NCBI GenBank assembly: GCA_964626065.1
Contig: CAZVDE010000004.1
Location: 110-64,109, forward strand
Source of the DNA: an uncultured Clostridiaceae bacterium
GTDB lineage: Bacteria; Bacillota; Limnochordia; Darwinibacteriales; Darwinibacteriaceae
DNA length: 64,000 bases
Direction of reading: 5' to 3'
Part shown: piece by piece, positions 1 through 64,000 of the stretch
Position numbering within the stretch: the first letter of the stretch is position 1
Layout of the letters: each line of letters begins with the position of its first letter
Made by a program: the position numbers and the translations under genes
The notes under the pieces: generated by a model
Told to the model about the DNA's origin: nothing
What the model saw: only the letters and a program-made list of their open reading frames with translations
The model's database searches: none

Positions 1-717
1 CGGTTCCTTTTCGGCTCCGGGCCGGATAACGGCAAACTCGCGACCTTCAATTTTGCTTTCAATCAGGCTAAGCATTTCCTCGCGCCGTTCATCACTGTAA
101 TGCTCCGGTTGGAAAGGTTCTGTGAGGCTGTCTATCAAAGAAATGGCCATCGTTAACTCTCTCTCGTCGATCGGACCCGGTACCGCAATATGCAAGCGAT
201 CGGCAGGCCGGATTTCATCGGGGTAAAAAATAGTCTCCAGCGCCAAGATGTTATGATAGATGCGGATTACGGCCAATGAAGATTTGGAACGAATGGTGAT
301 CCGAGCTACCGCAATCCGCCCTGAAGAAGATAGCGCCTCCTTTAAGAGCACGTACGCCTTACCCCCGGTTTCAGACGGTTCTAAGTAGTACGTCTTATTG
401 AAATAGACGGGATCGATTTCATGCAAATCAACAAAACGCAGAATGTCTACTGTGCCGGTTGATCTTTGACTGAAACTCTCCAGTTCTTCATCGCTGAACA
501 CCACATAGCGGCCTTTTTCATATTCATAACCTCGCACTATCTCCTCTGTCTCCACGCTCCGTTCGCAACGGGGGCACACTTTATCGTATTTAATGGGAGT
601 GTGGCACAGACTGTGCAGCTGGTTAAAGCGTACCTGTTTTTCCTGAGTTGCAGTATACATTTTCACCGGGATGTTGACTAGGCCGAATGAAATTGATCCT
701 TTCCACATGCTGCGCAT
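1..717 (-). CDS. ku: Ku protein (NHEJ DNA-end-binding), C-terminal part cut off by the window start
   Basis: Reverse-strand translation from the ATG at 715-717 reads MRSMWKGSISFGLVNIPVK..., the canonical Ku N-terminus. An AAGGAGGA RBS lies 6 nt upstream. The ORF runs off the window edge, so it is absent from the ORF track; the listed 466..681 + ORF lies antisense inside it. Confidence 0.8.
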   Translation of the reverse strand, partial: MRSMWKGSISFGLVNIPVKMYTATQEKQVRFNQLHSLCHTPIKYDKVCPRCERSVETEEIVRGYEYEKGRYVVFSDEELESFSQRSTGTVDILRFVDLHEIDPVYFNKTYYLEPSETGGKAYVLLKEALSSSGRIAVARITIRSKSSLAVIRIYHNILALETIFYPDEIRPADRLHIAVPGPIDERELTMAISLIDSLTEPFQPEHYSDERREEMLSLIESKIEGREFAVIRPGAEKEP

Positions 718-850
718 CGTAAGTCCTCCTTAGCGCTTAGTCTATCCCGAAAAACGGGCTTGCAAATCTTTCAAAATGTGGTATCCTAGGAGGGAAAGTT
801 CAAAGCGCGGCTGCTTTGGCAACTAGATGACTAAGATTGGAGAGAAGTAA

Positions 851-1453
851 ATGTCACGTTACACAGGCCCAACGTGGAAAATCAGCAGACGTTTGGGGTT
901 TTCTTTAAGTGAAACGGGGAAGGAACTGCGTAAGCGCCCCTATCCCCCCGGGCAGCACGGCCAGGGCCGCCGCAGCAAGCAGAGCAACTATGGATTGCAG
1001 CTGCAGGAAAAACAGAAATTGCGCTTTCTTTACGGTTTAAGCGAAAGGCAGTTTAGAAACCAGTTTGACAAGGCGGCGAAAATGCCCGGTATCACCGGCG
1101 AGAATTTTATGATTCTGCTCGAGTCCCGTTTGGACAATTTAGTTTACCGCCTGGGATTTGCCCGTACAAGAGCGGGAGCCCGGCAGCTGGTCAACCACGG
1201 CCATATCACGGTCAACGGCAGAAAAGTTGATATTCCCAGTTATGAAGTTAGTGTCAATGATACCATCGGGTTGCGCGAGAAGAGCCGCAGCTTGGTCGTA
1301 ATAGAAGAAGCGTTGGAGGTTCGCCCCAATCTTCCCGAATATCTCAGCTTTGATGAGAATACAAGGTCAGGCCAGTATCTGCGCCTACCCCGCCGGGAAG
1401 AACTGAACCTGGACATTAACGAAGCAGAAATCGTAGAACTTTACTCAAGATAA
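851..1453 (+). CDS. rpsD: 30S ribosomal protein S4
   Basis: 200 aa beginning [16 protein letters not shown]... with an S4 domain ([30 protein letters not shown]). Full-length match to the bS4 family. Confidence 0.95.
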
Positions 1454-1463
1454 GAACATGGAG

Positions 1464-1492
1464 GGCCCGGAGAACATCCGGGCCCTTTTAAA
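1464..1492 (+). terminator. rho-independent terminator after rpsD
   Basis: GC hairpin GGGCCCGG-agaacat-CCGGGCCC followed by TTTTA, 10 nt after the rpsD stop. Confidence 0.6.
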
Positions 1493-1494
1493 AG

Positions 1495-1524
1495 CCAAAA
1501 AACGGCGGGAAGCCGTTTTTTTAT
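1495..1524. terminator. bidirectional terminator hairpin
   Basis: AAAAAACGGC-GGGAA-GCCGTTTTTTT: an A-run, a 6-bp stem and a T-run. It could terminate rpsD read-through and the convergent minus-strand small ORF. Confidence 0.5.
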
Positions 1525-1531
1525 GCCTTAC

Positions 1532-1672
1532 TTATTTACCGCAGGCTTTGCACACCTTGAGGTCACCTTTTTCCCAAAGCAGTTTTACGCCTGTTTTGCC
1601 ACACGAAGGGCAGGTTCCTCTCCAGCCCGGGGCCTTAATGTTCTTCCCTCTTTTAGCTTTAGCCACGAATAA
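1532..1672 (-). CDS. small C4 zinc-ribbon protein (about 46 aa), function unknown
   Basis: The ORF ends ...GTCPSCGKTGVKLLWEKGDLKVCKACGK with two CxxC pairs. A GTG start sits behind a GGGGGG RBS. A terminator lies downstream and the tRNA-Cys upstream. The track ORF 1532..1765 over-extends into the tRNA. Confidence 0.4.
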   Translation of the reverse strand, partial: LFVAKAKRGKNIKAPGWRGTCPSCGKTGVKLLWEKGDLKVCKACGK

Positions 1673-1705
1673 CCCCCCCATCGCTGAACTTAGTACATAA
1701 AAAAA

Positions 1706-1779
1706 TGGAGGCGGCACCCAGATTTGAACTGGGGATAGAGCTTTTGCAGAGCTCTGCCTTACCACTTGGCTATGCCGCC
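1706..1779 (-). tRNA. tRNA-Cys (anticodon GCA)
   Basis: The reverse complement gives GGCGGCAUAGCCAAGUGGUAAGGCAGAGCUCUGCAAAAGCUCUAUCCCCAGUUCAAAUCUGGGUGCCGCCUCCA. It folds into a 7-bp acceptor stem, D arm, anticodon stem/loop CUGCAAA (GCA), T arm GTTCAAATC and a 3' CCA. Confidence 0.85.
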
Positions 1780-1907
1780 GTAAGCATCTAAAATGTTACC
1801 ATCTTTACCCGCCTCTGTCAAGCGCATCTTAAGCCCTTCGCACATGGCTGCACAACTTTTGCCTGCGCGCCATATCATAGACTGAATCGCAGGAAGGGGC
1901 TGGTCTT

Positions 1908-2531
1908 ATGGTAGTGTTGTCCGTCATTTTTCTCGCTGTGGCAGTAAGCTTCGATGCTTTAGCCATTGGCATTACCTACGGCATGAATCGCATTACGATT
2001 GCACTTTGGCCGAAGGTCATACTCAGTCTTGTTTCGGGCTTTTCCGTTTTTCTGGCAATGTTCCTGGGCCAGCTGTTGAGCCGCTTTTTGACCGCTGAAT
2101 TCACAGCGGTGGTCGGCGGTTTGATTTTTATCGTTCTTGGCCTTTACAACCTATGGCGCAGCTACCGCACCAGCGAAGAGGGCCGGGTGCTGCTTAACTG
2201 GCGCATACCAATTTTGGGCTTAATCATCCAAGTTTTTCAGGAACCCCTGGCGGCAGATAGCGATCAATCTAAAGATATTAGTGGCGTTGAAGCAATCATC
2301 TTAGGTGGAGCCCTCGCTTTAGACGCCGTGGCTGCAGGAATTGCAGCCGCCCTCTTACAGCTGCCCCCTTTCCCCACAACACTATCGGTTATGGCGGCCA
2401 GCTTCTTGTTCATCACCCAGGGGCTTAAAACGGGCAGAAGACTTTCATCCATATCTCAAACACAGCGCGATCTGCGTTGGGTTCCCGGTCTAATTATTAT
2501 CCTGATCGGCATTGCAAAATTTTTCTTTTAA
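1908..2531 (+). CDS. ytaF: sporulation membrane protein YtaF (MntP/DUF204-type manganese efflux pump family)
   Basis: 207 aa with two repeated halves of TM helices. The N-terminus MVVLSVIFLAVAVSFDALAIGITYG matches the YtaF/MntP family. Confidence 0.75.
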   Translation: MVVLSVIFLAVAVSFDALAIGITYGMNRITIALWPKVILSLVSGFSVFLAMFLGQLLSRFLTAEFTAVVGGLIFIVLGLYNLWRSYRTSEEGRVLLNWRIPILGLIIQVFQEPLAADSDQSKDISGVEAIILGGALALDAVAAGIAAALLQLPPFPTTLSVMAASFLFITQGLKTGRRLSSISQTQRDLRWVPGLIIILIGIAKFFF

Positions 2532-2766
2532 AGATGTATAATTAACAGCTTTCGGCACACACTACGCCTAAGGGTGTACCCATTTGTTTAATGGGCCTCG
2601 AAGAATCGAATCAAACGTGAACCGGGTAAAGTCAAAATATGAGGCGGTAAAAGGACACCCGCCGATTCTTCTTGGCAAAAGACAAAGAACACACATCAAC
2701 TGTGCCAGTATTTCCGAAACATTAGACGAATACCTGCCCCATTATTTTACCCGGTTTACGCAAATA

Positions 2767-2790
2767 AGAGGAGCCTTCGAAGGCTCCTCT
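2767..2790. terminator. bidirectional terminator between convergent ytaF and pyrP
   Basis: A perfect 10-bp hairpin AGAGGAGCCT-TCGA-AGGCTCCTCT lies between the two convergent gene ends. Confidence 0.6.
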
Positions 2791-2811
2791 TCGCTTTCCT
2801 ATTTCCGCCAC

Positions 2812-4071
2812 CTACGCTTGTTCTTTAAGAACTTTAGGTTTACCATTTTTGGGTAAGACCAAATTAAGCATAATGCCCACAATGGTGGCTAAGGGCATAC
2901 CCGGTAATGTAACCGGGCCTAGGCCCAGCTCCGCGCCGCCGATACCCAAGACCAGAATCACGGACGAGATAACCAGGTTGCGCTTGTCCCCAAAGTCGAT
3001 GCCACTATCCACTAAGGTTCTAATTCCCGATGCAGCGATTACCCCAAAAAGGACGATGCACACGCCGCCCATAACGGGATCGGGTATGGTGCGGACCAAA
3101 GCTCCCATTTTTTGCACAAACGACATGGCGATTGCTAAAGTGGCCGCGGTAGCCACGACCGAGACATTGAAAATTCCGGTAATGGCTAAAACCCCCACGT
3201 TTTCGCCATAGGTTGTATTCGGTGGGCCGCCAATCAAGCCCGCTAAAGAAGTGGCCAAGCCATCACCTAAAAGCGTGCGATGAAGCCCCGGTTCCCGATA
3301 GAAATCTTTTCCGGTAATTTTGCTGAGTACACCAACATCGCCTAAGTGTTCAGCAATGGTTACCAACGCCACCGGTAGCATCGTAAAGACCGCGGCAGTA
3401 TTAAACTTGGGTAAAGCAAAGTTGGGCAAGCCAAACCACGCCGCTTCCTTAACGATGGTGAAATCAACTATTCCCCGTGTTACCGCGAATAGGTACCCGG
3501 AGATTACACCGATTAAGATGGGCACAACCGCAAAGAACCCCTTAAAGAACATGGTGCCGATCACCGTCACCGCCAACGTAAATAGGGCTACCTGCACATT
3601 GGCATCTGCCAGCGAACTTCCTTCCACGAGGCCCGCCAGATTTTGCACCGCATGAGAAGCTAAACCCAGACCAATAACCATAATCACCGAACCGATCACA
3701 ACCGGTGGTAACAGCCGGTCAATCCAATCCAGGCCGATTTTTGCGATAATCAAGGCGATCACTACGTAAACAAGGCCGGCGATAACGGCGCCACCCAAAG
3801 CATAGGGCAGCCCAAAATCCCTAGAAAGCAGCACAATAGGGGTAATAAATGCGAACGATGAGCCGAGGTATGCGGGAACCTGTTTTTTAGTGAGCAGAAT
3901 AAAAAGTAAAGTACCGATTCCGGACGTAAAAAAGGCCACGGACGGATCCAACCCGGTCAGTAGAGGTACTAACACGGTGGCCCCGAACATGGCAAAGACA
4001 TGTTGGAAACCAAGCGCTAAATTTTGGCCCATATTCAGTTGTTTTTCACTGCTACCTGTTTGCAAATTCAT
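2812..4071 (-). CDS. pyrP: uracil permease (NCS2 family)
   Basis: 419 aa, 12-TM xanthine/uracil permease signature, immediately downstream of pyrR as in the Bacillus pyr operon. Confidence 0.9.
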   Translation of the reverse strand: MNLQTGSSEKQLNMGQNLALGFQHVFAMFGATVLVPLLTGLDPSVAFFTSGIGTLLFILLTKKQVPAYLGSSFAFITPIVLLSRDFGLPYALGGAVIAGLVYVVIALIIAKIGLDWIDRLLPPVVIGSVIMVIGLGLASHAVQNLAGLVEGSSLADANVQVALFTLAVTVIGTMFFKGFFAVVPILIGVISGYLFAVTRGIVDFTIVKEAAWFGLPNFALPKFNTAAVFTMLPVALVTIAEHLGDVGVLSKITGKDFYREPGLHRTLLGDGLATSLAGLIGGPPNTTYGENVGVLAITGIFNVSVVATAATLAIAMSFVQKMGALVRTIPDPVMGGVCIVLFGVIAASGIRTLVDSGIDFGDKRNLVISSVILVLGIGGAELGLGPVTLPGMPLATIVGIMLNLVLPKNGKPKVLKEQA

Positions 4072-4106
4072 TAATCTTCCTCCTTTTGAAGTCTCTCGGG
4101 ACTCGT

Positions 4107-4775
<669 letters not shown>

Positions 4776-4803
4776 TGTAGATTACACCATAATCCGCCCA
4801 TTG

Positions 4804-5733
4804 TCAATTGATCCTTTCCGCTTTCCGGACGAATTTTTGAAATTCCGCGTCCGGCTCCGCGGCAAATTCCACGATTTCTCCCCGAGGATGGCGAAATGCC
4901 AAATAATTGGCGAACAGCACCTGGCTTGTTGCCCCCAAATTGTTGCTTCGAAACCCATACAGCGGATCGCCCACCACCGGATGATGAATACTGGCCAGAT
5001 GGACCCGGATCTGGTGCGTACGCCCCGTCACCAGGCGGCATGACAGAAGAGTATGCCGCTCAAAAAGCTTTATCACCCGGAACAATGTTTGCGCCTGACG
5101 GCCGTTTTCAATCACCGCCATTTTTTTGCGGTTTACCGGGTGCCGGCCGATTGGCCGTTTAATAGCCCCTTCCGGCCGCGTCACAACCCCCTGCACCAGA
5201 GTCACATAGTGCCGCTGCACCTGTCTTTGTTTCAGCTGTCGACTTAAATACGAATAGGTTTTGTCCGTTTTGGCCACAACCATTAAGCCGCTCGTTTCTT
5301 TGTCTAAGCGATGAACGATGCCGGGACGATATGCACCGCTGCCCGCGGCTAATCTATCCAGGTGAAAAAGAAGTGCATTGACCAGGGTGCCGTCCCAATT
5401 GCCGGGGCCGGGGTGTACCACCAGGCCTTTGGGCTTGTTGATAATCGCCAATTCTTCATCCTGGTAGATAATCTGCAGGGGTATTGCTTCTGGCTCAAGC
5501 GACGGACAGTCCCGTTGGGGGCGGGCCGCTTCAATTTCATCCCCCGCCTGCAATCTATAGCCCGCCTTACAGCGTTTACCGTTTACTAGGACTTGGCCCT
5601 GATCAATCAAACGTTTGACCTGGGAACGGGTCAGCCCCATTTGTTCGCTCAGCCAGATATCCAGTCTGGCCGCTTCCGCCCCCGCAGCGGTAAATTTATG
5701 CAGTTCAATGGGCGCCGCGGTCACGGATGACAA
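4804..5733 (-). CDS. rluD: 23S rRNA pseudouridine synthase, RluD/RluA family
   Basis: 309 aa with an S4 domain and the catalytic motif HRLDKETSGLMVVAKT. It lies downstream of lspA as in B. subtilis ylyB. Confidence 0.9.
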   Translation of the reverse strand: MSSVTAAPIELHKFTAAGAEAARLDIWLSEQMGLTRSQVKRLIDQGQVLVNGKRCKAGYRLQAGDEIEAARPQRDCPSLEPEAIPLQIIYQDEELAIINKPKGLVVHPGPGNWDGTLVNALLFHLDRLAAGSGAYRPGIVHRLDKETSGLMVVAKTDKTYSYLSRQLKQRQVQRHYVTLVQGVVTRPEGAIKRPIGRHPVNRKKMAVIENGRQAQTLFRVIKLFERHTLLSCRLVTGRTHQIRVHLASIHHPVVGDPLYGFRSNNLGATSQVLFANYLAFRHPRGEIVEFAAEPDAEFQKFVRKAERIN

Positions 5734-6169
5734 CCTCCCAGATTAAAAGGGCCACGCCCAGGACAATGGCCGCATCGGCAACATTAAAAATTGGTGGGAA
5801 AAAATGAACATCAATGAAATCAATCACTGCCCCCCAGCGCAGGCGATCGATTAAATTACCCACAGCACCGACCAGGCTGATAATCACACCCCAACGCACA
5901 GCGGCGCTTTTAGCCATAATTTTTTTCCACTGCGTAAAAATGAATAATAAACACAGTACGGCTACTGCTGACAAAAACACTACCCGCCCTTGAAAAAAAC
6001 CAAACGCCGCCCCCTTATTGCGAACGTAGGTTATGTACAGGATTGGGGCCAGTACAGGGATGCTCTCCCCTTCCGCCATTTTGCTCATTACTAAAAACTT
6101 AGAAAGACGGTCCAAAGCTAATATTAGGCCTGCCGTAACAAAATATGTCAAAAACTTGGCTCCTTCCAA
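5705..6169 (-). CDS. lspA: lipoprotein signal peptidase II
   Basis: 154 aa, 4 TM, with the conserved NxGAAFG and FNVAD motifs. Confidence 0.9.
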   Translation of the reverse strand: MEGAKFLTYFVTAGLILALDRLSKFLVMSKMAEGESIPVLAPILYITYVRNKGAAFGFFQGRVVFLSAVAVLCLLFIFTQWKKIMAKSAAVRWGVIISLVGAVGNLIDRLRWGAVIDFIDVHFFPPIFNVADAAIVLGVALLIWEVVIRDRGAH

Positions 6170-6217
6170 CAGTTTATGGATAGATCATTCTGCGTTAGGA
6201 AGGATTTCCCTGCCCGC

Positions 6218-6739
6218 CTAATCCGCACCATCATCGCTGGAGGTACCGTAACGTTCAACCGCTTCCCAAGAGTCCTCACCATCAAAAATTACGCTATCTG
6301 TTTCGTCCGTGAAAGTGCGGCCGAAGGGCGGATAAAGCAGCTCTTCTTCCACCGGCCGGCTGCTGAGGTCCCGATCCTCCTCGTTTCTTTTACACCGCAA
6401 ACACAACAGAGTACGGGGCATGGCCGCAAGCCGGCCGGCGGAGATAGAACGGCCACAAACGCGGCAGTAACCATAACTGCCTGCTTGTATGGCTGCCAGC
6501 GCATCATCAATTTCTGCGATCTGTTCTCTCGTAACCTGCAGCAGGCCAAAATCCTTGCTGCGCTCATACAACTGAGATCCGGAATCACCGGGGTGATTGT
6601 CATAAGCGGAAAGCTCGGTGAACGCGTCTTTCATCGGCATGCCCAGGCCCCGCTCCACCAAGCCCGCCTCTACTTGCAGCAGCTCTTTTTTTTCCTCAGT
6701 TAACCTCTCGTTCAATTCATGCAGTTGTTTTTCTCGCAT
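6218..6739 (-). CDS. ylyA: DksA/TraR-family C4 zinc-finger protein (YlyA-like sporulation regulator)
   Basis: An N-terminal coiled coil, then CRVCGRSI...CLRCKRN (C4 DksA zinc finger). The position upstream of lspA matches B. subtilis ylyA. Confidence 0.75.
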   Translation of the reverse strand: MREKQLHELNERLTEEKKELLQVEAGLVERGLGMPMKDAFTELSAYDNHPGDSGSQLYERSKDFGLLQVTREQIAEIDDALAAIQAGSYGYCRVCGRSISAGRLAAMPRTLLCLRCKRNEEDRDLSSRPVEEELLYPPFGRTFTDETDSVIFDGEDSWEAVERYGTSSDDGAD

Positions 6740-6753
6740 CTTTATTAATCCCC

Positions 6754-7095
6754 CTACGGCCTGCGAGCCAATTCATGTTGGACTATGCGGGTGATCTCGG
6801 CGATGAATTCACCGACAATGGGTAAATTCAAGGAGGCAATTTTGCCCAAACTGTACAAAAAGAAGGCTCCCACTACCGTAAAACCAATGGCTAAACCAAA
6901 ACCCCTGGCGATTCCCGCCAAGAAATTGAGGTACAAAAGCCTTTTAGGGTTGCGCCATAATTGGATGTATTCCGCGATGCTCGCTTTTTCCAAGGCCAGG
7001 TTTAGTTCTTCAACTTTCGTTATCAGCGCCTGCAGCAACCCGGAACCTACTTTTCCCGCCATATACACCACCCTTTCCCCCCTTAGAGTATGCAA
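6754..7095 (-). CDS. small membrane protein of unknown function
   Basis: 113 aa with two predicted TM helices (LYLNFLAGIARGFGLAIGFTVVGAFFLY). The frame is clean and codon usage is coherent. No family recognised by eye. Confidence 0.5.
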   Translation of the reverse strand: MHTLRGERVVYMAGKVGSGLLQALITKVEELNLALEKASIAEYIQLWRNPKRLLYLNFLAGIARGFGLAIGFTVVGAFFLYSLGKIASLNLPIVGEFIAEITRIVQHELARRP

Positions 7096-7135
7096 AACCC
7101 CCCATCGTATGCGTTACCGATGGGGGGTTGATTTT
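7094..7135 (-). terminator. rho-independent terminator after ileS
   Basis: CCCCCCATCG-loop-CGATGGGGGG hairpin followed by UUUUG on the minus strand, 8 nt past the ileS stop. Confidence 0.6.
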
Positions 7136-7142
7136 GTCGAGG

Positions 7143-9917
7143 CTAGATCGCATCCATACAGCGGCGGCAGATCCGGGGATGCTCAGGATCACCGCTCATT
7201 TCGGCAAAGTATTTCCAACAGCGTTCGCATTTCTCCCCTTCTGCCCTGCAAACATCAACCGAGATGCCTGCTTCGCTGTATAAAGCGCCCTCGCTGCCGG
7301 CCGGGCTTTTGATCTCCACAGCGGAAACGATGAGCAGCATACGAATATCGTCCGCGAAACTTTCTAACAGCTGTTTCTGGCGCCGTTCGGCATGAATGAC
7401 GACCCGGGCTTCATTAGAAGCACCAATCACCTTATCGCTGCGGGCCAGTTCCAAAGCCTTAGAGATAATCCTGCGGATTTCCAAGAACTCCTCCCAGCGG
7501 CGGTCCAGTTCCCCATTGATGAATTCCGCGGGCAGCTGTTCCCACAGACTGAAGTGGACGCTCTTTTCTTTCCGTACCGCTGCGGGCAGATGCTGCCAAA
7601 TCTCCTCCGCAGTAAACACTAAGATGGGCGCGATCAGCTGTGTCAGCTCCTTTAAAATAATCAGGAATGCGGTCTGCGCCGAGCGCCGTTCCCTGCTATC
7701 GGCCCGATCGCAGTAAAGCCTGTCTTTTAAGACATCAAGATAAAACGCCCCCAGGTCCACCGCGCAGAATTGGTGAACTGCATAATAGGCCAGATGAAAA
7801 TCGTATTTTTCATAGGCGCGGCGCATTCTATCACTAACCTTAGCCAGCTGCATCAAGGCCCAGCGATCCAATTCTTCCATTTCCCCATAAGGCACACTGT
7901 GCTCTTCCGGTTTAAAGTCATGTATATTACCCAGCATAAAACGGGCAGTGTTGCGGATTCTACGGTATGCCTCAGCCAGTTGTTTAAGAATATCGTTGGA
8001 GATCCGCACATCTCCCCGGAATTCCGCCGATGCAACCCACAGCCGCAGCACATCGGCGCCGTATTGTTCCCATACTTCCTCAGGGCCCACCACATTACCC
8101 ACCGACTTGGACATTTTTTTACCCTCGCCATCCACAACCATGCCGTGGGTTAAAACGGACCGGTAAGGCGCCTTCCCTGTCGTGGCCACAGAGGTGGAAA
8201 GAGATGATTGGAACCAACCCCTGTGCTGATCGCTCCCCTCCAGATAAAGGTCCGCGGGCCAAGCCAGTTCCGCATGTGTCGTCAGCACCGCGCGGTGCGA
8301 AACGCCCGAATCAAACCAAACATCCATCGTATCCTCGTCCTTACGGAAAGCAGTGCTGCCGCATGCGGGGCAGCGGTAGTCGTGCGGCAAAAAGTCCGCC
8401 GCCGGCCGAGTAAACCAGGCGTTCGCACCCTCTGCGCGAAAGATCTGGGCGATATGGTTAATGTTTGTTTGAGAAATCACCGCTTCGCCGCATTCACAGT
8501 ATAAAACGGGGATGGGCACACCCCAAATGCGCTGGCGAGAAATACACCAATCGCCCCGTTCCGCCACCATGCCCCGAATCCGTTCCTCGCCCCAGGCCGG
8601 AATCCATTCTACCCGTTCGATTTCTTGGAGCATTTCTGCCCGGAAATTATCAATGGAAATAAACCACTGTTCCGTGGAACGATAGACAATGGGTTCTTTG
8701 CACCTCCAGCAGTGGGGGTAAGAGTGCTCTACGAAATCTAATTTGAGCAGAAATCCGCCCTCTTCCAAATCTTCCGTAACTTTCTTGTTCCCCTCATCAA
8801 GTGTCAAACCGCTGTATGGGCCCGCCTCCTCTGTAAACCGGCCCAAGCCGTCTACGGGAGATAGGATGGGCAGGCCGTATTCCAGGCCCACAATATAGTC
8901 CTCATGGCCGTGGCCGGGGGCAGTATGGACACAGCCCGTACCGGCTTCGAGTGTAACGTGACCGCCTAAAATGACAAGGGAATCGCGGTCAAATAGGGGA
9001 TGCTCGCAAACGAGCCCTTCCAATTCGGCACCTTTGTATTCGCCCAACAATTCCAGGGCAGTAAGGCCCAATTCTTCCAAAACACTTTCCGCCAGCTCTT
9101 TAGCCAACACCAGATTACCTTTTTCCGTTTTGACAAGAATATAATCAAAATGAGGATGGAGCGCGATGGCTAGATTGGCCGGAATAGTCCAGGGTGTGGT
9201 GGTCCAGATCACAAAATAGGTATCTTTTTCTGTCAAAACGCCCTTGCCGTCCTTGAGGGCAAAACGCACATAAATGCTGGGCGAGCGAGACTCGCCATAC
9301 TCAATTTCTGCCTCGGCCAGCGCCGTCTGGCAGTCCGCACACCAGTAAACGGGCCTAAGGGCCTTATAAACGTAACCCTTCTCCACCATTTCGCCGAACG
9401 CTTCAATCTGCATCGCTTCATAGTCGTGCTTCAAAGTTAAATAGGGATCGCCCCAAGCGCCCCAAACTCCAAGCCTTTGGAATTGGGATCTTTGCATATC
9501 CACCTGTTCCAAGGCATATTTAGCGCATTCTTCGCGAAATTCGGCCTCGGACAATTCGGCCCTGCGTTTGCCCAGGGCTCTCACCACATGCAGCTCAATG
9601 GGCAGCCCATGTGTATCCCAGCCCGGAACGTAAGGCGTCTGATATCCGGCAAGCGACTTGGAACGCAGGACAAAATCCTTTAGAATTTTGTTTAATGCTG
9701 TGCCGATATGAATGTTACCGTTGGCATAAGGAGGCCCGTCATGCAGCACGAACAGTGGACGTTTCTGCTTGCGGCCCAATTCGCGCAGCCTCTCGTATGC
9801 CTGTTCCTTTTGCCATTTAGCGAGCATCTGCGGCTCCCTTTTGGGCAAATTGCCCCGCATGGGGAAATCTGTGACAGGCAGCTGTAGTGTTTTTTGATAG
9901 ACAGAACCCTTTTCCAA
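7143..9917 (-). CDS. ileS: isoleucine--tRNA ligase
   Basis: HIGH-type motif ([16 protein letters not shown]), KMSKS (KKMSKSVGN), and a C-terminal zinc motif CERCWKY...CRRC. The N-terminus aligns to B. subtilis IleS from ...[15 protein letters not shown]. The start is re-assigned to the TTG at 9917, behind a GAGGAG RBS with 9 nt spacing. The track ORF to 10118 runs through the T-box leader. Confidence 0.95.
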
Positions 9918-9924
9918 GACTAAC

Positions 9925-10185
9925 AACTCCTCAGTTAAATTTACATAAAAAAATCGCCCCTGAAAGGGACGAGAAACCCGCGGTACCACCCTAGTTAAGA
10001 CTGCCAAAAGCAGCCCTCGCTTTTCGGTTGTAACGGAACCACCGGCCCGGCCTACTGCGATTTCGGCCTGCGACTCCGGGGCGATCTTCCCTTGATTGCT
10101 TCCGGGATCCGCTTTCACCTACTCGGATTCTCTGTGCCCGGTCCTAATGGGTACTGTCCCCTTCATCATCGTTCAATATTAACAT
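9925..10185 (-). promoter_or_regulatory. T-box riboswitch leader (Ile specifier) for ileS
   Basis: The minus-strand RNA contains the stem-I AGAGA and AGUA motifs and a specifier region with AUC (GCGGAUCCCGG). It also carries the T-box sequence AACUAGGGUGGUACCGCGGG, then the terminator CGUCCC-UUUCA-GGGGCG plus U7, directly before the RBS. Confidence 0.8.
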
Positions 10186-10186
10186 T

Positions 10187-10215
10187 ATTATATCCAAGCG
10201 CTATTCGGAAGTCAA
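10187..10215 (-). promoter_or_regulatory. sigma-A type promoter for the ileS T-box leader
   Basis: Minus strand TTGACT, a 17-nt spacer, then TATAAT. Both hexamers are perfect consensus. It overlaps the 3' end of divIVA. Confidence 0.6.
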
Positions 10216-10749
10216 CTCATCCGATTCTTCCATTGTTTCTAAAGAGGCAGCAATCTTGTGATAGGGTTTGGTTTCTTCGGATAGAATCTGCCCGCCTTCA
10301 GTGAGCAAATTCCAAATCGTCTCCATTGTCAGCCGAACCCTTTCCCTCAATTCTACCTCCGCCTGCCGAGTGCGGGCTAAACGGATTTCCACATCGGAAA
10401 GTAGGCGTTCGCCCTCCCGCTTGGCTTCGCTGATAATCCGTTCCGCATCGGATTTGGCCACCGCTACCACGTTGACAGCTTCCGCTTCTGCCATCTTTTT
10501 CAATTCCTTCACAGTCTGTTTGGTCAAGGAAATCAGATCCTGCACATCTTGTTCCTGATAGGAATGTTCTTTTACTTCGGCCTGCATTTTTTCCAGTTTT
10601 TCCCGCAGCTGTTTGTTTTCCTGGTAGATAGTCTCATACTTAGTGACAATTGTGGCCAGAAAATCGTCAACTTCTTCTGGGTTGTAACCCTTAAAACTCC
10701 TGGTAAAGTCCATATTATGAATGTCTATCGGTTTAAGCATCTCCGCCAC
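10201..10749 (-). CDS. divIVA: cell-division initiation protein DivIVA
   Basis: Begins MAEMLKPIDIHNMDFTRSFKGYNPEEVDDFLA..., the DivIVA N-terminal lipid-binding domain, followed by a coiled coil. ylm-divIVA-ileS synteny supports it. Confidence 0.9.
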   Translation of the reverse strand: MAEMLKPIDIHNMDFTRSFKGYNPEEVDDFLATIVTKYETIYQENKQLREKLEKMQAEVKEHSYQEQDVQDLISLTKQTVKELKKMAEAEAVNVVAVAKSDAERIISEAKREGERLLSDVEIRLARTRQAEVELRERVRLTMETIWNLLTEGGQILSEETKPYHKIAASLETMEESDELTSE

Positions 10750-10761
10750 CTCCGCAATATT

Positions 10762-11559
10762 CTAATAGTAACGATGTAGGACAACGCTAGTTCGGCCCTT
10801 TCTTGTCTGGCCGCCTACGGACGAAACAACAACTCTGCCTCGGCCCCGGATAGATAAAACATCCCCTTCGGATACGCTCAGGGCGGGGTTTGTCACCGGT
10901 TTCCAATTGAGCTTCACCTTATCAGCTTTTATTTCCCGGGCCATTTTGGAGCGGGAAGTGCCGTAACCCCCAGCGGCAATGGCATCTAGCCGCAAAGAGG
11001 CCACCGTCGTTTTAATCTCTTTGGTGCGCTCAGGCTCCACGTTTAGCTGTTCCTCGTAAATTTCGGAAACTTGGATCCCCACCTGATGCACCCGCGTCCA
11101 ATTACTGAGTAAATAGTCGCCTATTTCGGCCGCCACCACTACTTGGCAGCCCGCGGGCAGTACAATTATGTCACCGATTTTATCCCGTTCCAAACCGGTT
11201 GCCAAAAGAGAACCTAGATAATCCCTGTGCTCGGCCCGTTGAAAAGCAAAATTACCTTCGGCCTGCAAAACTCGCAGCGGCGATTTAATGGCCTCCAACA
11301 CATAAAACTGGGGATAGATGACCAACCGTGCTCTTTCCGCCTGTTTGTAGCCGCCCTGCGGCAGCACGCCCACCTCGGGCAGCCCCCCTAAGACACTGCG
11401 GGCCACTCGGCGCTGATAAGGATCGTAAAAATCTGTGACCTGGGGTTTATTCGTTTCCCAAGCCAAGCGGGCTAAATCCAAAACATGCCCACCTATTTTC
11501 CGTTCCTCCTCGCCCTGTAGGTGTCCTAACAGCTGTTCTTTATCCAATTGGGCTTGCAC
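10762..11559 (-). CDS. ylmH: YlmH, S4-domain RNA-binding protein
   Basis: 265 aa with a C-terminal S4 domain (LRLDAIAAGGYGTSRSKMAREIKADKVKLNWKPV). Its position matches the ylm operon. Confidence 0.8.
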   Translation of the reverse strand: MQAQLDKEQLLGHLQGEEERKIGGHVLDLARLAWETNKPQVTDFYDPYQRRVARSVLGGLPEVGVLPQGGYKQAERARLVIYPQFYVLEAIKSPLRVLQAEGNFAFQRAEHRDYLGSLLATGLERDKIGDIIVLPAGCQVVVAAEIGDYLLSNWTRVHQVGIQVSEIYEEQLNVEPERTKEIKTTVASLRLDAIAAGGYGTSRSKMAREIKADKVKLNWKPVTNPALSVSEGDVLSIRGRGRVVVSSVGGQTRKGRTSVVLHRYY

Positions 11560-11566
11560 TCCTTCT

Positions 11567-11839
11567 TCAAAACATCATCACAAGCTGAATCAGCAGCCCG
11601 CGTAAAAGAGGGTACACTAAACGCAGCACTAAAAAAAGAATGATGGGTGAAAAATCAATATTGCCGTAAGGAGGAATGATTCCCCGGAACAAACGTACCA
11701 CCGGGTCAGTTGCCTTGTGCAAAAACTTAACAACCGGGTGATAATAATCCACGTTGGGCACCCAGCTTAAAAGAAACCTGGCCACTAATAACCAGTTATA
11801 GACGTTGAAAAGAGCGTCAAAGAGGGATACCAGCAGCAC
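11567..11839 (-). CDS. ylmG: YggT/YlmG family membrane protein
   Basis: 90 aa, 2 TM, with the YggT signature (VYNWLLVARFLLSW...NIDFSPI). Confidence 0.8.
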   Translation of the reverse strand: MLLVSLFDALFNVYNWLLVARFLLSWVPNVDYYHPVVKFLHKATDPVVRLFRGIIPPYGNIDFSPIILFLVLRLVYPLLRGLLIQLVMMF

Positions 11840-12319
11840 TTACTCACCTTCATTCTTGATCATTTCAAAAAAATCGTCTTCTAAATCGCCTTCGATAACG
11901 ACTGAGGCCGGGGTGAAACAAAAGATCGTCTCCCCCAATTTTCGCAGATTGCCCTCCAGAGCATGGGTGGTGCCGCTCATAAAATCCACTATTCTCTGGG
12001 CCTCGCCCTTGCTGACTAAATGGAGGCGCAGAATCAATGACTTTTTGTTCTTAAGATGCAGCACATATCCCTTTACATCTTCAAATGCCCGCGGTTCCAT
12101 AATCAACATTTTACTTTGCGCCGTTTGGCCGCCGGACAAACCTACCAGCGCAGGCTTGCCCCCCGAACGGGCCTCTCCCTCCTGCCTTTTAGTGCGTTCT
12201 CTGCGAAAGGGCACCACGTCATCGTCGCGCTCACGCCGAGAGACTTCCACGAGTTCATCCTCTTCGTAATCTTCCGCAACCCCGAGAAATACTTTCAGTT
12301 TATGCACAAAATCACTCAT
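11840..12319 (-). CDS. sepF: cell-division protein SepF
   Basis: Begins MSDFVHKLKVFLGVAEDYEE, with the SepF core (MLIMEPRAFEDVKGYVLHLKNKKSLILRL). A GGAGGAGG RBS lies 4 nt upstream. The track start at 12361 is an unsupported upstream extension. Confidence 0.9.
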   Translation of the reverse strand: MSDFVHKLKVFLGVAEDYEEDELVEVSRRERDDDVVPFRRERTKRQEGEARSGGKPALVGLSGGQTAQSKMLIMEPRAFEDVKGYVLHLKNKKSLILRLHLVSKGEAQRIVDFMSGTTHALEGNLRKLGETIFCFTPASVVIEGDLEDDFFEMIKNEGE

Positions 12320-13004
12320 TGTCCTCCTCCTTCGCAAACAACGCGGAGCCAATGCGCACAAGTGTGGCCCCTTCTTCCACCGCTACCTCAAAGTCATTCG
12401 TCATACCCATGGATAAAGTGTCCCAAACCAAACCCAGCTCCTGCTGTAGTTGGTCATACAATGCTTTGGTTTGACGGAATACGGGCCGAGTCTTTTCTGC
12501 CTCGATCAAGGGAGCCATGGTCATCAAACCGCGGATTTCCAGGTGGGGGCACTCCAGCAGTATTTTTTGGACAAACGACCGCACTCGTTCCGGCTGCAAT
12601 CCACTCTTGCTGGCCTCACCGGATACATTGACTTGAACCAATACTTTTTGAAGTTTTCCCCAATCTTGCGCCCGACGATTGAGGGCTCGGGCCAACCTCA
12701 AGCGATCCAAGGAATGAATAAGATAAAACTGTTGGCAAAACCGGACTTTATTTGTCTGCAGATTGCCGATAAAATGCCACTCTACATCCGGAAACAGTTC
12801 GATGCGCTCCACCGCCTGCTGAATCCTATTTTCACCGAAACTTGCCAGCCCGGCGGTGACTAGTTCTTGCATTTCTTGGGGTGCGGCAAATTTGGTAACT
12901 CCTAATATTTTTACGGTTGACCCATCCCGGCCGCTGCGGTCGGCAGCTTGTCCGATCCGGGCCCGGACACTAGCTAGATTTGCTTTAATACTCATAAATT
13001 CCAC
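12312..13004 (-). CDS. ylmE: YggS/YlmE PLP-binding homeostasis protein
   Basis: 230 aa alanine-racemase N-terminal-like fold (KILGVTKFAAPQEMQELVTAGLASFGENRIQ...). Confidence 0.9.
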   Translation of the reverse strand: MEFMSIKANLASVRARIGQAADRSGRDGSTVKILGVTKFAAPQEMQELVTAGLASFGENRIQQAVERIELFPDVEWHFIGNLQTNKVRFCQQFYLIHSLDRLRLARALNRRAQDWGKLQKVLVQVNVSGEASKSGLQPERVRSFVQKILLECPHLEIRGLMTMAPLIEAEKTRPVFRQTKALYDQLQQELGLVWDTLSMGMTNDFEVAVEEGATLVRIGSALFAKEEDNE

Positions 13005-13034
13005 CTTATCAGTCTTATTCCTGCTCTTTTCAGC

Positions 13035-13856
13035 TTAGATGATACCGAGGACAACGACAACGGTCCCCACAAACCACGTATAATACGAAAACCACACAAG
13101 TTTGCCCCTTCTGATTAAGTTAAGCAGCAAATGGATGGTCAAATACCCTGTCACAGCCGAAGCGATCAGCCCCGCCAGCAAAGGCCCCGCACCTACCGGG
13201 GCAGTAGGGCGAATTAGTTCATCGAGAGAAAAAACAAACGCACCTAAAATTGCCGGAATGCTCAATAAAAAAGAAAACCTGGCCGCGCTGTCTCGATTTA
13301 AACCCCGAGCAAGCCCTACCGCAATGGTAGTTCCGGAGCGGGAGATGCCGGGCAAAATGGCTACCGCCTGGCCCACACCGATTAGGCCTGCATCGCCGGG
13401 GGAAAGCTGCGCCACTTCCTTGTTTTTTGTCCCAATACGTTCACTGGCATACAAAACGGTCCCTGTCACAAGCAGCATGAAGCCCACAAAGAGGCTGCTT
13501 TGAAAGACTTGCTCGATTTGCGTTTTAAACGCCAAGGCCAGTATAACAACGGGCACGGTGGCCAAAACCAAATTCAGCAACAGCTTGCAGCCGGGATCGG
13601 TTCTGAGCAGTTCCTGCGCTTGGCGGGGGTGCTTTACTAATTTAAAGAATGACTTCAGTAAAAGGAGTACCTCCTGCCAAAAAACAACCAGAACAGCCAA
13701 TAAGGTGCCCATATGGACAACGATTTCAAAAACCAAGGCCGGATTATCTACTTCCATCAATTGCGAGAACAAAACCAGGTGCCCGGAGGAGCTCACCGGC
13801 AAAAATTCGGTTAGACCTTGGATGATTCCTAAAAATATTGCTTCAATAATCGTCAA
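13035..13856 (-). CDS. uppP: undecaprenyl-diphosphatase
   Basis: 273 aa BacA/UppP with MTIIEAIFLGIIQGLTEFLPVSSSGHL... and the PGISRSG motif. Confidence 0.9.
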   Translation of the reverse strand: MTIIEAIFLGIIQGLTEFLPVSSSGHLVLFSQLMEVDNPALVFEIVVHMGTLLAVLVVFWQEVLLLLKSFFKLVKHPRQAQELLRTDPGCKLLLNLVLATVPVVILALAFKTQIEQVFQSSLFVGFMLLVTGTVLYASERIGTKNKEVAQLSPGDAGLIGVGQAVAILPGISRSGTTIAVGLARGLNRDSAARFSFLLSIPAILGAFVFSLDELIRPTAPVGAGPLLAGLIASAVTGYLTIHLLLNLIRRGKLVWFSYYTWFVGTVVVVLGII

Positions 13857-13867
13857 GGCGGTACCCC

Positions 13868-14821
13868 CTATTCACGCTTATTATTCTTGGTCGCGCCTCC
13901 GATTCCTGCCCACCACCAGGCAAGGCGGGCAAGATAATCCAAAAATGGCAGAGCCAATAAAGCGGTGACGACATTGAAAATAGTGTGAGCGTGCGCCACC
14001 TGACGAGCCGGATCCGCTGCCAGATGCCTGATCACCCTGAGGAACAAAGGATACAAAGGCAGCACAAACAGCACTCCGCCTAAATTGAAGAAAAGATCGG
14101 CATAGGCGGTGGCCTTGCTCTCCCGGCTGCGGCCCAGGCTGGCTAGCAAAGTGGTTATAACAGTGCCGATGTTACTGCCTAAGGCAAGGCCCACTGCGGA
14201 TGAAAGGGAGATGAAATTCACCCGTACTAACCCCACCACCAAACCGGTCACAGCACTGCTTGATTGCACTAAGGCAGTCAAAATCATGCCAAACAGGCAC
14301 GCTTCCAGGGGCGAGTCCGTCAGTTGAATTATAGCCTCATGTACCAGAGGAAATCTTAGGATGGGTGCTAAGGTGGAAGTGACGATCGTCAAACCAAAAA
14401 AGATGGAACCCAACCCAAAAATAGCCTTACCCGCCGGGCGAGTGCGCGGTAGGAAATTCAAAATGATACCGCAGGCGATTAAGGGCAGAGCAACATGTTC
14501 CAGGCGGAAGGCCATAATCTGCGCTGTGAGCGTTGTGCCGATATTGGCACCTAAAATAATGGCGAAGGCCTGGGTTAGATTTAAGATTCCCCCATCCACC
14601 AAAACGACCATGGAAGCCGCGACCGCACTACTGCTCTGCACTAAGCAGGTGCTGACCAATCCGGCGATTACACCCCTTCCTTTGGTAGCGGTAAGGCGGC
14701 TGAGCAGCATTTTAAGGCGAAAGCCCACAACATCTTCCAAGGCCGTGCTCATAATTTTGAGTCCCAGAAGAAAAATACCCATGCCAACTGCAAATCCGGC
14801 TAAAAAAGAAAAGGTTCTCAT
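13868..14821 (-). CDS. Na+/phosphate cotransporter family protein (NptA-like)
   Basis: 317 aa with duplicated QSSSAV...GANIGTT repeats typical of the Na/Pi cotransporter family. Confidence 0.8.
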   Translation of the reverse strand: MRTFSFLAGFAVGMGIFLLGLKIMSTALEDVVGFRLKMLLSRLTATKGRGVIAGLVSTCLVQSSSAVAASMVVLVDGGILNLTQAFAIILGANIGTTLTAQIMAFRLEHVALPLIACGIILNFLPRTRPAGKAIFGLGSIFFGLTIVTSTLAPILRFPLVHEAIIQLTDSPLEACLFGMILTALVQSSSAVTGLVVGLVRVNFISLSSAVGLALGSNIGTVITTLLASLGRSRESKATAYADLFFNLGGVLFVLPLYPLFLRVIRHLAADPARQVAHAHTIFNVVTALLALPFLDYLARLAWWWAGIGGATKNNKRE

Positions 14822-14854
14822 ATGAAACCATATGAGAACTCTACATCAGTTAGA

Positions 14855-15022
14855 CTATTTCCAGCGAAGAATGAAACCGGGCTGATGATGCGAGGCCAAA
14901 TAATCATCGGGATTGGAACTGAGGACTCTTACAACTTTAGCCTCGAAGGCCCCCAGCGCCTCTACCTCCATAAGCACACCGTTAAGCATAACTTGGGAGG
15001 TGACGGCAGGCTCCGTGTCCAT
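14855..15022 (-). CDS. small protein, possible YlzJ-like (unverified)
   Basis: The track ORF 14855..15127 overlaps the tepA 3' end by 64 nt. The internal Met start at 15022 removes that overlap and gives a product of about 55 aa. Its position after tepA matches ylzJ in B. subtilis. I cannot confirm the family assignment from sequence alone. Confidence 0.3.
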   Translation of the reverse strand: MDTEPAVTSQVMLNGVLMEVEALGAFEAKVVRVLSSNPDDYLASHHQPGFILRWK

Positions 15023-15063
15023 CCCTTCCAGCACATCTTCAATGGGCACCACCGTGTACAGAA

Positions 15064-15768
15064 TCACTGGATTGCACCCGGCGAACGCTGCGCCACCATT
15101 TGTGACAGACGGGAAAGGGCAGTACACACCCCACCCACCTCGTTGATCAGGCCCACATTCACAGCTTCTTCACCTACCAAAACCGTGCCCACATCACGCA
15201 CCAGTTCACCCGTGCGAAACATCAACTCCCGCAAAACCTCGGTGCCCACCCGAGAGTGCTGCACAATAAAACGGATGACCCTTTCCTGCATTTTATCGAG
15301 GTATTCGTATGTTTGAGGCACACCTATCACCAGGCCGCTGAGGCGGATGGGGTGGATTGTCATAGTGGCTGTTTCTGAGATAACTGAATAATCGGCCGCC
15401 ACCGCTATGGGGGCGCCAATGGAATGCCCCCCGCCTAAAACAAGAGATACTGTGGGGGTTCGCATTGTTTTCAGCATTTCCGCAATGGCCAGCCCGGCCT
15501 CGATATCCCCCCCTACCGTGTTTAGCACAACCAGCAGCCCTTTTATTTTAGGATTCTGTTCTATTGCCACCAGCTGGGGGATGACATGTTCGTACTTCGT
15601 TGTCTTATTGCGCGGCGGCAAAACCATATGCCCCTCGATCTGCCCAATAATGGTTAGGCAGTGAAAAGGGGGCCCTTCCTCCGGTGCAACCGGCATTTCG
15701 GACTGCCCGAATTCTTTGATCGTCTCCAGCGCAGTTTCCTCCCCGGGCATTTCATCCTGTTCACGCAT
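15064..15768 (-). CDS. tepA: translocation-enhancing protein TepA (ClpP-like)
   Basis: 234 aa ClpP fold ([49 protein letters not shown]). rnj-tepA synteny supports it. Confidence 0.85.
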
Positions 15769-15831
15769 GAAAACCCTCCTTCCCTATCATAGGTAGTATG
15801 ATAAGAAAGGAGGGTAGTTAAACATGTCAGC

Positions 15832-17499
15832 CTAGATTTCCATAATTATGGGCAGAATCATGGGCCTTCTTTTGTTTTTTTCCCAAATGTAGCGATTCAA
15901 GCTGTCCCGGACAGCGCTCTTTAGGGCACCCCAGTCCGTAATGTTTTGCGCCAAACATGCATCCAGCGCCTCCTTGGCCCTTAAACGCGCCTCCTCCATC
16001 AGCTCTTCCGATTCTCGCACGTAAACAAACCCGCGAGAAACTAAATCCGGTCCGGCCGCGACCCTGCCGGTTTTTTTATTTACCGTAACGACAACGATGA
16101 CAATCCCGTCTGTGGACAACTGACGCCTGTCGCGCAGAACAATGTTACCCACATCGCCTACGCCGAGGCCGTCCACGAAGACCTGCCCCGACTCCACCCG
16201 TTCCCGAATCGCGGCGCCACCTGCGGTGAAATCGACCGGAAGGCCTATCTCTCCGATGATGATGTTTTCCTTAGCAACTCCGGTGGCCTCCGCCAGTTCG
16301 GCGTGTTTGAGCAGCATTCTGTGCTCGCCGTGAATGGGTATGAAGTAGCGGGGTTTACACAGATTGAGCAGGAGTTTCAATTCCTCCTGTTGGGCGTGGC
16401 CTGAAGTGTGTACACCCAGATGAGGCTCGTAGATAACATTGGCCCCTTCTTTAAACAGCTGATTAATGATCCGGCCCACCGATTTTTCGTTTCCCGGGAT
16501 GGGTGAAGCGGAAATGATGACGGTGTCACCCGGTTCAATCGCAATTCTGTGATGTTCAGCCATGGCCATCCTGCTGAGAGCAGACATGGGCTCGCCCTGG
16601 CTGCCCGTGGAAATAACGACGGCCCGCTCGCGGGGCAGGCGGTCTAATTCATCCAACTCAATCAGCATGCCCGAAGGGATTTTCAGATAACCCAACTCAC
16701 TTGCCACTTCCACAACTCGGATCATGCTGCGCCCCGTTACGCTCACCCGGCGGTTCTCACGCTCGGCCGCATCAAAAATTTGTTGGATGCGATGAACGTT
16801 GGAAGCGAAGGTGGCCACCAAAATGCGCCCCTGCGCTCTGCTGAAAATCTGCCGGAACGTTTCCCCCACCATCTTCTCGGACGCGGTGTACCCGGGACGT
16901 TCCGCGTTTGTTGAATCGGACAGCAGGCATAAGACCCCTTTTTGGCCCAGTTCAGCAAACTTATAAAAATCGGCGGTTTTGCCATCATAGGGTGTCTGAT
17001 CGAATTTGAAGTCGCTGCAGTGCACTATGACGCCTAAAGGCGTGTGAAATGCCAGCGCGACCACACCTGCGATGCTGTGATTGACGTGGATAAATTCCAC
17101 ATCAAAATTCCCCACCACAATCCGCTGCCCCGCCGTAATCTCGCGCAGATCGGCGTTTCTCTCTAATCCGTGTTCATTCAGCTTCACCCGCAGCAGGCCC
17201 AAAGTGAGCTTGGTGCCATACACGGGCACATTAATTTGACGCAGCACATAGGGGACGCCCCCGATATGATCTTCATGCCCATGCGTCAAAAAGATTCCCT
17301 TGACCCGCTGGGCATTTTCCACAAGATAAGTGATGTCCGGAATAACCAGATCAACACCGGGCATATCATCTTCCGGAAACATTACCCCGGCATCTACAAT
17401 GGCTAAATCCTCTCCAATCTCCACCACTGTCATGTTTTTCCCGATTTCACCCAGTCCACCCAGGGGAAGGATTCGTATTTTATTTTTTTCTTTCGTCAT
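15832..17499 (-). CDS. rnj: ribonuclease J
   Basis: 555 aa metallo-beta-lactamase/beta-CASP with HGHEDHIGG. Confidence 0.95.
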   Translation of the reverse strand: MTKEKNKIRILPLGGLGEIGKNMTVVEIGEDLAIVDAGVMFPEDDMPGVDLVIPDITYLVENAQRVKGIFLTHGHEDHIGGVPYVLRQINVPVYGTKLTLGLLRVKLNEHGLERNADLREITAGQRIVVGNFDVEFIHVNHSIAGVVALAFHTPLGVIVHCSDFKFDQTPYDGKTADFYKFAELGQKGVLCLLSDSTNAERPGYTASEKMVGETFRQIFSRAQGRILVATFASNVHRIQQIFDAAERENRRVSVTGRSMIRVVEVASELGYLKIPSGMLIELDELDRLPRERAVVISTGSQGEPMSALSRMAMAEHHRIAIEPGDTVIISASPIPGNEKSVGRIINQLFKEGANVIYEPHLGVHTSGHAQQEELKLLLNLCKPRYFIPIHGEHRMLLKHAELAEATGVAKENIIIGEIGLPVDFTAGGAAIRERVESGQVFVDGLGVGDVGNIVLRDRRQLSTDGIVIVVVTVNKKTGRVAAGPDLVSRGFVYVRESEELMEEARLRAKEALDACLAQNITDWGALKSAVRDSLNRYIWEKNKRRPMILPIIMEI

Positions 17500-17615
17500 G
17501 CAGTTTTATGCACCTCCAATATAACTATGACTATTATTGCGCAGTAAAAAAGAACCACCCTCCGTCCGCACACGGTGGTTGAATTTCACCAACCGAACAA
17601 GTCACGTATTTATAT

Positions 17616-17644
17616 ATTATACACAACAAGCCGGGAATAATCAA
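17616..17644 (-). promoter_or_regulatory. sigma-A promoter for rnj
   Basis: Minus strand TTGATT, 17 nt, then TGTG-TATAAT (extended -10). It sits about 110 nt upstream of the rnj start, leaving a leader that contains a stem-loop. Confidence 0.5.
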
Positions 17645-17651
17645 ATAAGGC

Positions 17652-17682
17652 AAAAACCCCGCCTTGCGGGGGGGTTTTCTTT
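17652..17682 (-). terminator. terminator ending the ABC-transporter operon
   Basis: AAAACCCCCCGCAAGGCGGGGTTTTT hairpin with flanking U/A runs. Confidence 0.6.
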
Positions 17683-17708
17683 GTCCGTTCCATTAGGGAG
17701 CAGTCCAC

Positions 17709-18569
17709 TCACTGTTTGACCCCCCCTAAAGTTAAACCCGTGATCAGCCATTTAGAGGAATACATAAAAAGAAGCATGGCCGGAACGGCAACTAAAACAG
17801 AGGCCGCGGAAAAAACGCCCCATTGAGTTGTGAATTGATCCAATAGTTTTTGAAAACCCAAGGGCCATGTAATCAAATTGGACTTTTGCAGCATAACCCT
17901 AGCCATCATGAATTCACTCCAGGATGTCATAAAGCTAAACAAACCTGCAATCCCTAAAGCCGGCGTAGAAAGGGGAATAATGATCCTTAAAAAAGCCTCG
18001 AGGGCGCTGGCCCCATCAATTAAGGCCGCTTCCTCCAGCTCTTTGGGAATAGTGTCATAGTAACCTTTTAGAAGCCAGATCGAAAACGGTATGGCACCAA
18101 CGGAGTGGGCGAGGATCAATCCGGTATAGGTATTAAACAACTGCATTCTGACTACCATAACGTAAATTGGCAAAAGCAGCATTCCCGGTGGCAGCATTTG
18201 AGTGGTTAAAAGAAACAGCAAACCCGATTTCTTGCCGGGGAAATCCCAGCGGGAAAAGGCATAAGCCGCACTGGCGGATAACGTTATGGCCACAATCACC
18301 GTCGTTAAGGAGACTACCAAACTATTCCAAAGCCAAATTAGAAAGTCCTTTTCAAAAATTAGTATGCGGTAGTTTTCTAAGGTGGCGTGAGCCGGGATGA
18401 TGGATAAGCTGGTAGATAATAACTGGGAGCCGGGCCTTAACGAGATGGTTACGACTCGCAAAAAGGGGTAAACGGCAGCAACACATGCGGCTACTAACGT
18501 AATGTGGATAAAAATCCTTTTGATTAGACTGTCTCTTTTTCCTCGGGCGAAAAACCTTTTTATTTTCAA
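17709..18569 (-). CDS. carbohydrate ABC transporter permease (MalG-like)
   Basis: 286 aa, 6 TM, with an EAA loop (EEAALIDGASALEAFLRIIIP). Confidence 0.9.
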   Translation of the reverse strand: MKIKRFFARGKRDSLIKRIFIHITLVAACVAAVYPFLRVVTISLRPGSQLLSTSLSIIPAHATLENYRILIFEKDFLIWLWNSLVVSLTTVIVAITLSASAAYAFSRWDFPGKKSGLLFLLTTQMLPPGMLLLPIYVMVVRMQLFNTYTGLILAHSVGAIPFSIWLLKGYYDTIPKELEEAALIDGASALEAFLRIIIPLSTPALGIAGLFSFMTSWSEFMMARVMLQKSNLITWPLGFQKLLDQFTTQWGVFSAASVLVAVPAMLLFMYSSKWLITGLTLGGVKQ

Positions 18570-19660
18570 GCCCCTTCCGCCTCCTCCAAACTACGTGTTG
18601 TCCTCAGGTGCACCCAGGCAAAGAACATTAAAATCGCCAAAATAACAGTGGAATAGGCAGCACCGAAACCATAGCGGTAGAATTCAAACACAGCTTTATA
18701 AAGCGACGTTACCAAAATATCCGTTCCTTCCATGGGGCCCCCTCTCGTAACAAGGTAAATGACGTTGAAATTATTAAATGTCCAGACGACCCCCAATACG
18801 GTGGCCGGTACCAGCACAGGTTTCAGCAGCGGCATCGTAATACTTTTGAACTGCTGCCAGCCGGATGCCCCATCGATTTGTGCGGCGTCATAGTACTCCG
18901 GCGAAATGCTCTGCAGCCCACCCAAGAGAACCACCATCATAAAGGGTACACCAAGCCAAACATTGATGAAGATAACGGCAACAAACGCCCATTTCGGATC
19001 CGAAAGCCATTGGACAGAAGTCAACCCCAGCCGCCGCAGAAGCGCATTAACAAAGCCGTATTGGTAGTGGAATTCATTTTTCCACGTTAGGGCAGCGATT
19101 ACCTGTGGGATGGCCCAGGGTACGGTTAGAATGGTTCTGTAAATAGCCCTGCCGCGCAGGGGACGGTTTAATAAAATCGCTAAGCATAGCCCCCCCGCAA
19201 CATGGAAAGAAACATTAATTGCTGTCCAGGCAATAGTCCTCATTAAGAGCCTCAGAAACGTGACGTTTTGCAGAACGGGCGAACGAAAGACATCCAGAAA
19301 ATTTTCAATGCCATAGCTAAGGCCCACCGAAAACTGTTTAAACCTATACATGCTCATATTACTAAAAGCCAGTTTTAAGTTGAAGCCAAAAGGATAAATA
19401 ACCAAAACAGTGACCGCCAGCAGAGCAGGAAACATCAGCATAAGCGGCAGAGCGTTTTTGAGCTTCAACCACCGATAAAACACGAAATAGGCGAGCAACT
19501 CAAGAATCACTACCCCAAACAACAAAATGGCTAGGATTCTTCCCGCTTCGTTTAAACCCTGCAGCACAATCTTCCACGTTAAAGGAACCACAGATTTCCC
19601 CCTCCCGGAAAGGTGTCCGGCCCGGCCGGAAGGCTGAACCGGACACCTTGCTAAAAGCAC
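18566..19660 (-). CDS. carbohydrate ABC transporter permease (MalF-like); start uncertain
   Basis: EAA motif AAQIDGASGWQQFKSITMP. The N-terminal 20-25 codons of the track ORF are probably an over-extension. Confidence 0.85.
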   Translation of the reverse strand: MLLARCPVQPSGRAGHLSGRGKSVVPLTWKIVLQGLNEAGRILAILLFGVVILELLAYFVFYRWLKLKNALPLMLMFPALLAVTVLVIYPFGFNLKLAFSNMSMYRFKQFSVGLSYGIENFLDVFRSPVLQNVTFLRLLMRTIAWTAINVSFHVAGGLCLAILLNRPLRGRAIYRTILTVPWAIPQVIAALTWKNEFHYQYGFVNALLRRLGLTSVQWLSDPKWAFVAVIFINVWLGVPFMMVVLLGGLQSISPEYYDAAQIDGASGWQQFKSITMPLLKPVLVPATVLGVVWTFNNFNVIYLVTRGGPMEGTDILVTSLYKAVFEFYRYGFGAAYSTVILAILMFFAWVHLRTTRSLEEAEGA

Positions 19661-19666
19661 CGCTTG

Positions 19667-20926
19667 TTATTTGTACATTTCCCGAATGAGTTTTTCCGCC
19701 GCTTCCTGCATCGCCTGTGCTGCCGCTTCCGGTGTCATTTTTCCGGCCATAACGGCTTCTAAGTTAGGACGTATGGCATCCCAAACCGCTCGCATTTCCG
19801 GTACCGTCGGCATTGGTTTACCAACAGTCATTTGGTCAGCCGACCCCTTCAAGATGGGGTCCATCGCTAATGAAGGATGTTCTAAGGCTGTCTCAGTCGC
19901 CGGCAGACGCATGTGTTTTTCCAGGAAAAGGATTTGGACTTCATCTGTTGAGACAAATTCAATAAACTCCTTGGCAATCTTTTCCTTTTCTTGATCGATG
20001 TAATCAGGTAACATGAAATAGATACCCGACGTCATCGGTGACGGCCACAAACCAGTTTCGCTAATCATAGGGATCCGGGCGATACCCAGATCTACTCTTT
20101 CGGCTATATCTTCTCCCAAATAGTCCGCAAGCGACCAATCGCCGTTGATTAACATGGCCGCTTTTCCCTCTTTGAACAGGGCATCGGCGGCATCGTAGTC
20201 ACTTTCGACCGGGACAATTTTAGAAGTATGCTTCAAATCCTGGACAAACCGCAGCGCTTCTACCATGGCAGAGGTGTTTAGGGTGGGGATAACCCCATCT
20301 AAAGGCCAACCGCCAAACCCGCCCAACCATGGTGCAAAGAAGAATGGTTCGTTTAGATTGTAGACCAACCCGTACTGATCGGGCATTCCGTCAGAATCAT
20401 AATCAACCGTGAGTTCTTGAGCTATTTTAATCATTTCATCACTGGTCTGAGGGGCTTCGGGAAGCAGATTCTTGTTATACAGCAGCATCAAATGGTTGCC
20501 GACACTGATGGGAACACCCCAAGTTTGGCCATCAAGTTCCACACTCTCCAGGCCGGGGCGCACAAAGCCTGCTAAAAACTCAGGATCAAAGACATCGTCA
20601 ACGGGTTTGATAATCTGCATAGCCACAAAAGGCCCCGCATGATCCGACACTGTCCAAAGCAAATCCGGTCCTTGGCCCGCGAAAGCCGCAGCCTGGAAAT
20701 CTTGCCGGAGTTCCTCAACTCCATAACTGACGACTTCCATGGTAAGCCAGGGACGATCGATGCAGAATTCTTCCGCCAGCTTCTCGATTTCTCCCAAAAC
20801 GCCGCCGGTTACTTCGCCTTCTTTGGTCCAAATGGTAAATTCTGTCTTCTTCTGCGCCGCTGCGCCAGCGCAAGCCAGCAGCACAACCAACAATAGGCTA
20901 GTTACGGAAATGGCTAACCGTTTCAT
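19667..20926 (-). CDS. sugar ABC transporter substrate-binding lipoprotein (MalE-like)
   Basis: 419 aa with a signal peptide and lipobox LLACAG. Confidence 0.9.
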   Translation of the reverse strand: MKRLAISVTSLLLVVLLACAGAAAQKKTEFTIWTKEGEVTGGVLGEIEKLAEEFCIDRPWLTMEVVSYGVEELRQDFQAAAFAGQGPDLLWTVSDHAGPFVAMQIIKPVDDVFDPEFLAGFVRPGLESVELDGQTWGVPISVGNHLMLLYNKNLLPEAPQTSDEMIKIAQELTVDYDSDGMPDQYGLVYNLNEPFFFAPWLGGFGGWPLDGVIPTLNTSAMVEALRFVQDLKHTSKIVPVESDYDAADALFKEGKAAMLINGDWSLADYLGEDIAERVDLGIARIPMISETGLWPSPMTSGIYFMLPDYIDQEKEKIAKEFIEFVSTDEVQILFLEKHMRLPATETALEHPSLAMDPILKGSADQMTVGKPMPTVPEMRAVWDAIRPNLEAVMAGKMTPEAAAQAMQEAAEKLIREMYK

Positions 20927-21057
20927 TTCAAGATTCCTCCTTTTTTAGTTAGAAATCAAATTTCGCCCTTGCCCTATGCTACATTTCATTACCCCCTCTG
21001 TCCCAAAAACCGGCCGGTGATTACAACACATCCACTATCGGGATTTCCACACTTCGC

Positions 21058-21073
21058 CTATAACGTTATAGTA
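21058..21073. promoter_or_regulatory. LacI-family operator palindrome (copy 1)
   Basis: Perfect palindrome CTATAACGTTATAG about 130 nt upstream of the binding-protein gene. It is identical to the copy upstream of the LacI gene. Coordinates are accurate to about 2 nt. Confidence 0.5.
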
Positions 21074-21158
21074 TAAGGCTGTTATTTAAATCAGAGCGGG
21101 AAGATGCCGCGGGATGGCTGCCTAAATCAACCGGCACCCTTGCTTCGAACGTATACCT

Positions 21159-23678
21159 TCAAATCTCAATTTCCATTATAAATCCGGCGGCATTGGGTGT
21201 TGGGACTGCCACAATAAGTTCGCCTCGGGGTCCTTGAGCCGCCCAAGCCTTATCGAGACCTACTTCAACGTTATCACGCTCTACTAGATTGAGGTGTGTA
21301 CCCGCCACTTTGATCTTGCCGCTTGTCAGCACATTTTTGTAATATTCGTCGACGTAAAGGTGAACCAGCACTTGTTCTCGGGGCGGCAAAAACTGCCCCT
21401 GCGGAGCGGCCACCTTGAGCGTAAACCCCTTTTTTGCGGGCCGTAAGACAACGGAAGTTGTGGCGCACCGGCCCTCTTTATAACCAAAACCCTCGCCCGC
21501 ATCCTCATACAACTCTAAGTGCGCCAAAACATCATCTTTGGCCCCCTTATCCGGCTGCGGCGATGGAACGTAAATGTGCAGGCATAACTGTTTGCCATCT
21601 CGCTCGCCGGTGTGGTTTACAGGTTGTTCCATAGGTAAAATGGCACCGGCCCGCACATACAACGGTAGGCGGTCCAGTGGCGCGGGGGCGACAATGTGTG
21701 TACCGCCGCAGAAATATTGGCCGCTCCAGTAATCTACCCACCGGCCCTCAGGAAGGTACACGAGGCGTTCCCGCCGACCGGGCTCATAAACCGGGCAGAC
21801 GAGTAAATCTTGGCCCACAAGAAATTGATCCGATAAATGGAAGGTGTTAGAATCAGTGGGGTATTCTAAAAACAGGGGCCGCATAATGGGCAGTCCCGTT
21901 TGGGCAGCGCGGTGAAACTCGTTATATAAAAAAGGCAGCAACCGATAGCGCAGGCGCAAAAATCGCCTTGAGATGCTTTCCACCTCGGGGCCAAAACTCC
22001 AAGGTTCCTGGTCAATTGTGTCCTCGGCACTGTGGTTGCGGTAAAAAGGCATGAAGGCACCCACTTGCATCCAGCGGGCAAATAATTCGCCCCGGGCATC
22101 GCCTTGAAAGCCGCCGACATCGCTGCCCACAAAAGGAACCCCGGACAAACCCATGCCCAAACACATGGGGATGGACATCTGCAAATGTTTCCACCAACTA
22201 TGATTATCGCCCATCCAAACTGCTGCGTAACGTTGGATACCCGCATAGCCCGATCGAGTTAGCAAGAAAGGGCGTTTGTCCGGCCGCAAGCGCTTTAAGG
22301 CATCATAAGTAGCCATAGCCATAGTCAACCCGTAGGCATTATGTACTTGGGAATGGGCAGCCTCTTCCCCTTCTTCGCCCTGCAGTACTTCATCGGGAAG
22401 CGTATTGCGAGAAAAACAGGATGGCTCGTTCATATCATTCCAGATTCCGGCCACTCCCGCATCAAAAAGATCGCCGTGTAGATCGCCCCACCACTGGCGG
22501 GTTCTTTCTTTCAAAAAATCCGGAAAGACCGTCCTACCGGGCCAAACAGTCCCCACAAACAACTCGCCATCCGGATAACAGATAAAATTGCGCCGCTGAA
22601 CCCCTGCCCGGAATACTTCGTAATGCCCATCCATTTTGACCCCGGGGTCAACGATAGTTACTGTTTTGAACCCCTGAGCGGCCAAATCCTTGATCATTCG
22701 GCGAGGATTTGGAAAGCGTTCTTTGTCCCAGGTAAAGACACGGTACCCATCCATGTAATGAATGTCCAAATAAATAGCATCGCACGGCAGCCGGCGAGCC
22801 CTCATTTCGGAGGCGATCTCCCGCACGCGTGCTTCCGGGTAATAGCTGTAACGGCTTTGTTGATAACCCAAAGCCCACAGGGGTGGAAGTTCCATCCGCC
22901 CGGTCAATTCTGTATACTGCCGGATAACATCCTTTGGTCCGGGGCCGGCGAAAATATAGGTATCCAAGGTAGGTTGCATCGCCGCCAGTTTTAACACTTG
23001 GCTTTGGCTTTTAGCCACATCATAGATAACCCTAGCCGGGCAATCGACAAACAGTCCGGTGCTGCGTCCCTCATCATCCATACTTAGGGCAAACGGGATG
23101 GCTTGGTACAGCTCGTCGTGGCCCGGAATGTGCAGCGGCTCGTCAGTGGCCCAGAAAGATAATCGCTGGCCGCGCTTATCGAGAAAACCTTGCTTTTGGC
23201 CGAAACCATAATAGCGCATGCCCTCAGGTGCCTGCAGCGCCCAACTGCAGCCCACTATTTTAGCAGCCGAGTCGGTCCTTTCTTCCATGATAAGGCCAAA
23301 GCCCTCAGCCTGCGCCGTGGCGGCCGCCGAGGAGCCATCCCGCCGTTTTAAACTCAAGCGGAAGGGGTCTTTTTCAATTATCACGGTCAAGCCCTGAGCA
23401 GCTGAACAATGTGTCTGCCAAAGCAAAGAATGATTCTGCTCCCGAAGGCTGCCTTCACAACCCGACCCATAATCCGCTGAAGTGGTCACGGCATAAGAGC
23501 GCTGCGCGGGTTTCACACCCCTGGGCACCATTTGTACCCTGATTAAAGCGGCTGATAAAGCGGCAATCTGCACCTGCACCTCGTCAGTTTCCAAAAACAG
23601 GACCGAACCCCGTTGTTCCCAATTGGTAATGGCCCCTATGTCCTGAGTTCTTAAGGTAGGTTGTCTTTTATTACTCAA
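21159..23678 (-). CDS. glycoside hydrolase family 31 (alpha-glucosidase or alpha-xylosidase)
   Basis: 839 aa with the GH31 catalytic region GIWNDMNEPS and the surrounding (beta/alpha)8 signature. Confidence 0.9.
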   Translation of the reverse strand: MSNKRQPTLRTQDIGAITNWEQRGSVLFLETDEVQVQIAALSAALIRVQMVPRGVKPAQRSYAVTTSADYGSGCEGSLREQNHSLLWQTHCSAAQGLTVIIEKDPFRLSLKRRDGSSAAATAQAEGFGLIMEERTDSAAKIVGCSWALQAPEGMRYYGFGQKQGFLDKRGQRLSFWATDEPLHIPGHDELYQAIPFALSMDDEGRSTGLFVDCPARVIYDVAKSQSQVLKLAAMQPTLDTYIFAGPGPKDVIRQYTELTGRMELPPLWALGYQQSRYSYYPEARVREIASEMRARRLPCDAIYLDIHYMDGYRVFTWDKERFPNPRRMIKDLAAQGFKTVTIVDPGVKMDGHYEVFRAGVQRRNFICYPDGELFVGTVWPGRTVFPDFLKERTRQWWGDLHGDLFDAGVAGIWNDMNEPSCFSRNTLPDEVLQGEEGEEAAHSQVHNAYGLTMAMATYDALKRLRPDKRPFLLTRSGYAGIQRYAAVWMGDNHSWWKHLQMSIPMCLGMGLSGVPFVGSDVGGFQGDARGELFARWMQVGAFMPFYRNHSAEDTIDQEPWSFGPEVESISRRFLRLRYRLLPFLYNEFHRAAQTGLPIMRPLFLEYPTDSNTFHLSDQFLVGQDLLVCPVYEPGRRERLVYLPEGRWVDYWSGQYFCGGTHIVAPAPLDRLPLYVRAGAILPMEQPVNHTGERDGKQLCLHIYVPSPQPDKGAKDDVLAHLELYEDAGEGFGYKEGRCATTSVVLRPAKKGFTLKVAAPQGQFLPPREQVLVHLYVDEYYKNVLTSGKIKVAGTHLNLVERDNVEVGLDKAWAAQGPRGELIVAVPTPNAAGFIMEIEI

Positions 23679-23787
23679 AATAATCGGCTCCTTTCAGGCC
23701 CCGGAAATATTTGTGATTAGTTGCTGAGCGTGCAGCCCCTAACGGTTTGGCCTAAACTCCTGCCCGGTATTCTGCGGCCGGCAGCGA

Positions 23788-24915
23788 TTATCTTTCTGCC
23801 CTAATAGAAGCAGCCGGGGCCAATCCCCCGCAAGATTCCCGGACCACAAGTTCAACCGGAAGAATTACGGATGCGGAGGCGGCCTTGGGATTATTCATTA
23901 CGTTCCAAATTTCTTTCACAGCCGTCTTCCCCATCAGCGGCCCGTCCTGCCGGACGGTAGTGAGAAGGGGCCTGGCCAAAGATGCCGCCTCACTATCATC
24001 ATAGCCCACTACCGCAACGTCCCTAGGAACCTCCCTGCCCACTGAGCGCACGGCCTCCATGGCCCCTAGAGCCATTACATCACTTGCGGCGAAGATTGCG
24101 CTCACATCGGGGTGGCTTTCTAAAATTTGCAGAACGGCTCTTTTGGCCCCTGTTTGCGTAAATTCACCATGACCGATCAAAGAAAGATCTATTTCCACAT
24201 TAGCTTTCCTCAATGCTTGCGCATAGCCTTCGAAGCGTGATTTAGAAATACCCTCCCCCGGTCTGCCGTTTTCCTCGCCTTTTTGTTCTAAGAAGGCTTC
24301 TAGCGAGTCCCCACCGAGAAAGGCTATTTTTCTATGCCCCAAACTTATAAGGTGTTCAACCGCAAGCCTGGCACCCTTTTTATTATCAGAAGAAATATAA
24401 ATCGAATTCCGCCCCTTGAAGGGAATATCCACAAATACGGCCGGGATTTGGCTGTCCTCTATCTTTTCAAACACGCCGGGCTCAGACGGTGAACCCATAA
24501 TAATCAACCCTTCGGCCCTAGATTCTATACTCCGCCTTAAGGACTTTCGCCAGCGCTTCGATCTATCATCGGCCTGCTGAACACTTAGGATCAGCTCATA
24601 ATCACGATTCTGCGCTTCTTTAGAAATACCGCACAACACCTCGTAAAAAAACGGATGCTGCAGGCCCTCTTTGGCAAACAAAAACAACTGAAGAAGGTGG
24701 CTTCGGTTTCTAATCAGCCTTTGCGCCAAAGCATTTGGATAATAATTTAGGTCTTCCATCGTCTTTCGAACCCGTTTTTCTGTCTCCGGGCCGATATCGC
24801 CGTAGTTGTTCATTACATGCGAAACTGTACTTACCGAAACACCCGCCGCTTTTGCCACATCCCGAATGGTAACCCTTTTTGGTGGTTCGTTGCCATTGCC
24901 CTTGTGTTGGAACAT
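23788..24915 (-). CDS. LacI-family transcriptional regulator
   Basis: HTH VTIRDVAKAAGVSVSTVSHVMNN followed by a periplasmic-binding-protein-like sugar-binding domain. Confidence 0.9.
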   Translation of the reverse strand: MFQHKGNGNEPPKRVTIRDVAKAAGVSVSTVSHVMNNYGDIGPETEKRVRKTMEDLNYYPNALAQRLIRNRSHLLQLFLFAKEGLQHPFFYEVLCGISKEAQNRDYELILSVQQADDRSKRWRKSLRRSIESRAEGLIIMGSPSEPGVFEKIEDSQIPAVFVDIPFKGRNSIYISSDNKKGARLAVEHLISLGHRKIAFLGGDSLEAFLEQKGEENGRPGEGISKSRFEGYAQALRKANVEIDLSLIGHGEFTQTGAKRAVLQILESHPDVSAIFAASDVMALGAMEAVRSVGREVPRDVAVVGYDDSEAASLARPLLTTVRQDGPLMGKTAVKEIWNVMNNPKAASASVILPVELVVRESCGGLAPAASIRAER

Positions 24916-24981
24916 CTGATCACCTCGCGATACTTTTAACAGTTTGACAACCTTCGTGTCCTAATAATACAAATGTATTTT

Positions 24982-24997
24982 ACTATAACGTTATAGT
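24982..24997. promoter_or_regulatory. LacI-family operator palindrome (copy 2, probable autoregulation)
   Basis: Perfect 16-nt palindrome ACTATAACGTTATAGT, 67 nt upstream of the LacI gene start. Confidence 0.55.
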
Positions 24998-25109
24998 CCT
25001 ATCAATAGTTTACACAATGATTGTTTTTTTGTCAACGGATTTTAGTTTTTTCCGGACCGGACGAAACAAAACCAAATTATGGCTTCTAGTGAAAAGGTTC
25101 CGCACAAAC

Positions 25110-25146
25110 AAAAAACCCCGCCGGGTGGACGGGGTTTTCTTTATTT
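25110..25146 (-). terminator. terminator after dapA
   Basis: CCCCGTCCACCCGGCGGGG hairpin plus T-run on the minus strand, immediately past the dapA stop. Confidence 0.6.
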
Positions 25147-25155
25147 CGATTGTTT

Positions 25156-26040
25156 TTAGGACCGCAGCCCCATTTTAAACAAGACATCCTTGATTTTCTG
25201 CCCTTCCTGTTCGGTAAGATCAACTAGGGGCAGGCGCACCGGGCCCGTCTCAAAACCGACATATTCCAAAGCCCTTTTGACCGGTACCGGGTTTGTTGTC
25301 AAAAACATCGCCTTAAAGAGCGGCATAAGCTGTAGGTGAATGTCTAATGCCGAGCCGGTTTTACCCTGATTGAAGGCGTTAATCATGGCCTTGATTTCGC
25401 GTCCCACAAGGTGCGAAACAACGCTTACTATTCCCGCGCCCCCCACCGCTAAAATGGGCAGTGTAAGCGAATCATCTCCGGAATAGATGAGAAAATCCTG
25501 CGGCACTAAAGTTTTTAAAACACTGACCTGCTCAAGGTTGCCGCTGGCTTCTTTGATGGCCACGATATTATCTATCTCGGCCAATCTAGCAACCGTTTCG
25601 GGCAGAATGTTCAAACTTGTTCTGCCCGGTACATTGTAGAGCATAACCGGCAGTGAAGTACTATTCGCCACCGCTTTGAAATGTTCAAAAAGCCCTTCCT
25701 GAGAAGGCTTATTGTAATACGGGGTGACGAGCATGATCCCGTCAACCCCGGCACTCTCGGCCGCTTTTGTCAAAGTGATACTGTCCTGCGTACAATTTGA
25801 TCCCGTTCCGGCTATGATTTCAAATTGGCCGCCTAAAGCATCCGTAACTTCCGCGAATAGCTTCGCTTTCTCCTCAAAACTTAACGTGGGGCTTTCCCCT
25901 GTAGTACCGCTTAAAACCACCCCATCCGATCCATTTTGCGCAAGCCGCTGCGCTAATTCCACAGCTGCCCTATAATTAACGGAGCCATCTTTGTGCATGG
26001 GGGTGACCATGGCGGTAAAAAGTTGACCTGATTTCATCAA
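25156..26040 (-). CDS. dapA: 4-hydroxy-tetrahydrodipicolinate synthase
   Basis: 294 aa beginning [25 protein letters not shown]...[14 protein letters not shown]. Full-length DapA. Confidence 0.95.
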
Positions 26041-26049
26041 TTAACCCTC

Positions 26050-27285
26050 CTAAATCCGATCGAGTTGGAATTCCTTATGCAGCGCACGCACCGCCCGGGG
26101 CAGATGCTCCTCCAAGATGAGGCAAGAAATATTGGCGTGTGAGTCGGTGGTTTGAAAAATGGGGATTTGTTCCCCTTCCAAGCAGCCCACAACTCTGGCC
26201 ATAACACCTGGTACACCGTGCATTCCCGCTCCTACAACAGATACTTTAGCAAAACCCACTTCGATCTTAACATCTAAATTTAAGGACGTCAAAACCTTTC
26301 TGGCAGTATCTACCTGTTCTTCATCAATAACAAAGGCAACCAGTTCGGAAGCGAGCAAAATTAGATCTATACTTACGCCCGCATCCGCCAGAAGCCGAAA
26401 AATCTTAGTCGTAAGCACGCCGGTGTGAAACTCGTTCGAACCGCTGATCTTAACCTGGGCCCGTTTTCCTAAGTGGGCAATGCCCGTTACCACCCTATCC
26501 GCGATCCGTTCACTACCCATCTTTCCCCGAGGTTTAACACCATGGCCAATAAATGTCCCACCGTCTGAATCATCAGAAAGGGAAAGAATCTGAATGGGAA
26601 TGCCTTCTTCCATACTGATTTCCGCCGCCCGAGGGTGCAGGATCTTTGCCCCCATGTGGGCCAATTCGACGACCTCCCGGTACGATAGAACTTTGAGGGT
26701 CGGTGCCTCAGGCACCAACTTGGGATCTGCCGTCTTTACCCCATCGACATCGCTGTAAATCTCCACCCGCTCCGCATTCAGCACAACTGCCAGTACGGCC
26801 GCGGTCGTGTCGCTGCCCCCCCTGCCTAAAGTGGTTATTTCACCCGTCTCTGTTACCCCTTGAAAACCTGCAACCACCGGGACTTTCCCCGCCCGCAAAA
26901 CGGTGCGCAGCCGCTCACCGTCAACCGCCAAAACGCGAGCCCCCAAATGGATGCTATCTGTATAGATGCCGCTCTGCCACCCGGCTAGGGCCCGGGCGGG
27001 CAGACCCAGTTGGCCCAGCCCCTCCGCGAAAATTGCTGCGGAGATGATCTCGCCGCACGACAAAAGCAGATCGGTGTTGAGACCGTCCGCCTCAGGATTC
27101 GTCCGGTACAGCAGTTCCAACAAGGTATCGGTGGCATAGGGCTCACCGCGCCGACCCATGGCCGAGACCACTACAACGGGCCTATACCCCGCCTCAGCCG
27201 CGGCTAAAACCCTCTCGAATGCCTTTTTTCGATCCGTTGGGGCAGTCAGTGAGCTGCCGCCAAACTTTTGGACAATAATACGCAC
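26050..27285 (-). CDS. dapG: aspartate kinase (DapG/LysC type)
   Basis: Begins MRIIVQKFGGSSL..., the aspartokinase N-terminus, with C-terminal ACT domains. Confidence 0.95.
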   Translation of the reverse strand: MRIIVQKFGGSSLTAPTDRKKAFERVLAAAEAGYRPVVVVSAMGRRGEPYATDTLLELLYRTNPEADGLNTDLLLSCGEIISAAIFAEGLGQLGLPARALAGWQSGIYTDSIHLGARVLAVDGERLRTVLRAGKVPVVAGFQGVTETGEITTLGRGGSDTTAAVLAVVLNAERVEIYSDVDGVKTADPKLVPEAPTLKVLSYREVVELAHMGAKILHPRAAEISMEEGIPIQILSLSDDSDGGTFIGHGVKPRGKMGSERIADRVVTGIAHLGKRAQVKISGSNEFHTGVLTTKIFRLLADAGVSIDLILLASELVAFVIDEEQVDTARKVLTSLNLDVKIEVGFAKVSVVGAGMHGVPGVMARVVGCLEGEQIPIFQTTDSHANISCLILEEHLPRAVRALHKEFQLDRI

Positions 27286-27289
27286 AGCA

Positions 27290-28321
27290 TCACCCCATTT
27301 TCCGGGCGTAGTATTCGCCGATTTGCACCGCGTTCAAAGCCGCGCCCTTCCTGATTTGATCTCCCACAACCCATAGGTTCAACCCATTTTCCACCGTCAG
27401 GTCCCGGCGAATCCTGCCCACGTAGACAGCATCCTTGTGAGAAGTATAAAGAGGCATGGGGTAGTCCTGAATGGCCACATCATCGATGACTTCAATGCCC
27501 GGTGCCTGCGCTAACAGCCGGCGGCATTCTTCGGGCGATAGCGGTTTTATAGTTTCCACGTTGATACTTTCGCTGTGGGAGCGCATGACAGGAATACGAA
27601 TAGCGGTGGCAGAAACCTTAAAATCAGGATCACCGAACATCTTCTGCGTTTCCTTGACCATCTTCCATTCCTCTTTTGTATAGCCGTCTTGGTCGAAATC
27701 ATCAATCTGGGGCAGGACGTTAAAGGCAATGGGATAGTGTTTCTCACCGCCCGCAAAGGGTAAAATCTCGGCCTGCAGCTCCCGACCCATGACATAATCC
27801 TCTGTCTGGCGGCGCAGCTCATCCATTCCCCGACCACCGGCCCCGGATACTGCTTGATAGGTGGAAACCACAACCCGTTTGATGCCGGCCCGATCGAGAA
27901 TTGGCTTTAGAACGAGAGCCATAATGATAGTGGAGCAATTTGGGTTAGATATGATGCCGCGGTGCCGGAAAATGTCCTCTCCATTAATTTCGGGCACAAT
28001 CAAGGGCACATCGTCTCTAAGGCGAAAAGCACTCGTATTATCAATTACAACCGCTCCGGCATCTACCGCCGGCTGTACCCACTCTTTACTGACAGAACCG
28101 CCCGCGGCGAAAAAGGCAAGATCAACATCCTTAAAACCATCCGCCGAAACCTCCTGAACCGCGTATTCCTTACCGCCCACTAAAACGCGGGTACCGGCGG
28201 AACGAGGTGATGATAGCAGTGTGAGGTTTTTTATGGGAAATTCCCTTTCTACCAAAATGTCAAGCAGTTCCTGGCCCACCATGCCCGTTGCTCCCAATAT
28301 TGCCACATTTAAAGCTCTCAC
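27290..28321 (-). CDS. asd: aspartate-semialdehyde dehydrogenase
   Basis: 343 aa with NAD-binding ILGATGMVGQ and an active-site Cys region (NPNCSTI). Confidence 0.95.
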   Translation of the reverse strand: MRALNVAILGATGMVGQELLDILVEREFPIKNLTLLSSPRSAGTRVLVGGKEYAVQEVSADGFKDVDLAFFAAGGSVSKEWVQPAVDAGAVVIDNTSAFRLRDDVPLIVPEINGEDIFRHRGIISNPNCSTIIMALVLKPILDRAGIKRVVVSTYQAVSGAGGRGMDELRRQTEDYVMGRELQAEILPFAGGEKHYPIAFNVLPQIDDFDQDGYTKEEWKMVKETQKMFGDPDFKVSATAIRIPVMRSHSESINVETIKPLSPEECRRLLAQAPGIEVIDDVAIQDYPMPLYTSHKDAVYVGRIRRDLTVENGLNLWVVGDQIRKGAALNAVQIGEYYARKMG

Positions 28322-28339
28322 GTAAAACCTCTCCTTTAA

Positions 28340-28942
28340 CTAGCGTACTCTTCTTAATTCTCTTTCGATTATAATAGGCTGAAGCTGCCGGTATTGCAAT
28401 GCTTTTTCGATCGTTTCCGGAATTAGGCCCATCTCCGCCACCAAAGAACGGGGTTTTTCCTCCGGATTATCTTGGCCGAAGGGAACAAAGAAAATATGGG
28501 GCGTGCTTAACAGCATCCCAATGTTTTTGGCGTTGAGTCCTAAAGCATCGTTGGTGGAAATGGCGAGAACTAAAGGTTTACCATTGCGCAGATGCGCCTT
28601 AGACGCCATCAATACGGAGCTATCTGTAATAGCATTAGCCAATTTTGCGCAAGTATTGCCCGTACAAGGCGCGACAACCAGACAGTCCAGTACCTTAGAT
28701 GGGCCAAGGGGCTCTGCAGCTACAATAGTGCTGACAACCTTTCTTTCCGACAATTCCTCGAAATGAGCGACAATTTCGGCCGCCCGGCCGAAACGAGTGT
28801 CCAGCGCGGCTACTGTTTCCGAAACAATGGGATAAATCTCCGCTCCCGCCTGCTTAAGCCTTTCAATTTGGGGCCAGATCTCCGCGTAAGTGCAGTGACT
28901 GCCTGTGAGGGCAAAGCCTATATTCTTACCCCTAAGTGTCAT
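28340..28942 (-). CDS. dpaB: dipicolinate synthase subunit B (flavoprotein)
   Basis: 200 aa beginning MTLRGKNIGFALTGSHCTY. The position matches spoVFB. Confidence 0.85.
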   Translation of the reverse strand: MTLRGKNIGFALTGSHCTYAEIWPQIERLKQAGAEIYPIVSETVAALDTRFGRAAEIVAHFEELSERKVVSTIVAAEPLGPSKVLDCLVVAPCTGNTCAKLANAITDSSVLMASKAHLRNGKPLVLAISTNDALGLNAKNIGMLLSTPHIFFVPFGQDNPEEKPRSLVAEMGLIPETIEKALQYRQLQPIIIERELRRVR

Positions 28943-29837
28943 CGTGTTCCTCCCCTAAGAGTTTCTCGAGTAGGCGAGGAATGGTACGCACCAAAATTTC
29001 GCCGGCAGTCTTGGGAGCCACCCGTCCCGGCAGAGACAAGGCATGGATGGCCCGAATCCCCAATTCTTCAGCGGCGGCAAAATCAGTGCCGCCCGGACTG
29101 GCGGCAATATCGATGATCACGAGATTGGAATCTAACAGCCTCAAATATGATCTGGGCAAAACCATGGCAGGAATGGTGTTGAAAATTAAATCATAATTCG
29201 TACTCGTTTTTAGGTTGGCAAGGGCTAGAGGCTCCGCTCCCAGCGCAATTGCACGAGCCAAATCCGCACCGGAGCGCGATGCTACCGTTACCTTAGCGCC
29301 CAACGCCAGCAAAACCCGGGTTAAAGTGGTGCCACAGCGGCCCAATCCCAAAACCAGGCAGCGCGAATTGTGGATAGTGATGGCGGTATTTTCCATGGCC
29401 ACCTGAAGCGCGCCCTCCGCCGTGGGAATTGAATTTAGAATCGCCAGCTCATCAATTTCCGCTATTTCTATGAGCCCCAAACCGTATTGGGTGCTCAGGC
29501 CCTGAATAATCGGTTTGGCAACGCCAATCAAGAGCGGCGTTCGTGCCGGCAGCAGCGGAATCACCTTGGCTAAATTAATTAGTTCCTCCGCGCCATCAAG
29601 CCTGGCGGAAATCTCCCCCGCCAGGTTGGTATTGCTCATGGGAGCAATTACGGCCCGGGCACCTCGCACCGCCTCGGCAGGGGTATGGAAATGCAGAGCT
29701 TTTATTAAAGATCCCTCGTTGGGGAAACCAACTAAACGCAAATCGGCCCCTAGGCCGATTAAGGCAATGGCCAAATCAACTTCCCGCTGATCACAACCGA
29801 GCATTGCAATGGGTTTTCCAGCTAGATTGCCAGCCAT
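28932..29837 (-). CDS. dpaA: dipicolinate synthase subunit A
   Basis: 301 aa with an NAD(P)-binding Rossmann fold (VLGLGRCGTTLTRVL). It lies upstream of dpaB, matching spoVFA. Confidence 0.85.
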   Translation of the reverse strand: MAGNLAGKPIAMLGCDQREVDLAIALIGLGADLRLVGFPNEGSLIKALHFHTPAEAVRGARAVIAPMSNTNLAGEISARLDGAEELINLAKVIPLLPARTPLLIGVAKPIIQGLSTQYGLGLIEIAEIDELAILNSIPTAEGALQVAMENTAITIHNSRCLVLGLGRCGTTLTRVLLALGAKVTVASRSGADLARAIALGAEPLALANLKTSTNYDLIFNTIPAMVLPRSYLRLLDSNLVIIDIAASPGGTDFAAAEELGIRAIHALSLPGRVAPKTAGEILVRTIPRLLEKLLGEEHDDT

Positions 29838-29868
29838 GGCCAGCCCTCCTCACCTGAACTCATTAGTA

Positions 29869-30576
29869 CTATATGTCGGTGAAGAGAATGTGTTCTAGTC
29901 CAACTGCAACACCCTCAATTTCAGATATCTTAGCAATGGCCAGCAAAACGCCGGGCATAAAACTCTCGCGGTTATTTGAATCGTGGCGAATCAAAAGCGT
30001 CTGCCCCGGAAGGCCTAGCAGTACTTCCTGATGCGCAACCAATCCGGGCAGCCGCACGCTGTGAATGGGAACCGGCATTGTTCGAGCCTCTTCAATGAGC
30101 TGCTTGGTACGCAAGGCAGTGCCCGATGGGGCATCGAGTTTTTGATCATGGTGATATTCTACGATTTCCACTTTATCAAAAAAGGAAACTGCCTGCTGAG
30201 CAAATTTCATCATCAGCACAGCGCCTATGGCGAAATTGGGTACAATGAGCGCCCGCCAAGTTGATTTTTCGGCCCTTCGCTGCCATCTTACAACCTCTTC
30301 CTCCGCTAAGCCCGTAGTGCCTATCACCATGGGCACATTATGTGCGAAACAGGCCTCCATGCTGGCCCCAATTGCTTGGGGGGTAGTAAAATCCACGACT
30401 ACATCGGGCCTTGCGGCAGCCAGTGCTTTGTTTAGGTTAGTAAACATGTCTATGCCTGCCAGGTTTCTCCCGGACGAATCCACGCCTCCTACCAACACCA
30501 AATCGGAGGCGCTTTGCACCGCTTTGCAGACTTCCCGCCCCATCTTGCCGGTGGCTCCGTTGATCAGTACCCTCAT
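29869..30576 (-). CDS. dapB: 4-hydroxy-tetrahydrodipicolinate reductase
   Basis: Begins MRVLINGATGKMGREV, with the EYHHDQKLDAPSGTAL motif. Confidence 0.9.
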   Translation of the reverse strand: MRVLINGATGKMGREVCKAVQSASDLVLVGGVDSSGRNLAGIDMFTNLNKALAAARPDVVVDFTTPQAIGASMEACFAHNVPMVIGTTGLAEEEVVRWQRRAEKSTWRALIVPNFAIGAVLMMKFAQQAVSFFDKVEIVEYHHDQKLDAPSGTALRTKQLIEEARTMPVPIHSVRLPGLVAHQEVLLGLPGQTLLIRHDSNNRESFMPGVLLAIAKISEIEGVAVGLEHILFTDI

Positions 30577-30661
30577 CTGTTTTTTCGACCTCCTCCTGTG
30601 CCTTGGTTTTTCATTCTAGTTGTAGCTGCAACATTCCTGCCGCATGACACACTACCTGCAA

Positions 30662-30690
30662 CAAAAAAGGCCGCCTCGCGGCAGCCTTCC
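30662..30690 (-). terminator. terminator after the general-stress-protein gene
   Basis: AAGGCTGCCGCGAGGCGGCCTTTTTT on the minus strand. Confidence 0.55.
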
Positions 30691-30700
30691 CCATCTTCAG

Positions 30701-31213
30701 CTAATTAGATTTCTTTCCGCCTCCATGGGCCTCCACATCTTTGGCGCCGTTCTGCCTTAGAATCGAACTGGCATCATTGACCTTGTCCTCGCTAGTCTCA
30801 ATGACCGCCAGTACTCCCCCCTGTTTTAAGTCTTCCTCATACTGGCGCCCACGTTCCTCGGGGATACCCAAATCAATAAGCCCCCCCGCTACTCCACCCG
30901 TTACCGCACCCGACAAGACGCCCGCCAGCGGCCCCGCAGCGATAATCGGACCAATACCCGGAATGGCTAAAGCCCCCACACCGGCCAACAAACCGGCAAC
31001 CCCGCCTAGAGCCCCGCCCCATGCGGTACCATCACCTATGGAATCGGTAACGAATTCATCACTCGTTTCCATATCCTGAGTGGAAGAGCGACCCTTCTGA
31101 TCGTCCTTAGCTATAATCGATATTTCATTATCTCCAAACCCTTTATTTCTCAGAGCCTTTACTGCGTTTTCCGCGGCGCTTACATCGCGAAAAACACCGA
31201 TAACAGTTGACAA
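30701..31213 (-). CDS. general stress protein 17M-like (glycine-zipper membrane protein)
   Basis: An N-terminal regulatory-like domain, a Gly-zipper TM segment (GGALGGVAGLLAGVGALAIPGIGPIIAAG), and a C-terminal stress-protein domain. Confidence 0.7.
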   Translation of the reverse strand: MSTVIGVFRDVSAAENAVKALRNKGFGDNEISIIAKDDQKGRSSTQDMETSDEFVTDSIGDGTAWGGALGGVAGLLAGVGALAIPGIGPIIAAGPLAGVLSGAVTGGVAGGLIDLGIPEERGRQYEEDLKQGGVLAVIETSEDKVNDASSILRQNGAKDVEAHGGGKKSN

Positions 31214-31246
31214 TGGAATTCCCCCTTTATTTTTCTTGGGTTTAGC

Positions 31247-31555
31247 TTACCCAAAAAAAGGGGGCTTATTCCGACGGCCTCTGTCTTCTACTTTGCGCAT
31301 TATTTCGTTGAAATCTTCAGCGGTAGTTAGATCAACAATAATCAAATCCCTACCGATCTTTTTAATGCCCCGCCACGGAATGACAATCAAGCGGGGCCGA
31401 AACCAGCGGTTCCCGTAGGGAATAATAATGGATTCAACGGTGCCCGTGCGCAGGTTAATGATCAAATCGGTATGATCCACAACCCCCAGCCTGATTCCTT
31501 CATCAATACAGATGATTTCTTTGCCGGATAGCTCGGAATACCGCATCACGCTCAC
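31247..31555 (-). CDS. ymxH: YlmC/YmxH-family PRC-barrel sporulation protein
   Basis: 102 aa beginning MRYSELSGKEIICIDEGIRLGVV...IIPWRGIKKIGRDLIIVD. The position upstream of dpaA matches B. subtilis ymxH. Confidence 0.8.
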   Translation of the reverse strand: MSVMRYSELSGKEIICIDEGIRLGVVDHTDLIINLRTGTVESIIIPYGNRWFRPRLIVIPWRGIKKIGRDLIIVDLTTAEDFNEIMRKVEDRGRRNKPPFFG

Positions 31556-31586
31556 CTCAGCTTAGCCTATGAAAGCGATATGCTTT

Positions 31587-32813
31587 CTAGAACTTACACT
31601 GCCATGATATGCCCAACGCCGGCGAGGTGCTAAAACCGGCCCCCATATTTCCCCGATCATACTCGCCCAATTCGAGCTGAACATGGCCTCGCGCAGCATT
31701 TCGCCGCAGCATTAGGGAATAATACAGTCGTTTCTTCAGCCAGTCATACTTGGCAATGATCCGCCCCTGCAGCCCCCGTTCAAATTTGATCTCCAGGCGG
31801 CCGATTCCATTCGGGCCGTCAAAACGAAGACCGTACGCGATCATCCCTCGCTGCCCGTCATAACGGGCAGTGCCGTTGAGAACATCAAGTTGAATCGAAC
31901 AAGCCTCCGCGACGCGGCGCAAGATCAAAGCCCGAGTGGGCTGCAGGCGTAGTTCCACGGACGCATCCTCACCTAAAGAAACACACTTCAGCGAAAACTG
32001 ATCGTAGGTCCTAGTTTGGGCCAGATTGCTGTGGCGGCGCAAATTGAAGGACAGCCTAACCCCGCCGAAATCAGTGCCCGCCTCCACTCTCCAACCCCGG
32101 CGATCGGGCGTATACTTGTTACTTTTCGCAGCTAAACTTACGAAACCGGCTTCCACCCGCTGCCAGAAAAAGTTAAGAAAAGACCTGCCGGCGCCTACCC
32201 CGATCTCGGCGATAGATGCCCGGGACAAATCCTGCCGCTGCTGCCAGCCTTGGCCCAGCACAGCCCGGAAAGTGCCCAAGTCAAGCAGGGCCTCCAGGGA
32301 GGCGGAACGGCCCACCACCGGGCCCCGGTGATGCAGCTGCATGCCCCGCAGTACGAGCGGCCCCGCCCGAACGTAGTTTTCACAAAACCATAAGTCGGCT
32401 AATTCACCCGTTCTAAGAGGAACACTGCCCAACATTCCCAGCCGCACCTGATCAGCAGCGAGGATCAGCGCAGTTGTAGCCGGGCCCAAATTGTCTTTGT
32501 GCAGAACACGAAACAAATCTTGTGAAGTATGGTGCGCTTTATTCTTTGTCCAATACAGGCTCAACCCGTTTTCGTCCGAAACACGCACCTGCCAATGGGG
32601 CTTAAAACTGACCCCGCCTGCTTCGAACAAAAAAGAACCGCCCCCCTGTGCGTCTAAATGCGCACCCTTATGGGCGGCGGCAAAAACAAGTTCCCGTTCT
32701 ATGGCATGACGGTCCAGCCGGCCTTGATAGGAACCACTTATCTCAACGGCCTCTGCCACAAAATTCAGGCCCAAACTGAAAAGAAGGATGAAAAAAACTC
32801 CGCGCATGTACAA
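31587..32813 (-). CDS. secreted beta-rich protein of unknown function
   Basis: 408 aa with a signal peptide (FFILLFSLGLNFVAEA). It is Arg/Trp-rich, with many alternating hydrophobic/polar stretches, and has a C-terminal ...ISWQCKF. No recognisable family. Confidence 0.6.
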   Translation of the reverse strand: MYMRGVFFILLFSLGLNFVAEAVEISGSYQGRLDRHAIERELVFAAAHKGAHLDAQGGGSFLFEAGGVSFKPHWQVRVSDENGLSLYWTKNKAHHTSQDLFRVLHKDNLGPATTALILAADQVRLGMLGSVPLRTGELADLWFCENYVRAGPLVLRGMQLHHRGPVVGRSASLEALLDLGTFRAVLGQGWQQRQDLSRASIAEIGVGAGRSFLNFFWQRVEAGFVSLAAKSNKYTPDRRGWRVEAGTDFGGVRLSFNLRRHSNLAQTRTYDQFSLKCVSLGEDASVELRLQPTRALILRRVAEACSIQLDVLNGTARYDGQRGMIAYGLRFDGPNGIGRLEIKFERGLQGRIIAKYDWLKKRLYYSLMLRRNAARGHVQLELGEYDRGNMGAGFSTSPALGISWQCKF

Positions 32814-32876
32814 AAGAACATTCTCCTTTTGGACATCTCCCTGGGCGCGGAGCTAATTTGATTATAGCATATTTAT

Positions 32877-33242
32877 CTATTTCTTCCAAGCATAGCCTTC
32901 CCGCTCGGTCCGGCCCTGCTGACGGGCAAAGTTTTCCCCGTTCTTTGCCACATAAGCCCGGTACAACTCCTCAGGGCCGATACCGGCCTTGAGACACATG
33001 CTGACGAAAAAATGGAGTACATCAACAATTTCCTCTTTCAGCCGTTCCGAATCAATTTCTTTAGGATCCTTCCACCACTTAAAATTGACCTCATCGAGAA
33101 CTTCCGCCAGTTCGGAAATGAGTGCCAAAATTTCCTTCTGAATCCACACCTCTCGCGGAAACTCCAAACCCCTGTGTTCCACAACGGCCTGATCAAATTT
33201 CTCCTGCAGACGGAAAATCTCCTTCAGCATATCTTTTGACAT
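32877..33242 (-). CDS. MazG-like / dimeric dUTPase-like NTP pyrophosphohydrolase
   Basis: 121 aa all-alpha protein. EVWIQKEILALISELAEVLDEVNFKWWK resembles the MazG/dUTPase_2 core. Confidence 0.55.
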   Translation of the reverse strand: MSKDMLKEIFRLQEKFDQAVVEHRGLEFPREVWIQKEILALISELAEVLDEVNFKWWKDPKEIDSERLKEEIVDVLHFFVSMCLKAGIGPEELYRAYVAKNGENFARQQGRTEREGYAWKK

Positions 33243-34486
33243 CTAATGCCCTCCTTCAGCGACAATCCCGGCCCAAGCGCGATGGAACTGGAGGCTTGGG
33301 AGACAAATAGTTCTTCCGCGAGCAGAAGCAACTCGTGGTACTGCACAGCGGCGATCTTTTCTAAAAACTGCTCCACTCCAAAGGAAACGGAATTATCCAA
33401 TTCTGCCTTGGCCTGCCTAAACATGCGCGCTTCCGTGCTCTCTAAAGCCAGAAGGGCTGACCCTCGTAACTGGGCTTGGGCCCTGATAAACATGTCCCGC
33501 CTGATTTTTCCGGGAAGGTTCGCCAGCAAATCCAAGAGCACATCCCATACCTGATTCCATTGATCGGGGCTGAATCCTGCATAAATGCCGTAATAACCCG
33601 CGTCACTATAGAGAGAAGAAAAGGAATAGGTGTTATATACTAGGCCGCGCTTTTCGCGCAGTTCTTGAAAAAGCAAAGAACTTGCGGCACCACCCAAAAT
33701 AATATCGAGCAAATAAAGGGCGAAACGTCTCTCGTCTGTACGCGCAAATGCGGGGCCGCCCAAACAGAGGTGGATCTGCTCCGTATCTTTATCGTAAAAC
33801 AACTGCCCGGGAAGGCCCAAAACGGGGGCGTCCAGCCGGGGTGCATCCTTCCGGGGCAAAGAGGCAAAGGCTGAGGCGAACTCATCCACAACTTGCCCAT
33901 GGGAGATATTGCCCACCGCGGCGATCACTAGGCGTTTGGCTGTGTAATGATCCGCCATGAATGCCTCCGCATCTGCCTGCGTGAAGCCCCGCACCGTTTC
34001 GGCAGTGCCCAAAACACTGTTGCCCAGCGGGCTGGCGGGCCAAAGTTTTCCGGGCAGCAGATCTTGCACCTGATCTTCCGGGTCATCTTCATACATTTTT
34101 AATTCCTCTAAAACGACTTTGCGTTCTTTAACAATCTCCCGCGGTTTAAACAAAGGGTGCAGCAGCATCTCCCGCAGCACATCGCTCGCCGCGGGCCAAT
34201 GCTCGTCCAAAACTTTAAAATAAAAACACGTTCGTTCCCGGCCCGTAAAGGCATTAAAATAACTGCCCGATTGATCCATAATCTCCGCAATTTGCTGCGC
34301 AGAGTATTTTTCTGTGCTTTGAAACAGCATATGCTCAATAAAGTGGGCGAGGCCGCGCTGTTCAGGCCTTTCGTAGCGGCTGCCCACCGTAAACCATGCC
34401 CCCAAGGTAACTGAACGCACATGGGGTAAATATTCGCTAATAATTCTCACGCCGTTTGGCAGAACTGTCCTTTCGTACATAAGCAA
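33224..34486 (-). CDS. ymxG: M16-family zinc peptidase (YmxG/MlpA-like)
   Basis: Inverted zincin motif HFIEHMLF...E. 420 aa. Confidence 0.9.
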   Translation of the reverse strand: MLMYERTVLPNGVRIISEYLPHVRSVTLGAWFTVGSRYERPEQRGLAHFIEHMLFQSTEKYSAQQIAEIMDQSGSYFNAFTGRERTCFYFKVLDEHWPAASDVLREMLLHPLFKPREIVKERKVVLEELKMYEDDPEDQVQDLLPGKLWPASPLGNSVLGTAETVRGFTQADAEAFMADHYTAKRLVIAAVGNISHGQVVDEFASAFASLPRKDAPRLDAPVLGLPGQLFYDKDTEQIHLCLGGPAFARTDERRFALYLLDIILGGAASSLLFQELREKRGLVYNTYSFSSLYSDAGYYGIYAGFSPDQWNQVWDVLLDLLANLPGKIRRDMFIRAQAQLRGSALLALESTEARMFRQAKAELDNSVSFGVEQFLEKIAAVQYHELLLLAEELFVSQASSSIALGPGLSLKEGIRCQKIC

Positions 34487-34595
34487 CCTCCGGCACGGGC
34501 TTGCAAAGCTATCCAGCCCATGCTTTACTTACCACTGAATTTACTCAATAAGTATGATACCATGAAATCACTATCTATGGGAAGGGGCGAATTAT

Positions 34596-35807
34596 GTGGG
34601 TAAAGCTGTAATTGTGGCCTTTTTATCTATCCTGTTTTATTTAACAAATCTGCTTGGCGGCGGACAACAACAGCTGCCGCCCGTTAATGAGCCCGCGGTG
34701 CAGCACAGCTATGGTGTCCTGGGCCAACAGGCGATCGTTCTTCCTGAACGCGCCGTTTTACGGCACGCGCCCGACAGCCAAGGGGAAATTGTGGGAACGA
34801 TCATGCAAAACGAGGCTGTGCTGATCCTAGATGAGCGCGCCGGCTGGTATAAGATCAAGCCCGAATCGCAAACAGAAGGGTGGATCCCCAAATACGCGGT
34901 GGGCTTGACACAGGTTGAAAAATCAACTTCAGAGAAAATAATCTTAGGCTACTATTCGGGGGAACAACAGGCTTATGAAAGTCTGCTGGCGCAAAGCACA
35001 CAGCTGACCGGGATTGCCCCGCTAAGATGGCGGCTTACCCAAGACGGTACAGTGCTGAACGAATTCGAACCGGAAAAAATCGGCCGTGGCCTTTATTTTG
35101 CGGGCAATCAAAAGTTGGGCACCTATGCCTATCTAGGGCTGCCCCCTGATCCGGAGGCTTTTCTCGATCAAGATGTACTATGGGCGGATAGTTTTGCCGC
35201 TATTGAAAATGCAATCACGGAATGGGGTTTGAAGGGCGTTTTACTCGATTCAGGCGCCATAACACAGACAAGGTTATTTGACTTCGCTTCCGGCTTAAGG
35301 ACCCATCTGAGAGAACAGGGCCTGCTCACACTGCTCGCCCTAGAGTGGGAGCAAGAATTGGATTGGGCAGCGGCGGCAGAGGGGGCAGATCTAATCATCG
35401 TCAACACCGCGGATTTGACTGCCGCTGCCGCCGGGCCTCTGGCATCCACCGCTGATGTAAGGGAGATGCTGTCTTCGATTGTGCAGAAGACTGCGCCCGA
35501 AAAAATCATTCTTGGTTTGGCTAACGTTGGCTTGGATTGGCCCGAAACGGGGCAGCCTACCGTACTTTCCCACGGGGAGGTATTAGAACTGGCCGCCCGA
35601 CGAGGCGCGGACATTAAATGGGATAACGCCAGCCAGACACCTTATTTTCGCTATGGAGCGGGACATGAAGTTTGGTTTGAAAATCGCTACAGTATCAAAC
35701 ACAAGTTAGAACTGGCGGCGGAATTCCGTTTGGCGGGCGTTGCTTTCATGCAATTCGGGTTGGAAGATCCTGATGTATGGAATGTGCTGGCCGAAACTTA
35801 TAATTAA
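34596..35807 (+). CDS. SH3b domain plus GH18-like (probably catalytically degenerate) spore-wall protein
   Basis: GTG start behind a GGAAGGGG RBS. Signal/TM at the N-terminus, then SH3b (GWYKIKPESQTEGWIPKYAV), then a GH18-like barrel (IILGYYSG...). The expected DxxDxDxE motif reads KGVLLDSG. Confidence 0.7.
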   Translation: MGKAVIVAFLSILFYLTNLLGGGQQQLPPVNEPAVQHSYGVLGQQAIVLPERAVLRHAPDSQGEIVGTIMQNEAVLILDERAGWYKIKPESQTEGWIPKYAVGLTQVEKSTSEKIILGYYSGEQQAYESLLAQSTQLTGIAPLRWRLTQDGTVLNEFEPEKIGRGLYFAGNQKLGTYAYLGLPPDPEAFLDQDVLWADSFAAIENAITEWGLKGVLLDSGAITQTRLFDFASGLRTHLREQGLLTLLALEWEQELDWAAAAEGADLIIVNTADLTAAAAGPLASTADVREMLSSIVQKTAPEKIILGLANVGLDWPETGQPTVLSHGEVLELAARRGADIKWDNASQTPYFRYGAGHEVWFENRYSIKHKLELAAEFRLAGVAFMQFGLEDPDVWNVLAETYN

Positions 35808-36772
35808 TCCGCTAAAAGTTCGCTTACCGTAACGCAGACAAAACCACGGTTAGAGAGGTGATCGAGTATTACCGGCAGGGCCTCCAATGTTGGTTTGGTG
35901 GGATGCATGAGTACTAAGGAGCCATTATTAATCTTGCCAATCACCCTATCAATGATCACAGTAGGAGCGGGACGCTGCCAATCTACCGTGTCAACCGTCC
36001 ACAGGACCGTTTTATAACCTAATTCGGCCGCCACGGCAATCGTCTGCTTATTGAAATCGCCCGCGGGTGGTGCAAAAATTTGTGGTTTCTGCCCGGTGGC
36101 CATTAAAATGGCGTCTTCCCCTTCCTGAATAAGGCGGGCAACTTCGCCGCGGCTCATCTGGCTGGCCATGCCATGCCAGCCGCCGTGATTGCCCATTTCG
36201 TGACCGGCCGCGGCGATCGATTTAGCTAGTTCAGGCGTTTGCGCGGCCCACCTTCCGGTGGGGAACCAAGTCGCTAAGACACCGAAATCAGCGAAAACAT
36301 CCAGCATGGGCCGGATAAACTCGTTACCCCAATCCACGTTGACCATCAGGGCAACTTTGGGCTCACTGGTGGGCCCCCGGTAATAGGGTTGAAAATGGGC
36401 GCTGGTAATAGAGGGTAGGACTTCAAGGGTGATCAACCCCAGCTCTGTTTTCGCCTCCGCACCAAGTAGGGCTTTCACGGTAGACTGCACATCCACAACT
36501 AGGCCTACCACCTCGGAGCGCACTGTACCGCTCTGCCAATCCCAACTGGCGTTGCTCGCCTCCACCTGATATGCCTCGGCTAACCCCGCAACCACATCGT
36601 AAAGTTCTTGTTCCAAAAGCCCGCCAACGGCATGGCCTTCTAACGTTACCCCTGTCTTTACCCCCCGCAGCTGTCGGTGGCAGCGCAAAAAAAGACCGGG
36701 GCCGAAAAACGCTAAAACGATGGCTAAGGCAATAAGCGCCCCGAGCAGCAGCCCGCGCTTAGTTATAATCAC
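35804..36772 (-). CDS. polysaccharide deacetylase (NodB domain, YlxY-like), membrane anchored
   Basis: N-terminal TM, then a NodB homology domain. ...HGGWHGM... and ...DTVDWQRP resemble the NodB His motifs. Confidence 0.85.
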   Translation of the reverse strand: MIITKRGLLLGALIALAIVLAFFGPGLFLRCHRQLRGVKTGVTLEGHAVGGLLEQELYDVVAGLAEAYQVEASNASWDWQSGTVRSEVVGLVVDVQSTVKALLGAEAKTELGLITLEVLPSITSAHFQPYYRGPTSEPKVALMVNVDWGNEFIRPMLDVFADFGVLATWFPTGRWAAQTPELAKSIAAAGHEMGNHGGWHGMASQMSRGEVARLIQEGEDAILMATGQKPQIFAPPAGDFNKQTIAVAAELGYKTVLWTVDTVDWQRPAPTVIIDRVIGKINNGSLVLMHPTKPTLEALPVILDHLSNRGFVCVTVSELLAD

Positions 36773-36774
36773 GC

Positions 36775-37545
36775 CTAACGACCCCCTTTGCCCCGATGCT
36801 GCACACCGGCGTGATCAATATAATAATCATCTTTGAAGATCAGCTCCGAAACCGGAAGTATGCTGTAGCCGGCCTGTTTTAGATCGGGAATGATACGCCT
36901 GATCGCGCCGGGCGTACCCGGGCCGGCATTATGGAATAAAACGATGGAACCCGGTTTAATCTCGCGCATCACCCGGTCGTAAATCTGGCCGCTGCTTAGA
37001 TTCTTCCAATCCAAGGAGTCCACAGACCACTGCACAGGATAATAACCGAGGGCGGTTGCGGTAGAAAGAACGCGGTTATTGTATTCTCCGAAGGGGGGGC
37101 GAAAAACTATTGTCCGTTTACCGGTTAAATCCCGAATCATCTCATCAAGTTTTCCCAATTCATAACCGATTCCTTTTTCATCCAAGCTGTTCATGTGGGG
37201 ATGGGAATAACTATGATTGCCTATTTCATGTCCCGCGGCCGCGATTTTCACTACATATTCGGGATATTTATCGACCCATTGGCCCGCCAAAAAGAAAGTG
37301 GTTTTGATTCCGTGGGTGGCTAGAATCTCCAAAATCTCATCGGTCAACTCCGTACCCCATGTGGCATCGAAGGAAATGGCCACCTGTTTTTGATCCGTCC
37401 GCACCTCATAAATGGGAACAAGCCTTGCTCGAGACGTGACCGCAACGATCAAGGGGGTCCGAACTTGAGGCAGCAGGCTGAGAAAGGCAATAATCAATAG
37501 GACGGTAACGCACCACCATTTCACCTTAAAGACGAATACACGCAT
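36775..37545 (-). CDS. polysaccharide deacetylase (NodB domain)
   Basis: ISFDATWG, HEIGNHSYSHPHM and DSLDW are the NodB motifs. Confidence 0.85.
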   Translation of the reverse strand: MRVFVFKVKWWCVTVLLIIAFLSLLPQVRTPLIVAVTSRARLVPIYEVRTDQKQVAISFDATWGTELTDEILEILATHGIKTTFFLAGQWVDKYPEYVVKIAAAGHEIGNHSYSHPHMNSLDEKGIGYELGKLDEMIRDLTGKRTIVFRPPFGEYNNRVLSTATALGYYPVQWSVDSLDWKNLSSGQIYDRVMREIKPGSIVLFHNAGPGTPGAIRRIIPDLKQAGYSILPVSELIFKDDYYIDHAGVQHRGKGGR

Positions 37546-37574
37546 CTTATCACCCCTCGTGTATTCATATTCAC

Positions 37575-38204
37575 TTAGAGGGCGAAGTTATGATTACCAA
37601 TCCTTTTTATAACCGGCTTTGTTGCCCAATAATCCATCGCTTGGGAAGTGGAGGGATTATAAAAATAAAGAGCACCGCCGGTGGGGTCTTCGCCTAATAA
37701 AGCGCGCACTACCGCCTCTTCGCAGCTTCCCGAGGCGGTCTTGGGCAAGAGGCCCAATTCCATCGGGGTAAACTGACCCGGCTCGTGGATGACATCCCAT
37801 ACGGTATCGGGAAAAGTGCGGCTGCGCACCCGATTTAAGACCACCGCGGCCACCGCGATTTGGCCCTCGGGCGGTTCACCCCGCGCCTCCGCATAGACCA
37901 GCCTGGCAAGTAGTTCTTTCTCCTTAGCCGTCACCTCATAAACGGTGCCGTCCCAGCGTATGATGTTCGGTGTGATGTGGGAGGGCAGCCGCAGCACGGT
38001 GCCAATCTGCAGACTGCCGGGATCTTTGATTTTGTTCAGATTCGCAAGTTCCTGCCAGGAAATATCATACAGAAGGGAAATATCATAAAGCGTATCCCCC
38101 GGCCGCACAACGTGGGTTGGGTGGGGATCGGCGTGGGCCAATGAAAAAAACAAGAGCAAAAACCCCAGTATGACAAAAATATTACGCATATTCCTCTCCC
38201 CCAT
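37575..38204 (-). CDS. LysM-domain cell-wall hydrolase, SleB family
   Basis: Signal peptide, then LysM (HVVRPGDTLYDISLLYDISWQELANLNKI), then the SleB/Hydrolase_2 domain (VVLNRVRSRTFPDTVWDVIHEPGQFTP). Confidence 0.8.
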   Translation of the reverse strand: MGERNMRNIFVILGFLLLFFSLAHADPHPTHVVRPGDTLYDISLLYDISWQELANLNKIKDPGSLQIGTVLRLPSHITPNIIRWDGTVYEVTAKEKELLARLVYAEARGEPPEGQIAVAAVVLNRVRSRTFPDTVWDVIHEPGQFTPMELGLLPKTASGSCEEAVVRALLGEDPTGGALYFYNPSTSQAMDYWATKPVIKRIGNHNFAL

Positions 38205-38251
38205 GTTTTTCGGAAATCACTCTATTTTTCCACGTCAAGGGTGATTTTCCT

Positions 38252-39016
38252 TCAACGGCCCAAACGATCCAGAAAATTCAACACTTTATTCCCGGCTATT
38301 ACTTCGGAAAAGGACACTTTTTCGGCGCTGCAGTTTAAAGCGGCTAAGGCGGCCGCGGCGAGAAACTTAGCTAATGGGGGCAGGGCCACCGCGGCGGCAA
38401 GGCCCAGCATGGCACCGAGCGTATTAGATCCGGTGTCCCCTAACGCCGCCTTTTCCTTAAGATCCCAGGGCAGATACCCCAGTACCGCGCCCGTAAGCCA
38501 CAGCAGCGGAGTCGAAGCACCCGCGCCGCAAACTAACAGGATCAGGCTGAGAACCACAAAACCTTTGCCCGCCCGCCCGGGACGTAGGTCGAGCAGATTA
38601 AAAAAGTTGGCTCCCAAAGAGATCAACAACACGTCCACGGCAAACCCCCACCAGCCCGAGGCAATATGAAAGCTCGCCGCGCCGGCAACCAGTATGCCTC
38701 CCACCGCTTTCACAACCCCGGTCGATAGGCGTCCCGGCGTAAAGTGGCCCCGGAAACCTTTCACTCCGTCGCCCAGAAAATCATCAAGCAATCCCAAAAT
38801 CACGAACATGAGCATTACCGCCAGAAACAATGGCCCATACTGCTGCCCGGTCAGATCAAAAAGGAGTGCCAATGCGGTGGGAAAAACAAAAGCGAGGCCT
38901 AAGCCGGAAGCAACGGGCACACCGCGGTAATTTTTCTCTTCCCTGCCATGCCACAGGGGCAGCAGAATGGGGACAAAAAAATAAGCGGCCGCCATGAGCG
39001 CCAAGGGTATCAGCAC
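38252..39016 (-). CDS. glycosyltransferase family 4 (MraY/WecA-like) membrane protein, short form
   Basis: Polytopic membrane protein with GLLDDF and NFFNLLD motifs resembling the polyprenyl-phosphate sugar-1-phosphate transferase family. Confidence 0.6.
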   Translation of the reverse strand: MLIPLALMAAAYFFVPILLPLWHGREEKNYRGVPVASGLGLAFVFPTALALLFDLTGQQYGPLFLAVMLMFVILGLLDDFLGDGVKGFRGHFTPGRLSTGVVKAVGGILVAGAASFHIASGWWGFAVDVLLISLGANFFNLLDLRPGRAGKGFVVLSLILLVCGAGASTPLLWLTGAVLGYLPWDLKEKAALGDTGSNTLGAMLGLAAAVALPPLAKFLAAAALAALNCSAEKVSFSEVIAGNKVLNFLDRLGR

Positions 39017-39708
39017 CGCTTAATCCATCCTTTCTGCAGGCAGGCCCAAAAAGCCCGTAAAACGTGAACAAACTGCCTGCCGCGGTGGGCCATACCCGTC
39101 AAACCCCGTCCATAGGCCCTATGCGTCATGGGAAGGGGGATCTCCTGCAGGCGGAACCCATGGTGCAGAGCACCGACGGTCAAGCCGATTTCCACGCCAA
39201 AACCGGGCAAGAAACCACCCAGTTTGTCCAGCACCTCTTTTCTTATGGCCCTCTGCCCGGACAGGGGGCTTGAAGGTTTGACCCCGGTCAGAAGCCAAAC
39301 TGTAAAGGAGGCAAACCGGCGCACACAGCCAAAACCCATCGCTTTATCCCCGCTTCCCTGCCGCGGGCCAAAACGGGCAATGGTCATATCCGCCCTGTCT
39401 TCTAAAACGGGCGGCAGCAAGTTCGCGGCGTAGTGGGCGGTTTGGCCCAAATCACCATCGAGCAGAAGATAGACGTCCGCCTCCGTTTTTGACCATCCCG
39501 CGTTTAAAGCACTGCCCTTGCCCCTGTTTACCGGTAAATCGAGTAGCGTCACACCTTGTATCTCGCCAACATACTCAGCTGTCCTATCGCTGGAACCATC
39601 GTTAATGACCACAATTTCGTTCAGCTGTTGACAACTTAAGAGGGCGGCCACGGTTTCTCTAATTGCCCCTTCTTCATTGTAAGCGGGAATAAGAGCCGCC
39701 ACTTTCAC
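39010..39708 (-). CDS. glycosyltransferase family 2 (polyprenyl-phosphate glycosyltransferase-like)
   Basis: Begins MKVAALIPAYNEEGAI...VINDGSSDRT, with the DGD motif. Confidence 0.8.
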   Translation of the reverse strand: MKVAALIPAYNEEGAIRETVAALLSCQQLNEIVVINDGSSDRTAEYVGEIQGVTLLDLPVNRGKGSALNAGWSKTEADVYLLLDGDLGQTAHYAANLLPPVLEDRADMTIARFGPRQGSGDKAMGFGCVRRFASFTVWLLTGVKPSSPLSGQRAIRKEVLDKLGGFLPGFGVEIGLTVGALHHGFRLQEIPLPMTHRAYGRGLTGMAHRGRQFVHVLRAFWACLQKGWIKRC

Positions 39709-48437: not shown

Positions 48438-49844
48438 CTACCCGTCCCTCCTTGCAAGCTTTTGTTCAGCCAATAAATCCTTTAAGATCATGATCGCTTC
48501 CCGCGGATGTTCTTCGGCCAACAGACCCATGGGGGCCATTATGTACTGCCCATCCAGAAAGTAACGCGGGTGTTTGGGCCGCAGCTCCAAAGGGGCCTCG
48601 TCTGTTTTTTCCGCGCCCGCCAGAATCGTCCGCGGCTCTTGGCTGTTTACCAAGACACCCCCTGTACCGATCACCCGATCCACTTCGGAGAGATCCTTCC
48701 CGTCCTGCACCCAGATCAGCCCCGAGGGCGTGTACAATTCTGACAAACGGCCCACATGGCGTCCCACCCCCAACCGGGCTGCCTGGCGCGCCAAAGAGGC
48801 GTCCAGTCTGGCCTCGCGCTCCGTTTGGGGCAGTAGTTCAGGCCGTTTAGAAAGCTTTTGGGCATAATTGGCAATGTCTTCTTCCGCCCAGCCTGAGTCC
48901 TCCGCTAAGACTTCGGCACCGACAGCTTCCAACAGCGAAAGCACGCTGACTCGCACCCCTAAATCGCCTTCCACCGTTCGTTTGGCGTGGGGCTCCGGCA
49001 GCCCCCGCAGGACAACTCCCGCGGTAGTTGGTGCCCCGCTGCCGAAAGAATGAATATCAGTAGTGGCCCCGCCCACATCAACAATCATTAAGTCGCCCCA
49101 GCCCGGCACGGTGCGGGTACCTTCGCTTAACAGCTGGCCCGCCTTTAATACTGCCGCGGGTGTGGGCATGAAGATACCCTCGATGAACCGAGCCGCCTTA
49201 TTCAAACCCTTGGCGAAGACTATCTTCTCCATGAAAACCCGCCTAATCACTTCGCGGGCCGGCTCCACCACGAGTTTGCCGATTTGCGGCATCACATTGG
49301 GCGCTATATAGGTGCTGAACCGTTTGGGAAACATACCGGCCGCCTCCGCACTCACACTGCGGTTTCCGGCAATCACCACCGGCAGCGGCCTAGGTAAACC
49401 GGCCAGCACTCCGGCATTATGTAAAATATTAGCAGTATTGCCTCCATCTGTGCCCCCGGCCAAGAGGATTATGTCGGGTTCAAGCTCGATTATTTCTTCC
49501 CGATCTTCATCCGTAAGCTGAAACGAATAGGTACGCAAAACGCGGGCCCCTGCGCCGAGAGCAGCCTGTCTTGCCGCTTTGGCCGTCAAATCCTGCACCA
49601 AACCGATCGCCACCATGCGCAGCCCCCCCGCGGCGCTGGAACAGGCCAATTTGCGGCTTGTCATGATTGTTTCTTCAGAAAGGCCCAGGCCTGCCAAGCC
49701 GTTCTCGAGGCCAATGCTTACATCATCGGGTGTTGTGGGCGCGTTCGATTTAGCCATAACCTCAACCGCGCTTAGATTCACCGCAGTGATCTTCGTAAAC
49801 GTGCTGCCTATATCAATCAGAACTAATACTTCGTCCATTTCCAA
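48438..49844 (-). CDS. glmL: glutamate mutase reactivase/chaperone GlmL (MutL)
   Basis: 468 aa with an ASKHA-like N-terminus (VLVLIDIGSTFTKITAV). It lies between the S and E subunit genes. Confidence 0.75.
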   Translation of the reverse strand: MEMDEVLVLIDIGSTFTKITAVNLSAVEVMAKSNAPTTPDDVSIGLENGLAGLGLSEETIMTSRKLACSSAAGGLRMVAIGLVQDLTAKAARQAALGAGARVLRTYSFQLTDEDREEIIELEPDIILLAGGTDGGNTANILHNAGVLAGLPRPLPVVIAGNRSVSAEAAGMFPKRFSTYIAPNVMPQIGKLVVEPAREVIRRVFMEKIVFAKGLNKAARFIEGIFMPTPAAVLKAGQLLSEGTRTVPGWGDLMIVDVGGATTDIHSFGSGAPTTAGVVLRGLPEPHAKRTVEGDLGVRVSVLSLLEAVGAEVLAEDSGWAEEDIANYAQKLSKRPELLPQTEREARLDASLARQAARLGVGRHVGRLSELYTPSGLIWVQDGKDLSEVDRVIGTGGVLVNSQEPRTILAGAEKTDEAPLELRPKHPRYFLDGQYIMAPMGLLAEEHPREAIMILKDLLAEQKLARRDG

Positions 49845-49848
49845 GCTA

Positions 49849-50259
49849 TCACGCCCCCAGATCGGATCTTAAGGTGGGAATCACTTCCTGCGGCAGCGTA
49901 CTGGGAGGATAAACCCTATCAAAGCCCAATTGTCTGAATTTGGCCTCAACCTCAGACCATTCTTGGCTCCCCACCACGAGATATCCGCCGATATACATCA
50001 GAATGTCCCCGATGCCCGCTTCAATAAGGGCATCTCGTAAACCGCGCACATCAATCTCGGCGTGGCCGTATAACGAAGAAACCATGATAGCGTCCGCATT
50101 TGTCTCTAACGCGGCCTCCACAAATTCTTTTTGGGATACCAATACTCCCAGATTAACAACGTTAAACCCCGCCTCCTGAAAAGAGATTTCCAAGATCTTA
50201 TTCCCGACCGCATGCACATCCGAACCTATTACACCCAAAACCAATGTTTTCGCATCCAT
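49849..50259 (-). CDS. glmS: glutamate mutase sigma (S) subunit, B12-binding
   Basis: Begins [23 protein letters not shown]... with the DxHxxG cobalamin-binding motif. Near-collinear with clostridial MutS. Confidence 0.9.
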
Positions 50260-50300
50260 CCATCATTCACCCCATCCCATCGTCTCGTTCTATGTTATAT

Positions 50301-51689
50301 TTACGCCGGGCTACTAAAGTCTTTCTCTATTGTTAAAAAAAAACCTTCCCACGAAAAAGATTGTTTCGCGGGAAGTTCTTCTTTCAAACCTGCTTCATAA
50401 ACCATCCACTCGGCAAAACTGCCGTAACCTTTGGTGGGATCATTGACGAAAACATGGGTTACCGCCCCCACCAGCATTCCCCCCTGCAGAATCGGGCTGC
50501 CGCTCATCCCTTGAATAATGCCCCCCGTTGCTTTGAGCAGGCGTTCATCCGTAACCTGAATGATAATGCCTTTATCGCTGGGCTTAGACTGATTATTAAC
50601 CCTGATAATATTAACGGTAAAACGCTCGATGCTGCTTCCGGAAATAACGGTGTAAATTTCAGCGGCCCCCTCCCGCACTTGGTGGGCAAAGGCCACCGGA
50701 ACGGGTTCGGGGAAGAAAGGATGCCGAAAGGACTGCCGCAGCTGCCCGAAGATGCCAAAACCGCTGTTAGAATCAATACTGCCCAGAACATCCTGTTCCC
50801 CATGGAAAAAGCCCACCTTTTCTCCCGGCGAACCCCTTGCTCCCACCCGCACGCTATCGATCGAGGCCTCTACAATGCTGCCTGAAACTATCCGAATGGG
50901 CCTGCTGAGGCTATCTGTAATTGCATGGCCCAAAGCTCCGAAACGCCCGCTGTTCGGGTCATAAAAACTCATCGTGCCCACCCCGGCCGCGGGATCTTCC
51001 AAGTAGATGCCCAGCAGATAATCGGTGGTGTTGCGGCCGAACAGATCGGTGCGCAGTGCTCGGATGGGCGTGATTTCGCAGGTTAGAATCCTGTTCCCCC
51101 GGCGCACCACGAATTTCAGTTTCTTCTTTTTTACCGCAAGCCCATTAATTAACTGGCTGACTTGCTCTGCCCGGTGTAGTGGGTGGCCTTCAACCGAAAG
51201 TAAAATATCACCGGCCTCAATGCCCCCATCCCGAGCGGGAAAGTATTCCTCACCATCAAGGCCTAATACCCCGCCCACCTGGCTGACCACCAAACCATCG
51301 GAACTGAGCAGGACCCCGATGGATTGGCCGCCGGGAAAAACCTGAATTAGGGGAACGACATCCACGACAACTTCGCTTAGGGGTAACCAGCCGAAGAGAT
51401 TAAGACGATAAGTGCTGCTGCCTAACTCTTCCGTATTAAAAAGGCCGGTAATTTCCACCCCCTCTTGATCGAAGAGGCGAAACGGAGGCCTTATGTCCAA
51501 GCTGAGCTCCATTCCGGGAAACACTCTTAACTGCTGCGGTATGCCCACCGCGGCCACCCAATAGGGCCCGCCGGCAATGACCAAGAGCAGGCCCAACAAA
51601 AGCGCCAACACTAAACGGAACAATCTTTTTTTCACAAAGCAACCTACCTCCCAGCATTTAGTTCTTGGGTGTAGGTTGCCCTTTCGCAC
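50301..51689 (-). CDS. spoIVB: sporulation signalling protease SpoIVB (S55)
   Basis: N-terminal TM, PDZ domain, and S55 catalytic region IIQGMSGSPI. It lies downstream of recN. Confidence 0.9.
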   Translation of the reverse strand: MRKGNLHPRTKCWEVGCFVKKRLFRLVLALLLGLLLVIAGGPYWVAAVGIPQQLRVFPGMELSLDIRPPFRLFDQEGVEITGLFNTEELGSSTYRLNLFGWLPLSEVVVDVVPLIQVFPGGQSIGVLLSSDGLVVSQVGGVLGLDGEEYFPARDGGIEAGDILLSVEGHPLHRAEQVSQLINGLAVKKKKLKFVVRRGNRILTCEITPIRALRTDLFGRNTTDYLLGIYLEDPAAGVGTMSFYDPNSGRFGALGHAITDSLSRPIRIVSGSIVEASIDSVRVGARGSPGEKVGFFHGEQDVLGSIDSNSGFGIFGQLRQSFRHPFFPEPVPVAFAHQVREGAAEIYTVISGSSIERFTVNIIRVNNQSKPSDKGIIIQVTDERLLKATGGIIQGMSGSPILQGGMLVGAVTHVFVNDPTKGYGSFAEWMVYEAGLKEELPAKQSFSWEGFFLTIEKDFSSPA

Positions 51690-51730
51690 TCGCAGATATT
51701 GAAGGAACTAGCTGGTAGGGTCCTCCGATC

Positions 51731-53407
51731 TTAATGAGCCTTACGCAATAATTCACGGGCGTGTTCCAGCGTCACCGCCTCTTCCGGCGTACCGCCCAGC
51801 ATGCGGGTGAGTTCTGCTAGGCGCTGCCCCTCGTCCAAATGAGCGACACTTACCGTAGTGCGTTCTTTGCCCGCCGATTTATAAACGGAATAGTGATTTG
51901 TCCCGTAACCGGCTATCACCGGAAGGTGAGTAACACAGAGAACCTGGCGCACACTGCCTAGGGAATACAATTTTTTGCCCAGGTTGACCGCGGTGCGCCC
52001 CCCTATACCCGCATCTATTTCATCAAAAATTATTGTGGGTGTCTGCTCCGCCTCCACCAAAATCGCCTTAATGGCCAGCATTACCCGGGATAATTCGCCA
52101 CCCGAAGCAATTTTGGCCAGCGGCTTCAACTCTTCGCCCACGTTGGGGGCCAGCATAAACTCAACTTCTTCCAAACCCCCCGGCCGCGGCACCTGCTCAG
52201 CAAGTGGGGTGAACTGAACTTTAAAGCGAGTATTGGCCATGGACAAATCACTAAGCTGAATCTCAATTTCCTTTTCTAGGCCACGCGCCAGCTCCGCCCG
52301 GGAAATAGTCACTTCCTTCGCCTTCTGCAGCCAGCGCCGGGCAATCGCCGCACTTTCCCGCTCAAGATGATCGACGCGGACCACCGCGTTCTTTAAGTCT
52401 TCCAGCTCCTCTTCGGCCCGCCGGCCGTAGGCTAAAATTTCCGCCACGCCGGCACCGTATTTGCGCCGCAGGTTATCAATCAGATCTAGGCGCAGCTCTA
52501 CTGTCTGCAAAAGGTTAGGGTCCGCCGGCAGCTGCTCCAGGTAATCGCTGAATTCGCGGTAAAGATCATTTAGATTCAAGCATATTTCCCGAAAACGTTC
52601 TTCCAGAGGATTTAGGGTTGCATCCAATTGGGCGGCCCGCCCCACTTCCGCTTCAATTATGGACAAACGCCGCAAAATTGATTCCTGCTCCGCGAAATTT
52701 TCACCCAGGCTGACGAGCAATAGACTGACCGCCTCCCTGATCCGATCCAAATTAGCCAGGCGGTTCCTTTCCAGCTCCAGGTGTTCGTCTTCGCCCGGTT
52801 TTAAAGCCGCTTCGGCGATTTCGGCCGTTTGAAAAGCCAAAAGATCGATCTGGCGATTCCTTTCCCTTTCATCCTGCTGCAGACGGCTCATTTCCGACCT
52901 CAGGGCGGACCATTGTTTGGCGAGGCGATTGGCTTCCGCAAGTAAAGCAGAATGTTCCGCTCCCCCATAGCCGTCCAACAACCTGCCGTGTTCTCTGGGG
53001 TGCAGCAGCCTCTGGCTGTCATACTGCCCGATAATATCCACTAGATGGGGTCCTAGTTGAGCCAGCTGCCCTACCGTCGCCAAACGGCCGTTGATCCAAC
53101 ATTTATTGCGCCCGTTAAGATTGAGTTCCCTGGCGATGATTAGTTCTTCACCCTCAAGCATACCCCACTCTTCGAGCAGCTTTGCGGCCGGCGCATTCAG
53201 GGTAAAACTACCGCTAACCTCTGTGGACTGCGCGCCGCTACGAATCATTTCCAAAGATGCCCTGTCCCCCAAAAGAAGGCCCAAAGCATCAACGATGATT
53301 GATTTTCCCGCCCCCGTTTCCCCCGTGAGCACACTGAATCCTTTGTAAAAAGACAAGTCCAACCTTTCAATCAAAGCAAAATCGCGGATCTGCAATTCTA
53401 TTAGCAC
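51731..53407 (-). CDS. recN: DNA repair protein RecN
   Basis: Walker A GETGAGKS at the N-terminus, a long coiled coil, and a C-terminal signature/Walker B region. Confidence 0.95.
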   Translation of the reverse strand: MLIELQIRDFALIERLDLSFYKGFSVLTGETGAGKSIIVDALGLLLGDRASLEMIRSGAQSTEVSGSFTLNAPAAKLLEEWGMLEGEELIIARELNLNGRNKCWINGRLATVGQLAQLGPHLVDIIGQYDSQRLLHPREHGRLLDGYGGAEHSALLAEANRLAKQWSALRSEMSRLQQDERERNRQIDLLAFQTAEIAEAALKPGEDEHLELERNRLANLDRIREAVSLLLVSLGENFAEQESILRRLSIIEAEVGRAAQLDATLNPLEERFREICLNLNDLYREFSDYLEQLPADPNLLQTVELRLDLIDNLRRKYGAGVAEILAYGRRAEEELEDLKNAVVRVDHLERESAAIARRWLQKAKEVTISRAELARGLEKEIEIQLSDLSMANTRFKVQFTPLAEQVPRPGGLEEVEFMLAPNVGEELKPLAKIASGGELSRVMLAIKAILVEAEQTPTIIFDEIDAGIGGRTAVNLGKKLYSLGSVRQVLCVTHLPVIAGYGTNHYSVYKSAGKERTTVSVAHLDEGQRLAELTRMLGGTPEEAVTLEHARELLRKAH

Positions 53408-53411
53408 AGGT

Positions 53412-53888
53412 TCACCCCTCTATCAGTTCCGTAATGCGAGAGTAGACCTCACCGGCGGGTCCTGTGGGCTTGTTTGGTTCTTTTTCAGCGCGGGTGACAA
53501 TTAAGATACTGTCATCACCCGCAATACTGCCGATCATTTCGGGCCATTCCAATTCATCAATCACCGCGGCCACCGCATGGGCGCCCCCGGGGTAAGTGCT
53601 AACCATGATCAGGGAACCGCTGAAATCGACCCCCCGTACGTAATCCTCGAAAATACGCTTAGCCCGCCTCAGCAGATCCCCCTTACTCACGGTGGGGGGC
53701 AGCGAGTATCTATAACCGCCCTTGCCGTTGGGGACTTTAGCCAAACGCAATTCTTTAATATCTCTGGAAATGGTGGCCTGGGTCACTTTAAACCCTTGCG
53801 CTGACAACAATTCCATTAATGCTTCCTGTGTTTCCACGTTGTGTTCCGCCACAATCTCCCAAATTTTGCTCTGCCGTCTATTCTTCAC
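53412..53888 (-). CDS. argR: arginine repressor
   Basis: Winged helix (QEALMELLSAQGFKVTQATISRDIKEL) plus a C-terminal arginine-binding domain (GDDSILIV). Confidence 0.9.
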   Translation of the reverse strand: MKNRRQSKIWEIVAEHNVETQEALMELLSAQGFKVTQATISRDIKELRLAKVPNGKGGYRYSLPPTVSKGDLLRRAKRIFEDYVRGVDFSGSLIMVSTYPGGAHAVAAVIDELEWPEMIGSIAGDDSILIVTRAEKEPNKPTGPAGEVYSRITELIEG

Positions 53889-54756
53889 GGATACCCCCCC
53901 ATGTCTGCGGCATCTTCAACCTACTGTGCAGCACTTGGAAAAACCCCCTGCCGCTAAGTTTAACAAAAATCGCCGGTTGTTTTGCTTTGCAGATCATTAC
54001 CTGATCCCCGGTCTGCAGCGGAAAACCCTGCTGCCCGTCTATTGTGAGCGTGGCTTCTTCCCGGGCTCGATTGAGCCTGACGCAGACCCTGCTGTGCGGC
54101 CTGGCCAATACGGAGCGCGATGCTAAAGAATGGGCACAGATGGGCGTGATGCAAATGCTCTCCAAAAGAGGCTCTATAATCGGCCCTCCGGCGCTGAGTG
54201 AATAAGCAGTCGAACCGGTAGGCGTGGCGATAATGATGCCATCGGCCACATAGTCTGTCACATGCTGTTCGTCGATGAAAATGCTCAAATCGATGATGCG
54301 GGCAAAGGTCCCTCTAGTTACTACAAAATCGTTCAAAGCGGTATAGGTGGCAATATTTGCCCCATCGCGCTTGACCCTCGCTTCGATAAGCATCCGTTCT
54401 TCCAGCTGATAATCACCGCCCAGCAGTTTTTCCAGAGCGGGAAAAAGGCCATCCGTTTCCACCTCGGTGAGAAAACCTAAGTGCCCCACATTTACACCAA
54501 AAATGGGCACCTGCACCCGGCTGGTGAGGCGGGCGGCATTCAACAGCGTCCCATCACCGCCTAGGGCGATCACCACTCCAAATCTGCTTAAATCAACGGC
54601 TTGGGGATTGGGGATTACAGCATATGGAACGGAACGCTGCTGAAGATAATCCTCCAATATTTCCGTTAGGGCGAGGGCCGCTTCTTTACCCGTATGTGGT
54701 ATAATTCCAATCTCCATTGGTATGATTTCCCCTTTCATCTCTCGACCTGCTCCCAA
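53878..54756 (-). CDS. nadK: NAD kinase
   Basis: GGDGT motif (VVIALGGDGTLLNAARL). Confidence 0.9.
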   Translation of the reverse strand: MGAGREMKGEIIPMEIGIIPHTGKEAALALTEILEDYLQQRSVPYAVIPNPQAVDLSRFGVVIALGGDGTLLNAARLTSRVQVPIFGVNVGHLGFLTEVETDGLFPALEKLLGGDYQLEERMLIEARVKRDGANIATYTALNDFVVTRGTFARIIDLSIFIDEQHVTDYVADGIIIATPTGSTAYSLSAGGPIIEPLLESICITPICAHSLASRSVLARPHSRVCVRLNRAREEATLTIDGQQGFPLQTGDQVMICKAKQPAIFVKLSGRGFFQVLHSRLKMPQTWGGIREE

Positions 54757-55535
54757 GCATTTGAGATTACATCTACGGCATCATCGCCAATGTCCCGGCC
54801 CGGTACGCGGGCGGTAAAATGGGCCAAAAATTCAAGATTGCCTTTAGAGCCGGCAATGGGCGAAAAACTGAAATTTTCCAGGCGAAACCCCATGCCCTGC
54901 AGATCGTTTAGTAGGGGTGGAATAAACTTGATGTGAGTAGACGCAGCACTAATGACGCCGTGTTTATTCAAGCCCTGCCCGCCCGTTTCAAACTGGGGTT
55001 TGATCAAAGCAATGACCTGTCCTTCCTTGGGGAGCAGCGAAAACAAAACGGGGAAAACTTTACGCAGAGAGATAAAGGCCACATCTATAACGGCCAAATC
55101 GGGCAACTGCCCCAAATCCCGCTCTGTTACGACCCGGATATCGGTGTTTTCCATCACTATCACGCGTGGATCTGTTTTCAGTTCGGCCGCCAACTGATCC
55201 CGGCCCACATCCACCGCGTACACTAGGCGGGCCCCCCTCTGCAGAAGGCAGCTGGTGAAGCCGCCCGCAGCGGCACCCACATCTAGCGCCACCATCCCCG
55301 CCACATCCACACGAAAATGGGCTAGAGCTTTCTCTAACTTGAGGCCCGCCCGACTGGGATAGGCGAGAACGGGGCCGCGAATTTCCAGAACGGCATCGCC
55401 CGTTATCCGCCAACTGGCCTTGTTGATCTGCTCACCATCCACAAACACCTGCCCGGCGGTGATAGCCTCTTTTGCCCTCTGTCTGGAGGAAACGAGCCCC
55501 CGCCGCACCAAGGCTGTATCTAAACGCATACTCAA
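54735..55535 (-). CDS. tlyA: TlyA-family rRNA 2'-O-methyltransferase
   Basis: S4 domain followed by FtsJ-like SAM motif I (DVGAAAGGFT). Confidence 0.9.
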   Translation of the reverse strand: MSMRLDTALVRRGLVSSRQRAKEAITAGQVFVDGEQINKASWRITGDAVLEIRGPVLAYPSRAGLKLEKALAHFRVDVAGMVALDVGAAAGGFTSCLLQRGARLVYAVDVGRDQLAAELKTDPRVIVMENTDIRVVTERDLGQLPDLAVIDVAFISLRKVFPVLFSLLPKEGQVIALIKPQFETGGQGLNKHGVISAASTHIKFIPPLLNDLQGMGFRLENFSFSPIAGSKGNLEFLAHFTARVPGRDIGDDAVDVISNAWEQVER

Positions 55536-57412
55536 TCCCTTCCGACCTGCAGCGGCGCGATTTTTCCGGTAAGCGCCGAGCGCACCGTGCGGGCCACATA
55601 CTCGGCCGTCAAGCCATACTCTCCATGCAGCTGGCTAATGCTGCCCTGGGGGATAAACTGATCGGGATAGCCCAAGCGTTCCACCCGGACACCTTTCTCG
55701 GCTGCCAATAATTCCAAGACCCCGCTGCCAAACCCGCCCGCCAAGACATTATCCTCCAAAGTCAAAACACATTTTGTAGCTCGGGCCAATTTGAGCAGCA
55801 AGGCTCGATCTAAGGGTTTGAGAGAGCGCACGTTAACAACTGAACAGCTGAATTCCGGTTCCAAGCCGCGCGCCGCTTCCAAGGCCACTTCCACCAAGGG
55901 CCCCACTGCGAAAATAACGCAGTCGCGCCCCCCTTTGATCTCCTGCGCGGCAACGGAACCCTCCCAATTAAGTTCAATCATGCCGTTAAAGGGTGCCGTT
56001 TGAGCCCGAGGGTAACGGATCGCCACCGGGCCGGGCTGCCGAAATGCCCAGTGCAGCATCGCTGCTAATTCCGCCCCGTTGCGGGGGGCAAGAATGGTCA
56101 AATTAGGGACTAAACGTAAAAAACTAATGTCGAAAACTCCATGGTGGGTGGGCCCATCATCGCCCACCACGCCGGCCCGATCGACCGCTATGACCACAGG
56201 AAGTTTTTGCAGGGCGATATCATGAATAATCTGATCATAGCCGCGCTGCAAAAAAGTCGAGTAAATCGCGGCAAAAGGCCTCAGTCCGTTTTTGGCCATG
56301 CCCGCGGCCAAGGTTAAGGCATGCTGTTCCGCAATACCCACATCAAAAAAACGGTCCGGGAACTCCCTGGCAAAAGCGCCCAATCCGGTACCATCACGCA
56401 TCGCGGCCGTAATTGCCACCACATCGGGGTTTTCTCTGGCCAATTTTGCCACAGTCCGGCCGAATACTTCACTGTAAGACATGGTTTCCACTTTCTGCAC
56501 CACGCGCAAAGGCCCCACACCGTGATAACGATGGGGGTTTTCTTCGGCCTGGGCGTGTCCGCGCCCTTTTTGCGTATAAACGTGCAGCAGCACCGGCCCT
56601 CGCCTATTCAAGGCGGCCCCGATCGCCCTTTGAAGTTGGGCTATGTTATGCCCGTCAAAGGGACCTAGATAAGTAAAACCCAGCTCCTCAAAGAGCTGCC
56701 CGGGCAGCATATTTTTCAACGTATTCTTAAAATAATGGGCCATTTTAGCAACGGGGTTTCCCACCACGGGTATTTTGCGCAGAAAGGCCGAAAGATCCTC
56801 GCGGGCCCTGTATAACCTGGTATCGGAGCGAATTCTGCCCAGATAGTCGCTTAAAGCCCCCACATTATTGGTAATGGACATCTCGTTGTCATTGAGGATA
56901 ACAACCAAATCGGTGCCCAACGAGCCCATGTGGTTTAAAGCCTCGAAGGCCATGCCCCCCGTTAAGGCACCATCGCCCATCACCGCCACCACATGGTAAT
57001 CCTCGCCTCGCAGATCACGGGCAATGGCCATTCCCGCAGCGGCCGAAATGGAGGTGGAGCTGTGGCCCACGCCAAAGTGATCGTGTTCGCTTTCCTTGGG
57101 TAGGGGAAACCCGGAAAGACCCTGCCATTGGCGGAGCGTGTGAAATCCTTCACGCCTGCCTGTAACCAGTTTGTGAGGATAGCATTGGTGGCCCACGTCC
57201 CAAACAATTCGATCGCGGGGACTAGATAAAGTGGAATGCAGGGCCAAGGTAAGCTCAACAACGCCCAAATTGGCCCCCAAATGGCCTCCCGTGCGCTCCA
57301 CTGTGCTGATGATCTCGCTGCGAATTTCCCCTGCCAAGGCCTCCAGCTCGTCAAGGGTCAGCTGTTTTAAATCCTGTGGAGATTTGATTTCTCTCAATAA
57401 AGATTGACCCAT
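55532..57412 (-). CDS. dxs: 1-deoxy-D-xylulose-5-phosphate synthase
   Basis: 626 aa with the TPP-binding motif GDGALTGGMAFEALN and a transketolase-like C-terminus. Confidence 0.95.
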   Translation of the reverse strand: MGQSLLREIKSPQDLKQLTLDELEALAGEIRSEIISTVERTGGHLGANLGVVELTLALHSTLSSPRDRIVWDVGHQCYPHKLVTGRREGFHTLRQWQGLSGFPLPKESEHDHFGVGHSSTSISAAAGMAIARDLRGEDYHVVAVMGDGALTGGMAFEALNHMGSLGTDLVVILNDNEMSITNNVGALSDYLGRIRSDTRLYRAREDLSAFLRKIPVVGNPVAKMAHYFKNTLKNMLPGQLFEELGFTYLGPFDGHNIAQLQRAIGAALNRRGPVLLHVYTQKGRGHAQAEENPHRYHGVGPLRVVQKVETMSYSEVFGRTVAKLARENPDVVAITAAMRDGTGLGAFAREFPDRFFDVGIAEQHALTLAAGMAKNGLRPFAAIYSTFLQRGYDQIIHDIALQKLPVVIAVDRAGVVGDDGPTHHGVFDISFLRLVPNLTILAPRNGAELAAMLHWAFRQPGPVAIRYPRAQTAPFNGMIELNWEGSVAAQEIKGGRDCVIFAVGPLVEVALEAARGLEPEFSCSVVNVRSLKPLDRALLLKLARATKCVLTLEDNVLAGGFGSGVLELLAAEKGVRVERLGYPDQFIPQGSISQLHGEYGLTAEYVARTVRSALTGKIAPLQVGRD

Positions 57413-57415
57413 AAA

Positions 57416-57985
57416 TTATGACCTCTTTTTGTTTTTCTCTGTAGTGAGGTGCACCCTAAGACCGATCCGCTCCAAAGAATGAAGCACTTTACCGGCGGCA
57501 AGTAGGATCGAAGTGGAATTTGAGATTGCAAAGCCCTTGCCGATCGCCTTTCCGCCCACCGTAACCGCGGCAATGAATGCCACCATCATAGTTGTGGCTA
57601 ATGCCTCGCCCACGCCCGCTGCACGCGTACTCAGCCTGAAAATGATCGCTGCGCCAACGGCGCCGCTTAATGTGCCCGCCACATCGCCCACCAAATCATT
57701 GCAAAAGGTAGATACCCGATCGGCGTTCCGGACCAGCCAAATCGCCTCTTTAGCGCCGAACAGCCGATTAGATGCCATGGCATGAAAGGGCGATTCTTCG
57801 CCGGCGGTGGCGGCCACACCGAGAACATCGAATACTACGCCGATTAGGATAATAAAAAATAGTAACAAGATGCTTAATGTCAGTGGTAAATACGACAATA
57901 CGCTGTTACTACCCAGATTAAGTATTACGGAGAAGGCAAAGGTGGTTAATGTTAAAGTAAGTACCGCTTTCCATCGTTTTTGCAT
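57416..57985 (-). CDS. oapA: small polytopic membrane protein, candidate OLE-associated protein OapA
   Basis: 189 aa, roughly 4 TM. It lies immediately downstream of a roughly 700-nt ORF-free region and upstream of dxs, which is the described ole-oapA context. Confidence 0.55.
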   Translation of the reverse strand: MQKRWKAVLTLTLTTFAFSVILNLGSNSVLSYLPLTLSILLLFFIILIGVVFDVLGVAATAGEESPFHAMASNRLFGAKEAIWLVRNADRVSTFCNDLVGDVAGTLSGAVGAAIIFRLSTRAAGVGEALATTMMVAFIAAVTVGGKAIGKGFAISNSTSILLAAGKVLHSLERIGLRVHLTTEKNKKRS

Positions 57986-58029
57986 TTTTTTCTTCCTTAG
58001 AAAAATACCGAGGTGAATGGCGGCAAAAT

Positions 58030-58700
58030 GGGTAAAGATTGTGGCTTAGGTCCAGCAGGTTTTCCCAAAGATCTTCCAACCCGTCACCGTGGCTGGCGGT
58101 TTCCCCTTTCTGATCCTTTCGCTTGTCACCAAAGTCGAGGCTGGATTACCACTTAGACCACACCGTAATCCCCATTTTACCATCCCCAAGAACGAGAAAC
58201 AGTCTAGGAGTTTTCCTCAACGCCCATGTTTCGTTTTCTAGTCTCTTTTGCAGTGGTGGTTTCAAGTGTTCCGCAGACTGCGGCCTTGGGTCCCTTTGGC
58301 CTTCAGGGCCCCCCATTTAACCACTATTCCCCAACCACCACTCAAGACAGGCTACTCTGCACCCAACACCACATGTACAATTCGAGCTGCGAAGCCGGAT
58401 CGCGTGCAGGTTCAATCCCAAGCCGTAAAAATACGTTCTCCATATTTCCACAGTCATGGGTCTCCGTGGAAGGAGGGTCAACGCCTACATGCCCTTGTAG
58501 ATCGCCCGCCTTCCTTAACCCCCAGCAGCAACCCCCGACTGGGCGTCGGAAGCCACCACCAAGGACTTCATCGATGTGCCCTTAACGGATTTTTAGGCCC
58601 GTCTTCGACAACGAAATAGACGACTAGAATACTGCGCCATTCACCTTGAGGTGGTCTTATTATATCACAAGCGGCAAAAGCGGCGCAAGTGGGCAGAAAA
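58030..58700 (-). ncRNA. ole: candidate OLE (ornate large extremophilic) RNA
   Basis: About 700 nt between ispA and the oapA-like gene, with only short spurious ORFs on either strand. It is GC-rich with many local inversions. The context (xseA-xseB-ispA-[RNA]-membrane protein-dxs-tlyA-nadK...recN) is the published OLE neighbourhood. The boundaries are approximate. Confidence 0.55.
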
Positions 58701-58710
58701 CTGGATTTAT

Positions 58711-59604
58711 TTAGCTGTCCCGAGTTAGAATGAACCGGGCAAGTTCGCGCAAAAACCAGGCCTGCTCCGAAAAACCCTCCAGTGAGGTAAGGCAAACTTG
58801 CACACAATTGCGCGCCAATTCACGCGATTTTTCTAGGCCGAATAAACGGGGGAACGTTTGCTTGCCCGCCCGCTCGTCCGAACCCACCGTCTTGCCCGTT
58901 TGGGAGCTGTCACCCGCCTCATCCAAAATATCGTCCGTAATTTGAAAGGCCAGTCCAAAGTTCCTGCCATAATCGGTCAAAGCTGCCAGCTGCTCTTCGC
59001 TGCAGCCGCCCACTAGTGCGCCGCCCCGCAGGGCAGCCGTAAACAGGGCCCCCGTCTTATGGCTGTGAATATAATACAGGGTATCTTGGCCTACTTCTTT
59101 GCCTTCCGACAAAATATCCACCGCCTGCCCGCCCACCATTCCCCGCGAGCCGATGGCGGCGGCCAGTTCGGCCGTGACCCGCAGCGTAGTTTTGGGGCTG
59201 ATACCATATTTTTCCGGCATTTTCGTAAGCTCCGCAAAAGCCTCCGTTAATAGGCCATCGCCTGCCAACACGGCCATAGCTTCACCGTACACCCGATGAT
59301 TGCTTGGTTTTCCCCGGCGCAGATCATCATCATCCATGCAGGGAAGATCATCGTGAATCAGAGAATAGGCATGCACCATTTCCAGCGCGGCGGCCAGGCC
59401 CGAAGCCTGCGTCACATCGCCGCCCACCGCTTCACAGGCAGCCATCGCTAATAGGGCCCGCAGGCGCTTGCCGCCCTCCAAGGTGGAGTAACGCATCGCT
59501 TCATGTAAAAGCCTAGGCTGATCCTGAACACCGGGCAATGCGGCAGCTAATATTCTTTCCACCTTTTCCAAACGCACGGCCCAGCAGTGGTCAAAGTTCT
59601 TCAC
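58711..59604 (-). CDS. ispA: farnesyl diphosphate synthase
   Basis: The two Asp-rich motifs LIHDDLPCMDDDDLRRG and ITDDILD. Confidence 0.95.
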   Translation of the reverse strand: MKNFDHCWAVRLEKVERILAAALPGVQDQPRLLHEAMRYSTLEGGKRLRALLAMAACEAVGGDVTQASGLAAALEMVHAYSLIHDDLPCMDDDDLRRGKPSNHRVYGEAMAVLAGDGLLTEAFAELTKMPEKYGISPKTTLRVTAELAAAIGSRGMVGGQAVDILSEGKEVGQDTLYYIHSHKTGALFTAALRGGALVGGCSEEQLAALTDYGRNFGLAFQITDDILDEAGDSSQTGKTVGSDERAGKQTFPRLFGLEKSRELARNCVQVCLTSLEGFSEQAWFLRELARFILTRDS

Positions 59605-59828
59605 TCGTTCTCCACCTCCAGCGTTTGCAGTTCTTCTCCTGCCAGCATAATTTCAATCTTTGCTTCAGCTTCATCGAGTTTCTGATTGCAGTAACGAGCC
59701 AGTTTAACCCCCTCTTCAAACAACTGTAGGGCGTCATCTAGGCGCGCTTCACCCTGTTCTAATTGGCGCACGATTTCTTCTAAACGGGCCAAGGCCTGTT
59801 CAAATTTTAATTCCACCTGCTCACTCAT
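59601..59828 (-). CDS. xseB: exodeoxyribonuclease VII small subunit
   Basis: 75 aa helical protein (FEQALARLEEIVRQLEQGE). Confidence 0.9.
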   Translation of the reverse strand: MSEQVELKFEQALARLEEIVRQLEQGEARLDDALQLFEEGVKLARYCNQKLDEAEAKIEIMLAGEELQTLEVENE

Positions 59829-61017
59829 GGGTTTCTCTCCCCTCTACTTTGCACTGCAAGCGTCCCCCATGCAGGCGCACACCTACCCGGGCGCCGATTT
59901 CAACCGCACCCGGCTCCACGAGGACCTGCCCTTTCTGATCATAGCAGATGGCGTAGCCCCTGCCCAGTGTCTTTAGGGGGCTGAGTGTCTCCAGCTTTCC
60001 CGCCCCCGCTTCTAATCGGGCGCGGCGAAGAGCCAAAGAATGCTTGTGCTGGCGAACGATGCTTGTCCACAATTCATCTGTTCTCTGCCGCAGCTGGCGC
60101 ACAATGTTAGCAGGCTGCCGCAGCGTCGGTGCCGCACTGAGTTGATTGAGATAACGCCGCTCCGATGCGATCTGGCGTTTCACCGCCCCAACAGCCCGTT
60201 CGCGCAGGCCGGCGACAGTAGCCAAAAGTTCATCGCGGAGTGGAACTGCTAGTTCAGCGGCTGCCGATGGCGTGGGTGCCCTAAGATCCGCGACGAAATC
60301 CGCGATGGTATAATCCGTTTCATGGCCGACGGCGGATATGATCGGAATTGTGCAGCGAGCAATAGCCCTAGCCAGAGATTCATCGTTGAAAGCGGACAGT
60401 TCTTCGAAGGAACCGCCCCCCCGTCCCATAATAATTACTTCAACATCGGTTGTCTCGGCTAGTGCCAAGGCCCTGATCAAACTGGCTGCGGCGCCTTCGC
60501 CCTGCACCACCGCGGGGATCACCAAAATCCGCACCCCCGGGTGCCGGCGGTGCACCACATTCAGAATATCCCGCAGGGCGGCGCCCGTGCGAGAGGTAAT
60601 CACTCCTATTTTAGCGGGCAAAAAAGGGAGAGGCTTTTTTCTTTCGTCCGCGAAAAGTCCCTCGCCCTTCAGTTTTGCTTTTAACTGCTCGAACGCCAGA
60701 TGCAGATCGCCAATGCCCCGGGGCAAAAGTAAGTCCACATACAGTTGGTATTCCCCGTTGGGTTCGTAAACGCCCAGCGCCCCCACTGCTATAAGAGTAT
60801 CACCGTTTTTAGGGACAAAATCAAGGCCTCGATTGCGGCTGCGAAACATGACCGCTTTCAAACGGCTTTTTTCGTCCTTGAGGGAAAAATACATATGCCC
60901 GGAAGTGTGGTGAACAAAATTGGAGACCTCACCTTCTACCGCTAGGTTTTGAAAGTTCGCCGCGCTAAGCGCGGCTTTGATCTGCAGCGTCAGTTCGGTG
61001 ACTGTCATGGGTTTCAC
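59821..61017 (-). CDS. xseA: exodeoxyribonuclease VII large subunit
   Basis: 398 aa with an OB fold and a catalytic domain. Confidence 0.9.
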   Translation of the reverse strand: MKPMTVTELTLQIKAALSAANFQNLAVEGEVSNFVHHTSGHMYFSLKDEKSRLKAVMFRSRNRGLDFVPKNGDTLIAVGALGVYEPNGEYQLYVDLLLPRGIGDLHLAFEQLKAKLKGEGLFADERKKPLPFLPAKIGVITSRTGAALRDILNVVHRRHPGVRILVIPAVVQGEGAAASLIRALALAETTDVEVIIMGRGGGSFEELSAFNDESLARAIARCTIPIISAVGHETDYTIADFVADLRAPTPSAAAELAVPLRDELLATVAGLRERAVGAVKRQIASERRYLNQLSAAPTLRQPANIVRQLRQRTDELWTSIVRQHKHSLALRRARLEAGAGKLETLSPLKTLGRGYAICYDQKGQVLVEPGAVEIGARVGVRLHGGRLQCKVEGRETHE

Positions 61018-61031
61018 GTTCTTGCCCCTCT

Positions 61032-61994
61032 CTAATCAGGCCTAGGTGGAAAAACGGGGAAATTAGCTTTTAGAGCCGCAAAGTACGCCGCCCCATAGGC
61101 GTTGTCAACGCTGTAGTTAGGTCCGGCGAAATAAAGGTTCCATGCGGGCAAAGCGGCCACAAGTTCCGTTCTGATCAGCGAATTCGCGGCCACACCGCCT
61201 ACCAGCAATAGATCGCGGCATTCCGTTCGGCCCTGGGCCCACGTGATCCAGTTAATTAAGGTGCGGCTGAGAACCTGCAGGCAAGATGCGGCTAATATTT
61301 CCGGTTCAACTTGGCCGACCATTCTTTCTAAGGCGGTGAGCGGCCCGGAAAAGCTGACTGCGCCCTCACGATGGGAGAAAGGCGCAGCTATAGTCCGCTG
61401 TGCTCGCAGCGCCAGTTGTTCCAGAGCCGGGCCCGCGGGAAAATCGAGGCCCAATTTAACGCCTAAACGATCTAGAAACTGGCCCGCATGCAGATCGGAG
61501 GTGCCTCCCCACAACTCAACCTGCAACGACCAGTCTTCACGGCGCCGGACAAAAGTAAGTTCGGTCGTACCCCCGGATAAGTGCACTGTCAAAAATTCCT
61601 TCTGTAGGGGCCCGCCGCCGCTGGCAATTCCACTCCAAATATGCATTTCTTGATGTGTGAACTCATAACAGGGAATTGAAAATATGTTGGCCAAGGCACG
61701 AGAAAAGCTTGTACCCGGCAAAAAGACAGGTAGATATGAACCTTTTTGCGGGCGGGGTTGAACAGATACGCCCACTGCCGCTAATTGCCCTGCCCCTAAA
61801 TTTAAAGGAAAATCAGCCGTTAACAGGGGTAGATTCTCTATATGTTGAAACAAGGCTTCTGATTGCCGTAATCCCCTGGAACCAGAAGCCACCTTAAGAT
61901 ATTTTCGCCGATCCGCGATGATCTTTCCGTTTTCTGCCAGCAAACACAGGGAAGTAGTATAATTGCTCGTGTCTACGCCCAGTGCAACCCTCAT
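61032..61994 (-). CDS. Kae1/TsaD-family (ASKHA) protein, divergent paralog
   Basis: GVDTSNYTTS at the N-terminus, HxxxH motif (THQEMH), LSGGTTEL, SFSGPLT, LVGGVAANS and VDNAYGAAY all align to TsaD blocks. It sits at the nusB-xseA position usually held by folD. Confidence 0.7.
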   Translation of the reverse strand: MRVALGVDTSNYTTSLCLLAENGKIIADRRKYLKVASGSRGLRQSEALFQHIENLPLLTADFPLNLGAGQLAAVGVSVQPRPQKGSYLPVFLPGTSFSRALANIFSIPCYEFTHQEMHIWSGIASGGGPLQKEFLTVHLSGGTTELTFVRRREDWSLQVELWGGTSDLHAGQFLDRLGVKLGLDFPAGPALEQLALRAQRTIAAPFSHREGAVSFSGPLTALERMVGQVEPEILAASCLQVLSRTLINWITWAQGRTECRDLLLVGGVAANSLIRTELVAALPAWNLYFAGPNYSVDNAYGAAYFAALKANFPVFPPRPD

Positions 61995-62398
61995 TGAAAT
62001 CCACCATCCCGCGCTACCGTACCCAAAAGGCCGTTGATGAAGGCGGGGGAATCCCGGTCGCCGAAGGCCTTGGCAAGTTCCACCGCTTCGTTGATAGCCA
62101 CCCGCACGGGTATGTCATCCATAAAGACAATCTCATAGATGGCCAGCCGTAAAATACTGCGATCCGTTGAGGCCAGCCGATGGATCTGCCAACTTTTAGA
62201 AACATCACTAATCTGCGCATCTAGGGCAGTAACCTGTTTTGCTACCCCGCGCACCACCGTTTTCACATATTCTAAATCCCGGGGACTTAAGTCTGTCTCG
62301 GCCAATCGCTGTTTCAAGGCCAATTCTGCATCGATCTTGCCTAGATCAATCTGGAATAGTGTCTGGAAGGCAATCTGTCGCGCCAATCTTCTACTCAA
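61991..62398 (-). CDS. nusB: transcription antitermination factor NusB
   Basis: 135 aa beginning MSRRLARQIAFQTLFQ... Confidence 0.9.
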   Translation of the reverse strand: MSRRLARQIAFQTLFQIDLGKIDAELALKQRLAETDLSPRDLEYVKTVVRGVAKQVTALDAQISDVSKSWQIHRLASTDRSILRLAIYEIVFMDDIPVRVAINEAVELAKAFGDRDSPAFINGLLGTVARDGGFQ

Positions 62399-62409
62399 CT
62401 ACAACCACC

Positions 62410-62622
62410 TCAAAAGCGGCCGGTGATCTTAAAGGAATCATCCGCCGAATCAAAACGAGCGCCCAAATAAAACCCCGCTGCCACGCATAAAATCACAAAC
62501 AATCCCCGCAGCACACCATAACGGATGATGATCCAGCCAACAATCAGGCCTAAAACAGAACCATACACCTTCCCGGCGTGACGGGTTAGAATATCCCGGA
62601 ACCTATTAGCCATCTGCATCAC
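62410..62622 (-). CDS. small membrane protein (DUF2273-like) of the Asp23 module
   Basis: 70 aa, 2 TM, located between the AmaP-like gene and nusB. Confidence 0.6.
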   Translation of the reverse strand: MMQMANRFRDILTRHAGKVYGSVLGLIVGWIIIRYGVLRGLFVILCVAAGFYLGARFDSADDSFKITGRF

Positions 62623-62628
62623 ACTCCT

Positions 62629-63156
62629 TTAAGGCAGCGGATCAATGATTGTTTCCTCTCGGCGAGCGATTGCCGCCACAACTATTTCCACTTCCTGAAT
62701 GGCTACGCCCACCGTATCCTCCACATACTGCTTTACCTTCTCCTGCAGCTCTTCCGTTAACTGAGGGATATTATAATCGGGCAAGATCTGAATATCCAAA
62801 CGGACCTTGGGATGTTCCACATCAACTATGCGCACCGCCGCATCTTTAATCCCAGCCATCTCCCGGGCAGATTCCATAATCAAACCTTCGATACAATCTG
62901 TGCTCACCCGCACCGCACCCAGCTCCCTAGCGTAGACTATATACCGTTTGCGCTCATACCTAACGGCTAAAATCACCAGGTATACCCCGAGAAGAACCAA
63001 AATCAAAGCGGGGATTGAGGCATCAAGGGCTAGGTTGGGCGACTGCAACCAGTTGATGACGGCTGGATTGCCCGCGATGGTAACGGCTAAAAGAGCGGCA
63101 AACAGGAATAACACAGCGGCGCTCAATGCTAGAAAAACCCGATCCAATATGGTCAT
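62629..63156 (-). CDS. Asp23 membrane-anchor protein (AmaP-like)
   Basis: 175 aa with N-terminal TM segments. It lies directly downstream of the Asp23-family gene. Confidence 0.6.
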   Translation of the reverse strand: MTILDRVFLALSAAVLFLFAALLAVTIAGNPAVINWLQSPNLALDASIPALILVLLGVYLVILAVRYERKRYIVYARELGAVRVSTDCIEGLIMESAREMAGIKDAAVRIVDVEHPKVRLDIQILPDYNIPQLTEELQEKVKQYVEDTVGVAIQEVEIVVAAIARREETIIDPLP

Positions 63157-63157
63157 T

Positions 63158-63553
63158 TTACCTCACCTTAACCGTAGTTTCTTCCGGCACCGTTTCCTGC
63201 GCCGGGAAGTTAACCCCAAGGACATGAATATTCACTTCCATAACATCCAACCCGGTCATGACCTCAATTGTCCGTTTCACATTTTCCTGGATCTGTTGGG
63301 CCACTTTAGGAATGCTTTCGCCGTATTGGATAATTACCGAAAGGTCCACGATGCATTGGTGCTCGCCCAGATCGACCTTGACCCCTTTAGCCAAATTTCG
63401 GTGCCCAAGCATCTCCGCAATGCCGCCGGCAATGCCGCCGCTCATGCCTGCCACGCCCGAAATCTCGGTGGCCGCCAGGCCCGCAATTATACCTACAACC
63501 TCGTTGGCGATCTTCAAGTCTCCCAATTCGCCACGCTGCTGCTTTTCCGACAT
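63158..63553 (-). CDS. Asp23/Gls24-family alkaline shock protein
   Basis: 131 aa with the family signature (EVVGIIAGLAATEISGVAGMSGG...). Confidence 0.85.
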   Translation of the reverse strand: MSEKQQRGELGDLKIANEVVGIIAGLAATEISGVAGMSGGIAGGIAEMLGHRNLAKGVKVDLGEHQCIVDLSVIIQYGESIPKVAQQIQENVKRTIEVMTGLDVMEVNIHVLGVNFPAQETVPEETTVKVR

Positions 63554-63635
63554 AATTTACACCTCCTGCTAGCTATTATACCAAACTATTCCACTTTCCA
63601 CAATTTACTTTTCCCGGTGAGCCCTCAGCGTTTGT

Positions 63636-64000
63636 CTAGACACCCAAAGTTTCATCAACAATTGTAATTCGTTCAAAACCGATGCCTGTCAAGCGATGCA
63701 CAACATCACCGATGCGCGCCGCCTCCTCCCTGGTCAGGGTGACCGGGACAACTACCGTGACTGTCCCGTCATCTAGGATCACCAAGCCGTCCACATAGCC
63801 CTGTGCCTTCAACAGGCCTTCAATCTCGGCCTCCCTGCTCATTTTGCCGATTAAAGCCTGTAGTTCGTTTTGAAATTGCTCACGCCGCTGACTATCGCTG
63901 TGAGCGTCATAGGCAAAGTTTTGCAGCAGTTCCACCTGCCTACTGCGCATCCGTTCTCTTTCCAATTTATATTCCGCAAACTTCGTAGGCACCGAACGGA
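63636..64000 (-). CDS. spoIIIAH: SpoIIIAH-like sporulation protein, C-terminal part (5' end outside the window)
   Basis: The frame stays open to the window end. The C-terminal domain (DGLVILDDGTVTVVVPVTLTREEAARIGDVV) resembles the SpoIIIAH/YscJ-like domain, and the position upstream of the Asp23 gene and nusB matches B. subtilis. Confidence 0.5.
   Translation of the reverse strand, partial: RSVPTKFAEYKLERERMRSRQVELLQNFAYDAHSDSQRREQFQNELQALIGKMSREAEIEGLLKAQGYVDGLVILDDGTVTVVVPVTLTREEAARIGDVVHRLTGIGFERITIVDETLGV

Follow-up and report, generated by a model that had tools for sequence, protein, structure and literature searches.

A full-length OLE RNA gene directly upstream of oapA in an uncultured Bacillota lineage

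Identification of the RNA and its extent

What is encoded by the longest gap in a series of tightly packed minus-strand genes? The question is raised by an interval of 725 bases (57986-58710) in the stretch of DNA analyzed here (64,000 nucleotides in total, hereafter the window). According to a greedy gene map, this interval is the longest stretch free of same-strand open reading frames (ORFs) among these genes. It is bounded exactly by the stop codon of an FPP synthase gene, ispA (58711-59604), and by the ATG of a gene for a 189-residue protein (57416-57985). A previous sequence-only reading had described it as a structured region of about 700 nt that lies between ispA and an OapA-like gene and has no credible ORF on either strand, and had put it forward as a candidate OLE (ornate, large, extremophilic) RNA. 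An OLE RNA is expected to be ~600 nt long and to have some 25 base-paired substructures backed by covariation. The hosts of OLE are Bacillota, typically anaerobic or extremophilic. To our knowledge, OLE RNAs rank with the largest and best conserved of the bacterial non-coding RNAs for which a biochemical function has yet to be found.

We scanned the entire window with Rfam 15 at the gathering threshold, which for OLE is a score of 50. The OLE covariance model (RF01071) matched the minus strand at 58656-58001 with 461.1 bits and an E-value of 3.8e-132. The match is untruncated and covers the complete model (positions 1-616 of 616). This search, which the earlier reading had itself proposed as a check, supports the candidate. 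Overall, we consider it nearly certain (a probability of about 0.96) that 58001-58656 on the minus strand encodes a full-length OLE RNA and that the adjoining region 57416-57985 encodes its membrane partner, OapA. The RNA class is a known one, known in kind and detectable with the standard Rfam model, and the locus is one more example of it.

In its full RF01071 extent the gene is 656 nt long and lies on the operon strand; the structured core closed by helix P1, delineated by RNAalifold and pair counts, spans 58011-58646. The RNA itself (58001-58656) therefore measures ~640-656 nt rather than ~700 nt. No Rfam family other than OLE reached the gathering threshold within 57986-58710. Among the other RNAs that might be considered, tmRNA and RNase P had been dismissed before on the grounds of missing motifs; neither was reported at the locus by Rfam, and ARAGORN detected no tmRNA in the window. 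The same OLE sequence occurs, identical at 656 of 656 positions, on a public metagenome contig (JBEFFC010020544.1, assembly GCA_040436515.1). In the nearest GTDB species representatives, the OLE RNA is 78-80% identical to that of the window and OapA is 65-69% identical.

Base pairing and sequence conservation

The pairing scheme of the Rfam consensus is largely preserved in the window RNA: 133 of its 141 pairs (94%) are standard (Watson-Crick or G-U), and eight are non-standard. The minimum free energy (MFE) of the minus-strand RNA is -252.9 kcal/mol, compared with -224.1 +/- 4.8 kcal/mol for dinucleotide shuffles (z = -6.0), and none of the 20 shuffles was as good.

For comparative analysis we used the loci of genomes that encode OapA homologs, one genome per GTDB species, together with exact-match metagenome contigs. 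The resulting alignment (A1) includes 25 OLE RNAs, that is, the window RNA and 24 relatives that are 51-80% identical to it. It was constructed with MAFFT and is thus blind to structure. In the 18 Rfam-consensus helices, 91.0% of the pair cells are standard; sliding the 3' partners by 1-3 columns lowers this value to 41-45%. Compensatory changes on both sides were observed in 91 of the 141 consensus pairs, and column shuffles of A1 (500 in total) never matched the real alignment on any of five covariation measures. RNAalifold applied to A1 recovered the Rfam helices independently and, in addition, the long-range helices P1, P2 and P3/P3.1, which are unpaired in the Rfam model. This P1-P3 region (five helices, 33 pairs) is 94.4% paired in A1, and 22 of its pairs show compensatory changes. 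The earlier description of the region as structured is borne out by both the folding energy and the strong covariation.

Invariant positions account for 172 of 656 (26.2%) across the 25 sequences. As counted in this alignment, the fraction matches the ~25% of near-invariant nucleotides given for OLE RNA in the literature (PMC12265935).

Against this background two other interpretations of the interval can be weighed. The first is a protein-coding gene on the opposite strand. Long stretches of the plus strand are without stop codons, and two ORFs do exist there mechanically, one of 123 residues (58248-58619) and the other of 119 residues (58226-58585). This is a caveat to the former statement that neither strand has a credible ORF, which otherwise holds. 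We regard such a gene as extremely improbable. With Pfam, nothing matched either ORF at E <= 0.01. Conservation of a reading frame is absent among the 24 homologous regions, whose longest open frames range from 69 to 195 codons and lie in different frames and at different positions, and the substitutions track base-pair covariation, not codon periodicity. Moreover, either ORF would be the sole plus-strand gene amid the tightly packed minus-strand genes. Both antisense ORFs were rejected as genes on account of the missing Pfam matches and of the lack of a frame kept among homologs. The two findings that had been named beforehand as speaking against an OLE RNA were a covariance-model search without a significant hit and a protein-coding gene in the region; the match is significant, and no such gene was found.

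The second interpretation is that the sequence is a decaying OLE relic, which no longer functions. It could draw on the P8 and P9 apices, which fail to align to the Rfam model, and on the eight non-standard pairs. However, the window RNA carries the majority base at every A1 column conserved at >=90%, its remaining consensus pairs are intact, and the divergent apices are common to seven related species, with covarying stems. The oapA gene is also intact, and the identical protein is encoded on 13 contigs in public collections. A relic is hardly credible in view of these observations.

Helices and functional elements

The helices of the window RNA, all on the minus strand, are numbered here by their order along the consensus; the assignment is our own. 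The outermost helix, P1 (58636-58646 with 58011-58021), consists of 11 pairs, nine of them compensatory, with 94.5% of the cells paired in A1. P2 (58624-58635 with 58199-58207) was delineated from RNAalifold and pair counts. P3/P3.1 (58607-58622 with 58221-58238) has 4 + 9 pairs, and 12 of these 13 are compensatory in A1; as read from A1, all but one of the 13 are standard in the window RNA itself, the exception being a G-A mismatch. P3/P3.1 is the helix proposed to span the membrane; with its 12 standard pairs it comes close to the typical length of 12 bp (PMC12265935).

Several elements in the 5' part of the RNA are candidates for protein binding or dimerization. A CUAG palindrome in the 5' strand of P2 (GCAGUAUUCUAGUC), at 58624-58627, is invariant in the 25 sequences. 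The P4 hairpin (58586-58601), covered by the Rfam match and 94.7% paired, has an A-rich L4 loop, CUAAAAAU, at 58589-58596. An A-A contact of L4 constitutes dimer bridge B1 in cryo-EM structures (PMC12286853, PMC12265935). In the P4a/J4a-5 region the palindrome CAUCGAUG (58569-58576), followed by GAAGU, is identical to the Rfam consensus, and its columns in A1 are mostly invariant. The partial OapA sites mapped so far are palindromes that lie within P2 and P4a or close to them (PMC12265935). We propose CUAG and CAUCGAUG as candidates for these first and second OapA palindromes, the correspondence being our own assignment. By analogy, the CAUCGAUG and GAAGU region is also a candidate for the 5' half of the OapC-binding k-turn. 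The putative k-turn halves that flank P5, AUCGAUGAAGU and GUUAAGG, match the consensus exactly and show little or no variation in A1; the Rfam alignment and A1 also show the motif CAUCGAUGAAGU. The k-turn-forming nucleotides at P5 are needed for OapC (PMC9723947, PMC12265935).

P5/P5.1 is a long hairpin (58519-58565) of 20 pairs, 98.6% paired and with ten compensatory pairs, which is closed by the loop GCCCA (58540-58544). P6/P6.1 (58473-58509), represented by two consensus helices in A1, ends in the loop AAGGGCAU at 58489-58496. The GGGC of the P6.1 loop is complementary to the GCCC of the P5.1 loop, and an intermolecular kissing-loop role has been published for L5.1/L6.1 (PMC12265935). The P7 hairpin (58417-58460) comprises two consensus helices; 'full-length' OLE RNAs have it too (PMC11332333). 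The P8 hairpin (58354-58411) has an enlarged apex and is 90.2% paired; its length varies among the relatives. The long arm of P9 (58240-58349) is made of three consensus helices and carries the apical loop GAAGGCCAA with a GGCC palindrome at 58298-58301. The P9 kissing loop is dimer bridge B3. At the same place, the P9 apex of the relatives has GGCC, GGGCCC, GUAC or AGCU. For Kretsch et al., the switching of the P9 palindrome (GGCC to GAUC or AGCU) indicated that the kissing loop is symmetric (PMC12286853). Judged from the aligned sequences, the variation seen here is palindrome switching of the kind that they describe.

The P12-P14 domain, which includes the four-way junction region, occupies 58022-58181. 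Its helices are 86.6-99.2% paired, and 36 of the 46 pairs are compensatory. The P13 hairpin (58119-58138) reads UCGAC-U-UUG-GUGA-CAA-G-CGA, with a GUGA (GNRA) tetraloop at 58126-58129 and, three pairs further down, a bulged U; it represents the putative OapB site. Both the GNRA loop and a single-nucleotide bulge are required for OapB binding (PMC7936274). Another GUGA tetraloop, that of P14.1 (58084-58087), lies within the Rfam match; in H. halodurans the corresponding loop is a weak secondary OapB site (PMC7936274). Taken together, every sequence element published for dimerization or for binding of OapA, OapB or OapC is, by its letters, present in the window RNA.

Enlargement of P8 and P9

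Infernal placed local ends at both divergent apices, which contain 31 nt against six model positions in P8 and 46 nt against 37 in P9. Seven relatives (L005-L011) have a longer P8 in common with the window. An additional side hairpin, CCGCA-GUC-UGCGG (58271-58283), arises from the 3' strand of P9 in the full-length MFE fold, and in A1 this feature is likewise limited to the window and L005-L011. When the homologous P9 segments were folded singly, all eight formed a hairpin of 4-7 bp with differing stem sequences, the z-scores being only -1.5 to -2.7. RNAalifold run on the eight-sequence P9 sub-alignment did not recover the side hairpin, because MAFFT had set the stems out of register. Given these weak z-scores and the failure of the alignment-based fold to show the hairpin, we only tentatively consider this modeled structure to be a clade-specific elaboration.

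It might be argued that the window and L005-L011 form an 'expanded' OLE subtype, the reverse of variants 1 and 2 with their reductions; its larger P8 apex and its P9 hairpin could dock lineage-specific partners or alter the geometry of the dimer held by the P9 kissing loop. We consider this idea rather unlikely. The locus does show that an expansion of P8 and P9 is tolerated, and not just their reduction, which has already been described.

The downstream gene and its product

The gene that follows the RNA (57416-57985, minus strand) starts 15 nt downstream of the OLE match and codes for a four-helix membrane protein of 189 residues with a basic C-terminal tail. The protein had no match in Pfam or NCBIfam at default thresholds, and a sequence search of the PDB found no relative. 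Because all these searches were empty, OapA was identified through the synteny of homologs, motifs and fold.

A total of 490 homologs were found, nearly all of them unnamed proteins from Bacillota or Limnochordia metagenome-assembled genomes (MAGs); some have a precomputed CNNM domain. The hydropathy profile of the window protein has four peaks (near residues 16, 35-54, 107 and 132-139), and the AlphaFold2 model contains long helices at residues 2-31, 34-60, 87-119 and 124-154. In an alignment of 28 homologs, both aspartates and the glycine of DLVGD (the DxxxD motif, residues 97-101) are invariant and a PFHAM motif is conserved. The last 20 residues include six K/R and two D/E, and basic (K/R-rich) tails are present in nearly all of the 28 homologs. 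Known OapA proteins have clustered positive charges on their cytoplasmic face. The best structural match is the CNNM membrane domain of archaeal CorB (7M1U), which according to Fernando & Breaker is also the top match for H. halodurans OapA (PMC11332333). The earlier expectation of an OapA-like neighbor of ~190 residues with about four transmembrane segments agrees with the length, the hydrophobic peaks, the DxxxD motif and the CNNM-like fold of this protein.

With the Pfam CNNM family the protein scores 17.2 bits, below the gathering threshold of 28.4 bits, and 21 of the 28 homologs match it at E <= 1. In the clustering by Fernando & Breaker, OapA comes next in closeness after MpfA (PMC11332333), and the sub-threshold scores fit such a placement as far as profile comparison goes.

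The association between the two genes was invariable. In all 26 loci having at least 600 nt of upstream flank, Rfam detected a full-length OLE RNA (408-538 bits) directly upstream of the oapA homolog. Two more loci are cut at the contig end and have the matching 3' portion of OLE. The remaining two, with <260 nt of upstream DNA, are outside the count of 26. We called the gene oapA because of the OapA hallmarks of its product and this invariable ole-oapA adjacency.

Genomic context and cotranscription

The order of minus-strand genes, as established with Pfam and NCBIfam, is spoIIIAH, asp23, amaP, DUF2273, nusB, a TsaD-like gene, xseA, xseB, ispA, ole and oapA; it continues after oapA with dxs, tlyA, nadK, argR, recN and spoIVB, and then with a glutamate mutase/methylaspartate cluster. 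The arrangement xseA-xseB-ispA-ole-oapA-dxs-tlyA-nadK...recN that the sequence-only reading had recognized is the one that the family assignments show. The product of ispA is identified as an FPP synthase by NCBIfam (NF045485, FPPsyn, 344.6 bits) and by Pfam polyprenyl_synt. The published neighborhood of ole is the same cluster, with genes for isoprenoid synthesis, DNA repair, translation and NAD metabolism (PMC12265935).

The stop codon of ispA is separated from the 5' end of OLE by a spacer of 54 nt (58657-58710), which has no promoter-like site, and the spacer from the OLE 3' end to the oapA ATG is 15 nt. A scan of 57300-59000 for sigma-70-like promoters and intrinsic terminators revealed none between ispA, ole and oapA, and the total number of such sites was no higher than in shuffles. 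An independent transcription unit is therefore unsupported. In H. halodurans, ole is transcribed within a polycistronic RNA (PMC12265935). By analogy, the spacers and the absence of promoters and terminators are consistent with cotranscription of ispA, ole and oapA in the source organism.

With neither a terminator nor a promoter to separate them, the RNA and oapA very probably share one transcript. Furthermore, the oapA Shine-Dalgarno sequence AAGGAAG (57992-57998, 6 nt before the ATG) follows the end of P1 after just 12 nt. The same layout would be expected if the RNA were a long structured 5' leader that controls oapA-dxs solely in cis, rather than a stable trans-acting RNA. We consider a leader of this kind very improbable. 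No expression platform was seen, be it a terminator or a helix sequestering the Shine-Dalgarno sequence, and the elements for protein binding and dimerization, needless for a simple leader, are all kept. In addition, the OLE RNA of H. halodurans is abundant, binds OapA, OapB and OapC, and localizes to the membrane (PMC12265935, PMC9723947, PMC7936274).

OapB (YbzG) is a KOW protein and OapC (YbxF) belongs to the L7Ae family; their genes are normally located elsewhere in the genome. A genome with an OLE ribonucleoprotein would be expected to encode both and to be without MpfA. In a non-exhaustive test of small and ~400-residue ORFs of the 64-kb window, no oapB (ybzG), oapC (ybxF) or mpfA was found, none of the tested ORFs matching the KOW, L7Ae or CNNM-CBS family; for a stretch of this size such a negative carries little weight.

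Comparison with known OLE RNAs and related systems

The most direct comparison is with the 'full-length' OLE RNAs of Fernando & Breaker 2024 (PMC11332333). The window RNA shares with them helices P1-P14.1, all of which are present, including P7, P8, P9 and the OapB site of P13, as well as an immediately downstream oapA, the published isoprenoid and DNA-repair neighbors, and relatives in Bacillota. It differs in its length (656 nt versus a norm of roughly 600 nt), in the enlarged P8 apex and in the extra hairpin on the 3' strand of P9, which is shared with the seven close relatives only. OLE variants 1 (TANB77) and 2 (RF39) have the conserved core nucleotides in common with the window RNA; in these variants, however, P7, P8 and P9 are shortened or missing, and the OapB site is often absent from variant 1 (PMC11332333). 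Because P7, P8 and P9 are present, and P8 and P9 are even enlarged, the window RNA is of the full-length type and not variant 1 or 2. Apart from the clade-specific elaborations of P8 and P9, there is nothing unusual about it among full-length OLE RNAs.

The protein likewise resembles its counterpart in Halalkalibacterium halodurans. Both are ~190 residues long and have four predicted transmembrane helices, DxxxD, a basic tail and 7M1U as the top match, and both are encoded directly after ole. The nearest named OapA homologs from Bacillaceae (Oceanobacillus, Virgibacillus) are 39-43% identical to the window protein. In contrast to the CNNM-family Mg2+ transporters MpfA, CorB and CorC, the window protein is devoid of CBS and CorC_HlyC domains. 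The two families also differ in that OapA has four transmembrane helices whereas CNNM proteins have three (PMC11332333), and in that OapA has DxxxD whereas CNNM domains are without it.

Other large, highly structured RNAs of unknown function include ROOL, GOLLD, raiA and HEARO, some of which are homo-oligomeric as well (PMC12286853). Unlike OLE, these RNAs are not paired with oapA, and none of them gave an Rfam match here.

The locus thus represents a clean, complete OLE from a poorly sampled uncultured Bacillota lineage and nothing new in kind. Its contribution is added covariation support, which includes P1-P3 and the palindromic P9 loop. For annotation purposes, the gap should be labeled ole, and the downstream 'hypothetical protein' should be labeled oapA.

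Possible working of the RNA

The biochemical function of OLE is unknown even in model species (PMC12265935), and the mechanistic part of our analysis therefore rests on analogy, its steps being taken from Halalkalibacterium halodurans and two Clostridium species. We found no paper from 2025 onward that resolves OLE function. By this analogy, the RNA would be transcribed as part of the long xseA...recN polycistronic transcript and would then be excised or accumulate as a stable RNA of ~640 nt. Its homodimers would be joined by A-A contacts of L4, by the contact of L5.1 with L6.1 and by the kissing of the palindromic P9 loops. OapA, as a CNNM-like putative divalent-cation transporter, would bind the RNA cooperatively and tether it to the membrane, with OapB presumably bound to the GNRA hairpin of P13 and OapC to the k-turn at the P5 base. 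A ribonucleoprotein of this kind may help the cell to cope with stress from short-chain alcohols, from cold, from an excess of Mg2+ or from a poor carbon source. Support of growth by the OLE particle under alcohol, cold, Mg2+ and carbon-source stress is described in the OLE literature (PMC12265935, PMC9723947, PMC7936274, PMC12286853, PMC10898510).

Provided that the identification is correct, the RNA might act as a structured regulatory scaffold, which modulates OapA-dependent ion homeostasis and links OapA to the other bound proteins. The proposal is speculative, and we put it at somewhat below even odds. We favor a scaffold over a ribozyme, again speculatively, because OapA has the fold of CNNM divalent-cation transporters and because ole is reported to be anticorrelated with the Mg2+ transporter MpfA (PMC11332333). 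Catalysis by the RNA and a P3 helix that spans the membrane are both open hypotheses of the literature. Recent structures suggest that OLE is possibly the first natural RNA that spans a membrane.

Two observations concern the hosts. The relatives are Bacillota or Limnochordia MAGs, Anaerobacillus and Natronincola. The window itself carries the sporulation genes spoIVB and spoIIIAH along with the glutamate mutase cluster.

Clade-specific features and the 5′ end of the OLE RNA

Two local elaborations distinguish the OLE RNA encoded in the window. The 3′ strand of P9 carries an extra hairpin of 4-7 bp (58271-58283, minus strand), which we tentatively consider to be a clade-specific elaboration, and P8 (58354-58411, minus strand) has an enlarged, clade-specific apex. 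Both features are common to the window and seven related MAG species (loci L005-L011, which encode relatives of the window OapA) only. At the 5′ end of the RNA, the segment CCACCUCAAGGUGA (window 58641-58654, RNA nt 3-16) can form a small local hairpin, which was picked up by the terminator scan on the strand opposite OLE. Since this hairpin shares bases with the 5′ strand of P1, the two structures could be in competition.

A full-length OLE (438.7 bits) together with an oapA relative is also present at locus L028 (CAZRCN010000185.1), labeled as ‘uncultured Victivallales’. This occurrence probably reflects either a binning or labeling error, or transfer; such origins have been discussed for non-Bacillota matches (PMC11332333).

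Genes in the neighborhood of ole

The argR gene (53412-53888, minus strand) belongs to the same strand run as ole and is located five genes downstream of it. ArgR has been listed as an unpublished candidate OLE-binding protein (PMC12265935). Immediately upstream of nusB lies an alkaline-shock type trio, asp23-amaP-DUF2273 (62410-63553, minus strand); yqhY, an Asp23-family gene, is among the frequent ole neighbors (PMC12265935). The gene at 61032-61994 (minus strand) codes for a TsaD/Kae1-family paralog. Its scores fall well short of the cut-offs for TsaD (111 versus 208 bits and 96 versus 296 bits) and it is located between nusB and xseA, so this paralog is unlikely to be the canonical t6A enzyme.

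Other features of the window

A T-box leader (9962-10175, minus strand; Rfam RF00230, 111.7 bits) directly precedes the gene for a class I aminoacyl-tRNA synthetase whose zinc finger is of the IleRS type (7143-10118, minus strand). As the mechanical ORF start (10118) falls within the leader, the true start codon must be further downstream. For the 408-aa ORF at 31587-32813 (minus strand), no Pfam match was found at E ≤ 1e-5. The glutamate mutase/methylaspartate pathway cluster (44052-50259, minus strand), comprising a B12-binding subunit, MutL, MutE, AtuA-like plus DUF4387 and methylaspartate ammonia-lyase, is suggestive of a host that ferments glutamate anaerobically. Rfam and ARAGORN both identified a single tRNA-Cys (GCA) gene at 1706-1779 (minus strand).
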